From: a virus
Taxonomy: Duplodnaviria; Caudoviricetes
Virus record (IMG/VR): IMGVR_UViG_3300035493_000006
Coordinates: 1-43,670 of that record
Direction: 5' to 3' (one strand)
DNA: 43,670 nucleotides
Every line of letters starts with the position of its first letter. Position 1 is the first letter of the stretch. Positions 1 through 43,670 of this stretch are shown piece by piece. Below the pieces are notes generated by a model. It was not told the origin of the DNA. It worked only from the letters and a program-made list of their open reading frames with translations, and ran no database searches. Position numbers and translations under genes: made by a program.

Positions 1-178
1 GAGGGCGTAGCCGTGGATTTAATAAGAGAAACTATTCGGTATGACGGGGGAAAAGGCCGCCTTGTCTGGGCGCGTTCCCGTGGTTTTATCCGTGCCGGAG
101 AGGTAGCGGGGGGAATGGTTAACGGAGCTATGTACGTTACGCTGGACGGAACGCGGTACTTAGCGAAGGATATCGTAT
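1..178. repeat. Left copy of 178-bp terminal direct repeat (circular assembly overlap)
   Basis: Identical to 43493-43670 except A51 vs G43543 (GGA/GGG, both Gly in the HNH-like ORF). Confidence 0.97.
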
Positions 179-441
179 GGTACTTAGTTCGCGGTCAGTG
201 GCCTAAGTCAAGGCTGCACCACCGTAACGGGGATAGGGCCGACGTTAGTATCGAAAACCTTACGTACGATAGAAATAAACGGAAGGCGGCGTCGGACGAG
301 GCGGACTTCGGTATCCGTATTAGCGAGTTCGGTTATACTGTAGTTAAGTTATCCGGCGGCGACGTAGAGGTCCTGGCGACCGAACCAGGGCTCGATAAGG
401 CGCTAAACACGCTTAAGGGGGCGATATTATGTTCGGAGTAG
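13..441 (+). CDS. HNH_3-type endonuclease-like protein, probably degenerate
   Basis: GTG start after GAGGG. YLAKDIVW...GQWP...LHHRNGDRADVSIENL matches the phage HNH pattern AHRLAW..G..P..DHINGDRxDNRIxNL, but with AHR changed to AKD and DN changed to DV. Confidence 0.7.
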   Translation: MDLIRETIRYDGGKGRLVWARSRGFIRAGEVAGGMVNGAMYVTLDGTRYLAKDIVWYLVRGQWPKSRLHHRNGDRADVSIENLTYDRNKRKAASDEADFGIRISEFGYTVVKLSGGDVEVLATEPGLDKALNTLKGAILCSE

Positions 442-1136
442 ATAATCGAGATATACGGGAACTGGAACGAGACCTTAAGACGTTCGCTAATAGAGCGTAC
501 CCGTACGCAACGCGGCAGACGCTAAACGATACGGCATTCCAGGCGCAGAGAATCGCCCGGGAGGACGTCCGTAACGATATGGTCCTCCGTAACCGTTTTA
601 CCGTCCAAAGTATCCAGGTAGACCAGGCGCGTACGCTGGCCGTTAGTAGGCAGGCGGCGACCGTGGGCTCTATCGCGGATTATATGGAGGACCAGGAGTT
701 CGGGGCCACGAAAGCGAAGAAGGGCTCGGAAGGCGTAGCGATAGCGACGTCGTATTCTGCAGGGCAAGGCCAGGACGCCCAGCCACGTACGCGGCTACCG
801 CGTAAGCCCAATAAGCTCGCGAATATCCAGTTACGTAACAAACGGCGCCAGGGTAGCAGCCGTAAGCAGCGTAATTTAATCGCGATTAAGCAGGCGGCCG
901 AGGGCGGCCATAAGTTCGTATTCCTAGACCTCGGGCGACGTAAGGGTATCTTCCGCGTAACAGGCGGCAAGCGTAACCCTAAAATCCGTATGGTCCACGA
1001 CCTAACCAGGCAGTCGGTAGTAATCCCTAAGAACCCATGGCTTAAGCCTGCGTTCGACGAAGCAGCGCGAATGGTGCCGGCCTTCTACGCCGACGCGCTC
1101 CGCTTCCAGGCGAGACGTAACGGCCTGTTCCGCTAG
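429..1136 (+). CDS. Lambda gpZ-like tail completion / virion morphogenesis protein
   Basis: N-terminal helix with ATRQTLNDTAFQAQ, basic middle region and C-terminal PWLKPAF resemble gpZ-like minor tail proteins; assignment is by pattern only. Confidence 0.5.
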   Translation: MFGVDNRDIRELERDLKTFANRAYPYATRQTLNDTAFQAQRIAREDVRNDMVLRNRFTVQSIQVDQARTLAVSRQAATVGSIADYMEDQEFGATKAKKGSEGVAIATSYSAGQGQDAQPRTRLPRKPNKLANIQLRNKRRQGSSRKQRNLIAIKQAAEGGHKFVFLDLGRRKGIFRVTGGKRNPKIRMVHDLTRQSVVIPKNPWLKPAFDEAARMVPAFYADALRFQARRNGLFR

Positions 1137-1172
1137 CGGCCCGTAGCCGCTCCGAGGCGGCCAGAAAATAAA

Positions 1173-1215
1173 AGGTACTGCGGGACCCCACCCCCTAGCC
1201 CGCAGTTTTGATTCG
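1173..1215 (+). other. Candidate cos/packaging-site region (cosQ-like AGGTACT plus ACTGCGGG/CCCGCAGT inverted repeat)
   Basis: Non-coding gap just upstream of terS, where cos lies in phages with GpA-type terminase. AGGTACT (1173-1179) resembles lambda cosQ GGGTCCT. An 8-bp inverted repeat at 1177-1184/1199-1206 is followed by TTT, so it could alternatively be a terminator. Confidence 0.4.
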
Positions 1216-1255
1216 ACCGCGCAGGCCTCGCACAGAATCGGACTTTTCGCGGCGC

Positions 1256-1284
1256 TTTGCATTCGAGGGGAGGGGCGCTATAAT
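1256..1284 (+). promoter_or_regulatory. Sigma70-like promoter for terS (TTTGCA-N17-TATAAT) with KOPS octamer GGGGAGGG in the spacer
   Basis: Perfect TATAAT at 1279-1284, TTGCAT at 1257-1262, GGGGAGGG at 1267-1274. Confidence 0.65.
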
Positions 1285-1294
1285 CCCCTATGCC

Positions 1295-2173
1295 ATGCAA
1301 AATTTAATTTCTAAATCCAAATTCGCCCAGATGGCAGGCGTTAACCCTTCTACAGTGACGCGGCTAAGCGAAACCATTCTTAAGGCGGCTATCGTCGGTA
1401 AGAAGGTCGACTCCGCCCACCCAGACGCGGTTAAGTACCTGCAGGATAGGGAGCGAGAACAGACTCCGCCGGCTGCTACAGGCCTCGACCCGCTCTACGA
1501 AGAAGCGGTCGCAGCTTGCGACGCAGCGGGCCGGTACTCGATAACATTCGTACAGAAGGCGTTACGAGTGGGGTATAACCGCGCCTCGAAGTTAGTCGGC
1601 GTTATGAAGGCTAACGGCCTGGTCCCAGACCCGGAAGGCGAGAAAGTAACGCTTACGTCGGAAGAAGCCCCACCCGTGGTTATGGATAAAGCGGTCGCCG
1701 AGCGCCTGGGGCTACTTGGCGGAAAGCCACGCGGCCAGGCTGCGGTTAAGGAGGCGAAGAAGCGCTCCGCACCGCCGGAGGATTACGTCTTCGAAGTGCC
1801 GGAGGATATCCAGGCGTTCGCCGATATGACACTCCGCGAGCTGGTGGAAAAGTTCGGTACCGACGTACGCTTCCTGGATTGGTTGAAGGCCACAAAGGCT
1901 ATAGAGGATATCAACGAAAAGCGCCTTAAGAACGCGCAGACGAAGGGCGAGTTAGTTAGCCGCTCACTGGTTAGGGTCGGCATAGTAGAGCCCATAGACT
2001 CGGCCCATATTAAGTTACTTACGGATGGCGCGAAAACTATCGCCAGGCGTTCTACGGCCATGCACGACGCCGGCCGAGACCTGGAAGATATCGAGAAGTT
2101 CGTCGCCGACCAGATATCGAGCTTTATTCGCCCGGTTAAGGCGAAGGTAGCGAGGGCGTTAAAGGATGCCTAA
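1295..2173 (+). CDS. terS: Terminase small subunit (Nu1-like) with inserted FtsK gamma domain
   Basis: Overlaps the terL start. N-terminal HTH (LISKSKFAQMAGVNPSTVTRL), C-terminal Nu1-like RLKNAQTKGELVSR, internal DPLYEEAV...SITFVQKALRVGYNRASKLVGVMKANGLV matching FtsK gamma. ATG 1295 is preferred over TTG 1208 because a promoter lies between them. Confidence 0.85.
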   Translation: MQNLISKSKFAQMAGVNPSTVTRLSETILKAAIVGKKVDSAHPDAVKYLQDREREQTPPAATGLDPLYEEAVAACDAAGRYSITFVQKALRVGYNRASKLVGVMKANGLVPDPEGEKVTLTSEEAPPVVMDKAVAERLGLLGGKPRGQAAVKEAKKRSAPPEDYVFEVPEDIQAFADMTLRELVEKFGTDVRFLDWLKATKAIEDINEKRLKNAQTKGELVSRSLVRVGIVEPIDSAHIKLLTDGAKTIARRSTAMHDAGRDLEDIEKFVADQISSFIRPVKAKVARALKDA

Positions 2174-4163
2174 ACTAGAAACACTTGGCGCCGACTGGAT
2201 TATCGAGCAGGTCGGGGGGCTTACGGACGAGATACACCACGTAACGCCGGCGCAGTATAACGAGGAAAACCGCTACTTACCGGAGTCGGTTACCTCTATC
2301 CCTGGATACATTCGCTACGACGTTAACCCGTTTATGCGGGAAATTGTCGATTGCTTCGATATCGATAGCCCGGTCCGGGAAGTGAACCTTAAGAAAGGCG
2401 TACAGATTACCTACTCTACGGTATTGGAATCTGGCGCCCTGTACTTTATGGGTCACGTTAAAACGCTGCCTATCATGTATATGACCGCCGATAAGGAGCT
2501 CGCAGCGGCGCGTATCGAGAATAACTTCTTACCGATGCTTAACCACTCCGGGTTAGCGCATATTATCCGCAGTAGCGACGAAGGTAACAGCCGTAAAACC
2601 GGTAAAACGGCGAATCATTTACAATTCGAGGGGGGCGGTTATCTGGTCCCGTTCGGCGCGAAAAACGCCGACAAAATGCGCTCGTACTCTATCGCCGTGC
2701 TACTTAAGGACGAGGTCGACGCCTGGCCCGATACAGTCGGTAAGGACGGGGACCCGGACGCGCTAAGCGACGACCGATGCTCGGCCTACTGGGAGCGCCG
2801 TAAAATATTCCGGGGGTCCACCCCGCTAATTAAGGGTAAATCAAAAATCGAGGCGGCCTTCCAGCGCGGCGACCAGCGTATCTACCGCGTATTGTGTAAG
2901 GCCTGCGGATTCCCCCAGGCGCTACGCTGGCGTACGGTAGATAAAGACACCGGCGTTATCGGCGGTTTCCAGTGGGAGACGGATAGCGGTATCCTGGTCC
3001 TGGAATCCGTCCGCTATTGTTGCCAGAACTGCGGCGAACCTCACTACGAACACGATAAGGAGCGGCTATTCTCCGAGGACCACGGGGCGCACTGGCACCC
3101 GACGGCCAGACCCGTAGAGCCCGGTATCCGTTCCTACCATCTACCCGCGCTTTACTCGCCTATCGGTATGCAGCCCTGGTATAAGTGCGTAAGCGCCTAC
3201 CTCCGTGGCTTTGACCCTGTAGAACAGAAGGTCCGCGATATTACTAAGTACCAGGTATTTTATAACAATATCCTGGCGGAGCCGTTCGAGATAATGGGCG
3301 CTAAAATTCGCTTTACCAGCGTATCGGCGCACCGGCGCGCGGTTTATCGTCTCGGCCAGATACCGAACGAATACGCGATTAAGAACAGCGGCTCGCCTAT
3401 CCTGTTCCTCACTTGCCAGGTCGACGTACATAAAAATAACCTGGCCGTATCGGTCATGGGCTGGACCCGCGACGCTAAATGCTACGTGGTAGACTACTGG
3501 CGCTTTGAGGTCGAAGGCGACGCCGACGACTGCAGCGAATTAAGTAGTCCGGTATGGGGGCGCCTGCGAGAGCTTATCGAGGAAACCGTCTATACGGCCG
3601 ACAACGGCCGGAAGTACCGGCTAGCGCTTACGCTAATCGACGCCGGCTACGCTAACGATACCGTTACTAATTTCTGTGCGGACTATGCCGCCGGCGTCTA
3701 TCCTATCCTGGGCCGCGACCGACCAGGTAAGAACCAGACTATTAAGGAGTTCGCGGAATTCCGGACCCAGTCCGGTACCGTCGGCTATCGTATCCTGGTC
3801 GACCACTATAAGGACCGGCTAGCCCCGGTACTACGTAGGGAGTGGGCCGAGGAAGCCGGCGAGCAGAAGGCATACCACTTTAACGCACCCGTGGATATCA
3901 CGGATAAGCAGCTTAAGGAGCTTACCGTCGAGACCCGCCGCGAGAAGCAGGACGATAAGGGTAATACGGTTTACTATTGGTACCGCCCTGGTAATGCTCG
4001 TAACGAGTTGTGGGACTTGTTATGCTACGGCCACGCCGGCGTAGAAATCCTGGCCTGGGCTATCTGTATCCAGCACTTCGAATTAAAAACGGTAGACTGG
4101 CCGACCTTCTGGGATTACGCGGAAAGCCCGGGTACGGACGACATATTCGGCCGCGTCGCTTAA
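2166..4163 (+). CDS. terL: Terminase large subunit, lambda GpA family
   Basis: 665 aa. KKGVQITYST Walker A variant, LLKDEVD Walker B, GSTP coupling motif, CKAC/CQNC zinc motifs, QVDV and IDAGY nuclease motifs, RNELWDLLCY C-terminal motif. Confidence 0.95.
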   Translation: MPKLETLGADWIIEQVGGLTDEIHHVTPAQYNEENRYLPESVTSIPGYIRYDVNPFMREIVDCFDIDSPVREVNLKKGVQITYSTVLESGALYFMGHVKTLPIMYMTADKELAAARIENNFLPMLNHSGLAHIIRSSDEGNSRKTGKTANHLQFEGGGYLVPFGAKNADKMRSYSIAVLLKDEVDAWPDTVGKDGDPDALSDDRCSAYWERRKIFRGSTPLIKGKSKIEAAFQRGDQRIYRVLCKACGFPQALRWRTVDKDTGVIGGFQWETDSGILVLESVRYCCQNCGEPHYEHDKERLFSEDHGAHWHPTARPVEPGIRSYHLPALYSPIGMQPWYKCVSAYLRGFDPVEQKVRDITKYQVFYNNILAEPFEIMGAKIRFTSVSAHRRAVYRLGQIPNEYAIKNSGSPILFLTCQVDVHKNNLAVSVMGWTRDAKCYVVDYWRFEVEGDADDCSELSSPVWGRLRELIEETVYTADNGRKYRLALTLIDAGYANDTVTNFCADYAAGVYPILGRDRPGKNQTIKEFAEFRTQSGTVGYRILVDHYKDRLAPVLRREWAEEAGEQKAYHFNAPVDITDKQLKELTVETRREKQDDKGNTVYYWYRPGNARNELWDLLCYGHAGVEILAWAICIQHFELKTVDWPTFWDYAESPGTDDIFGRVA

Positions 4164-4166
4164 TAT

Positions 4167-4195
4167 TTTGCTATTTATTGGCCAGGCGGTATACT
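4167..4195 (+). promoter_or_regulatory. Sigma70-like promoter for the gpW-portal operon (TTTGCT-N17-TATACT)
   Basis: Intergenic. Same layout as the terS promoter: TTTGC, 17-bp spacer ending GGCG(C/G), TATA(A/C)T. Confidence 0.6.
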
Positions 4196-4246
4196 GTACG
4201 CTACTAATACCAGATTATTTTAACTACCCGAGGGCGGGGCTATGTA

Positions 4247-4501
4247 ATGGACGCAGCTTTCCTACAGGCACGAATTGACGCGACGAAAGCGCAAATTATA
4301 GCGTACGAAGACGCGGCTACGGCTTTGGCTAGTGGCGGCGTACAGTCGTATACGCTTGATACCGGGCAGAGCCGCCAGACCGTTACCCGTCTCGACCTTG
4401 ATAACCTGCAAAAGACTATAGACTCCCTCTATAACCGACTGGCTACCTTAGAAGCCCGGCTTAATGGGAGCGGAACGATAACCGCGAGGCCAGCATGGTA
4501 A
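4247..4501 (+). CDS. Head completion protein, gpW-like
   Basis: 84 aa between TerL and portal; helix-hairpin-helix pattern (VQSYTLDTGQSRQTVTRLDL). Confidence 0.8.
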   Translation: MDAAFLQARIDATKAQIIAYEDAATALASGGVQSYTLDTGQSRQTVTRLDLDNLQKTIDSLYNRLATLEARLNGSGTITARPAW

Positions 4502-6171
4502 GTCTAAACCCGCTTAACTGGTTCCGCAGTAAAGACGCGGAAACGAATAGCAACGTAACAGCCGTAGACGAGCTGGACCCGTTCGCCTATTCCGGGCAGA
4601 CTGCTTTTTCTCCCTGGGAGTCGTCTATCTTCGACGGCGGTAAATTTTTCGGGGGCTTCGGCCCGACACAGATACAGCTAACCGACTACTGGACGCTACG
4701 CGCCAGGTCCGCCCAACTATTTAACGAAAACCTCTACGCCCGTGGCCTTATCCGTCGCCTCGTTACTAACGAGATAAATACCGGTTTAACTCCGGAAGCG
4801 GCGCCCGACGAGCAAATTATCGGCGTAGCGGAAGATAGCCTTAACGACTGGACCGAGACGGTAGAAAACCGCTTCGGTATCTGGTCAAAATCTCCGGAGC
4901 TATGCGACTGGAAAGCTACCTCGACTTTTGGGGCTATCCAACGCGCGGCCCGCGCCGAAGCACTCATTAGCGGCGACGTCCTGGTCGTACTGCGCCAGTC
5001 CCAGCGTACTAAATTACCTATGGTACAGCTCGTTAGCGGTAGTAAAGTCCAGACGCCATTAGGCGGCGAAGTTAATATCCGGAAAGGCCACATAATCCGC
5101 CACGGCGTTGAATTCGATACCGTAGGGCGAGTAGCCGCGCACTGGATTAAACAGGACGACGGTAGCTCGAAACGTATACCGGCATTCGGCGAGAAGTCCG
5201 GCCGCCGTATCTCCTGGCTGGTTTACGGGTCCGATAAGCGACTCGACGACGTTCGCGGCCAGCCGTTGCTATCCCTGGTACTGCAATCCCTTAAAGAAAT
5301 CGATCGTTACCGCGATAGCGCGCAGCGTAAGGCCGTTATTAACTCCGTCCTCGCTATGTTTATCGAGAAGACGGAAGACAAAGCCGGCACCCTTCCGGTA
5401 ACTGGTGGCGCGGTCCGCCGCGATAAAGCGACGACGACTGATAGCGACGGGAAAAAGCGCTCGTTTAATATCGCTAACCAGATACCAGGCTTAGTAATGG
5501 AAGAACTACAGACCGGAGAAAAGCCGGTCGGATTCCATAGCCAGGGTACCGACGTTAATTTCGGTACGTTCGAAGAAGCGATTATCCAGGCCGTAGCGTG
5601 GGCGAACGAAATACCGCCAGAAATACTACGCCTAGCCTTTTCGAATAATTACTCGGCGAGCCAGGCGGCTATTAACGAATTTAAAATCTATCTTAATAAA
5701 GTCTGGTCGGACTGGGGCGAAACTTTCTGTACTCCGGTATACGTGGAATGGCTGCTTAGCGAAACGCTACTGCAGAAAATCCGCGCGCCAGGTCTACTCG
5801 ATTCCTGGCGGGACCCGCGTAAATACGATATTTTCGGCGCGTGGGTTTCTACGGATTGGTACGGCTCGATTAAGCCTTCTACCGATATGCTTAAGCAAGC
5901 TAAAGGCTCTAAAATGCTGGTGGACGAGGGCTGGTCGACTAACGCCCGCGAGGCCCGTATTACGACCGGGACAAAATTTTCTAAGAACATTAAGCGGCTT
6001 AAGCGCGAAAACGAGCTTAAAGTCGAAGCAGCTAGGCCCCTGGCGGAGTTCCGCGCAGAGTTCGGCGACCAGGTGGCGGAAGAAACTATCGGAGCCCTGG
6101 ACGGTCCGGAGGAATTGGAAGCTATGCTCGACGAGTATTTAGAAGAAAAGTGGCTCGTAAATGCTGGATAA
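4495..6171 (+). CDS. Portal protein, lambda gpB family
   Basis: LRARSAQLFNENLYARG, VRGQPLL and NYSASQAA motifs; 558 aa; position in the head block. Confidence 0.93.
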   Translation: MVSLNPLNWFRSKDAETNSNVTAVDELDPFAYSGQTAFSPWESSIFDGGKFFGGFGPTQIQLTDYWTLRARSAQLFNENLYARGLIRRLVTNEINTGLTPEAAPDEQIIGVAEDSLNDWTETVENRFGIWSKSPELCDWKATSTFGAIQRAARAEALISGDVLVVLRQSQRTKLPMVQLVSGSKVQTPLGGEVNIRKGHIIRHGVEFDTVGRVAAHWIKQDDGSSKRIPAFGEKSGRRISWLVYGSDKRLDDVRGQPLLSLVLQSLKEIDRYRDSAQRKAVINSVLAMFIEKTEDKAGTLPVTGGAVRRDKATTTDSDGKKRSFNIANQIPGLVMEELQTGEKPVGFHSQGTDVNFGTFEEAIIQAVAWANEIPPEILRLAFSNNYSASQAAINEFKIYLNKVWSDWGETFCTPVYVEWLLSETLLQKIRAPGLLDSWRDPRKYDIFGAWVSTDWYGSIKPSTDMLKQAKGSKMLVDEGWSTNAREARITTGTKFSKNIKRLKRENELKVEAARPLAEFRAEFGDQVAEETIGALDGPEELEAMLDEYLEEKWLVNAG

Positions 6172-6853
6172 ATTGACGGCCGCCGTAAAGCAACTTTTAA
6201 CCGATAACCGCGACTTCTCTACCAGGCTGGAACGTCTGGAAAAAGTTAAGCCGGCCGTCGTTAATGGCAGGGACGGGAAAGACGGAAAGGACGGCGTTAG
6301 CCCGGATATCGAAACTATCGTCGCCGCCGTTGTTAATGAATTACCGGGGCCGGAAAAAATCGATACGAAAGCTATCGTTAACGACGTCCTGGCCCAGATT
6401 CCAAAGCCACGCGACGGGCGGGACGCGCCAGCCGTTAACGTATCAGACGTAGCGGCTATCGTACTGGCTAAAATCCCTACGCCTAAAGACGGAAAGGACG
6501 GCCATAACGGCCCAGACCTGGAAACCGTCGTTAGACGAGTTAAGGCCCAGGTAAAAGACGGCAAGCCCGGCGAGCGTGGGCCGAAAGGCGATAAAGGCGA
6601 GCCGGGTAAAGACGGCGTTAGCGTTACAGACGTCCAGCTTAAAAATAACGAGCTATTCGTCTGGCTTGATGGCGTTAAGCGCGCCGTCGGTAAAATTAAA
6701 ATGCCGGCGGTTACAGCTCCGTTTAGTCCTGGCAATGGCGGCGGCGGAATACCTAAGCTACCCGACGATATCGCGCGTATAGGCCTTTTTGACTATAACG
6801 ACCTGGCTACCCAGACCACGCCGATAAATATACCTTCGGGGCCCGTTTACTAA
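6161..6853 (+). CDS. Collagen-like (Gly-X-Y) head-fibre-like protein, N-terminal part of a frameshifted gene
   Basis: GRDGKDGKDG and GKPGERGPKGDKGEPGKDG triplets, repeated PKPRDG/PTPKDG units; stops abruptly at 6853 while the +1 frame continues. Confidence 0.75.
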   Translation: MLDKLTAAVKQLLTDNRDFSTRLERLEKVKPAVVNGRDGKDGKDGVSPDIETIVAAVVNELPGPEKIDTKAIVNDVLAQIPKPRDGRDAPAVNVSDVAAIVLAKIPTPKDGKDGHNGPDLETVVRRVKAQVKDGKPGERGPKGDKGEPGKDGVSVTDVQLKNNELFVWLDGVKRAVGKIKMPAVTAPFSPGNGGGGIPKLPDDIARIGLFDYNDLATQTTPINIPSGPVY

Positions 6854-7223
6854 GCGGGAGTTTGCGCCTAAAGGCGTCGGCGATATCTGGGACGCGGATA
6901 ACGGCGTCTTCGACTGGACCGCTTTAAAAGCCGGCGATATGGTCGACTTACGTTTAGACTTAAGTATCACAACAACCAGCCCGAACCAGACGGTTATAGT
7001 AGAACTTTTAGTCGCTATAGGCGGCTTCGAGTATACCGTCCCGTTCGTGCAAGCTAACGTAAAAACCGTAGGTACGTACCCGGTTAACCGGTATAACGGT
7101 ATTTACATGGGCGACGATAATACGTTACTTAATGGGGCTAAATTCCGTGTACGCTCCGACGCCCCCGCTACTATGGTAGTAAACGGCTGGTACTGTAAGG
7201 TACTGCTACGCGGGTTAAGTTGA
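6840..7223 (+). CDS. C-terminal beta-rich domain of the collagen-like protein (+1 frame continuation)
   Basis: Frame open from 6828 to 7223, reading GPFTKREFAPKGVGDIWDADNGVFDWTALKAGDMVDLRLD...; protein-like well upstream of ATG 6939, which has no clear RBS. Confidence 0.6.
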   Translation, partial: GPFTKREFAPKGVGDIWDADNGVFDWTALKAGDMVDLRLDLSITTTSPNQTVIVELLVAIGGFEYTVPFVQANVKTVGTYPVNRYNGIYMGDDNTLLNGAKFRVRSDAPATMVVNGWYCKVLLRGLS

Positions 7224-7230
7224 CGTTATT

Positions 7231-7259
7231 TTGACGACGAGGGCAACGTCTAGTAATAT
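7231..7259 (+). promoter_or_regulatory. Sigma70-like promoter for the protease-capsid operon (TTGACG-N17-TAATAT)
   Basis: Intergenic near-consensus hexamers with 17-bp spacing, followed by RBS AGGAG; same hexamers as the promoter at 41457. Confidence 0.75.
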
Positions 7260-7283
7260 GCTACGAAACAGGAGATTAACCCA

Positions 7284-8453
7284 ATGTGGCTATTAGAATC
7301 CGCCGTCCGGAAGGCTTTAGAGCAGGCCCAGAAAGCCGGCGTTACGCCTTCGGTCGAGCAGCAGCAACAATTCGAAGCGAGTCGATATAGCGCAGAGCAG
7401 GCTATCGGCTCCCGTATTTTAACCCTGGCGGGACGTAGCGCCGAGGTATCTATTAGGGGTGTAATTACGAAAACGCCTAGTTTTCTGGCTATGCTTTTCG
7501 GCGGCGGTAACACTACCTACCCGGAAATTATCGCGGCCCTGGCAGAAGCGGAGCGCGACGATAACGTCGAGGATATTACGCTCGCCATTGATAGCCCGGG
7601 GGGCCACTTCGACGGCCTATTCGATACCCTGGCCGCTATCCAGTCCACCAGCAAGCCGGTAAAAGCCGTTATTTCTAATCTCGGCGCGTCTGCAGCGTAC
7701 GCTATCGCCAGCCAGGCGGACGAGATTATCGCGTCTAACCGTGCGGCCCGTATCGGCTCCGTAGGCGTGGTCGCCACGTTCTACAATGACGAAAACGAAA
7801 TTAGCATTACCAGCACGAACGCGCCGAAGAAACGCCCGGACATTACCACGGAAGAAGGTAAGGCCATGGTCCGGGAAGAACTGGACGCCATGCACGAAAT
7901 TTTTGTCGACGCTATCGCCGAGGGCCGTAGCGCGACCGTAGAAAAAGTTAACGCCGAGTTCGGCCAGGGTGCTACACTACTGGCCGGCGAGGCTTTAAAG
8001 CGTGGTATGATTGACGCTATAGCAGAACCAACGCTTAAGGCCGTTAAGAGTACCAAATCAACAACCACCGCCCGCAGCGGCGGGAATAATCCGGAGATAG
8101 GACCTATGGACCTCAAAATTCTAAAGGCCCAGCATCCCGACGTATACGCGGCGGCGGTGCAAGAGGGCGCAGACCAGGAACGCGACCGCGTTACCGCTCA
8201 TTTGATTATGGGCGAGAAATCGGGCGCAATGGAAACAGCCAGTAAGGCTATTAAAGACGGCGAGCCTATGACGGCTACGCTACAGGCTACCTACTTAACT
8301 GCGGGTATGAACCGTAGCGACGTTAGCACCCGTCAGGAAGAAGATGCAGCAGCAAGCGCAGCGGATAACGCTAACGCAAGCGATAACGGCGCGGACGCTT
8401 CCGATAACGTGGCTAGCCTGGTCGAAGCTCGACTCGGCGTAACAGGGGAGTAA
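7284..8453 (+). CDS. Prohead protease, S49/SppA family (lambda gpC-like) with C-terminal scaffold
   Basis: IDSPGG, ASAAYAIAS and IGSVGV motifs; low-complexity C-terminal third. Confidence 0.93.
   Translation: MWLLESAVRKALEQAQKAGVTPSVEQQQQFEASRYSAEQAIGSRILTLAGRSAEVSIRGVITKTPSFLAMLFGGGNTTYPEIIAALAEAERDDNVEDITLAIDSPGGHFDGLFDTLAAIQSTSKPVKAVISNLGASAAYAIASQADEIIASNRAARIGSVGVVATFYNDENEISITSTNAPKKRPDITTEEGKAMVREELDAMHEIFVDAIAEGRSATVEKVNAEFGQGATLLAGEALKRGMIDAIAEPTLKAVKSTKSTTTARSGGNNPEIGPMDLKILKAQHPDVYAAAVQEGADQERDRVTAHLIMGEKSGAMETASKAIKDGEPMTATLQATYLTAGMNRSDVSTRQEEDAAASAADNANASDNGADASDNVASLVEARLGVTGE
8106..8453 (+). CDS. Nested in-frame scaffold protein (Nu3-like)
   Basis: GGAG (8093-8096) precedes in-frame ATG 8106 (MDLKILKAQHPDVY) just after a flexible linker, as with lambda C/Nu3. 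Confidence 0.65.
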   Translation: MDLKILKAQHPDVYAAAVQEGADQERDRVTAHLIMGEKSGAMETASKAIKDGEPMTATLQATYLTAGMNRSDVSTRQEEDAAASAADNANASDNGADASDNVASLVEARLGVTGE

Positions 8454-8459
8454 TAGACC

Positions 8460-8861
8460 ATGGATAACTTGACTATTACTAACGTAGATATCGGTAACGT
8501 AATCCTGCAGGACGCGGACTTCCGCGACGAGCTGCTTACTTTTGGCGGCGCGGCTACGGTACTGGAAGGTACTATCCTGGCCCGCGATTCCGTATCGGGT
8601 AAACTGGTCCCGTTTGTTAAGGGCGGCGTTACTAACGAAAACGGAATCCCGAAAGCTATCGTAACGTATGACGTAGTGGCCGCCGGTGCTGGCGACGTCG
8701 CTATCCGTGCGGGCGTAGCCGGTAAGTACCGTAAAGAACGACTCGTTATCGACGCAGACGGCGACGCCTCTAACGTCGACGACGTAGTTATCGACCAGCT
8801 CCGCGACTATGGCCTCGTGGCTATTGACGTGCAAGAGCTGGGCATTCTTGATAATCAATAA
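8460..8861 (+). CDS. Head decoration protein (gpD-like)
   Basis: 133 aa between protease and capsid; GTILAR..SGKLVPF and terminal LRDYGL pattern. Confidence 0.8.
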   Translation: MDNLTITNVDIGNVILQDADFRDELLTFGGAATVLEGTILARDSVSGKLVPFVKGGVTNENGIPKAIVTYDVVAAGAGDVAIRAGVAGKYRKERLVIDADGDASNVDDVVIDQLRDYGLVAIDVQELGILDNQ

Positions 8862-8873
8862 GGAGCGCTAACC

Positions 8874-9971
8874 ATGAGCGGAAACACTACAAAGCGCATG
8901 ATTCGCGCTTATCAGCAGATGGCCCAGCCTATGCTATTTTTGTCGGGCCTGTTCCAAAGCCCGCCGGAAAATTTCCATACCTCGGAAGAAGTCGAAATCG
9001 ATATCGTACGCAGCGACGAAGATATCTCTATCGTTATCCAGGACTTAAGTACCGGGTACCGTATGAACTCCGAGGACCTGTATACGAATAAGGGCTTTAA
9101 GCCGCCTATCCATAAGGAAGCGCTGCCTATCAATTCGTTCGACTTGCTTAAGCGTATGCCTGGGCAAAACCCGTTCCAGTCTCCGGACTTCCGCGCTAAC
9201 GTGATTCTCCGAATGTTTAACGGTATGACGAAAATCGAGCGTAAAATCCGACGTTCTATCGAGGTGCAGGCCTCCCAGGTATTGCAGACTGGCGTAGTAA
9301 CGCTTACCGATATTAACGGTAACGCATTGTATACGCTGGACTACAAGCCGAAGGCGTCGCACTTCCCGACGGCTGGCACTTCCTGGGCTACTGCTACGGG
9401 CGCGCAAAAACTGGCTGATATTAACAGCCTGGCAGAGCAAATCCGTAACGACGGCCTATCGGACCCCGACCAGCTTATTATGGGTATCGATGCGTTCGAG
9501 AACTTTATCTCCGATGCGGACGTACAGAAGCGTTTCGATATTCGTCGTATCGACCTGGGCACTATCTCGGCTATGGAAATGCGCGGTAACGGCGGCACCT
9601 TCCGAGGTATTGTCGAAATCGGTAACTACCGTTACGACGTGTGGACTTATGGCGGTCGCTATAAGGACCCGCAGACCGGTAATAAGGTCCAATTCGTCGA
9701 CCCAGGTAAGATTATCGTACGCGCTTCGTCTGGTCGTCTGGACGCTACCTTCGGCGCTATCCCGAATATCGGGTCGCTTATGGGCGGGCAGGCTTCCCAG
9801 TTGTTGCCAGAATTGCCTAGCCGCGTAAGTAACGCAGCGGGCGGTATGGACCTGTTTACGAACGCCTGGTTATCTGCAGATGGCGAGCAGTTGTTCGGCG
9901 GCGTCGGGGCTCGTCCTTTGATGATTCCGACCGCTATCGATACGTTCGGCTGCTTGGATACGCAGCTTTAA
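8874..9971 (+). CDS. Major capsid protein, lambda gpE family
   Basis: 365 aa; IRRSIEVQASQVLQTG motif and C-terminal ARPLMIP; strong RBS AAGGAG. Confidence 0.92.
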   Translation: MSGNTTKRMIRAYQQMAQPMLFLSGLFQSPPENFHTSEEVEIDIVRSDEDISIVIQDLSTGYRMNSEDLYTNKGFKPPIHKEALPINSFDLLKRMPGQNPFQSPDFRANVILRMFNGMTKIERKIRRSIEVQASQVLQTGVVTLTDINGNALYTLDYKPKASHFPTAGTSWATATGAQKLADINSLAEQIRNDGLSDPDQLIMGIDAFENFISDADVQKRFDIRRIDLGTISAMEMRGNGGTFRGIVEIGNYRYDVWTYGGRYKDPQTGNKVQFVDPGKIIVRASSGRLDATFGAIPNIGSLMGGQASQLLPELPSRVSNAAGGMDLFTNAWLSADGEQLFGGVGARPLMIPTAIDTFGCLDTQL

Positions 9972-9978
9972 GATTAAC

Positions 9979-9996
9979 GGCGCCCTTCGGGGCGCC
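9979..9996 (+). terminator. C(UUCG)G hairpin after the capsid gene (weak terminator or mRNA stabiliser)
   Basis: GGCGCCC-TTCG-GGGCGCC with no U-tract. Confidence 0.6.
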
Positions 9997-10018
9997 AATA
10001 ACCTAAGAGGGCGATAAA

Positions 10019-10444
10019 ATGCCAAGTAATGCAGAGTACACCAAACAGGCCGAGGAATTGGCCGAAGGCTTGGGCCTCGAAATCAGTACCGAAGGCCTGA
10101 ATAACGAAAAGCTGGCCGCGCTGGTTTCTGACCTGAAAGCGAAGAAAAAAGACGCGGATAACCAGGCAGCGGAAGAAGCCGCAGCTAAGGCAGCCGCCGA
10201 GCTGGAAGAAAAGGCGAAGGAAGACTCCGCCGCCGCAGCAATGAAAGCGAAGCAGGACGCGGAAAAAGCTAAGGCCGAAAAAGCCGCTAAAAAACCACCG
10301 TTTTACGTTATGCCTGGTAAAGCTATTACCAGTAAGCGCGGCGTATTGTCGGACGGCGACGAAATTAAAGTCGACGACCTGGCCGGCGGTAAAGAAGCGC
10401 TCGAAGCCTTCGTTAAGTCAGGCCACGTAGGTAAGGGCGAATAA
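10019..10444 (+). CDS. Ala/Lys/Glu-rich protein in the lambda gpFI position
   Basis: RBS GAGGG; coiled-coil centre; function inferred from synteny only. Confidence 0.6.
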   Translation: MPSNAEYTKQAEELAEGLGLEISTEGLNNEKLAALVSDLKAKKKDADNQAAEEAAAKAAAELEEKAKEDSAAAAMKAKQDAEKAKAEKAAKKPPFYVMPGKAITSKRGVLSDGDEIKVDDLAGGKEALEAFVKSGHVGKGE

Positions 10445-10824
10445 TGAGCCTACGCCAGCTAGCCGAAGCCGACCTCGGTGTTATCCTTGAGGATAGCGCT
10501 ACCGGTTTCGGCTGGCCTATTTCAGTTACGGACCCGGACGGGAACGTCGGGTCGCTTACGGGTTTCTCGGATGATATCGCGCAAGTTATCGACCCAGATA
10601 CCGGGCAGGCAGTATCCGGACGTTTAGCCAGCGCAGCAGTACGTATAAGTTCTTTAACTTCTGCGGGGCTAGGATTACCGCGCGGCATAGCGGACACAAG
10701 CGGGAAACCCTGGACCGTGGAATTTAACGATATAAACGGGAATGCGTATAAGTTCAAAGTATCGCAGTCTAACCCAGACAGGGCGCTAGGACTGGTAACG
10801 CTTCTATTGGAGCTATACCAATGA
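10444..10824 (+). CDS. Head closure / head-tail joining protein (gpFII-like)
   Basis: 126 aa beta-rich protein downstream of the capsid, translationally coupled (TAATG). Confidence 0.6.
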   Translation: MSLRQLAEADLGVILEDSATGFGWPISVTDPDGNVGSLTGFSDDIAQVIDPDTGQAVSGRLASAAVRISSLTSAGLGLPRGIADTSGKPWTVEFNDINGNAYKFKVSQSNPDRALGLVTLLLELYQ

Positions 10825-11408
10825 CGCTACCGGCGACTAGAGTGGAAGCTAAGGAACTTAAAGCGCCGTATTACTTTACTGGGGAGCCTTGTAAAAACGG
10901 CCATACCAGTAAGCGTAAGACTTCTAACTCGGGCTGCCATGAGTGCAAAAAGGTAACGGACGCCGCGAGGCGCCAAACGCCGGAATATAAAAATATGATG
11001 CGCGAGCTACAGGCTCGCCGTAGGGGAGATCCGGAAATAGTAGCTAAAGAAAGCATTGCACAAAGCGAACGTAGGAAAACAGAATCATACCGCGAGAAAG
11101 TAAGGCCGTTTAATCACGGATATAAACGAAGTAACCTGGCTAAATTTAATACTTATGACGCGAATCGTAGAGCGGCGAAAATAGAACGTACGCCGGGATG
11201 GCTGACCGAGGCAGATAACGCGGCTATAATGGCAATGTATGAGAAAGCGAGACAATTAACTAAAGAGACCGGGGTCGAACACCACGTCGACCATATTATC
11301 CCGCTACAGGGTTCTTTAGTTAGTGGTCTCCATGTTCCGGGTAATTTGCAGGTAATAACTGCGGCCGAGAACCTGGAAAAGAGTAATAGTTTTAGGGCGG
11401 TGGCATGA
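10821..11408 (+). CDS. Free-standing HNH homing endonuclease
   Basis: YFTGEPCKNGH...CHEC N-terminus and HHVDHIIPLQG..VSGLHVPGNLQVITAAENLEKSN; A-rich relative to neighbours. Confidence 0.9.
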   Translation: MTLPATRVEAKELKAPYYFTGEPCKNGHTSKRKTSNSGCHECKKVTDAARRQTPEYKNMMRELQARRRGDPEIVAKESIAQSERRKTESYREKVRPFNHGYKRSNLAKFNTYDANRRAAKIERTPGWLTEADNAAIMAMYEKARQLTKETGVEHHVDHIIPLQGSLVSGLHVPGNLQVITAAENLEKSNSFRAVA

Positions 11409-12067
11409 TTACTGAACTAATAGACAAGGTTGATTCGTTCGAGGCCGTCCGGGACGAAATCGCGGCTATTCTGGTTACGGAAGTCGCTAACCAGATGGCA
11501 TTAGCGACCGCCGGCGGGAAGGACCCGAACGACTGGAAGCTCCGCGTATACGCCGAACGCTCTAACCCCTGGGAAGCGCTGCTTAATGAGCAGACCGACC
11601 GCTCGCCAATTGTTAACGTGTGGTACGATAATTCTAATTTCGACCCACGCGCCAGCAATAGCGTAGAGCGCCAAAAAGCGGAAGCCGTTTTTAATATCGA
11701 CTGCTACGGTTACGGTATGAGCCAGGACGTAGTAGGCGGCGGTCATAAAGCCGGGGACCAGGAAGCAGCTATCGAAGTGCAGCGGGCTATACGCCTAGTT
11801 CGTAATATTTTAATGGCCGGAGAATATACTTACCTCGGGCTGCGCGGCCTCGTGTGGTCTCGCTGGCCGCAGTCGGTTACTATATTTCAGCCACAAATAG
11901 ACGCGCGCCAGATGCAGCAAATAGTAGGCGCTCGCCTTGCGTTTCGGGTAGTATTTAACGAATTCTCGCCGCAGGTGCAAGCGGAAACGCTCGAACTTGT
12001 TTCGGCGAAAGTAAGCAGGTCGGAGGACGGCGAAGTCGTCATTAATGCCGACTACGATTATACATAA
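11405..12067 (+). CDS. Tail terminator / neck protein
   Basis: 220 aa immediately before the sheath gene; synteny. Confidence 0.6.
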   Translation: MITELIDKVDSFEAVRDEIAAILVTEVANQMALATAGGKDPNDWKLRVYAERSNPWEALLNEQTDRSPIVNVWYDNSNFDPRASNSVERQKAEAVFNIDCYGYGMSQDVVGGGHKAGDQEAAIEVQRAIRLVRNILMAGEYTYLGLRGLVWSRWPQSVTIFQPQIDARQMQQIVGARLAFRVVFNEFSPQVQAETLELVSAKVSRSEDGEVVINADYDYT

Positions 12068-12088
12068 CGCCATATAGGAGAAATTACC

Positions 12089-13603
12089 ATGGCTATAAGT
12101 TCAGCGGTAGACGCCTCCGCAGTGGCGCGAGTAGTCGGAATTAAAACCGCCTTTAAAGACTTGCGCGGCGGCGGTATCTTGTTCCTCCCGCAGCGTATCG
12201 CGGTAGTGGGCCAGGGCAATACAGCCGCCACTTACGATACGACTAAGCGCCAGGTTACAAGCGCAGCAGAAGCGGCCAGCCTTTACGGCTTCGGCTCCCC
12301 TATCCACTTGGCATTACGCCAGCTTTTCCCGACCAACGGCGACGGCGTGGGCACTATTCCGGTAACGGTTTACCCGCTCGACGACGACGCTAGCGGCGTA
12401 GCTGCAGCGGGCGATATTACGCCGAGCGGCCCAGCGACCGGTACGGCTTCGTTTCGCGTCCGCGTTAATAATATCGACTCGGAAGACTTCGTCGTTAGTA
12501 GCGGCGATAGCGTGGCCGATATTATTACGGCCATGACCGCAGCTATTAACGCAGTCCTGGAAATGCCAGTTATTGCCACGGATGCCACGCCGGGTACGTC
12601 CACGGAAGTAGGCCTTACGGCTAAATGGAAGGGTACCAGCGGTAACGACCTGGTAGTCGAAGTAATCGCCACCAGCGAAGATAATAGCGGCGTTTCGTAT
12701 GCTATTACGCAGCCTACCGGCGGCCTCGTTAACCCAGATGTACAGACCGCGTTAGACCAGGTCGGTAACGTATGGGAAACTATGGTCCTTAACTGCCTGG
12801 ATATCGCAGATACTACCGCCCTCGATGCTTATAGCACTTTCGGCGAAGGTCGCTACGGCGCCCTGGTCCGTAAGCCTTTAGTAGTCTTTACAGGTAATAC
12901 CGCGACCACGGTAACCGCCGCGACGACTATCTCGGACGCCCGTAAAACGGACCGCGTTAACTCGCAGCTCGTGGCCCCTGGTTCCGATAATTTGCCGTTC
13001 GTGGTTGCCGCGCGCCAGTTAGCCCGTATCGCTAAAGTAGCGAACAATAACCCGCCGCAGGATTACGGCAGCCAGGCGGCTACCGGACTCGTAGCAGGCG
13101 ACGACGGCGACCAGTGGACCTACGCGGACCGCGACGCAGCCGTTAAGAAAGGTAGCTCGACCGTCGAGGTTAAGGACGGCGTCGTTAATATATCCGACGT
13201 TGTTACCTTCTACCACCCGAGCGGCGACCCTATCCCAGCGTATCGTTACGTAGTGGATATCGTTAAGCTGCAGAATATTATTTTTAACCTGGACCTTATC
13301 TTCGCTACTCCGGAATGGGACGGCGCGCCGTTAATCCCGGACGACCAGCCTACGGTTAACCGTAGCGCGAAGAAGCCGAAAGCCGCCGTAGCTGCAGTAT
13401 GCGCTATGCTGGATAGCCTGGGCCTTAACGCTATTATTAGCGCCCCAGAAACGGCGAAGGAAAACACGTTCGCGGCAATCAACGACCAGAACCCTAAGCG
13501 CCTGGACGTAGCTACGACCGTGCAATTAAGCGGGAATACGAATATTATATCCGTAGACCTTAACTTCGGCTTCTACTTCGGCCAGGCGACCGTAGTAGCG
13601 TAA
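12089..13603 (+). CDS. Contractile tail sheath protein (Mu gpL-like)
   Basis: 504 aa; AASLYGFGSPIH, LTAKWKGTSGN and NPKRLDV motifs. Confidence 0.92.
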   Translation: MAISSAVDASAVARVVGIKTAFKDLRGGGILFLPQRIAVVGQGNTAATYDTTKRQVTSAAEAASLYGFGSPIHLALRQLFPTNGDGVGTIPVTVYPLDDDASGVAAAGDITPSGPATGTASFRVRVNNIDSEDFVVSSGDSVADIITAMTAAINAVLEMPVIATDATPGTSTEVGLTAKWKGTSGNDLVVEVIATSEDNSGVSYAITQPTGGLVNPDVQTALDQVGNVWETMVLNCLDIADTTALDAYSTFGEGRYGALVRKPLVVFTGNTATTVTAATTISDARKTDRVNSQLVAPGSDNLPFVVAARQLARIAKVANNNPPQDYGSQAATGLVAGDDGDQWTYADRDAAVKKGSSTVEVKDGVVNISDVVTFYHPSGDPIPAYRYVVDIVKLQNIIFNLDLIFATPEWDGAPLIPDDQPTVNRSAKKPKAAVAAVCAMLDSLGLNAIISAPETAKENTFAAINDQNPKRLDVATTVQLSGNTNIISVDLNFGFYFGQATVVA

Positions 13604-13619
13604 TTGGGAGGGCCTTAAA

Positions 13620-14003
13620 ATGGCAGCAGTTGGCGGCTCTATTGAGTCAGTAACACTAGACGGCCGTATCTTTCCGGTAGCGGCCGATGCGGAAGCCCAG
13701 CGAAAGCTAGGCGGTTTCGAAAACGAAGTCCAGGCGAACGGCGACGGCACGGCGCGACTAATTAAGACGCGCGTACCTTTGTCTATCGACGGGCTTACCG
13801 TGGAAGTCGACGACGACCGGGGAGACCATGAGTTCCTACAGGAGCTTTCGAACCGTAACGACTTCTTCCCCGTGGCCATTACTTACGCCTCGGGAAGTAC
13901 GTACCAGGGTACGGCGCAAATCGTAGGGGGGACCCAGGCTAGCAGCCAGAACGCGACCGCGTCCGTATCTCTAATGGGTCCTGGCGTACTCACTAAGCAG
14001 TAG
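13620..14003 (+). CDS. Tail tube protein
   Basis: 127 aa directly after the sheath; Mu gpM-like size and position. Confidence 0.8.
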   Translation: MAAVGGSIESVTLDGRIFPVAADAEAQRKLGGFENEVQANGDGTARLIKTRVPLSIDGLTVEVDDDRGDHEFLQELSNRNDFFPVAITYASGSTYQGTAQIVGGTQASSQNATASVSLMGPGVLTKQ

Positions 14004-14011
14004 CCAGGCAT

Positions 14012-14097
14012 AAATAGGGCTTTGAGCTGCGCGGGCGCCCTATCCCTTCACCCGGTTAGCGCCGGGGCGCGGCACCACTTTTTAAGAAATAGGGCTT
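14012..14097 (+). ncRNA. Candidate cis-regulatory structured RNA upstream of the tail chaperone
   Basis: AAATAGGGCTT occurs twice (14012-14022, 14087-14097) with the complementary GCCCTAT (14037-14043) between them; stems 14026-32/14067-73 and 14051-55/14062-66. Confidence 0.5.
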
Positions 14098-14103
14098 AAG
14101 ATT

Positions 14104-14511
14104 ATGAGCGATAAAGTAGCGAAAGAAGTAGCCGAGCAGGAGTTCCAGCGTTTCGTAGATGCTATGGACCTGGACGTCGACCCGGCGGATATGGACGAAG
14201 ACGATAAAAAGGGCTTCCAGCAGCAGAAGGACCGCGTAATCGCGGCGATTCAATCCGGCGCCCTGGTCGTTAATGATAAAGGCGAGCCGGTCTATACGCC
14301 GCAGCGTACGAAGGACGCCGATACTATTACGTTCCACGAACCGACCGGCGCCTCGCTTATGGCTATGGACCGTAAGAAGAAAAGCGAAGATATCGGCAAG
14401 CTATACGCAGCCATGGGCGATATGACGGGGGCGCACCCTTCGACATTCGCTAAAATGAAAATGGCCGACCTTAAGGTCTGTATGGCGGTAACTACGCTTT
14501 TTTTGGGCTAG
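14104..14511 (+). CDS. Tail assembly chaperone (gpG-like)
   Basis: Between tube and tape measure; ends in a T7-G slippery run. Confidence 0.85.
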   Translation: MSDKVAKEVAEQEFQRFVDAMDLDVDPADMDEDDKKGFQQQKDRVIAAIQSGALVVNDKGEPVYTPQRTKDADTITFHEPTGASLMAMDRKKKSEDIGKLYAAMGDMTGAHPSTFAKMKMADLKVCMAVTTLFLG

Positions 14512-14723
14512 TTCGGACGCCCCTAGTACGTCGCGGCGCAGACGAAAAGCTCGCTAAAGGAGACCATACGTTCCAGCCTGTATATACTGAAATGTTATTG
14601 CAGGTATGCCGCGATTACCCCGGGCTACCGGATGCTCGAACGCTACGCGCGCACGAAATACGCTTTTTTTATGAAGGCCTGCGCGCGGAACTTAAAGAGC
14701 ATACGAAACCAAAATCGAGGTAA
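14502..14723 (+). CDS. -1 frameshift extension of the tail assembly chaperone (gpGT-like)
   Basis: CTT TTT TTG at 14497-14505. The -1 frame reads FGLVRTPLVRRG...EIRFFYEGLRAELKEHTKPKSR* and stops at 14723, just before the tape measure ATG at 14726. Confidence 0.85.
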   Translation, partial: FGLVRTPLVRRGADEKLAKGDHTFQPVYTEMLLQVCRDYPGLPDARTLRAHEIRFFYEGLRAELKEHTKPKSR

Positions 14724-14725
14724 TT

Positions 14726-16651
14726 ATGGCGGGACGTTTTAGCGTAGAAGCCGTTTTTAAAGCAGTGGACCGAATGACGGCGCCCATATCCCGGATGCAG
14801 AACCGGGTAGGGCGCTTTACTCGTGCCATGGGCTCGCAATTCGACCGCCTTAACCGGAACGTCGACAAATTCGCCGCAGGCGTTAGACGCGGAGCGCTTG
14901 CCGTTACTGCAGGCCTGGCGCTATCTACTGGCGCTATGGCTAACGTCATAAGCACTGGCGCAGACTTCGAGCAGACGCTCGTATCCGCCGCCGCAAAATT
15001 CCCCGGAGAAATTCGTCGCGGTACCGCCGCGTTCGAGCAGTTAGAATTAGCCGCCCGCCAGACGGGGGCTACTACGGAATTTACCGCCAGCCAAGCGGCT
15101 AGCGCGCTTAACTTCCTGGCTATGGCCGGTTTCGATGCGGAAGCGTCCGTCGCGGCCCTGCCCGGCGTCGTGGACTTAGCGACCGCCGCCCAGGTAGATT
15201 TAGCGACTGCGACCGATATCGCCTCGGATACCCTCGGAGCCTTTGGCCTCGCAACGAAAGACGCCATCCAGTTAGGTATTAACCTGGCGCGGGTTAATGA
15301 CGTTATCGCAAAAACGACCACGACTTCGAATACCACTGTAGAGAAACTTTTCGAGACTATGCGAAAGGCGGGCCCGATAGCTACCCAGGCCGGGGCCTCG
15401 TTAGAGACCGTCGCGGCTATGGCCGGCGTTATGGCTAACGCGGGTATTAAGGCCGAAGTAGCAGGCACCGCGATAGCTAACTCGTTCCTAAACTTATCGA
15501 ACCCCGCCTCGCGGGCTACCCAGGTTATGCGGCGTTTAGGTATCCAGACGCGGGACGCTTCCGGTAACCTTCTGGATATGCCGGATATTATCGATAACAT
15601 TCGTAGCGCAACGGCGGACCTATCCCAGACGCAACGACTAGCGACCATCGAGTCTATATTCGGACGGGAGGGTCTGGCAGGTACTGCGAACGTAATCGCT
15701 AACGGCGGGGACGCCCTACGCGAGTACCGTAAGCAATTAGAAGGCGCTACGGGCGCCGCGTCGAATATGGCCTCCGTTATGCGTGATACGCTGCAGGGGC
15801 GGTTAAACTCGCTTAATTCGGCAGTCGAAGGCGTTAAAATCTCTATTTTTAGTATGACCGAAGGCCCACTCGCCGACGCTATCGAAAAAACGACGGAATG
15901 GGTACGAGCTAACGAGAAACTTATCGCCAGTAATGTAGGCGAGTTCCTGGCCGGCATTATCAATAATTTCGAGAATATCGTTAAATTGGCTAAGCGTATC
16001 GGTATAGGCCTGGCGGTATTCTTTACCCTGGCTACGATACTTAAAACGCTTATTTTGATTATGACCGCCGTTAATCTGGTAATGGCTGCGAACCCGATAA
16101 CCTGGATAGTGTTAGGTATCGTCGCGCTTATCGCTGCTATTGCGGCGGCTATTATCTGGTGGGACGAAATTAAGGCGGCGTTCCTATCGTTACCAGGGCC
16201 AGTTAAGGCGGCTATCGCAGTGCTTACGGGTCCTATCGGCTGGCTTATAGGCGCCGCGTCGCTAATTATGGATAACTGGGAGCCTATTAAGGCCTTCTTC
16301 GGCGACCTATGGGGCGGCGTCGTTAATATCTTTAACGGGGCGCTCGATAAAATTACCGGTATCGTGGATATGGTTAAGGGTAAGGCCCTGGCTATTGTCG
16401 ATACAATATCGAGCTTAGGTAAGGGCGTCGCGGAGTTCTTCGGATTCGGAGGGAGCGACGAGGAAGAAACGAACAGAGGCGCGACCGGTCCGCAGATTGT
16501 AAGCCCGCAGGACCGCGTAGCGCGCAGTATTGAAGAACAGCGCACCACCAGCACCGCCGAAGTTACTATCCGGGACGAGACCGGACGGGCCGAGGTTACA
16601 GGGGGTCAGTTAGGCCCAGGGCTGGCGCTTGCTAATTCGGGGGCCTTCTAA
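14726..16651 (+). CDS. Tail tape measure protein (TP901-type core)
   Basis: GATTEFTASQAASALNFLAMAGF motif, Ala-rich helices and hydrophobic ANPITW segment. Confidence 0.93.
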   Translation: MAGRFSVEAVFKAVDRMTAPISRMQNRVGRFTRAMGSQFDRLNRNVDKFAAGVRRGALAVTAGLALSTGAMANVISTGADFEQTLVSAAAKFPGEIRRGTAAFEQLELAARQTGATTEFTASQAASALNFLAMAGFDAEASVAALPGVVDLATAAQVDLATATDIASDTLGAFGLATKDAIQLGINLARVNDVIAKTTTTSNTTVEKLFETMRKAGPIATQAGASLETVAAMAGVMANAGIKAEVAGTAIANSFLNLSNPASRATQVMRRLGIQTRDASGNLLDMPDIIDNIRSATADLSQTQRLATIESIFGREGLAGTANVIANGGDALREYRKQLEGATGAASNMASVMRDTLQGRLNSLNSAVEGVKISIFSMTEGPLADAIEKTTEWVRANEKLIASNVGEFLAGIINNFENIVKLAKRIGIGLAVFFTLATILKTLILIMTAVNLVMAANPITWIVLGIVALIAAIAAAIIWWDEIKAAFLSLPGPVKAAIAVLTGPIGWLIGAASLIMDNWEPIKAFFGDLWGGVVNIFNGALDKITGIVDMVKGKALAIVDTISSLGKGVAEFFGFGGSDEEETNRGATGPQIVSPQDRVARSIEEQRTTSTAEVTIRDETGRAEVTGGQLGPGLALANSGAF

Positions 16652-17895
16652 TGGCGTGGAATGACAGAATACGCGAGGCGGCCTATACGTCGCCGAGTGG
16701 GGCGCGTACGGTATTCGGATACGAAGACGTAAGCCGCTCGGTAGAAAAGAAAACGACGGGTTTCGAGTTTCCGGACGCCGACGGTACCTACGTCCAGGAC
16801 CTCGGGCACTCCGGCCGGCGCTATCCGCTCCGGGTTATTTTTTGGGGCGAAAATTACGACCAGGAGGCGGACGCTTTCGAGCTTGCATTATTGGAGCGTG
16901 GTACCGGGCGCCTAGAACACCCTATCTACGGTACCGTGGACGTCGTCCCGTTCGGCTCAATAAAACGACGCGACGACCTTAAAACCGCCGCTAACCAGGC
17001 TATCGTAGAGGTTACTTTCTGGGAGACCATAGGGCTAATTTACCCTTCGGCTCAATCGGACCCGGCGAGCGCGGTATTATCTGCAGTCGACGAGTATAAC
17101 GCGGCGGCCTCGCAGCAATTCCAGGATGTTACCAGCTTAGGTACGGCCGTAGAAACTGCGACTTTTAAAGGCGATTACCAGTCGCTATTAGATTCCGCAC
17201 AATCCGGGCTACAGGCCTTAGCAGACGCGCAGGATAACGTACGCCAGCAGTTTAACGCGGTCGTAGACTCAATTAACCAGGGTATCGATATCCTGGTCGC
17301 CCAGCCCCTTACGCTGGCTTTCCAGACTACGCAGTTAATCCAGGCACCGGCCAGGGCACTAACGAACATAGAAGCCCGGCTCGACGCCTACGGTAACTTA
17401 GCGGCCTCGTTAATAAGTGGAGACGGCGCCGTCGTAGAGCCTGGTAACGACTCGCGGGCCTCTAATCAATTCCACGCTAACGACCTTTACGCCAGCTCGT
17501 ACGTAACCGGCTCCGTGGTTTCCGTGGTTAATAACCGGTTTAATACGAAAGTCGAAGCCCTGGAAGCAGCGGACGCTATACTCGCGCAATTCCAGGACGT
17601 TACCGACTGGCGGGACAATAACTTCGAGTCACTGGCCGAGGTCGATACGGGCGAGGCATACCAAAAGCTGCAGGAGGCAGTAGCACTTACGGCCGGTTTC
17701 CTGGTCGAAATATCGTTTACCTTGAAACAGGAGCGCCGTATCGTCATGGACCGGGCGCGTACTATTATCGACCTGGCAGCCGAGCTATACGGGTCGGTAG
17801 ACGACCAACTAGATTTTTTAATTAACTCGAATAGCCTAACAGGCTCCGAGATTCTGGAATTACCGAAGGGGCGCGAAATTGTCTACTACGTATAA
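16651..17895 (+). CDS. Mu gpN-like DNA circularisation / tail-baseplate protein
   Basis: MAWNDRIREAAY, EFPDADGTYVQDLG and GRLEHPIYG are DNA_circ_N-type motifs. Confidence 0.85.
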   Translation: MAWNDRIREAAYTSPSGARTVFGYEDVSRSVEKKTTGFEFPDADGTYVQDLGHSGRRYPLRVIFWGENYDQEADAFELALLERGTGRLEHPIYGTVDVVPFGSIKRRDDLKTAANQAIVEVTFWETIGLIYPSAQSDPASAVLSAVDEYNAAASQQFQDVTSLGTAVETATFKGDYQSLLDSAQSGLQALADAQDNVRQQFNAVVDSINQGIDILVAQPLTLAFQTTQLIQAPARALTNIEARLDAYGNLAASLISGDGAVVEPGNDSRASNQFHANDLYASSYVTGSVVSVVNNRFNTKVEALEAADAILAQFQDVTDWRDNNFESLAEVDTGEAYQKLQEAVALTAGFLVEISFTLKQERRIVMDRARTIIDLAAELYGSVDDQLDFLINSNSLTGSEILELPKGREIVYYV

Positions 17896-19114
17896 CGTAA
17901 TAGCGGGTGATACCTTCGAAAGTATAGCCCGTAAGAAATACGGAACGGAAAAAGAAGCCGGCAGGATATCAAGGTCTAACCCTGGCGTAAATGAGCCGTT
18001 AACGGCAGGGACGATTATAACTATCCCGGCCTTACCGGATGCGCCGGAAAACCTCCCGAGCCAGCTACCAGCTAACCAGGAAGACGAGGTCGCGGTCCTA
18101 ATCAACGGCCAGCGCTTCCGCTTTTGGGATAAGGTACGAATTACCCGGGCTATCGACAGTATGGATACGGTAGAATTCGGGGCACCTTTCGACCATACGG
18201 CGCCGGGCTTCCGCGATACTTTCCGGCCATTCTCATTTAAACCCGTGGCGATAACCGTCGGGGGCGAGCCTCTTTTTACCGGCACTATGGTAGCAGTATC
18301 CCCGACTATCGATAACGGCCGGCGTACCGTAGCCGTAAGCGGCTATTCGCTACCTGGGGTACTTAACGACTGTACGCCGCCGGCGTCGTCGTTCCCATTA
18401 GAATTTAACGGCCAGACTCTTAAGGATATCGCTAGCGCAGTCGCCGAGCCTTTCGGGCTTTCGGTAGACTTTCAGGGCGAGCCAGGCGCCGTATTCGAGC
18501 GGGTGGCTTGCGAACCCGGTAAAAAGGCCCTCGCATTCCTGGCCGAGCTTGCAAAGCAGCGTAATTTAATAATATCCAGTACCGAGCGCGGTAAGCTGCT
18601 TTTCTGGCAGTCAAAGGACGCAGGTAAGCCAGTCGCAAAACTGCAGCAAGGCGTAGCGCCGGTATTATCCGTAACGCCTTTTTTCTCGCCCCAGGAATAC
18701 TATAGCCATATTACCGGCATCGAGCCCGTAATCGTGGGCTTAGAGGGCTCGCAGTACACCGTTAAAAATCCGCGCCTGCAGGGCGTTACCAGGCCTATAA
18801 CATTTAATGCACCGGATACCGAAGGGGCGGACGTTAAGGCCGCAGTAGAGGCGAAAGCGGGCCGTATGTTTGGTAATATGGTCGCCTACTCTATCCGCGT
18901 AGCTACCTGGCGCGACCCGTCCGGTAAGTTATGGGCGCCTAATACCACGATTAAACTAACCGCGCCCGACGCCATGGTCTACGACGAGTACGAATTCGTT
19001 ATCCGTTCGGTCCTATTCGAGCGGGAAAGCGCAGCCGCTACGGCTACCCTGGACCTGGTAATCCCAGGCTCGTTTAACGGAGTTATACCGGAGGCCTTAC
19101 CATGGGGCGATTAG
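17879..19114 (+). CDS. Baseplate hub protein (Mu gpP/gp44-like) with N-terminal LysM domain
   Basis: YNVIAGDTFESIARKKYG...ISRSNPG...LTAGTIITIP LysM pattern; WRDPSGKLWAPN gpP-like motif. Confidence 0.85.
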   Translation: MSTTYNVIAGDTFESIARKKYGTEKEAGRISRSNPGVNEPLTAGTIITIPALPDAPENLPSQLPANQEDEVAVLINGQRFRFWDKVRITRAIDSMDTVEFGAPFDHTAPGFRDTFRPFSFKPVAITVGGEPLFTGTMVAVSPTIDNGRRTVAVSGYSLPGVLNDCTPPASSFPLEFNGQTLKDIASAVAEPFGLSVDFQGEPGAVFERVACEPGKKALAFLAELAKQRNLIISSTERGKLLFWQSKDAGKPVAKLQQGVAPVLSVTPFFSPQEYYSHITGIEPVIVGLEGSQYTVKNPRLQGVTRPITFNAPDTEGADVKAAVEAKAGRMFGNMVAYSIRVATWRDPSGKLWAPNTTIKLTAPDAMVYDEYEFVIRSVLFERESAAATATLDLVIPGSFNGVIPEALPWGD

Positions 19115-19743
19115 CGAAAATTCTATCTTTCGTACGTGCGGAAAGGCGCGGCGCTAAAGTATCGGACGTTAAAGCCGACCCAGGCGGCGGCCCGAACATA
19201 ACAGCGGAACATTTCGCACCGGCCGGGGAAGACGCGCACCCACTGCCCGGCGACTATGTAGCGACGACGCAGGCACCCGGTACCGGGCGAGAAACGGCCG
19301 TCGGATATCTTGACCCGAAGAACGAATCGAAGGCCCAGCCGGGGGAAAAGCGTATCTACGCCCGCGACCCGGATACGGGCGACGTCGTGGTCGAAATATG
19401 GCTTAAGAATGACGGCGAAGCGCTGGTTATAAATGCTAACGGCTCCGTAAAGCTGCGCCCAGACGGCGGCAGCGTGGTTACGACCCCCGAGTCTACTTTC
19501 GACTGCGCGGCGGACGGCTCTATCGCTGGTGCGAATGGGCCCGGCTCATTCGAGCTACAGGCCGGAGGTGACTTTTTAGTAAATGGCGTTACAATAGATA
19601 CTAGCGGAAATATAACCAGCCCGGCGACAATTACGGCCCCTAACGTGGCCGGCAGTACGTCGGTAACTGCGGCAGGCAAAGAACTAGCAGGGCACGTACA
19701 CCCAGCAGGCAGCCCGCCAGGAACGACAGGACCTAACGTATAA
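19102..19743 (+). CDS. Baseplate central spike (Mu gp45 / P2 gpV-like)
   Basis: PLPGD, PGEKRIY and C-terminal HxH (GHVHP) metal-binding tip. Confidence 0.85.
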   Translation: MGRLAKILSFVRAERRGAKVSDVKADPGGGPNITAEHFAPAGEDAHPLPGDYVATTQAPGTGRETAVGYLDPKNESKAQPGEKRIYARDPDTGDVVVEIWLKNDGEALVINANGSVKLRPDGGSVVTTPESTFDCAADGSIAGANGPGSFELQAGGDFLVNGVTIDTSGNITSPATITAPNVAGSTSVTAAGKELAGHVHPAGSPPGTTGPNV

Positions 19744-20189
19744 TGCAGAACCAGCAAGGCGACGTTAAATTATTCCAGACGGACGACGAGGGCGATATTA
19801 CCGTCCGCGACGGTGTGGTCGAAATGGGGGGCGGGCTTGAAACCGCCGCCTATCTTTCGCTATTCGGCGGGAATGAAGACGACGACGGCCTCGCGGATAA
19901 TCCTAAAACCTGGTGGGGTAACCTGGACGAAATCGACCCGGCCAAACAGTACCGCAGCGAAACGCAGAACCTACTACGCGGCATACCGGCGACGTCCGGG
20001 AACCTTCGCAGAGTAGAAGACGCGGCGAGCCGGGACTTAGCCTGGTTCGTATCCGAGCGCGTCGCGTCCTCCGTATCGGTATCGGCAAGTATGCCGGGTA
20101 TAAACAGAATTAAAATTACCGTGGATATCGAGGCGGACGGCATAGAGTCGCGTTTCGAATTCGTAGAAAATTGGAAGGTTAGCGCATGA
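19743..20189 (+). CDS. Baseplate wedge protein, Mu gp46-like
   Basis: LETAAYLSLF...WWG and RDLAW motifs. Confidence 0.8.
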   Translation: MQNQQGDVKLFQTDDEGDITVRDGVVEMGGGLETAAYLSLFGGNEDDDGLADNPKTWWGNLDEIDPAKQYRSETQNLLRGIPATSGNLRRVEDAASRDLAWFVSERVASSVSVSASMPGINRIKITVDIEADGIESRFEFVENWKVSA

Positions 20190-21382
20190 GCTTAACGACA
20201 CCTACGACGAAGGAGATAAGCGATAATATTATCGCCCAGCTCGAAGCGTCGCTTAATCAAAGTATACCACTACTACCAAAAGCATTTTTACGAGTTCTAG
20301 CGCGGTCCCTGGCAGGCGTTTTTGTGCTTTTGTATAAGTACGGCGGCTTTATGTTCCTGCAGATATTCGTACGGACCGCTACTATATCGGAAACCACGGT
20401 TAACGGTCGTAACCTATCCCCCCTTATAGAGTGGGGCCGCTTAATCGGAGTAGGAGACCCGGCGCCCGCCACTAACGCGGAGCTACTTATCTCTATTACC
20501 GTCGAGACTCAGTCGGGGAGCCTACCTTCCGGGTCCCAGTTGGTTAACAGCGATAACGGCGTTACATATATTACGATAGGCTCGGTACTTCTTAACGCGG
20601 CTACCGTCCAGGCTACGGTACGCGCAGTATCAGACCAGGCTGGCGGAGGCGGCGCGGGCGCTATCGGTAATCTGGGACCCGGCGCTACGGTATCCTTCGC
20701 TAACCCGCTCGCTAACGTATCGCGTAACGCCCTCGTGGTTTCCCAGACGGTTACAGGCGCGGACGGGGAGGCTACCGAGGCGTACCGCCAGCGTATTATA
20801 GACCGATTCCAAAAACGCCCCCAGGGCGGCGCGTACGCTGATTACGAGCAATGGGGGGAAGAACCCGCCGGGATTCTAAACGTATACCCGTATACGAGCG
20901 ATTGCCCGGGGCAGGTGGACGTATACGTCGAGGCCACGGAGGCCAGCAGCGGGAGCCCGGACGGGATACCGACCGCCGCGCAGCTACAGGAGGTTTTAGA
21001 CTCTATCGAGCTGGACCAGTCCGGATTAGCGACGCGACGGCCTGCTAATGCCTTGGTTAATGCTTTCCCTATCACTCGTACCGGTTTCGACGTTCGCGTT
21101 ACGGGCTTAACAGTCGCCGACCAGGCGGAAGTAAGAGACCAGATAGAAGAAGCGCTTACCGAATATTTTATAAATAGAGAACCCTATATGGTAGGGCTTG
21201 CAGTCCCGCCGAGAAAGGACCGAATAACGTCTTCTGCCGTGAGCGGCGTTGTGGAGGATATTATTACCGCTAATGGCGGGATTTTCGCTTCGACTTTTGT
21301 ATCTATAACTGGCGTAGACGTAACAGCGTATACCTTGGGTATCGGTGAGAAGGCTAAGTTAAAATCGGTAACTTTCGTATGA
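20186..21382 (+). CDS. Baseplate J-like protein (Mu gp47)
   Basis: GAIGNL and GADGEATEAYRQRI...PQGGAYADYEQW motifs. Confidence 0.9.
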   Translation: MSLTTPTTKEISDNIIAQLEASLNQSIPLLPKAFLRVLARSLAGVFVLLYKYGGFMFLQIFVRTATISETTVNGRNLSPLIEWGRLIGVGDPAPATNAELLISITVETQSGSLPSGSQLVNSDNGVTYITIGSVLLNAATVQATVRAVSDQAGGGGAGAIGNLGPGATVSFANPLANVSRNALVVSQTVTGADGEATEAYRQRIIDRFQKRPQGGAYADYEQWGEEPAGILNVYPYTSDCPGQVDVYVEATEASSGSPDGIPTAAQLQEVLDSIELDQSGLATRRPANALVNAFPITRTGFDVRVTGLTVADQAEVRDQIEEALTEYFINREPYMVGLAVPPRKDRITSSAVSGVVEDIITANGGIFASTFVSITGVDVTAYTLGIGEKAKLKSVTFV

Positions 21383-22200
21383 TATTTTTACGGATATTTA
21401 AACACCTATTACCGCGCGGCCAGGCCTGGCGCGTAACGGTAGATAAAAAGCTCCGCCAATTCTTCGCGGGGCTTTCTGGCGTCGGGGGTGACGTAAAAAC
21501 ATATTTAGACGAAGTTTGGGCAGATATTTTCCCTGAAACTACGCGCGAGCTGATTAAATGGGAGAACCTGTGGGGTCTACAGGACGCCGGATTAACAGAG
21601 CAACAACGGCGCGACCGTTTGGTCGCAGCTTGGAGGGCCTTGGGCGGGCAGTCGCCTAAGTATATACAGGATACGTTACGAGCTAATGGTTTCGACGTAT
21701 ACGTCCATGAATGGTGGGAGCCTGGGGCCGAGCCAGCGCCGGGCGTTAAAATGTGCGTTAGCCCACGTAACCCCCTACTGCAGTTACGCAGGGAGTATAC
21801 TAACGTAGTTCCGGGGCCGTACATACACTGTGGGGAGCTATTGGCACAATGTGGGGAGACTGAGGCACAATGCGGTAATAACTTAGAGCCTGCAGGGTAC
21901 CCACTCGTTAATAAAGTCCTTAAAACAGTCCCAGACGTGCAGCCACTTTGCGGGGAGGCGTTAGCCCAGTGCGGGGAAGAATTACCGCTATGTGGCAACT
22001 ACGTGGGGTTTAGGGACGAGTACCGTAACTATGTCGTTCCGTTGGATATGACTAAATGGCCGTATTTCTTATATATCGGCGGCGAAACTTTCGGAGATAT
22101 CGCCCAGGTAGACCCGAAACGCCGCGACGAATTCGAGCGGCTTTGTCTTAAAATTTGCCCGGCCCAGCAGTGGCTAGGTATACTTGTTGAATACGTATAA
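21379..22200 (+). CDS. Baseplate protein, Mu gp48/YmfQ-like, with Cys-Gly repeats
   Basis: HLLPRGQAW, FPETTRELIKWE and GGQSPKY motifs; two triple-CG clusters. Confidence 0.8.
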   Translation: MIFLRIFKHLLPRGQAWRVTVDKKLRQFFAGLSGVGGDVKTYLDEVWADIFPETTRELIKWENLWGLQDAGLTEQQRRDRLVAAWRALGGQSPKYIQDTLRANGFDVYVHEWWEPGAEPAPGVKMCVSPRNPLLQLRREYTNVVPGPYIHCGELLAQCGETEAQCGNNLEPAGYPLVNKVLKTVPDVQPLCGEALAQCGEELPLCGNYVGFRDEYRNYVVPLDMTKWPYFLYIGGETFGDIAQVDPKRRDEFERLCLKICPAQQWLGILVEYV

Positions 22201-22212
22201 GGAGCCTAGACC

Positions 22213-24123
22213 ATGGCAATAAATCCAGAATCACAATACCCGGGGAAAATCGCCCCGGCCACCAGCGACTATCCTTACGGCGCGGCTCGGAATATCACGG
22301 TTCCAGGCGACGGCACCGGTACGCCCTGGGAAGCGGCCCTGGTTAACGATCTTTTCGGGTGGCAGCAAGCGTTACTGTCGGCTGCGAGCATCGTTCCTAC
22401 CGGGACGCCGGAAAAGGTAGGAGCCTCGCAGTACCTATCGGCAGCAGCTAAACTTTTTGGCCGCGTTCATGCGTCTATTGCTGATATGAAAGCCGACGTA
22501 TACGCCCTGGTCGGCCGTTCTATCTTCGTCATTGGTGTCGGATTCTACACCGTGGCAGCTTCCGGGGCCGGCGTAACTCTTGATAACGGTAATGTGGCGG
22601 TGCCCGCCGGAGTCGTATCTATTCTGCATTTTGAAGCGACGACCGTCAGCGCGGACAACACTACGGAAATACAGGCCGCCATCGATTCAGGGTTCCCGGA
22701 AATTTACGTCCCGGACGGCGTGTTTATTTCCGACACTCTGGCGGGCGAATCGTCGGTCAGACTGTACGGGCCCGGCACCATTAAACGTAAAGCCAGTACT
22801 ACTGGCTTTTTACTCGCTTTCACAGGTAAAAACGGTTTTATCGTAGAAGGAATAACCCTGGACGCAAACAAGGCGGGCGCTGCTGGCGCTTCGTTTTGCT
22901 TGGTAGCACAGACGGGCTGTTACAACTTTAAATTCCGCGACGTTACGGTTATCAACAGCGTTTCGCATGGCATATCGGCACGCGATAATGCAGACGAGGC
23001 TAACGAATCCGCGTCGTTTATTGAGGGGTGCACGGTAGACGCTAGTGACGGGTGCGGCATCGAAATTCAGAACTGCGATAACGTAAACGTATTGGCGAAC
23101 CGCGTATCGAATTCAGGGCGGCACGGTATCTTAGTATACGGGGTCACTGTGGGCGCTTCGAACCGTGTTACCGTTCACGGCAATATCGTAACGAATTCCG
23201 GCGCCAGCGGCATCATTGCACCTTATATTATCTATACTACTACCTACGGCGTTAAGAACATTAAAGTAACAGACAACACCGTTACGGGGTCCGGGGAGAA
23301 CGGTATCGGTGTTCAGTCCAATGGCGGGGTCGTCCAGGGCAACACGTCAGGCGGCAACGGATCGCTGATAAGCCACCAAGGCATATTGATTAATTCCAAT
23401 TATGTTTCGGTCCAGGGGAACGTATCGTCCGGGAATACCGGCGTAGGTATCGACTTCGGGGATTGTAAGTTTAGTTCCTGCACGGGTAACGAGGTTTTCG
23501 ATAACGGCATTATCGGCATTGAGGTTAATAGCTGCGAAGCGACGACCGTTAAAGGTAACGTCGTTCGTAATAACTTTACGAACGTGGCCTCCGGTGTCGC
23601 TTCGAACCTGCGCGCGGGTATTCTGGTCCATAAAGGGGCGGCCTTTTCCGGCGATAGCATCGATACGGTAATCGACGGGAATATCGTACAACAGGGGCCA
23701 GCTCAGGAGTACGGTATTTCAGTCCTGACTAACACACTGCGAACAGTTGTAACCAACAACGTAGCCACGTCGTCGGGGGCGGTCGAGGACATAAATATCG
23801 AGGCCATAGACGGTTCTTTTAAGTGCGTTGACAATATCGACTCTTTCAAAACGTCTATAGCTTCCGCAGCGTCCGTTACAGTAGACCATAACTCCGATTT
23901 TATTATCGTTACCGGCGCGGTCAATATTGACAACATTGTTACCCCGTCAACAACGTACCAACGGGGGAGGGTGTTAACCATATTATTTACCGGGGCTCTA
24001 ACCGTTAACGATGGTACAGGCAACTTGCAGTTGTCGGGTAATTTCGTTGCTACGGCTGCTGATACCTTAACGCTCCGTAGCGAGGCGGGGACGTGGTACG
24101 AACAAAGCAGGAGCGTTAACTAA
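22213..24123 (+). CDS. Tailspike / tail fibre with right-handed parallel beta-helix (putative polysaccharide depolymerase)
   Basis: N-terminal anchor (GDGTGTPW), DNTTEIQAAIDSG..IYVPDG pectate-lyase-like cap, many N-x-V-x-G-N / GI repeats. Confidence 0.88.
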   Translation: MAINPESQYPGKIAPATSDYPYGAARNITVPGDGTGTPWEAALVNDLFGWQQALLSAASIVPTGTPEKVGASQYLSAAAKLFGRVHASIADMKADVYALVGRSIFVIGVGFYTVAASGAGVTLDNGNVAVPAGVVSILHFEATTVSADNTTEIQAAIDSGFPEIYVPDGVFISDTLAGESSVRLYGPGTIKRKASTTGFLLAFTGKNGFIVEGITLDANKAGAAGASFCLVAQTGCYNFKFRDVTVINSVSHGISARDNADEANESASFIEGCTVDASDGCGIEIQNCDNVNVLANRVSNSGRHGILVYGVTVGASNRVTVHGNIVTNSGASGIIAPYIIYTTTYGVKNIKVTDNTVTGSGENGIGVQSNGGVVQGNTSGGNGSLISHQGILINSNYVSVQGNVSSGNTGVGIDFGDCKFSSCTGNEVFDNGIIGIEVNSCEATTVKGNVVRNNFTNVASGVASNLRAGILVHKGAAFSGDSIDTVIDGNIVQQGPAQEYGISVLTNTLRTVVTNNVATSSGAVEDINIEAIDGSFKCVDNIDSFKTSIASAASVTVDHNSDFIIVTGAVNIDNIVTPSTTYQRGRVLTILFTGALTVNDGTGNLQLSGNFVATAADTLTLRSEAGTWYEQSRSVN

Positions 24124-24124
24124 T

Positions 24125-24658
24125 ATGGACCGCGACGCTATTATTAACGAGATTATCCGGGTCGAAGGCGGCTACGTTAACGACTCTAGCGACTCCGGCG
24201 GTGAGACTAACTTTGGGATTACCGAGGCCGTCGCCAGGGCCTACGGGTACGCTGGCGCTATGCGGGATATGCCGCGCGGGGTCGCCTTCGATATCTACGC
24301 GGCGCGATACTGGGATGCGGTCCGAGCGGACGACTTGCTCGCCTTATCCGAGAACGTGGCCTCCGAGGTCGTGGATACCGGCGTTAACATGGGCACCGGC
24401 CGCGCGGGTCGAATCCTGCAGCGGGCGTTAAACGTACTTAACGTGGGCGGCTCGCTCTATCCGGACCTGGTCGTCGACGGCGCTATCGGCCCTATGACTA
24501 TCCAGGCCCTACGCGCGTACCTTGCGGAGCGTAACGAGCTGGTACTATGCCGGGCGCTTAACTGCCTGCAGGGCGCGCACTATATCGAACTGGCCGAACG
24601 CCGCGAGAAGGACGAAAAGTTCGTCTACGGCTGGCTTAAAAATAGGGTGGTACTATGA
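24125..24658 (+). CDS. Endolysin, glycoside hydrolase family 108 with peptidoglycan-binding domain
   Basis: EGGYVND..DSGGETNFGIT, LQRALN, VDGAIGPMT and FVYGWLKNR motifs. Confidence 0.95.
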   Translation: MDRDAIINEIIRVEGGYVNDSSDSGGETNFGITEAVARAYGYAGAMRDMPRGVAFDIYAARYWDAVRADDLLALSENVASEVVDTGVNMGTGRAGRILQRALNVLNVGGSLYPDLVVDGAIGPMTIQALRAYLAERNELVLCRALNCLQGAHYIELAERREKDEKFVYGWLKNRVVL

Positions 24659-25113
24659 GCTTCTGGGGTAAATTATTCGGGACCGAAAAGGCCCTTAACG
24701 GAATCGTCGACGGCGTAACTAACGGGCTCGACGCCCTGGTCTATACCGACGAGGAAAAGGCAGCAGACGCAGCGGCGGACCGTTCCGAAGCGCGTAAAAT
24801 GGTCGTGCAATGGATGGCGGCCACGCAGGGGCAGAACCTCGCGCGCCGGCTAATTGCGCTATCTATTACCGGCGTATGGTTATCTATGTACTTGCTTTCG
24901 GTACTTTGCGCTATGGTCGCAGTATTCACGAATGCGGACGGGGTAGTTACCGCCGAGAAGATTAACCAGGTAGGTACTGTCGCTAAGGGGGCCGCTATGG
25001 ATATGAACCCGGCCGTTATGCTTATTTTGGCGTTCTACTTTGCGGCTCCCCATATGGGCGATATTGCAAAGGCAGTAACCGGAAAATTTACCCAAAGCGT
25101 TAATAAAGGGTAA
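24655..25113 (+). CDS. Lysis-cassette membrane protein (GTA 3TM-holin-like)
   Basis: Amphipathic N-terminus, YTDEEKA, two hydrophobic segments, ILAFYF; coupled to the endolysin gene. Confidence 0.6.
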   Translation: MSFWGKLFGTEKALNGIVDGVTNGLDALVYTDEEKAADAAADRSEARKMVVQWMAATQGQNLARRLIALSITGVWLSMYLLSVLCAMVAVFTNADGVVTAEKINQVGTVAKGAAMDMNPAVMLILAFYFAAPHMGDIAKAVTGKFTQSVNKG

Positions 25114-25121
25114 AAATACCC

Positions 25122-25454
25122 ATGAAATTAAAAAAATCTAAGGAACAAAGGGTTATGCCAGACTTTTTAACAAAGTTACCGCCAGAGGCGGCGGGGGTAC
25201 TTATGGCTATGTTTATCGCTGCTTTGCGGGTCGTCTACGACCGCGAGGAAACTAAACCTATGCGTATTTTACTGGAATCCGGTATCTGCGGGGGACTCAG
25301 TCTAACCGCGTCGTCGGGTATCCTGGCTATGGGCTTGGATATGAACTGGGCTATATTCGCGGGCGGCGCTATTGGTTACTTCGGCTCGGCCACGGTACGC
25401 CAGGTAGCATTAAAAGTCCTAAACGCCCGGATTAACAGCCGTAACGGCAAGTAA
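25122..25454 (+). CDS. Holin, lambda S-like, possible dual start (25122 / 25155)
   Basis: Three hydrophobic segments, LLESGICG and GGAIGYFG motifs, basic C-terminus. Confidence 0.8.
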   Translation: MKLKKSKEQRVMPDFLTKLPPEAAGVLMAMFIAALRVVYDREETKPMRILLESGICGGLSLTASSGILAMGLDMNWAIFAGGAIGYFGSATVRQVALKVLNARINSRNGK

Positions 25455-25779
25455 AATCCTCGTCCGTCGGTCCCGTCGGGTGGTACTGGCACCATACGCC
25501 GCCGCCCTTTCTATGCGGGAACCAATAGCCCGAGCAGTGGCAGGTATTAAAAACCCCTTTCCTTTGTTTCCACTCATAGTAACGGCTCATATCGAGCCGC
25601 CAGTCGACGGCCCCGCAGCACCGGCAGCGCGGCGGCCGTAAGTATTGCCATAGCTCGCGCTTTAAACTGCGCCGAGACCTGCAGGAGCCGCACCGGTAAT
25701 GCTTACGTGGCCTTACCTTGCCGTTTAGCTTCTGGCAGTAGTCGGCGGCTCGTATCTCCCAGGACCAGTTAATCGACAT
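25432..25779 (-). CDS. Cys/His-rich putative zinc-binding protein
   Basis: CGSC, CRCC and CHC..YWFPHRKG...C..H; coupled to the upstream ORF. Confidence 0.7.
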   Translation of the reverse strand: MSINWSWEIRAADYCQKLNGKVRPRKHYRCGSCRSRRSLKRELWQYLRPPRCRCCGAVDWRLDMSRYYEWKQRKGVFNTCHCSGYWFPHRKGGGVWCQYHPTGPTDEDFTCRYGC

Positions 25780-26017
25780 TTATAAAAGCCTTATGCCAGG
25801 CGACGACCTCCGGGTTATCCGGGTCGTTAGCGGGTCCGATATACTCGCGCGGGTCGGATTCTGCAGCTACGAAAAATTTCGCTAACTGCTTCGGGTCCTT
25901 CTCTAATTCGAGCTGGGCGATAAACACGTCGTACGCGCATACCGCGAGGCGGAGTTCTTCTTCCGTTACCGGCTCGCCACGGCGGGCAGCGTCGGTTATA
26001 TCTGATAGCGTTCTCAT
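25769..26017 (-). CDS. Hypothetical protein
   Basis: 82 aa; ATGA coupling, RBS AAGGAG-like context. Confidence 0.7.
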   Translation of the reverse strand: MRTLSDITDAARRGEPVTEEELRLAVCAYDVFIAQLELEKDPKQLAKFFVAAESDPREYIGPANDPDNPEVVAWHKAFINVD

Positions 26018-26211
26018 TCTTTAAGTACCTTAAGTATCGTAGCGTAGGGGGCGAACGTCGCCGCCCTCGATTCGCCAGACTCGGTACGGATAACGACCCA
26101 GTCGGCGCCCGCCGCCTCTACTCGTACCTGTTCGTACGCGAGGCTTTCGTCGCCTAAATGCTTCGCGCCGTTCCAGCCTAATTTAATAACGTCCCCTGGT
26201 AGTAGTTGCAT
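26014..26211 (-). CDS. Hypothetical protein
   Basis: 65 aa directly downstream of the polymerase. Confidence 0.65.
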   Translation of the reverse strand: MQLLPGDVIKLGWNGAKHLGDESLAYEQVRVEAAGADWVVIRTESGESRAATFAPYATILKVLKE

Positions 26212-26213
26212 AA

Positions 26214-28448
26214 TCAGTCCTTCCTATATCGCTTACCGCGCCATCCGCCGGCGGCCTTAATAGGCCAGTCCGCGCACCAGTCCGGTAGCGTCGCCATAAT
26301 TTGCTCGAATTCCTCGACCGTGCCGGCGCCCTCCGGCACCTCGCTAACTATTTCGTCGTGGATATGCAGAACGACGCTATAGCCCGCCTTCTCGACGTTA
26401 ACGAGGGCGTGGGTAAGGATATCCCGCGCGGTCGCCTGGACGACGTTTTCGCAGAGTTTACCGCCGTACGTATCGAGCCGTAGCCAGCCGGTCGGACCCT
26501 TCTCATAGTCGGTATTCCAGCCCATATACGTAAGTTTAAGGACCTGTTTACCCCATGGCGTTACGTCCGGATGCAATCGCGGAGCGTGGTAACATAGCTT
26601 ACGGCCGCTAAGTAGCTGGCAGTAGAGGACGTCGTCCTTAACGCCGTAGGTAATCCCCCGGTACTGGTAGCACTGGCCTGGATTCTGGACCGCCGCGACC
26701 GCCGCGTCTTCCAGCCCATACCAGAACTTAACAATACTCTGGGACTCATTACGCCAGGCCTTAATAGCGTCCCTAATTTCCTGTTCTTCGAGGTGCTTAT
26801 CGGCGCCGAATGCAAGCCAGGCACCGTACCCGCCCTGGTACCCGCTCGCCAGTTCCGCGACCTTGCCTACTTTCTTCCTCATAGGGTGGTGGTCGCCGGT
26901 TTCTTCCTTATGGCGGACGAATTCCTCGAACGGGATACCGGTAATTTTAGCCGCCGACATTTCGTATATTTTGCCATGCGTCCGAAATACTTCGAGGCGC
27001 CATTCCTCGCCAGCCAGGGCAGCCAATACCACGGCCTCGATAGCCGAGTAATCCGAGCATATTAGGTCGTGGCCAGGTGCTGCAGAGAAAAGCCCGCGCA
27101 GGCAGCCAGAAACAGCCGCCACCGCGTCGCCGAATACCGTCTCGACGTGCTGCAGTAGTCCGTACTTAATGACCGCGAGGGCGTCTTCTACGGCTTCGAT
27201 ACCCCACTCGGCCGACTCGCTCGCCCAGCCAGGGGCGCTACACCAGGGGCAGGCGTCCAGGTGCGGGCCGTAATGACGGCCGCAACCGCTAACGGGGTCG
27301 CAGCGTAGGACCTTCGGCCCGGAGTTCGGCAGGTTTTGGGGCTGAGGTCCACGGCCAGCGAAACGCCCCGTACGGTCCGCCCCGCAGAATGCGAACAGGT
27401 CGCGGAGCCGCCCGTCTTTACTAACGCGGCGGTCGATGGCGAACAGCTTCTTAACGCTCGCAGCGCCCAGGCTCGAACGTATCTCTAACACTCGTCGGGC
27501 AGCCGGCGGCAGGTCGTCGCGCTTAAGGGCGGCTTCTACGCTATCCGCGTCCAGGCTATCCATACGGACGCCCTGGCCCCCTAGCCAGCCGCTTAGCTTC
27601 TGTATCTCGCTGGCGCCCTTAACGACGCCGCCGGTTAACGCCTGCAGCTCGGCGGTATATTTCTCGTGGGCTTGCTCGATAATCGCCTTACAGTTAGCCA
27701 GGGCGTCGCGGTCAATCGATACGCCCCGGAAGTTAATACGCTGGTCCAGGAGCCACAATTCCAGCTCGTCCGGCGACAGGTCCGGGATAAGCGCAGAGAC
27801 CGCCGACTCAGCCTTAATATCGCCGAGGTTATAGTCGTACAGCTTACCGGCGTCTTCGGCGTGGTCCGGGTCGTACGGGTGGTTACGGCGCCGGTCGTCG
27901 TTCTTCGTCGGATTACGGGGTTTACTGAATTTATTCAGCAGGCGCCCGCCGTCGGCGATTTTCTGGTCCGCTACCTGCAGTACGTCGGCCGCTTTCCCCA
28001 GGGCGCCAGGTAACGAAAAGGCGCGGGCCTTAGCCATGGCGTCCCGTAGTTGTTCGAAAGGCAGCTCCGGCCAGCCCATAGGCCTACAGACGTTTTCCCA
28101 GATATGCCACTCAAAGGCACTATTCCAGGCTTCCAGCAGACCGCCGGCGACGATATGCGCAAATAGGTCCTCGGGTAGCGGCATTCCAGGAAGCCACAGT
28201 CTCGGCCCCGCCCCGTCTTTCAAGTTGTACGCCAGGCTAAGTACCTCGGTCGACGGGTGCTCGGCGTAAACTGCAGCGCCTACCGCCCCTAAGCCATGCG
28301 GCGGGGACTTCGTTATCGACTTCCACTTCTTCGCCTTCTCGTCGAAATAATAGCCAGCCTCGCTATACGTCTCGAAGTCGAAATCGGGCAGCACTTCGGC
28401 AGTGCCCGCCCCTGCCGGTATTTTATGCCCTGCGGGTAATTCGGTCAT
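26214..28448 (-). CDS. DNA polymerase, family A (APSE-like phage type) with 3'-5' exonuclease
   Basis: DFETYS (ExoI), AWNSAFE (ExoII), RTGRFAG..PQPQNLP, motif A DYSAIE, motif B KVAELASGY, motif C HIHDEIV. Confidence 0.95.
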   Translation of the reverse strand: MTELPAGHKIPAGAGTAEVLPDFDFETYSEAGYYFDEKAKKWKSITKSPPHGLGAVGAAVYAEHPSTEVLSLAYNLKDGAGPRLWLPGMPLPEDLFAHIVAGGLLEAWNSAFEWHIWENVCRPMGWPELPFEQLRDAMAKARAFSLPGALGKAADVLQVADQKIADGGRLLNKFSKPRNPTKNDDRRRNHPYDPDHAEDAGKLYDYNLGDIKAESAVSALIPDLSPDELELWLLDQRINFRGVSIDRDALANCKAIIEQAHEKYTAELQALTGGVVKGASEIQKLSGWLGGQGVRMDSLDADSVEAALKRDDLPPAARRVLEIRSSLGAASVKKLFAIDRRVSKDGRLRDLFAFCGADRTGRFAGRGPQPQNLPNSGPKVLRCDPVSGCGRHYGPHLDACPWCSAPGWASESAEWGIEAVEDALAVIKYGLLQHVETVFGDAVAAVSGCLRGLFSAAPGHDLICSDYSAIEAVVLAALAGEEWRLEVFRTHGKIYEMSAAKITGIPFEEFVRHKEETGDHHPMRKKVGKVAELASGYQGGYGAWLAFGADKHLEEQEIRDAIKAWRNESQSIVKFWYGLEDAAVAAVQNPGQCYQYRGITYGVKDDVLYCQLLSGRKLCYHAPRLHPDVTPWGKQVLKLTYMGWNTDYEKGPTGWLRLDTYGGKLCENVVQATARDILTHALVNVEKAGYSVVLHIHDEIVSEVPEGAGTVEEFEQIMATLPDWCADWPIKAAGGWRGKRYRKD

Positions 28449-29080
28449 ACGCGGTTAACCTCCCCCGGCATTATTACCGCGCATACTGGCACGCCTTTGA
28501 CGTCACCGATCACGCAGAACGGGCCGTTATCGTTTCGCATAATTACTGCGTTATTAACCGACCGCATAACCGAGTCGAAATAGGGCTTAGGAACCCCGCG
28601 CCCGTTCCAGGGGAGCACGTACACCAGTCCGGACGGCGTATCAACAATTTCTAAGGACTCTAAATCGAACCCGTCGAACGGGCCGTCGACCTGCGCTTCT
28701 GCCATGGCCGTTAGGTAGTCGGGCATTATCGCTACGTCGTCGCCAGCGCACCCTCTGCCAGCGTCGTAGAACCCGGCGCCGAGCCCTAAATCGCTCATAA
28801 CTATGTGGGCCGCCTTCGTGGTTGCCGATGCGATTAGCCCGTTAGCCGACTCAACGTACTTACAGAACGCATAGTTAGCTTTATCGTCCAGTATGGAAGC
28901 AGCCCACTCGAAGGGGTCGCTAATCTTCTTAGGCCGTGGCGGTAGAAAATAAGAGTAAAGCGCGGCAAGTTCTGCGTCGGACGCTTGCGCGCCGTCCGCC
29001 ATTCGCCGAATAACCGCGAAGCACTCCTCTTTACCAGCGCGCTTATCCCGGTGCGCCGCCAAGTATGGTACGTTACTCAT
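28445..29080 (-). CDS. Hypothetical protein, possibly sliding-clamp (beta) fold fragment
   Basis: Coupled to the polymerase; contains PDY and terminal AVIMP resembling beta-clamp domain motifs; weak. Confidence 0.55.
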   Translation of the reverse strand: MSNVPYLAAHRDKRAGKEECFAVIRRMADGAQASDAELAALYSYFLPPRPKKISDPFEWAASILDDKANYAFCKYVESANGLIASATTKAAHIVMSDLGLGAGFYDAGRGCAGDDVAIMPDYLTAMAEAQVDGPFDGFDLESLEIVDTPSGLVYVLPWNGRGVPKPYFDSVMRSVNNAVIMRNDNGPFCVIGDVKGVPVCAVIMPGEVNRV

Positions 29081-30057
29081 TAAGCACCTCCTATAAACAA
29101 TTCGTCGCCGTTCATGGACTCGAAGCTGTCCCCGCGCGCAGCGGCCGCGACGTTAATCTCGGCTTGGCGGTAGTAACTATCTTTCAATTCCACGCCAATA
29201 CCTAGGCGGCCTAGCGATACCGGTACGTAAACCTCGGACCCTACGCCCATGAACGGGGTGAATACTTTCTCGCCGGGATTACTTCTAAGCTGGACTACCC
29301 GCTCGATAACGTCGAGCTGCAGCGGGTGAACGTGTTTTTCGTCTTCCGGGTCCCGGCTTTCTTTATACGGCAGTACGCGGTCGATTCGGATATCATCCCA
29401 CATACAGTCCGCGTACTGGCGCCATATCCAGTGGCTAAAAATGTTATCGGTCTGTTTCCCTTTGTACCCTCGGTACTTAATAAGCTCTGACGGTACTTCC
29501 CGGTCGCCGGCGTAGCTCATCATGCCTACCGGATGGGTAACGGGCACTGGATTTTTACCGCGCTTTCTAAAAAGCAGCAAGTAGTCGGCGCTGGCTATGC
29601 CGCAGTCCATCGAGTCGGCCACTAGCGACGCGTGGGCCAGGTTCTTTTGCATCGTCCGCAGCCTGACCGCTAGGGGCTCCTTCCATATCACGTGACGCCC
29701 CGCGTAATCGAATCCGTTACGCTCGTGCATCCGGATGATATCTCCAGCAAAGTCCAGGTACGCGTCAGTCCCGCTATTGCTTTTCGGAATATCCATGCAG
29801 TGTACCGCCGTCATACGGCCGGGCATGGTGATTCGACCTATCTCTTTAATGACGTATTCGTAGTGGGCGGAGAACGCCGCGTAATCGTCGCTATTCGACA
29901 AATCGCGCTCGTTCGAACTGTATTGGTACAGTCCCCCGAACGGCGGGGAGTATATCGACAAGTGGATAGACTCGTCCGGCATATCGGCCATCACTTCGAC
30001 GCAATCGCCGTTATATATCGCATACTTATCGGTTATTGTTTGATTTTTTACAGCCAT
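29080..30057 (-). CDS. DNA amino-methyltransferase (N4-C/N6-A, beta class)
   Basis: IYNGDC, catalytic SPPF, HVHPLQLD and SAM-binding FTPFMGVGS, in beta-class order. Confidence 0.92.
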   Translation of the reverse strand: MAVKNQTITDKYAIYNGDCVEVMADMPDESIHLSIYSPPFGGLYQYSSNERDLSNSDDYAAFSAHYEYVIKEIGRITMPGRMTAVHCMDIPKSNSGTDAYLDFAGDIIRMHERNGFDYAGRHVIWKEPLAVRLRTMQKNLAHASLVADSMDCGIASADYLLLFRKRGKNPVPVTHPVGMMSYAGDREVPSELIKYRGYKGKQTDNIFSHWIWRQYADCMWDDIRIDRVLPYKESRDPEDEKHVHPLQLDVIERVVQLRSNPGEKVFTPFMGVGSEVYVPVSLGRLGIGVELKDSYYRQAEINVAAAARGDSFESMNGDELFIGGA

Positions 30058-31412
30058 TTCGGGACCTCTATACTTTTATTGAATTTAGTTAATTTTACAG
30101 ACTCGGCGGACGCGCCCATCTTGCCGACGAGGCGGTCAAACATATCGGCCGCGCCGTCCTCTTTTCGTTGCAGGTTATTAAGTACTCCGCGCTCGCCTTC
30201 GGTAGCCACGATGTCGACGTGTACGGGGCGCTCCTGGCCGAACCGCCAGAACCGGCGCACTGCCTGGTAATACTGTTCGAACGAATGCGAGGGGAAAAAC
30301 GTCATATGATTACAGTGCTGGAAGTTCAGGCCCCACGCGCCGATACTAGGCTTCGTAACCAGGTGCTTAACCTCGCCGGATACAAACGCCTCGAACTTGC
30401 GCTCTTTAGCTGCGTCTGAGTCCTTGCCGCTTATCTGGACGCTCCCCGGGATAAGACTCTCGAGTAAGTCGCCTTCGGCGTTCGTATGACACCACGCGAC
30501 CGAGAAGTCATTGCGCGATATAATAAGCTCTGCCGCTTTCTCGCACCGTTCTCGTACCGTCGCGCTGCGCTCCTGGCGCTGCTCCTGAAGGCCTACCGCC
30601 GGGAGGTGGAACAGGTCGCCGTCCTTTCTAAGGCTCGACTTAACGATATGCTCACGTGTCACTAGGTCTGGCAGCGTGTATCGGCCGTTATCGAAACCGA
30701 GGTCAGAGGGCTTGCGACAGGCCAACGCCCACCCCGACACCCAATCCCAGAAAGGTCCCTCCGCGTGGCCTTTAAACCGCCATTTGATTACCTCACCTTG
30801 CATCCGGCCGCGCGCGGAGTTATTTAGGTTGTTCTTAAAATACTTGTTAAGCATATCTACGTAGCCCATATACCCGAGCGCCTCGGAGCTGGTGCCGAGT
30901 TCGGTAAAATCATTAGGGGCAGGCGTGGCAGATGCAAGCAAGCGGAACGGCATCTTACGCATAAACGCCGTTACCTCGGCCTTTCGGGTTCCGTCAAAGT
31001 TCTTAAGAATACTCGACTCGTCGCAGGCCATGCCTACGAAGTCCGCAGGGTTGAACTTATGAATTTGCTCATAGTTGGTTACGGTTATACCTCGGAAGGC
31101 TCGGCCATCCGACGATCTCCTCGCCTCTATACCGAACTTCTCGGCCTCTGTTACGATCTGATGGGCTACCGCCAGGACCGTCACTACCAATACGTTACCG
31201 CCCGTCTTCTCGACGATATTCTGCGCCCAGGCCAGCTCCTGCAAAGTCTTTCCGAGCCCGCAGTCCGCGAGGATAGCGCCCCGACCTTTACGCACCGCCC
31301 AGTCAATTATATGCCTCTGGAAGTCGAAGGCCGCGTCTGGCATAAACACGGGTTCGAACCCTTCGTTGGCGCCTATGCTTACCTTCGACTCTAAAAATTT
31401 ATGGTAATCCAA
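30048..31412 (-). CDS. SNF2-like SF2 helicase
   Basis: DCGLGKT, CDESS, SATPAPND, WGLNFQ and QAVRRFWRFGQ motifs. Confidence 0.9.
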   Translation of the reverse strand: MDYHKFLESKVSIGANEGFEPVFMPDAAFDFQRHIIDWAVRKGRGAILADCGLGKTLQELAWAQNIVEKTGGNVLVVTVLAVAHQIVTEAEKFGIEARRSSDGRAFRGITVTNYEQIHKFNPADFVGMACDESSILKNFDGTRKAEVTAFMRKMPFRLLASATPAPNDFTELGTSSEALGYMGYVDMLNKYFKNNLNNSARGRMQGEVIKWRFKGHAEGPFWDWVSGWALACRKPSDLGFDNGRYTLPDLVTREHIVKSSLRKDGDLFHLPAVGLQEQRQERSATVRERCEKAAELIISRNDFSVAWCHTNAEGDLLESLIPGSVQISGKDSDAAKERKFEAFVSGEVKHLVTKPSIGAWGLNFQHCNHMTFFPSHSFEQYYQAVRRFWRFGQERPVHVDIVATEGERGVLNNLQRKEDGAADMFDRLVGKMGASAESVKLTKFNKSIEVPKWL

Positions 31413-31667
31413 TTACATATCCTCATTATCGATCGTTTCGGCCGTTAGCGCTTGGCTAGGCCCCCAGATAAAGGCGATAGCCGCCTTAGTTGCTCGCAGC
31501 TTTCCCCAGAACCCCAGGTTAGGAATATCTTCGATACGCTTAGCGTTACGAACGGAGGAAGGCGCGGCGGATTTAACGCGGCCCTTAACGAGCGCGTCGT
31601 TATGCGTAAGGACCAGGTCGCCGCGTAAGTCTAATATCTGCTTCCCGCCTTTTTTGAAAAAGTACAT
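31413..31667 (-). CDS. Hypothetical protein
   Basis: 84 aa, RBS AGGG, abuts the helicase start. Confidence 0.65.
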   Translation of the reverse strand: MYFFKKGGKQILDLRGDLVLTHNDALVKGRVKSAAPSSVRNAKRIEDIPNLGFWGKLRATKAAIAFIWGPSQALTAETIDNEDM

Positions 31668-31683
31668 ACGTTAGCCCTGTTAA

Positions 31684-31793
31684 TGGCGGCTGGCGTCCCG
31701 CTACCCCGATTACGTCCTCTAACGGCCTTTACTCGTCGCGTCCTGCGCGAACATAGTTTTATCACCTCGGCACGGGGCAAGCGTTAGCCAGCC
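31684..31793 (-). ncRNA. Candidate 110-nt structured RNA with 7-bp closing stem and GCCA 3' end
   Basis: Minus strand: GGCTGGC...GCCAGCC-GCCA; second helix CGCTTGCCCCG/CGGGGTAGCG; inner hairpin TCGCG-CAGGA-CGCGA; fills the intergenic gap after acb2. Confidence 0.5.
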
Positions 31794-31800
31794 TAAAAAG

Positions 31801-32025
31801 TTAGAAGCTAGTAGGCTGCGCGATTGAACGAACCGCAGCCATAAAGCCCTTTTGTAAATCAGTTTTAGCGATAGCAACCCAGCGCTGATCCAGCCCTTCG
31901 GTATTTTCCAGTTTATCGATAAGGACGCCGACCTCGTGGGCCTTTTCCTTAACTTCGTTCATTGCCTGGACTTCTTCCGTGCTAAGGTCCCGGTAGCCTT
32001 TAATATGCTTATGCTGGTTATCCAC
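31801..32025 (-). CDS. acb2: Anti-CBASS protein Acb2 (cyclic oligonucleotide sponge)
   Basis: MDNQHKHIKGYRDLSTEE...MNEVK and RWVAIAKTDLQKGFMAAVRSIAQPTSF closely match the Acb2/T4 Vs.4 family signature; strong RBS GGAGG. Confidence 0.93.
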   Translation of the reverse strand: MDNQHKHIKGYRDLSTEEVQAMNEVKEKAHEVGVLIDKLENTEGLDQRWVAIAKTDLQKGFMAAVRSIAQPTSF

Positions 32026-32047
32026 TCGGATACCCTCCGTAAATTAT

Positions 32048-32063
32048 GGCCCCCGAAGGGGCC
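32048..32063 (-). terminator. C(UUCG)G hairpin after the SSB gene
   Basis: Minus strand GGCCCC-TTCG-GGGGCC followed by ATAATTT. Confidence 0.6.
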
Positions 32064-32069
32064 GTTAGA

Positions 32070-33065
32070 TTACTGCGCGACTGGCAGCGCGTGGACTTGC
32101 TCGGCAGACCAGCCAGCGGCTACGAGCTGCGCTTCGGTATAGGCGTTACCGTCCGGGTGCGTATATTTCACCTCGGCAGCGGGCGCAGGCGCGGCGGGTG
32201 CTGCAGGGCCACCAGGAGCCGCCGGAGCAGGAGCGCCGCCAGCGGGGCCGTTAAGGAAGTCCGGGGCCGGTTGCACATTAGCCGGAGCGGGAGCAGGCGC
32301 ACCAGGGCCAGGACCGACCGCAGGCGCGGGAGTAGCTGCAGGAGCCGGAGCGCCCGGGCCGGTTGCGGCGGGTGCTGGAGCACCAGGTCCAGCGGCGCCA
32401 GGATGGGCCATAGGCGTAGCAGGAGCCAGCGGGGTAGAACTCGCGCCGGCTGGAAGATTACCGGCAGGAGCGCCGCCGAATACCGCCGCACCGTCTGGGC
32501 CGCTATGAATTTCTTCACCATAGCCGCAAAGCTCGACCATAGAATGATTTAAGAAAATGCCCGGTTGTTGCTGCGAGCCGTTACCCTTAACCGTTCCGTA
32601 GATGCGGATAAAATACCCGCGCTTAAGTTCTTCCGGGTTAATAATCTGCGCCGCGCCGCCCTTCGTGTAGCACTTAGGAGCGAAACCGCCGCTAAAGTTT
32701 AAAATCCAGTGGCCGGGGAACCCCTCGCGGTCGCATGGCTTAGTACCGCGCGAGTTAGGGACCTGGCTATCGCCGTCCGTTACCTTAAACGCGAACTTAG
32801 GGTTAATGCAGTTACCTTGCGCGTCAAACAGCGACGGGAAGGCCTGGCGCGCGGCCCCGTGGATTTTACCCCAAAGCTCCGCCCAGCCCGGGTCCGTCTT
32901 TGGCACCGCGATAGCCATAAAATACTCTACGCGCGGCTGGCCTGCGTTCGGTCCGTTTTTAACGACAAGGGGCTTACCTTCGGCGTCCGTTGTTTGGGGC
33001 TCGAAACAGTCGCCTTGTACCAGGCGGCCTACGGGGGTCAAAATTTCGATAGCTTTTGTACTCAT
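32070..33065 (-). CDS. Single-stranded DNA-binding protein (DUF2815 / gp2.5-like) with Pro/Ala-rich tail
   Basis: TPVGRL, TDGD and GIFLNHSMV OB-fold motifs; located in the Cas4-like/SSB/PolA module. Confidence 0.8.
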   Translation of the reverse strand: MSTKAIEILTPVGRLVQGDCFEPQTTDAEGKPLVVKNGPNAGQPRVEYFMAIAVPKTDPGWAELWGKIHGAARQAFPSLFDAQGNCINPKFAFKVTDGDSQVPNSRGTKPCDREGFPGHWILNFSGGFAPKCYTKGGAAQIINPEELKRGYFIRIYGTVKGNGSQQQPGIFLNHSMVELCGYGEEIHSGPDGAAVFGGAPAGNLPAGASSTPLAPATPMAHPGAAGPGAPAPAATGPGAPAPAATPAPAVGPGPGAPAPAPANVQPAPDFLNGPAGGAPAPAAPGGPAAPAAPAPAAEVKYTHPDGNAYTEAQLVAAGWSAEQVHALPVAQ

Positions 33066-33081
33066 GTTCGAATTACTCCGA

Positions 33082-34248
33082 TTAGTTAGAAAAAATCTGT
33101 TTAGCTTTGTTGCCGTTGTCCGGTACTACCTTTAGCCCTGTCCTCGGTTTCTCACTATATGCCATAATGACGGCATCGTCAATACCTAATTTACGAGCCG
33201 CGTTCGGCGTTATGGCTTTCGGGTCCCGGAGGTCGTGGCCGAGCATATCGCCCAGGGCGATAACTTCTTCTACAGGTCGGGCCCAACGCTCGCGGCCGAC
33301 GCCTTCCTCGACTCGATATCCTGGGACGGCTTTACCCTGGCGGATAAGTCCCTTAGCCTGTTCTTCGTACCCACTTTCGAGGTATTCGAGCTGCTTTTTA
33401 GCGCGCTGGACTATCGCCAGTTGCACGGCTAGGGCCTCGGCGCTTAATTCCACGGGTACGGGCTGCGCTGCTACCTCGTAGAGCTTAACGCCGGCCTGCA
33501 GAGCCGCCGGGCAAGCGTGGCGCGCGCTGCAGTGCTTACAGTGCGAACCGCTACGGGTTTTAGCGTTCGGCCCTAATGCTTCGTGGGCGTTACCGCTAAG
33601 TATATTAAACAGGCCCCGCAGGTCGCAGGCTTTAACCGCCCATTCCCGGATAGGCCCGTCGCGGTGGAATGCGCGCGGCTGGGCGATACGGATACGAACG
33701 GTAATATACTGGTCCTGCAGGCCGTTAACTTCCAGGAAGTCGAGAATACCGGCCGCGTAGTTAATCGCCTGCCAGTTTTCGTACGCTTCCACCAGCTCGA
33801 AACCGAACTTATAGTCCCAGATAAATAGCTCGCCTTTATTCCGGTCGTATAGAAAGCAGTCGACGGTACCGAAGCTAAGGTCGTGGATTTTAGGCGCCTC
33901 GACTCTATGCTCGATACCCAGGTTAGGACCGCCGAAGACGCTACGCTCGCGCATAACCGCCCCGACGTCCTGGGCGTACAGCTCGGCCGCGTCGAACATT
34001 TCCTCGGAGATTACGACGCCGTTCGACGCAACGGAACCGACGGTCTCGTCCTTCTTCGGATAGCCGAGATTAGCCCGGGCCAGCGCTTCCAGCATACGCG
34101 CCGCTACTTCGTGCGACGCGGTACCCTCTTTCGCTTCTTCCGATTCCTCGGTCTCGGGGTAAGACTGGGCCATTACGACCCAGCCGGTACAGCCGTCGGG
34201 CTTACCCCAGATATGCGCCGACGACGGCGGTATGATGGAATGCGACAT
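33082..34248 (-). CDS. Cas4-like PD-(D/E)XK exonuclease (DUF2800-like)
   Basis: HSIIPPSSAHIW..C, EGTASH, FGTVD, IWDYKFG, QPR and C-terminal HCKHC...C. Confidence 0.88.
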   Translation of the reverse strand: MSHSIIPPSSAHIWGKPDGCTGWVVMAQSYPETEESEEAKEGTASHEVAARMLEALARANLGYPKKDETVGSVASNGVVISEEMFDAAELYAQDVGAVMRERSVFGGPNLGIEHRVEAPKIHDLSFGTVDCFLYDRNKGELFIWDYKFGFELVEAYENWQAINYAAGILDFLEVNGLQDQYITVRIRIAQPRAFHRDGPIREWAVKACDLRGLFNILSGNAHEALGPNAKTRSGSHCKHCSARHACPAALQAGVKLYEVAAQPVPVELSAEALAVQLAIVQRAKKQLEYLESGYEEQAKGLIRQGKAVPGYRVEEGVGRERWARPVEEVIALGDMLGHDLRDPKAITPNAARKLGIDDAVIMAYSEKPRTGLKVVPDNGNKAKQIFSN

Positions 34249-34249
34249 A

Positions 34250-35110
34250 TTAACCCCCGAAGCCTAACTCGGCCGCTACCGTCGGGATAAGGTCCGGACG
34301 TGCCGCCAGGAGCGGTAAGGATTGTAGCCCGGCTTTATTTACGGCCGCCGTTACCGTTGCCTGGTCGATTTTATTCGACGTAATCGCAGACATTAGCGCC
34401 GGGAAGGTCGTAACCGCTCCGGTAGGTGCTGCAGGCTGCGCCGGTGCGGCTGGCGTCGGCTCGCTTGCAGGTGGCGCTGGCGTGGATTCCACGGGGTTAG
34501 CTGGGCTCGCTTTCATAGCTGCGATAAGCTCCGCTTCTACCTGGTCGACGAGTTCGTCGGATACGCCGCGTTTCATCTTCCAGCCGTGCGGCTTCTTCGC
34601 TAACTTCGCTTTACTGCCGGCGTGGATACGAGCGTCCCAAGGAATTAACGTACCGGTATTTACGCTAGGCGCCAGGTCGACGCCGGCCGGTGCCGTCGCA
34701 TTCTGGGCGGGCTCCGGAGTTTCTGCAGTGGTCGCAGCGTTCGCCGTCGTCTCCGCAGGCTGGGCAGAGTCCGTCCCCGTAGCAGTCTCCGGCGTCGGTT
34801 TTTGGTCGGCGAATACTTCCGGCCCTGGGCCTTCTCCGAATACGCTAGCCGCGTCTGGCTCGTCGCTTACTTCGGCGGCTGGTGGCGCCGGCGTATCAGT
34901 TGATACAACAGCAGGGGCCGAGGTCTCGGTCGCCGTAGAAATATCCGATACCGTCGCAATATCGGCAGTCGGGGGAGTATCTGGCTTTGGGGTTTCGTCC
35001 GCGACCTTACCTTCCTCGCGGTTTAAGTCCAGGGCCAGGCCGTGCAGCATATCGCTAGCGCGGGTAAGGGCGTTATAGTCCATAGGGACCGTTAAACTAA
35101 TCGTTTTCAT
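34250..35110 (-). CDS. Conserved-looking phage protein with Pro/Ala/Thr-rich linkers
   Basis: Strong RBS GAGGA; small PWDARIHAGSK...GWKMKRGV domain between low-complexity linkers; first gene of the leftward operon. Confidence 0.8.
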   Translation of the reverse strand: MKTISLTVPMDYNALTRASDMLHGLALDLNREEGKVADETPKPDTPPTADIATVSDISTATETSAPAVVSTDTPAPPAAEVSDEPDAASVFGEGPGPEVFADQKPTPETATGTDSAQPAETTANAATTAETPEPAQNATAPAGVDLAPSVNTGTLIPWDARIHAGSKAKLAKKPHGWKMKRGVSDELVDQVEAELIAAMKASPANPVESTPAPPASEPTPAAPAQPAAPTGAVTTFPALMSAITSNKIDQATVTAAVNKAGLQSLPLLAARPDLIPTVAAELGFGG

Positions 35111-35133
35111 TGTCTGCTAATCCTCGTTTGTTG

Positions 35134-35163
35134 TTGACAGCAAAACGAACATTAAGCCATAAT
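35134..35163 (+). promoter_or_regulatory. Rightward sigma70 promoter (TTGACA-N18-CATAAT)
   Basis: Near-consensus hexamers at the strand-switch point. Confidence 0.7.
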
Positions 35164-35177
35164 GCCGAAGAAGTCAA
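35149..35177 (-). promoter_or_regulatory. Leftward sigma70 promoter (TTGACT-N17-TAATGT)
   Basis: Minus-strand -35 at 35177-35172 and -10 at 35154-35149; overlaps the rightward promoter. Confidence 0.65.
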
Positions 35178-35197
35178 CAACGAATAAACGGGTAAAT

Positions 35198-36985
35198 ATG
35201 AACCTACCAGTGCAGAAACCTTTAGCGGCGGAAGTATCCCGGATAGTTAACCGGCCGAAGCTACGGCCATACCAGGCGCAGGCGAAAAGCGAGATATACG
35301 CCGCCTGGGCTGCAGGCGCGGTTAACGTCCTGGCCGTACTGCCTACCGGTGCGGGTAAAACCGTTACTTTCTCCGACATATTGCACGACCACAAGGGGGC
35401 GAGCTGCGCCATAGCGCACCGCCAGGAACTCGTAAGCCAGATATCGCTAGCCCTGGCCCGCGACCGGGTCCGCCACCGTATCATAGGGCCGAAAAGCGTC
35501 GTTAAGTTATGCGTTAACCAGCACATGAGCGAGTTAGGCGTCTCGTATTTCGACCCGTCCGCCCCGTGTGCGGTCGCTGGCGTCGATACCCTGGTTAAGC
35601 GAGGTAGCGAGCTGGCGCACTGGCTACAGTCCGTTACGCTTTGGGTCCAGGACGAGGCGCACCACGTTTTAGAGGCGAATAAGTGGGGCACGGCCGCAGC
35701 TATGTTCCCTAACGCTAAGGGCCTGGGCGTAACCGCTACGCCACTACGCGCGGACGGTAAAGGCCTGGGGCGCCATGCCGACGGCCTATTCGACGTTATG
35801 GTCGAGGGCCCAGGTATGCGCGACCTTATCGACTCGGGCTACCTTACCGACTACCGTATCTTTGCGCCGCCTTCCGATTTTGTTCGCCCTGGTGTGGAAT
35901 CGGTCGGCAGTACGGGGGACTTTACCCGGCAGAAAATGACGACCGCCGTACGTAAGTCGCATATTATCGGCGATATCGTTACCCACTACCTACGGATAGC
36001 GCCGGGTAAGCTCGGGGTTACTTTCGTCCCGGACGTAGAGACCGCGACCGACGTAGCCGCCCAGTTTAACGCCGCCGGCGTACCTGCAGAGGTCGTTAGC
36101 GCGAAGACGCCAGACGCCGAGCGAGTCGCTATTCTTCGCCGCTTCAAAAACCGCGAGTTAATGCAGCTCGTTAACGTGGATTTATTCGGCGAGGGCTTCG
36201 ACCTGCCCGCTATCGAGGTGGTTAGCTTCGGGCGGCCTACGGAGTCCTTCGGGCTTTACGTGCAGCAATTCGGACGGGTGCTTCGTCTAATGCTCGACGG
36301 GTCGCTATACCCACACTGGGACGGATTTACGAACGAGCAGCGTAGAGCGCATATCGCCGCCAGCTCTAAGCCGCGCGGTATTATTATCGACCACGTTGGC
36401 AACGTAGAGCGCCACGGCTTACCGGACGCCCGCCGCGAATGGTCCCTCGATAGACGCGAGCGCCGCAGCAGCGGAAGGCCTGCGGACGTTATACCTACCT
36501 GGACCTGCCCGAACTGTACGGGCGTCTGGGAGCGAGTCTATACCGTATGCCAGGACCCGATATGCGGCCAGCCACGGCCGGCGCCTGCAGCGCGGAACGC
36601 TCCGGAATTCGTCGACGGGGACCTATTGGAATTAGACCCGGCCACGCTGGCGCAGATGCGCGGAGAAATCGAACGGGTAGATATGCACCCGGAAGCCTAC
36701 CGCGAGGAACTGGCCGCCAAACATACGCCAAAAATAGGCCAGATGGCCCACGTTAAGCGCCACGCCGAACGCCAGGAAGCCCAGGCCGCGTTACGCGAGT
36801 CTATCGCCTGGTGGGCTGGATATCAGCGCGCTATGGGCCGACCGGATTCGGAAAGTTACCGCCGCTTTTTCTTCGCCTTCGGGGTCGACGTATTGACCGC
36901 CCAGGCACTCAACACCCGCGAGGCTATTAACCTGGCCGGACGGATTAACGAACACTTAGGAGGGTTACAAAATGCCGTTAATTAA
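35198..36985 (+). CDS. SF2 DExH helicase (ResIII/RadD-like) with C-terminal zinc finger
   Basis: LRPYQ, LPTGAGKT, QDEAHH, TATP, GEGFDLP, QQFGR, IIDHVGN, CPNC. Start moved to ATG 35198 because ATG 35162 overlaps the -10 element. Confidence 0.92.
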   Translation: MNLPVQKPLAAEVSRIVNRPKLRPYQAQAKSEIYAAWAAGAVNVLAVLPTGAGKTVTFSDILHDHKGASCAIAHRQELVSQISLALARDRVRHRIIGPKSVVKLCVNQHMSELGVSYFDPSAPCAVAGVDTLVKRGSELAHWLQSVTLWVQDEAHHVLEANKWGTAAAMFPNAKGLGVTATPLRADGKGLGRHADGLFDVMVEGPGMRDLIDSGYLTDYRIFAPPSDFVRPGVESVGSTGDFTRQKMTTAVRKSHIIGDIVTHYLRIAPGKLGVTFVPDVETATDVAAQFNAAGVPAEVVSAKTPDAERVAILRRFKNRELMQLVNVDLFGEGFDLPAIEVVSFGRPTESFGLYVQQFGRVLRLMLDGSLYPHWDGFTNEQRRAHIAASSKPRGIIIDHVGNVERHGLPDARREWSLDRRERRSSGRPADVIPTWTCPNCTGVWERVYTVCQDPICGQPRPAPAARNAPEFVDGDLLELDPATLAQMRGEIERVDMHPEAYREELAAKHTPKIGQMAHVKRHAERQEAQAALRESIAWWAGYQRAMGRPDSESYRRFFFAFGVDVLTAQALNTREAINLAGRINEHLGGLQNAVN

Positions 36986-37313
36986 CCAGGATATAGGGCT
37001 CGTTAAAATGGCCGAGTTATACGGGCTTAAGCGCCGTTTCTTCGGCTTGGAATCGAAACGCTCATTAGCGAAAAGGGTAGTTAATAAACTGCGGGAGCAA
37101 AGCCCGTTAACTCAACTATTCGAGGGTCTTAGTAAGGCCTTCGAGCCGCGCGTCTGCGTACGTGAGGAATACCAGGAGATAGAAACCCCGCCGTACTATA
37201 TCGATAATGGGGTCGCTATCGAACTACCCGGGCCTATGCAATTGCTTAAGGTCTGGAAGTTCCACTATAGCGACGGGACGACCGAACAATTAGTCCAGAC
37301 GGGGGCCTTATGA
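36972..37313 (+). CDS. Hypothetical protein
   Basis: 113 aa, RBS AGGAGG. Confidence 0.7.
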   Translation: MPLINQDIGLVKMAELYGLKRRFFGLESKRSLAKRVVNKLREQSPLTQLFEGLSKAFEPRVCVREEYQEIETPPYYIDNGVAIELPGPMQLLKVWKFHYSDGTTEQLVQTGAL

Positions 37314-37783
37314 ACTTAAACCAATGGGCTATTAAATGGGGCATACCTTACGAGGCCCTGGAAGATTTACGCCGGGAATTCGGGCTCGTTAACACCGACC
37401 CGCAGCCGAAAGTAGGGGAAAGCGAGGCGGCTATCCAGACCCGCGTACGCCTGGAAGCGAGCCGTAAAGGCCTCCGCGTGTGGCGTAATAACGTCGGCGC
37501 CTGTATGGACGAGAACGGTAACTTTATCCGCTACGGCCTGGCTAATGACTCTAAGCAGATGAACGACCTAATTAAGTCGTCGGACCTTATCGGTATCCGC
37601 CCCGTGGTTATCCAGCAAAGCCACGTAGGGCAAGTTATCGGCCAGTTCGTCGCGCGCGAGGTTAAGGCCGGTACCTGGTCATATACCGGTACGAAACGGG
37701 AGGAAGCACAACTTAAATTTTTGGAGCTGGTGGCGGCCCTGGGCGGCGACGCCGCGTTCGCTAACTGCGAGGGCTCGTTATGA
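37310..37783 (+). CDS. VRR-NUC-like PD-(D/E)XK nuclease (putative resolvase)
   Basis: SEAAIQ, WRNNVG, SSDLIG, FVAREVK and QLKFL..V...GG motifs. Confidence 0.85.
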   Translation: MNLNQWAIKWGIPYEALEDLRREFGLVNTDPQPKVGESEAAIQTRVRLEASRKGLRVWRNNVGACMDENGNFIRYGLANDSKQMNDLIKSSDLIGIRPVVIQQSHVGQVIGQFVAREVKAGTWSYTGTKREEAQLKFLELVAALGGDAAFANCEGSL

Positions 37784-37872
37784 ATAATTGCCCGAAATGT
37801 AACTCCGAGGCCCTGGTCCGTCTATCGAGCCAGCCGCCGGTAGTATCAAACAATAGGGACCGCAGGAAATGA
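37780..37872 (+). CDS. 30-aa small ORF with a single CPKC motif (not in the ORF track)
   Basis: MNNCPKCNSEALVRLSSQPPVVSNNRDRRK*; ATGA overlaps with both neighbours; RBS GAGGG. Confidence 0.6.
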   Translation: MNNCPKCNSEALVRLSSQPPVVSNNRDRRK

Positions 37873-38081
37873 CTATCTACGTAACACCATTTAACGGCAC
37901 CACTAAAGAAACGACCGGGCCGTCGACCGATTCAGGCTTCGAGACCCTGGAAGCAGTCGTCGAGGCTATGGGGCCGCCGGCCGTAACCTATAAGGCCCTG
38001 GTAATTTATGGCGAGGGAGAGGACCGCGTCGTCTTCTCTAAAATTATATTCCGTATTGACGAACCCGGCACTAAGGGTTAG
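37869..38081 (+). CDS. Hypothetical protein
   Basis: 70 aa, coupled start, RBS AGGA. Confidence 0.65.
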   Translation: MTIYVTPFNGTTKETTGPSTDSGFETLEAVVEAMGPPAVTYKALVIYGEGEDRVVFSKIIFRIDEPGTKG

Positions 38082-38084
38082 TAT
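38056..38084 (+). promoter_or_regulatory. Sigma70-like promoter (TTGACG-N17-TAGTAT) for the regulator/primase genes
   Basis: Correct spacing, about 35 bp upstream of ATG 38119. Confidence 0.6.
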
Positions 38085-38118
38085 CTCTACGTTAACCAGC
38101 AGATTAAGGTATTAGACA

Positions 38119-38622
38119 ATGAAGCGAGAACACGTAAAGGAAACCGCTGTTGCCATGGTGCGAGAAGCGGGCCTTATTAACCTTTCACGCCGCGAGTTAT
38201 GCGACCGCGCGGGTATTCCGGACGGGTCCTTCCCGCACGTTATGGGCTGCAATTTTGCCGACTTTGTCGAGGAGTTGCGCGAAGATGGCGTCGAGCAATC
38301 ATTCGCCGCAGTAAGTAAGCGGCGCGCTAACCCAGCGCTACGTAAAGACTATATTCTCGCCGTAGCCGTGGATATGGCTAAGGGCGTCGGGTACCATAAA
38401 CTTACCCGCGACGCCGTCGCAGAGAAAGCCGGGGTATCTATGGGCCTGGTTACTCGTTACTTCGGGACTATGAAACAATTGCGCCGCGACGTTATGCGCC
38501 GCGCGATTAAGGAGAATATCCCCGAGATTGTCGCCCAGGGCCTAGCCAATGGCGACGACCACGCTAAGAAGGCGCCGGCAGAGCTTAAAGCCATAGCCGC
38601 GACAATGTTAGCGAATTTCTGA
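38119..38622 (+). CDS. Transcriptional regulator with TetR-type HTH (apparently tandem)
   Basis: RKDYILAVAVDMAKGVGYHKLTRDAVAEKAGVSMGLVTRYFGT is a TetR N-terminal HTH; a similar unit occurs at the N-terminus. Confidence 0.85.
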   Translation: MKREHVKETAVAMVREAGLINLSRRELCDRAGIPDGSFPHVMGCNFADFVEELREDGVEQSFAAVSKRRANPALRKDYILAVAVDMAKGVGYHKLTRDAVAEKAGVSMGLVTRYFGTMKQLRRDVMRRAIKENIPEIVAQGLANGDDHAKKAPAELKAIAATMLANF

Positions 38623-38632
38623 GGGGGTTTTA

Positions 38633-41263
38633 ATGCAACAATTACCGGACGCGCTACGCCCGCTAGCCGCGTACCGACAGTTTATTCTATTTAAACTCGT
38701 CTGGGACGAAGCAAAGCAGGGATATAGAAAAATTCCAATAAACCCCCATACGCTTTTAGCGTACCCGAAGGGTGGCGACTGGCAGAAGGACCCGAACAGC
38801 ACGACTGACGCGGAGACCGCTATCTCGCTGGCGGCTACGGCTGGTAACGAGTACGGCGTCGGGTTTCTTTTCACGCCTAACGACCCGTTCTTCTTCGTCG
38901 ACCTGGATAAATGCCTTAACCCGGACGGCGCGACCTGGTCCGCCGTTGCTATGGATATCCTGGGGCGCCTGCCTGGTGCAGCCGTCGAGGTCTCGCAATC
39001 GGGGCGCGGCTTGCATATCTTCGGCGTCGGTACGGTACCGGAGCATTCGAACAAAAATACCGCCCTGGGGCTCGAACTGTATACCGAGTGGCGATTCGTT
39101 GCCCTTACCGGTACCAATGCCATAGGGAACGCTTCCGTAGATTGTTCGGCGACTATGCCCGCGCTGGTGGATAATTATTTCCCCGCTAAGGTAACCCAGG
39201 CCGGCGACGAATGGACGACGGAGCCGTTAGCCGAATGGAACGGGCCGGAAGACGACGACGAACTTATCGAAAAAATGCTCGCTACTCAAAGCGCCGGCGG
39301 CGTCTTTGGAGGTCGTAGCACGTTCGCGGCGCTATGGGAGGGGGACGAAGACGCGCTCGCGCAATCATACCCGGACCCGGAAGGCCACAGGGCGTACGAC
39401 GGTAGCAGCGCAGACGCGGCACTCGCGCAGCATTTAGCATTCTGGACCGGTAACCATTGCGACCGTATGTTCCGCCTAATGTGGCGTTCCGGCCTGGTCC
39501 GCGATAAGTGGGAGCGGGAAGACTACCTTATCCGTACGATTAGCCGCGCCGTAAGCCTGCAGGAAACCGTATATACCGCAGGGCGCCGGGAAGTCGATAA
39601 CACTATCGCGGAGGCCTACGGGGCGCCTAAGTTGCGCGCCAGTAGTGACGCCCAGCGAAACTACGCCGAGCACGTCCGCGCCCTTAAACTGCAGGAGGCG
39701 ACCGAGGAAGAAGCTAAGCGCCTATGCAGTAGCAGCGGGGCGAATGCCTCGGCTAAATTCTGGCTCGATAACCAGGAGCGTACGCCGGCCGAGCTGGTGG
39801 CTATGGTTACCCCGGTCGAGAAAGCAGGCGACCCCCTGGGCAACGTCGAAAGCGGCCCGCAGATAGTCGCCGGCCACCAGTATTTAGGCGCTACCCTGCA
39901 GCTCGAACACTTCGCCGGCTGCGTCTATATCCAGGATATGCACCGTATTTTTACGCCGTCCGGCTCGCTGCTTAAGTCGGAGCAATTTAACGCGACCTAC
40001 GGCGGGTACGTCTTCCAGATTGACGAGACGGGCGATAAGACGACGCGCAAAGCCTGGGAGGCCTTTACCGAGTCCCAGGTCGTACGATATCCGAAAGCCG
40101 AGTCTATGTGCTTCCGTCCGGAAATGCCGACCGGCGCGCTAATACGCGAAGAAGGCCGGGTCCTGGTTAATACCTACGTACCGTTAGAGACACCACGCCA
40201 GCAAGGCGACGTTACGCCGTTCCTGGGCCACCTGGCCCGCGTCCTACCGAACGAGCAGGACCGCGCTATCCTTCTGGCCTTTATGGCTGCCTGCGTCCAG
40301 CATAAGGGCGTTAAATTCCAGTGGGCGCCGCTACTGCAGGGTACCGAGGGTAACGGTAAAACACTCTTTACCCGTTGCGTCGCTTTCGCTATCGGTAAGC
40401 GCTATACGCACTACCCGAAGGCCGCCGATATCGATAACAAGTTTAACGGCTGGCTGCTTAATAAGTTGTTTATCGGGGTCGAAGATATCTACGTCCCAGA
40501 CCACCGCCGCGAGGTTATCGAAACGCTTAAGCCTATGATTACCGGCGGCGACGGTCTGGAAATCCAGCTTAAGGGCGTGGACCAGATTACGGCCGACGTC
40601 TGCGCTAATTTTATGCTTAACTCGAACCATAAGGACGCTATCCGGAAGACTCGAACCGACCGACGATTCGCCGTTTTCTATACGGCCCAACAGAACGAAC
40701 AGGACCTCGCGCGCGACGGTATGACGGGCGACTATTTCCCGAACTTATACTCGTGGCTTCGAGACCGGGGCGGCTACGCTATGGTGGCGGAGTACCTGGC
40801 TACGTATGCAATACCGGACGAGCTTAACCCGGCTACTCGCTGCCACCGTGCGCCAGAAACCACGAGTACGAGCGAAGCGATACACGCGAGCATGGGCGGG
40901 GTAGAGCAGGAGATTTTAGAGGCTATCGAAGAAGGTCGAGTCGGTTTTGCTGGCGGGTGGGTGTCTTCCGTAGCGGTCGAAAGGTTACTGCAGCAGATAC
41001 ACGCGACCAGGGCGATACCGCACAATAAGCGCCGCGAGTTACTGCAATCGCTCGGCTATGACTGGCACCCGGCGCTAACGAATGGCCGCGTAAATAACCC
41101 GATACCGATAGACGACAATAAGAAGCCGCGCCTATTCATTCGTAACGGGCATATCTCGGCGAACTTATCGAGCCCTGCAGAAGTGGCCCGCGTCTACCAG
41201 GAAGCCCAGGGGGCACCGTCGGAGAACGTCGGGAAGGCTTCCCAGGTATTCGGGGGGTCGTAA
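38633..41263 (+). CDS. Primase-polymerase / SF3-type helicase fusion (NrS-1/D5-like replication protein)
   Basis: FVDLD, EVSQSGRGLHI and ELY..RFVALTG prim-pol motifs; SSADAALAQHLAFWTG helical domain; Walker A GTEGNGKT, NSNH, DRRF. Confidence 0.92.
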   Translation: MQQLPDALRPLAAYRQFILFKLVWDEAKQGYRKIPINPHTLLAYPKGGDWQKDPNSTTDAETAISLAATAGNEYGVGFLFTPNDPFFFVDLDKCLNPDGATWSAVAMDILGRLPGAAVEVSQSGRGLHIFGVGTVPEHSNKNTALGLELYTEWRFVALTGTNAIGNASVDCSATMPALVDNYFPAKVTQAGDEWTTEPLAEWNGPEDDDELIEKMLATQSAGGVFGGRSTFAALWEGDEDALAQSYPDPEGHRAYDGSSADAALAQHLAFWTGNHCDRMFRLMWRSGLVRDKWEREDYLIRTISRAVSLQETVYTAGRREVDNTIAEAYGAPKLRASSDAQRNYAEHVRALKLQEATEEEAKRLCSSSGANASAKFWLDNQERTPAELVAMVTPVEKAGDPLGNVESGPQIVAGHQYLGATLQLEHFAGCVYIQDMHRIFTPSGSLLKSEQFNATYGGYVFQIDETGDKTTRKAWEAFTESQVVRYPKAESMCFRPEMPTGALIREEGRVLVNTYVPLETPRQQGDVTPFLGHLARVLPNEQDRAILLAFMAACVQHKGVKFQWAPLLQGTEGNGKTLFTRCVAFAIGKRYTHYPKAADIDNKFNGWLLNKLFIGVEDIYVPDHRREVIETLKPMITGGDGLEIQLKGVDQITADVCANFMLNSNHKDAIRKTRTDRRFAVFYTAQQNEQDLARDGMTGDYFPNLYSWLRDRGGYAMVAEYLATYAIPDELNPATRCHRAPETTSTSEAIHASMGGVEQEILEAIEEGRVGFAGGWVSSVAVERLLQQIHATRAIPHNKRRELLQSLGYDWHPALTNGRVNNPIPIDDNKKPRLFIRNGHISANLSSPAEVARVYQEAQGAPSENVGKASQVFGGS

Positions 41264-41442
41264 TGTGTCAAAAGATACCGTACGAGGACCGCGCGGCCGC
41301 CCTGGCCGACGCGGACTATATCCGAAAACAGCGCCGCTACTTCTCTAAGAACCTGGGGAAGACGGCGAAATCTGGACGAAAACTAAGGCCGTACCGGTGT
41401 CCCCGGTGCGGCTTTTGGCATTTAACGACCCGTAAAAAATAA
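41263..41442 (+). CDS. 59-aa zinc-ribbon protein (not in the ORF track)
   Basis: MCQKIPYEDRAAALADA...RPYRCPRCGFWHLTTRKK*; TAATG coupling to the primase gene. Confidence 0.8.
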   Translation: MCQKIPYEDRAAALADADYIRKQRRYFSKNLGKTAKSGRKLRPYRCPRCGFWHLTTRKK

Positions 41443-41456
41443 TTCGTTATTTGTTG

Positions 41457-41485
41457 TTGACGGCTTCGTCAATATAGAATAATAT
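41457..41485 (+). promoter_or_regulatory. Sigma70 promoter (TTGACG-N17-TAATAT) overlapped by palindrome TTGACG-GCTT-CGTCAA
   Basis: AT-rich intergenic region, near-consensus hexamers, perfect 6-bp inverted repeat at 41457-41472. Confidence 0.75.
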
Positions 41486-41521
41486 TAACTCAACGCTAAC
41501 GAATTGAACGGAACCGCTACC

Positions 41522-41785
41522 ATGATTAAATTTAATAAGTACAACGTAACCGACACGGAAACCAAAGTTAAGGCGCGCGTCCACTACTCAGTAGACAACC
41601 GTATCGACGGCCGTAAGTGCGTTACTATCTACGCGAAAGACTACGACCGTAAGCTCGGCGAAATCTTCGCGGAGTACCGTAACGAGACGGATACGCAAAC
41701 CGACTATTTCGATAAGGGGCACGTCGACTTATTCGAGGACCACCCGATATATAACGCAGCCCGCGAACGAGCAGAGGCGGCATAA
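41522..41785 (+). CDS. Hypothetical protein (stand-alone transcription unit)
   Basis: ATG 41522 after GGA; has its own promoter and terminator. Confidence 0.75.
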   Translation: MIKFNKYNVTDTETKVKARVHYSVDNRIDGRKCVTIYAKDYDRKLGEIFAEYRNETDTQTDYFDKGHVDLFEDHPIYNAARERAEAA

Positions 41786-41794
41786 TTTAACCCG

Positions 41795-41816
41795 GCGGCC
41801 TCGTGCCGCTTTTTTT
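41795..41816 (+). terminator. Rho-independent terminator
   Basis: GCGGC-CTCGT-GCCGC followed by T7. Confidence 0.8.
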
Positions 41817-41837
41817 GCATACGGAGATTATAAAACC

Positions 41838-42449
41838 ATGACTACAGGAAATTGCGAATACTGCGGGCGCTGGGATAGCTCGCTCGATACGGGCGTCTGC
41901 CCGGAGTGTAAGCGCCGGTACAAGGCGTACGGCATTGGCTCGCAGGTTATCGGTATCGCCGGGCCTGCGGGCGTAGGGAAGGATACGGCCGCCGATTACC
42001 TAGTCGGCCAGCTCCCCCAGTACCGTAAGGTAGCGTTCGCGGACCCGCTTAAAGAAATGCTACGTACAGGCCTAAGCCTGGACGCCGCGCAGCTTTACGG
42101 GAACGATAAGGAAACTATCGACCACCGCTACGAATGCAGCCCGCGCCATATTATGCAGACGCTCGGGACCGAGTGGGGGCGCCAGCTTATCCACCCGGAT
42201 ATATGGGTCCGCGCCCTGGCCGCTCGTATCGGCGCCGCCCCCGTGGTTATATCGGACGTCCGCTTCCAGAACGAGGCAGACTTCGTACGCGAACGCGGCA
42301 TCCTTATCCACTTAACGGGGCGGGGCGGTATAGGCCAGTGCCACCAGTCGGAATTAGGCCTCGATGCAATGCCGGGCGATATCACTATCGCAAACGACGG
42401 CGACCTTAAGAAACTATACGGAGCGCTTTATAATGCCGTTATCGCTTGA
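41838..42449 (+). CDS. Deoxynucleoside monophosphate kinase with N-terminal zinc ribbon
   Basis: IGIAGPAGVGKDT, FADPLKE, SPRHIMQTLGTEWGR, VISDVRFQNE and HQSE motifs; N-terminal CEYC...CPEC. Confidence 0.9.
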   Translation: MTTGNCEYCGRWDSSLDTGVCPECKRRYKAYGIGSQVIGIAGPAGVGKDTAADYLVGQLPQYRKVAFADPLKEMLRTGLSLDAAQLYGNDKETIDHRYECSPRHIMQTLGTEWGRQLIHPDIWVRALAARIGAAPVVISDVRFQNEADFVRERGILIHLTGRGGIGQCHQSELGLDAMPGDITIANDGDLKKLYGALYNAVIA

Positions 42450-42576
42450 ATACGACGGGCTACGGCTCGAATCTACCAGCCTGGGCGACGTACTGCGCCA
42501 GGCGTTCGAAATCCACGGGGCGGCGCAGGTTAAGCGCTGCGTAGGCTATAAGGGGGCATGGTATGCCTGGATATAA
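42433..42576 (+). CDS. Small hypothetical protein
   Basis: MPLSLEYDG... from ATG 42433 with RBS GGAG; overlaps both neighbours. Confidence 0.55.
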   Translation: MPLSLEYDGLRLESTSLGDVLRQAFEIHGAAQVKRCVGYKGAWYAWI

Positions 42577-42928
42577 TGGGCCTTGCAAAGCGCGGCAATA
42601 TAGCGACGAAATGCACTGCGGCCGGTGCGGCCTGGTATGGGACGTTAACGACCCGGAGCCGCCTACGTGCCGTACGAAATCCGACCTTAAACGCGAGAAA
42701 GGCCGGGAGAAAATAGCCGAACTACGGGGGGGGGCCTACGTAATGGCAGAAGGTAAGCACCCGACGTTAGGTAACGTAATGCACTCAGAGACCGAAGCCG
42801 AGGCCATACGTAAGCGTAACGAGCGCCAGGCGACGGAGGAATCCAGACGAAAACGAGAAGTACGCCGGGCTATTGAGCTGCGCCAGGAAGCAAAGGAGGC
42901 CGGTATCGATTATAGGGAGCTGCTATAG
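42563..42928 (+). CDS. Hypothetical protein; likely two genes joined across a G9 tract
   Basis: Cys-rich N-terminal half (C..MHCGRC..WD..DP..P.C) and charged helical C-terminal half starting at ATG 42743. Confidence 0.65.
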   Translation: MPGYNGPCKARQYSDEMHCGRCGLVWDVNDPEPPTCRTKSDLKREKGREKIAELRGGAYVMAEGKHPTLGNVMHSETEAEAIRKRNERQATEESRRKREVRRAIELRQEAKEAGIDYRELL

Positions 42929-43131
42929 TGGACGCCGAAGACTTAGAGCAGCTAAAAGCCCGACTTATACAGGCCGCCAACGCGGCCGACATATCCACCG
43001 CCGAAGCGCTGGCCGAACTGGTCAGCGCTTTTCTTTTGTCTGATACCGACGCGCCGGGCCATGTTTACGGCCTAGAATTCGTTAAATTACTTGTAAGTGA
43101 CGAGTCCGTCAGCACCGAGGCGGCACCGTAG
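42928..43131 (+). CDS. Hypothetical acidic protein
   Basis: GTG start coupled to the upstream stop, RBS GGGAG. Confidence 0.6.
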   Translation: MDAEDLEQLKARLIQAANAADISTAEALAELVSAFLLSDTDAPGHVYGLEFVKLLVSDESVSTEAAP

Positions 43132-43492
43132 CCGCTTCGAGGTCTGCAGCTAGCCGCTACGGGATACCCAACCCCCAACCCTAAAAAGTAGTACGGGTTA
43201 CGCTATAGCCCAGTGCTGGCGCGGGTTTCAGCGTTTCGCCACCCCCCACCCCCCGCCGTTTATATTCCCCGTACCTTACTCCCGTTATCCCCCGCGTAGC
43301 CGCTACGCTCCCCGCGCCGCTATCTCTATATACTATCCTTTCTATTATTTATAATTTCTATATTTAATTAAGTATAAAGGGTAGTAGTAGTAAAAAGGCA
43401 GTAAAAACAACGCTTTACGCTATCCCTAACTTAAGGGTATTTACGGTAACTAGTAAGGGTGGTAGAGTTACACTGTAATAAACGAGCAGAAA
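43132..43492. other. Candidate replication origin
   Basis: Largest non-coding region; C-rich left arm, AT-rich core (about 43321-43378) containing TTAATTAA, purine-rich right arm with repeated AAGGGT, palindrome GCGTAGC-C-GCTACGC. Confidence 0.6.
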
Positions 43493-43670
43493 GAGGGCGT
43501 AGCCGTGGATTTAATAAGAGAAACTATTCGGTATGACGGGGGGAAAGGCCGCCTTGTCTGGGCGCGTTCCCGTGGTTTTATCCGTGCCGGAGAGGTAGCG
43601 GGGGGAATGGTTAACGGAGCTATGTACGTTACGCTGGACGGAACGCGGTACTTAGCGAAGGATATCGTAT
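43493..43670. repeat. Right copy of 178-bp terminal direct repeat
   Basis: Matches 1-178 with one mismatch. Confidence 0.97.

Follow-up and report, generated by a model that had tools for sequence, protein, structure and literature searches.

A small terminase with an internal FtsK-gamma domain beside a putative 15-nt cohesive end: comparative analysis of packaging site, promoter and KOPS octamer

The DNA studied here, in the following called the window, comprises the whole 43,670 nucleotides of the IMG/VR virus record IMGVR_UViG_3300035493_000006 and encodes a small terminase (TerS) which raises the question of what a gamma domain of FtsK is doing within a DNA packaging protein. The original prediction, made from the letters of the window alone, was that the phage may have grafted an orientation sensor of chromosome segregation onto its packaging motor, as the gamma domain of FtsK reads the polar KOPS octamer and a perfect copy of this octamer is located in the promoter of terS itself. 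The locus is compared here with its homologues in other phages and with packaging systems known from the literature.

The terS gene and its gamma domain

The window represents a 43.7-kb myophage with genes for a portal, an S49 protease, a lambda-type capsid and a tail sheath, and it also encodes a DNA polymerase A, a primase, helicases and a TetR-like regulator. The PHROG scan, which covered 45 ORFs of the window, gave neither an integrase nor an Xer-like match. The terS gene is located just inside cos and directly before the gene of the large terminase subunit (TerL), with which it overlaps at 2166; TerL belongs to the gpA type according to its Pfam matches (GpA_ATPase, E 5.5e-44; GpA_nuclease, E 1.6e-37). 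The nearest isolate is the Shewanella phage SppYZU01, with 95.5% identity for TerS and 98.2% for TerL. In each of the runs X1 and X2 one contig matches the stretch 900-2400 over its entire length, no differing letters being listed, and these contigs may be where the window comes from. A protein search yielded 507 TerS homologues, and 119 of the 120 best carry the N-terminal helix-turn-helix (HTH) as well as the gamma domain. Relatives in prokaryote genomes are limited to three loci, each of which lies in a MAG bin close to the end of a contig, and this scarcity fits a lytic phage family.

Table 1. Features of the packaging locus (positions are those of the window)
Feature	Position	Strand	Basis or remark
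cosQ-like element, GGTACTG after A-run	1174..1180	+	24-26 nt before left end in the 20 distinct junctions matched by the pattern
Hypervariable G/C-rich spacer, cosQ-like element to nick	1181..1204	.	near-fixed length, variable sequence
Predicted cosN, 15-nt 5' cohesive end GTTTTGATTCGACCG	1205..1219	+	inferred from contig termini
Conserved CTCGCACA motif just inside left end	1227..1234	+	present in gamma+ and gamma-less relatives
Upstream degenerate copy of HTH box	1245..1250	+	11-bp period; class agreement with proximal copy
-35 hexamer TTTGCA, also putative HTH box (R3-like)	1256..1261	+	bp 52-57 of genome; co-varies with TerS residues 17, 19, 20, 23
G-tract in promoter spacer, with GGGGAGGG octamer at 1267-1274	1266..1275	+	left arm of inverted repeat; octamer not conserved
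-10 hexamer TATAAT of predicted terS promoter	1279..1284	+	10 nt before ATG
C-tract, right arm of inverted repeat	1285..1289	-	sequence; inverted-repeat tests
terS ORF	1295-2173	+	292 aa
N-terminal winged HTH of TerS, residues 1-56	1295..1462	+	Xis/MerR/lambda-TerS fold
Inverted HTH box TGCAAA, terS codons 1-3	1296..1301	-	own-box recurrence in gamma+ clusters; not upheld in held-out loci
FtsK-gamma domain of TerS, residues about 63-111	1481..1627	+	Pfam, profile, alignment, model superposition
Conserved helical C-terminal region of TerS, residues 165-292	1787..2173	+	dN/dS 0.07, long helices
Terminase large subunit, lambda gpA type	2166..4163	+	overlaps terS stop; Pfam matches

The presence of an FtsK gamma domain inside a small terminase beside cos, as it had been predicted, was confirmed. 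The peptide DPLYEEAVAACDAAGRYSITFVQKALRVGYNRASKLVGVMKANGLV (TerS residues 65-110) lies within a Pfam FtsK_gamma match covering residues 65-117 (E 6.4e-13; 48.7 bits at a cut-off of 30.6) and shares 42.6% identity over 47 amino acids with residues 1265-1311 of E. coli FtsK. The AlphaFold model of the domain superimposes on the gamma domain of P. aeruginosa (2ve8; Z 9.0, rmsd 3.3, 54 residues aligned) as well as on the E. coli domain in 5dcf (Z 8.9, rmsd 0.8, 47 residues aligned), and the significant matches of a profile of 52 family members to the PDB are all FtsK gamma entries. It is the only gamma match in the window genome, and Pfam finds no motor domain in the 292 amino acids of TerS.

Concerning the regions on both sides of the domain, the predicted N-terminal HTH is supported by its fold and by a weak match to PHROG 57 (E 1e-4), while the proposed Nu1-like C-terminus is a lead only. 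The best folds for the HTH model (pLDDT 87) are the Xis protein 4j2n (Z 6.1), 7lxs (Z 5.7, 27% identity) and 6hn7 (Z 5.7). The chains of the latter two entries are, judging from the entry titles, presumably lambda TerS or its Rpp partner; Xis and BldC reach the same level, which is a middling Z. For the C-terminus, ESM Atlas gives DUF1441 (0.89) and Phage_Nu1 (0.83), both to be taken as leads, and hhalign a probability of 0.4%. The C-terminal region has no Pfam match above the cut-off, TerS does not match Pfam Phage_Nu1, and neither hhalign nor alignment finds a significant sequence match between TerS and lambda Nu1. Structure comparison of the C-terminal helices matched generic bundles only, and Foldseek with the whole TerS model returned nothing at E<=0.001, with gamma entries at the top of the list. 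Because of the gene position and the analogy to lambda, the C-terminal region is presumed to be the part for oligomerisation and TerL binding. The evidence for TerS being a small terminase consists of its gene position, its fold and weak profile matches.

Over 14 pairs of genes the dN/dS ratio is 0.22 for the gamma domain, equal to that of the HTH, 0.07 for the C-terminus and 0.41 for ten surface positions at the tip of the gamma domain, which indicates that the gamma core is under purifying selection and not debris. R96 is found in 222 of 225 aligned gamma domains, while residues 94, 95, 99 and 102 are variable. The window TerS keeps YNR as in FtsK, whereas its nearest kin have WE in place of YN, and the dense silent changes over codons 73-100 between the window and these phages, which are 94-96% identical, suggest a swap of this part of terS. 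In a sample of 150 more diverse homologues, 101 of the 144 HTH-bearing representatives carry the domain. Its presence changes eight times on the TerL tree, at least six of these changes being forced, and a single clade of the gamma-carrying phages is rejected (p-AU 1.3e-7). From this distribution the domain appears to have been repeatedly lost or swapped, although counts of change do not tell gain from loss. We read the selection level equal to that of the HTH, the retention of R96, the loss of KOPS-specific residues (see below) and the optional presence of the domain as signs of a retained, probably accessory grip on the DNA backbone whose base specificity is relaxed.

The genome end and the repeated box

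The survey of upstream regions started from 96 distinct TerS for which such a region was present, and in 85 of them it was recognisably cos-linked. Clustering of these 85 loci at 90% identity gave 76 clusters, of which 50 have the gamma domain (gamma+) and 26 lack it (gamma-less). Out of 19 held-out candidates ten loci were usable (four gamma+ and six gamma-less); excluded were five without cos-linked upstream DNA, two truncated copies of known type and two with degenerate gamma scores.

The predicted cos beside terS is supported by contig termini and could be placed at 1205-1219. Contigs of relatives repeatedly begin at GTTTTGATTC (window position 1205), with 20 of 32 pattern matches located exactly at the contig end; where both ends of a contig were read, an exact terminal overlap of 15 nt is present in eight out of twelve cases, and of 16 right ends 13 terminate 15 nt beyond the first G of GTTTTGATTC. 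The genome end is thus probably a 15-nt cohesive end, with 5' polarity because both contig ends keep the 15 nt. A scan with a loose cos pattern gave mostly unrelated matches. In lambda the GGTCC core, which we take to be cosQ, lies 24 nt before the end, and by analogy the GGTACTG at 1174..1180 may act as a cosQ-like element. The spacer between this element and cosN differs in sequence even among relatives of 94-96% identity. A link between the gamma domain and this hypervariability was dropped, as the spacer is equally variable in gamma-less phages (L057 versus L059). Similarly, a link to a CCC before CTCGCACA (25/50 gamma+ versus 6/26 gamma-less clusters) was not upheld by independent pairs. 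No IHF consensus was found near cos with up to one mismatch allowed. The start codon of terS is located at bp 91 of the genome.

A box at the -35 position and a second copy 11 bp upstream fall into the classes TTGC, TTAAC, TTGAC, TTAC and TGAAC, which were defined after viewing the loci. In 33 clusters a class could be assigned to both copies, and it is the same one in 27 of them (mean of shuffles 9.6, maximum 19). When, for the 41 gamma+ clusters whose box could be classed, all 292 TerS columns were compared with the box class by mutual information, column 19 ranked first (z 12.8), followed by 17, 20, 23 and 18, and the best gamma column reached a z of 4.8. Left out of this co-variation test were 18 of 74 clusters without a classed box, five of which have Ser19. 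Ser19 occurs with a TTGC box in 16 of 18 cases, other residues at this position in none of 34. On the TerL tree, where the two characters change state 12 and 13 times, 5.7 of 6 independent pairs agree (median sign test p 0.03). Gamma-less TerS obey the same code between helix and box (L049, L062 and L164 have TTGC). In the ten held-out loci, judged by eye, eight fit the Ser19/TTGC rule, all of them as negatives, while neither the single locus with Ser19 (L388) nor the single one with TTGC (L144) obeys it.

Contrary to the original proposal, the part of TerS that follows the cos-proximal DNA is its N-terminal HTH, where the co-varying residues sit, and not the gamma domain. In lambda the recognition helix comprises residues 17-24 and R3 is located at bp 50-65, as given in the accessible text of PMC9026076. 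Because residues 17-23 of TerS co-vary with the box and because fold and helix numbering are lambda-like, the HTH is the likely site reader, which would pick the packaging site as it does in lambda versus phage 21, and the TTTGCA box would be its binding site in the window. A late-gene activator could also bind these boxes, in which case the co-variation with the HTH would have arisen via tight linkage.

The octamer and the promoter of terS

The predicted terS promoter (TTTGCA and TATAAT) agrees with the consensus in 10 of 12 positions. In 51 of the 59 clusters where a -10-like hexamer was found, it precedes the ATG by 6 or 7 nt, from which a leaderless terS transcript may be deduced. The octamer GGGGAGGG is indeed seen between both promoter boxes at 1267-1274. 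It had been conceded that a single octamer may occur by chance, and this holds true: the window contains four copies at 7.1 expected, and 93 of 100 shuffles are as high.

A test set beforehand was whether relatives keep the octamer alongside the gamma domain, and this is not the case, an outcome which had been named in advance as refuting the proposal. GGGNAGGG occurs between cos and the terS ATG in 4/50 gamma+ and 0/26 gamma-less clusters, and 42 permutations of the same letters occur on average in 3.3 of the 50 gamma+ clusters; a fifth gamma+ locus with the octamer (L134) is among the eleven loci dropped at the cos filter. It is also absent from the four held-out gamma+ loci. The octamer was consequently rejected as a conserved element of the promoter, being missing in 46/50 gamma+ clusters and 4/4 held-out gamma+ loci. 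Genome-wide counts show neither enrichment nor depletion against the reversed control, with 57 versus 62 copies in 22 gamma+ records and 36 versus 45 in ten gamma-less records.

Moreover, the residues by which E. coli FtsK reads KOPS, N1296, R1300 and E1303 according to the available part of PMC2533119, align with N95, K99 and G102 of TerS, and the full N/R/E set is kept in 3/121 homologues and in 0/50 gamma+ clusters. Among the cluster representatives all nine with N95 are without the octamer, and none of the four with the octamer has N95. The three nearest relatives of the window (SppYZU01, L003 and L004) keep the octamer or have re-formed it (GGGAAGGG), yet they have W94/E95; in L004 even the promoter boxes from cos to the -10 are the same as in the window. 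Of the original proposal, the terS promoter as a target of TerS probably stands, while the reading of the octamer by the gamma domain is unsupported. We regard the KOPS site in the promoter, taken as an octamer, as coincidental.

Several other promoter features differ between gamma+ and gamma-less phages. They were first spotted by eye and are thus post hoc. An inverted repeat round the -10 is stronger in 47 gamma+ clusters (duplex -5.45) than after swapping (-3.93) or letter shuffling (-4.04); in 12 gamma-less clusters it is weaker and not significant. The spacing of its arms varies from 12 to 29 nt, for which reason it was rejected as an operator of fixed spacing, and an unusually stable RNA hairpin was likewise rejected, the 61-nt hairpin of the window having a z of 0.11 against shuffles. 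Runs of at least four G/C within the last 32 bp are found in 27/50 gamma+ but only 1/26 gamma-less clusters at equal coding GC, and in the held-out loci in 4/4 versus 1/6. Aromatic residues at position 94 go along with AGGG-like sites (19/27 versus 3/23). Because G/C runs are commoner in gamma+ phages, the gamma domain may bind the promoter, though not by reading an octamer. The link to G/C runs and that between residue 94 and AGGG also hint that the domain is not sequence-blind, which speaks against a sequence-relaxed grip.

The own box recurs inverted within the first 12 coding bases in 24/42 gamma+ clusters, compared with 8.3 after swapping (p<0.0002), and in 0/15 gamma-less clusters, and the distance from box to ATG is 33-38 bp in 39/42 versus 5/15. 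In eight out of eight gamma+ cases the codon for Gln2 is CAA, which accounts for 129 of 308 among the other Gln codons of the gene. The held-out loci did not uphold the inverted box (0/4 gamma+, two of them with unsure starts; 1/6 gamma-less). For the G-run and the inverted-box tests only four to six tree-aware pairs were available, which were never significant, and in unbiased scans against the G-tract features the best gamma columns (z 3.9-4.4) stay below non-gamma columns.

Possible roles of the gamma domain and known systems

We favour, with a probability of roughly 55%, the explanation that this protein is a lambda-type TerS with a gamma domain inserted behind the HTH, in which the HTH reads the repeated boxes inside the 15-nt end and the gamma domain serves as an optional, sequence-relaxed second DNA grip and not as a KOPS reader. 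The absence of the octamer from most relatives makes such an extra grip likely. A TerS oligomer would dock its HTHs on the repeated boxes, and the gamma domains would add backbone contacts through the invariant R96, thus steadying the initiation complex on a short cosB without IHF consensus. Since one HTH box is identical with the -35 hexamer, bound TerS may in addition repress its own promoter. The GGGGAGGG octamer would be a by-product of the G-tract, which belongs to the inverted repeat around the -10 as one of its arms. A gamma domain on its own is a poor DNA binder and requires oligomerisation, as stated in the accessible part of PMC3384302.

A reading of the polar octamer by the gamma domain, either in the terS promoter or genome-wide, which would orient the packaging motor or discriminate against host DNA, appears hardly tenable to us. 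The position of the octamer, its retention in the three nearest relatives, the YNR of the window and the 4/50 against 0/26 clusters would agree with it, but its absence from 46 gamma+ clusters and all held-out gamma+ loci, the equal frequency of permuted octamers, the genome counts, the separation of N95 and octamer among the cluster representatives and the K and G in place of R1300 and E1303 argue against it. A more refined possibility, which we consider doubtful, is that each TerS subunit reads a two-part half-site with the HTH on the box and the gamma domain on the adjacent G-tract, so that a dimer would reach from the -35 box as far as the inverted box within the first codons, bend the 35-bp promoter and shut off terS. 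The inverted own box, its nearly fixed distance to the ATG and the invariable CAA codon in gamma+ phages, the stronger inverted repeat, the G/C runs including those of the held-out loci and the missing IHF consensus are consistent with such an arrangement, as is the reading of one GGG triplet per gamma monomer described for FtsK in the available text of PMC3384302. On the other hand, every one of these features was first found by eye, the tree-aware pairs did not reach significance, the inverted box did not recur in the held-out gamma+ loci, the variable arm spacing does not suit a fixed operator, the scans brought out no gamma column, the hairpin is not stable beyond shuffles, and A/T-rich first codons may simply be favoured by translation. 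The promoter-spanning palindrome resembles R3-I1-R2 of lambda, where IHF bends the DNA between R3 and R2. It is conceivable, if rather improbable, that the gamma domain was captured independently of the Bacillus case described below and rewired as a built-in IHF substitute, the TerS dimer clamping a 45-bp palindrome from the -35 box into the first codons.

That the gamma domain has lost DNA binding and serves as a protein-contact or spacer module (for oligomerisation, for contact with TerL or a host factor, or as an anti-hijack decoy) is unlikely in our opinion. The variable recognition tip, the signs of a swap over codons 73-100, the purifying selection on the core and the optional occurrence of the domain would suit such a role, whereas the nearly invariant R96 and the link to promoter G-runs do not. 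There is only a slim chance that the domain interferes with the host, by mimicking FtsK in order to activate or block XerD or by competing for host KOPS sites. The XerD-activating nine-mer of E. coli FtsK (residues 1289-1297) aligns with TerS residues 88-96, and the position of R1289 is occupied by R in 102 and by K in 55 of 225 domains. R1289 is the key XerD contact and R1297 makes none, as far as the accessible part of PMC5052618 goes. In the window TerS, however, the equivalent of R1289 is K88, other surface positions vary widely, and the invariant R96 corresponds to R1297. Furthermore, the scanned window ORFs lack any integrase or Xer-like match, and GYNRAA is better kept in the gamma domains that phi297 and Vibrio phage 416E50-1 carry on other proteins than in most of the TerS copies.

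The analysis leads to the re-annotation of a widespread family (507 homologues; PHROG 13700, labelled FtsK-like) as small terminases, together with a map of cos and a 15-nt end, and it points to a second, apparently independent capture of an FtsK gamma domain by a packaging protein. It also supplies the comparative test that was lacking for a KOPS hypothesis published in 2021: the octamer does not track the gamma domain in the SppYZU01-type family. As the helix-to-box code exists in many natural variants and SppYZU01 is culturable (on Shewanella baltica), packaging specificity and a possible autorepression by TerS become testable. A new packaging mechanism would be revealed only if HTH and gamma domain indeed read a composite operator; if the domain substitutes for IHF, the initiation of packaging would be coupled to the shut-off of the terminase operon, and a residue-to-base code would be readable across some fifty natural variants.

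According to the original prediction no terminase with this architecture had been described, but one with a gamma domain is already in print. Kazantseva et al. [quoted passage not shown] Because of this paper neither the class of architecture nor the KOPS idea is new, but the TerS family is a different one. In Sam46 and Sam112 the gamma domain is N-terminal on a Terminase_2 protein, packaging is headful from pac and the host is Bacillus (PMC8190038, same part of the text). In the window TerS, which has no Pfam match to Terminase_2, it is located between a lambda-like winged HTH and another C-terminus, in combination with a gpA-type TerL and cohesive ends. The alignment with Sam46 is confined to the gamma parts (32% over 53 amino acids), the profiles of HTH and C-terminus being without match, and a separate capture in a lambda-type system is therefore likely. 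On TerS-gamma fusions in the SppYZU01-type family a literature search turned up nothing apart from the Bacillus precedent and a mycobacteriophage paper on FtsK, and on TerS autoregulation nothing by title, most subscription journals being outside its coverage.

The window shares with lambda gpNu1/gpA the gpA-type TerL, the N-terminal winged HTH fold and a recognition helix at residues 17-24 (accessible parts of PMC4669245 and PMC9026076), as well as a box at bp 52-57 in the manner of R3 and a cosQ-like motif at similar distance. The specificity of lambda versus 21 is set by pairs of helix and box (PMC4669245, in the part available), to which the window family can be likened. N15 has a simple cos without IHF site and a start codon at bp 89, compared with bp 91 here (PMC9026076, in the part available). 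Differences from lambda are the 15-nt instead of 12-nt end, the additional gamma domain, a sigma70-like promoter overlapping the boxes, the lack of a significant Nu1 sequence match and the nature of the phage as a lytic myovirus with its own DNA polymerase.

With the FtsK/SpoIIIE gamma domains (PF09397; PDB 2J5P, 2VE8, 2VE9, 5DCF) the TerS domain has fold and core sequence in common, but there is no translocase motor, N/R/E are not conserved, the wing region is poorly conserved in the family and the genomes contain no polar octamer. PHROG 13700, which matches TerS over its full length (E 2.4e-161), is named 'FtsK/SpoIIIE-like protein' and gp04 of SppYZU01 (ARB06241.1), the isolate's TerS, 'hypothetical protein'; the databases do not name either a small terminase, whereas a distant homologue from Aeromonas phage AeroV_348 is so annotated. 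Other phage carriers of gamma domains lie outside the packaging module, namely RdgC fusions of Pseudomonas phages, gp12 of phi297 and P0036 of Vibrio phage 416E50-1. Judging from this distribution, the gamma domain is a mobile add-on in phage proteins.

Predicted terS promoter and cos region

In the DNA upstream of terS, the distance between the -10 hexamer and the ATG is 6-7 nt in 51 of 59 clusters (TerS loci grouped at 90% identity), which points to a leaderless terS mRNA. In the window this distance is 10 nt, and another ATG, which is out of frame, is found at 1290.

The spacer that separates the cosQ-like motif from the nick, as compared in the window and the junction loci, has a nearly constant length of 24-26 nt and a hypervariable sequence, in which runs of G and runs of C are switched even between near-identical phages. 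Within the inferred 15-nt cohesive end, bases 1-10 are conserved and the final five differ among phages. In two loci (L007 and L010) the initial 100-plus bases at the 5' end resemble terL sequence and are fused to the cos region; these contig ends are probably chimeric.

Possible exchange and decay of the gamma domain

Comparing terS of the window with the homologues L001, L003 and L004 reveals dense silent differences over codons 73-100, together with the YN/WE change at residues 94/95, which suggests that the recognition segment of gamma was swapped by recombination. Three further loci (L345, L361, L159) carry degenerate gamma-like inserts scoring under the 25-bit threshold, possible intermediates of gamma loss. 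Neither the HTH profile nor that of gamma gave a score for the TerS homologue of Acinetobacter phage Scuro, whose upstream DNA yielded no copy of the cos motif of the family.

Other genes of the window

Coordinates of the features
Feature	Sequence	Position	Remarks
Tail-completion/minor-tail gene	window	429-1136	PHROG 4688; right genome end
Spacer, cosQ-like motif to nick	window	1181-1204	
Cohesive end (inferred)	window	1205-1219	
Collagen-like repeat protein	window	6161-6853	between portal and protease
TetR-family HTH gene	window	38119-38622	E 7.6e-12; directly upstream of primase gene
TerS homologue	L002 (Scuro)	3923-4477	184 aa as annotated

The tail-completion/minor-tail gene is parted by cos from the remaining virion genes, a position at the genome end common to all five relatives searched. 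A TetR-family HTH gene is carried by this phage, which is apparently lytic. The nearest isolate, Shewanella phage SppYZU01, differs from the window in the region of the collagen-like repeat protein and possesses an additional gene between terL and the adaptor.
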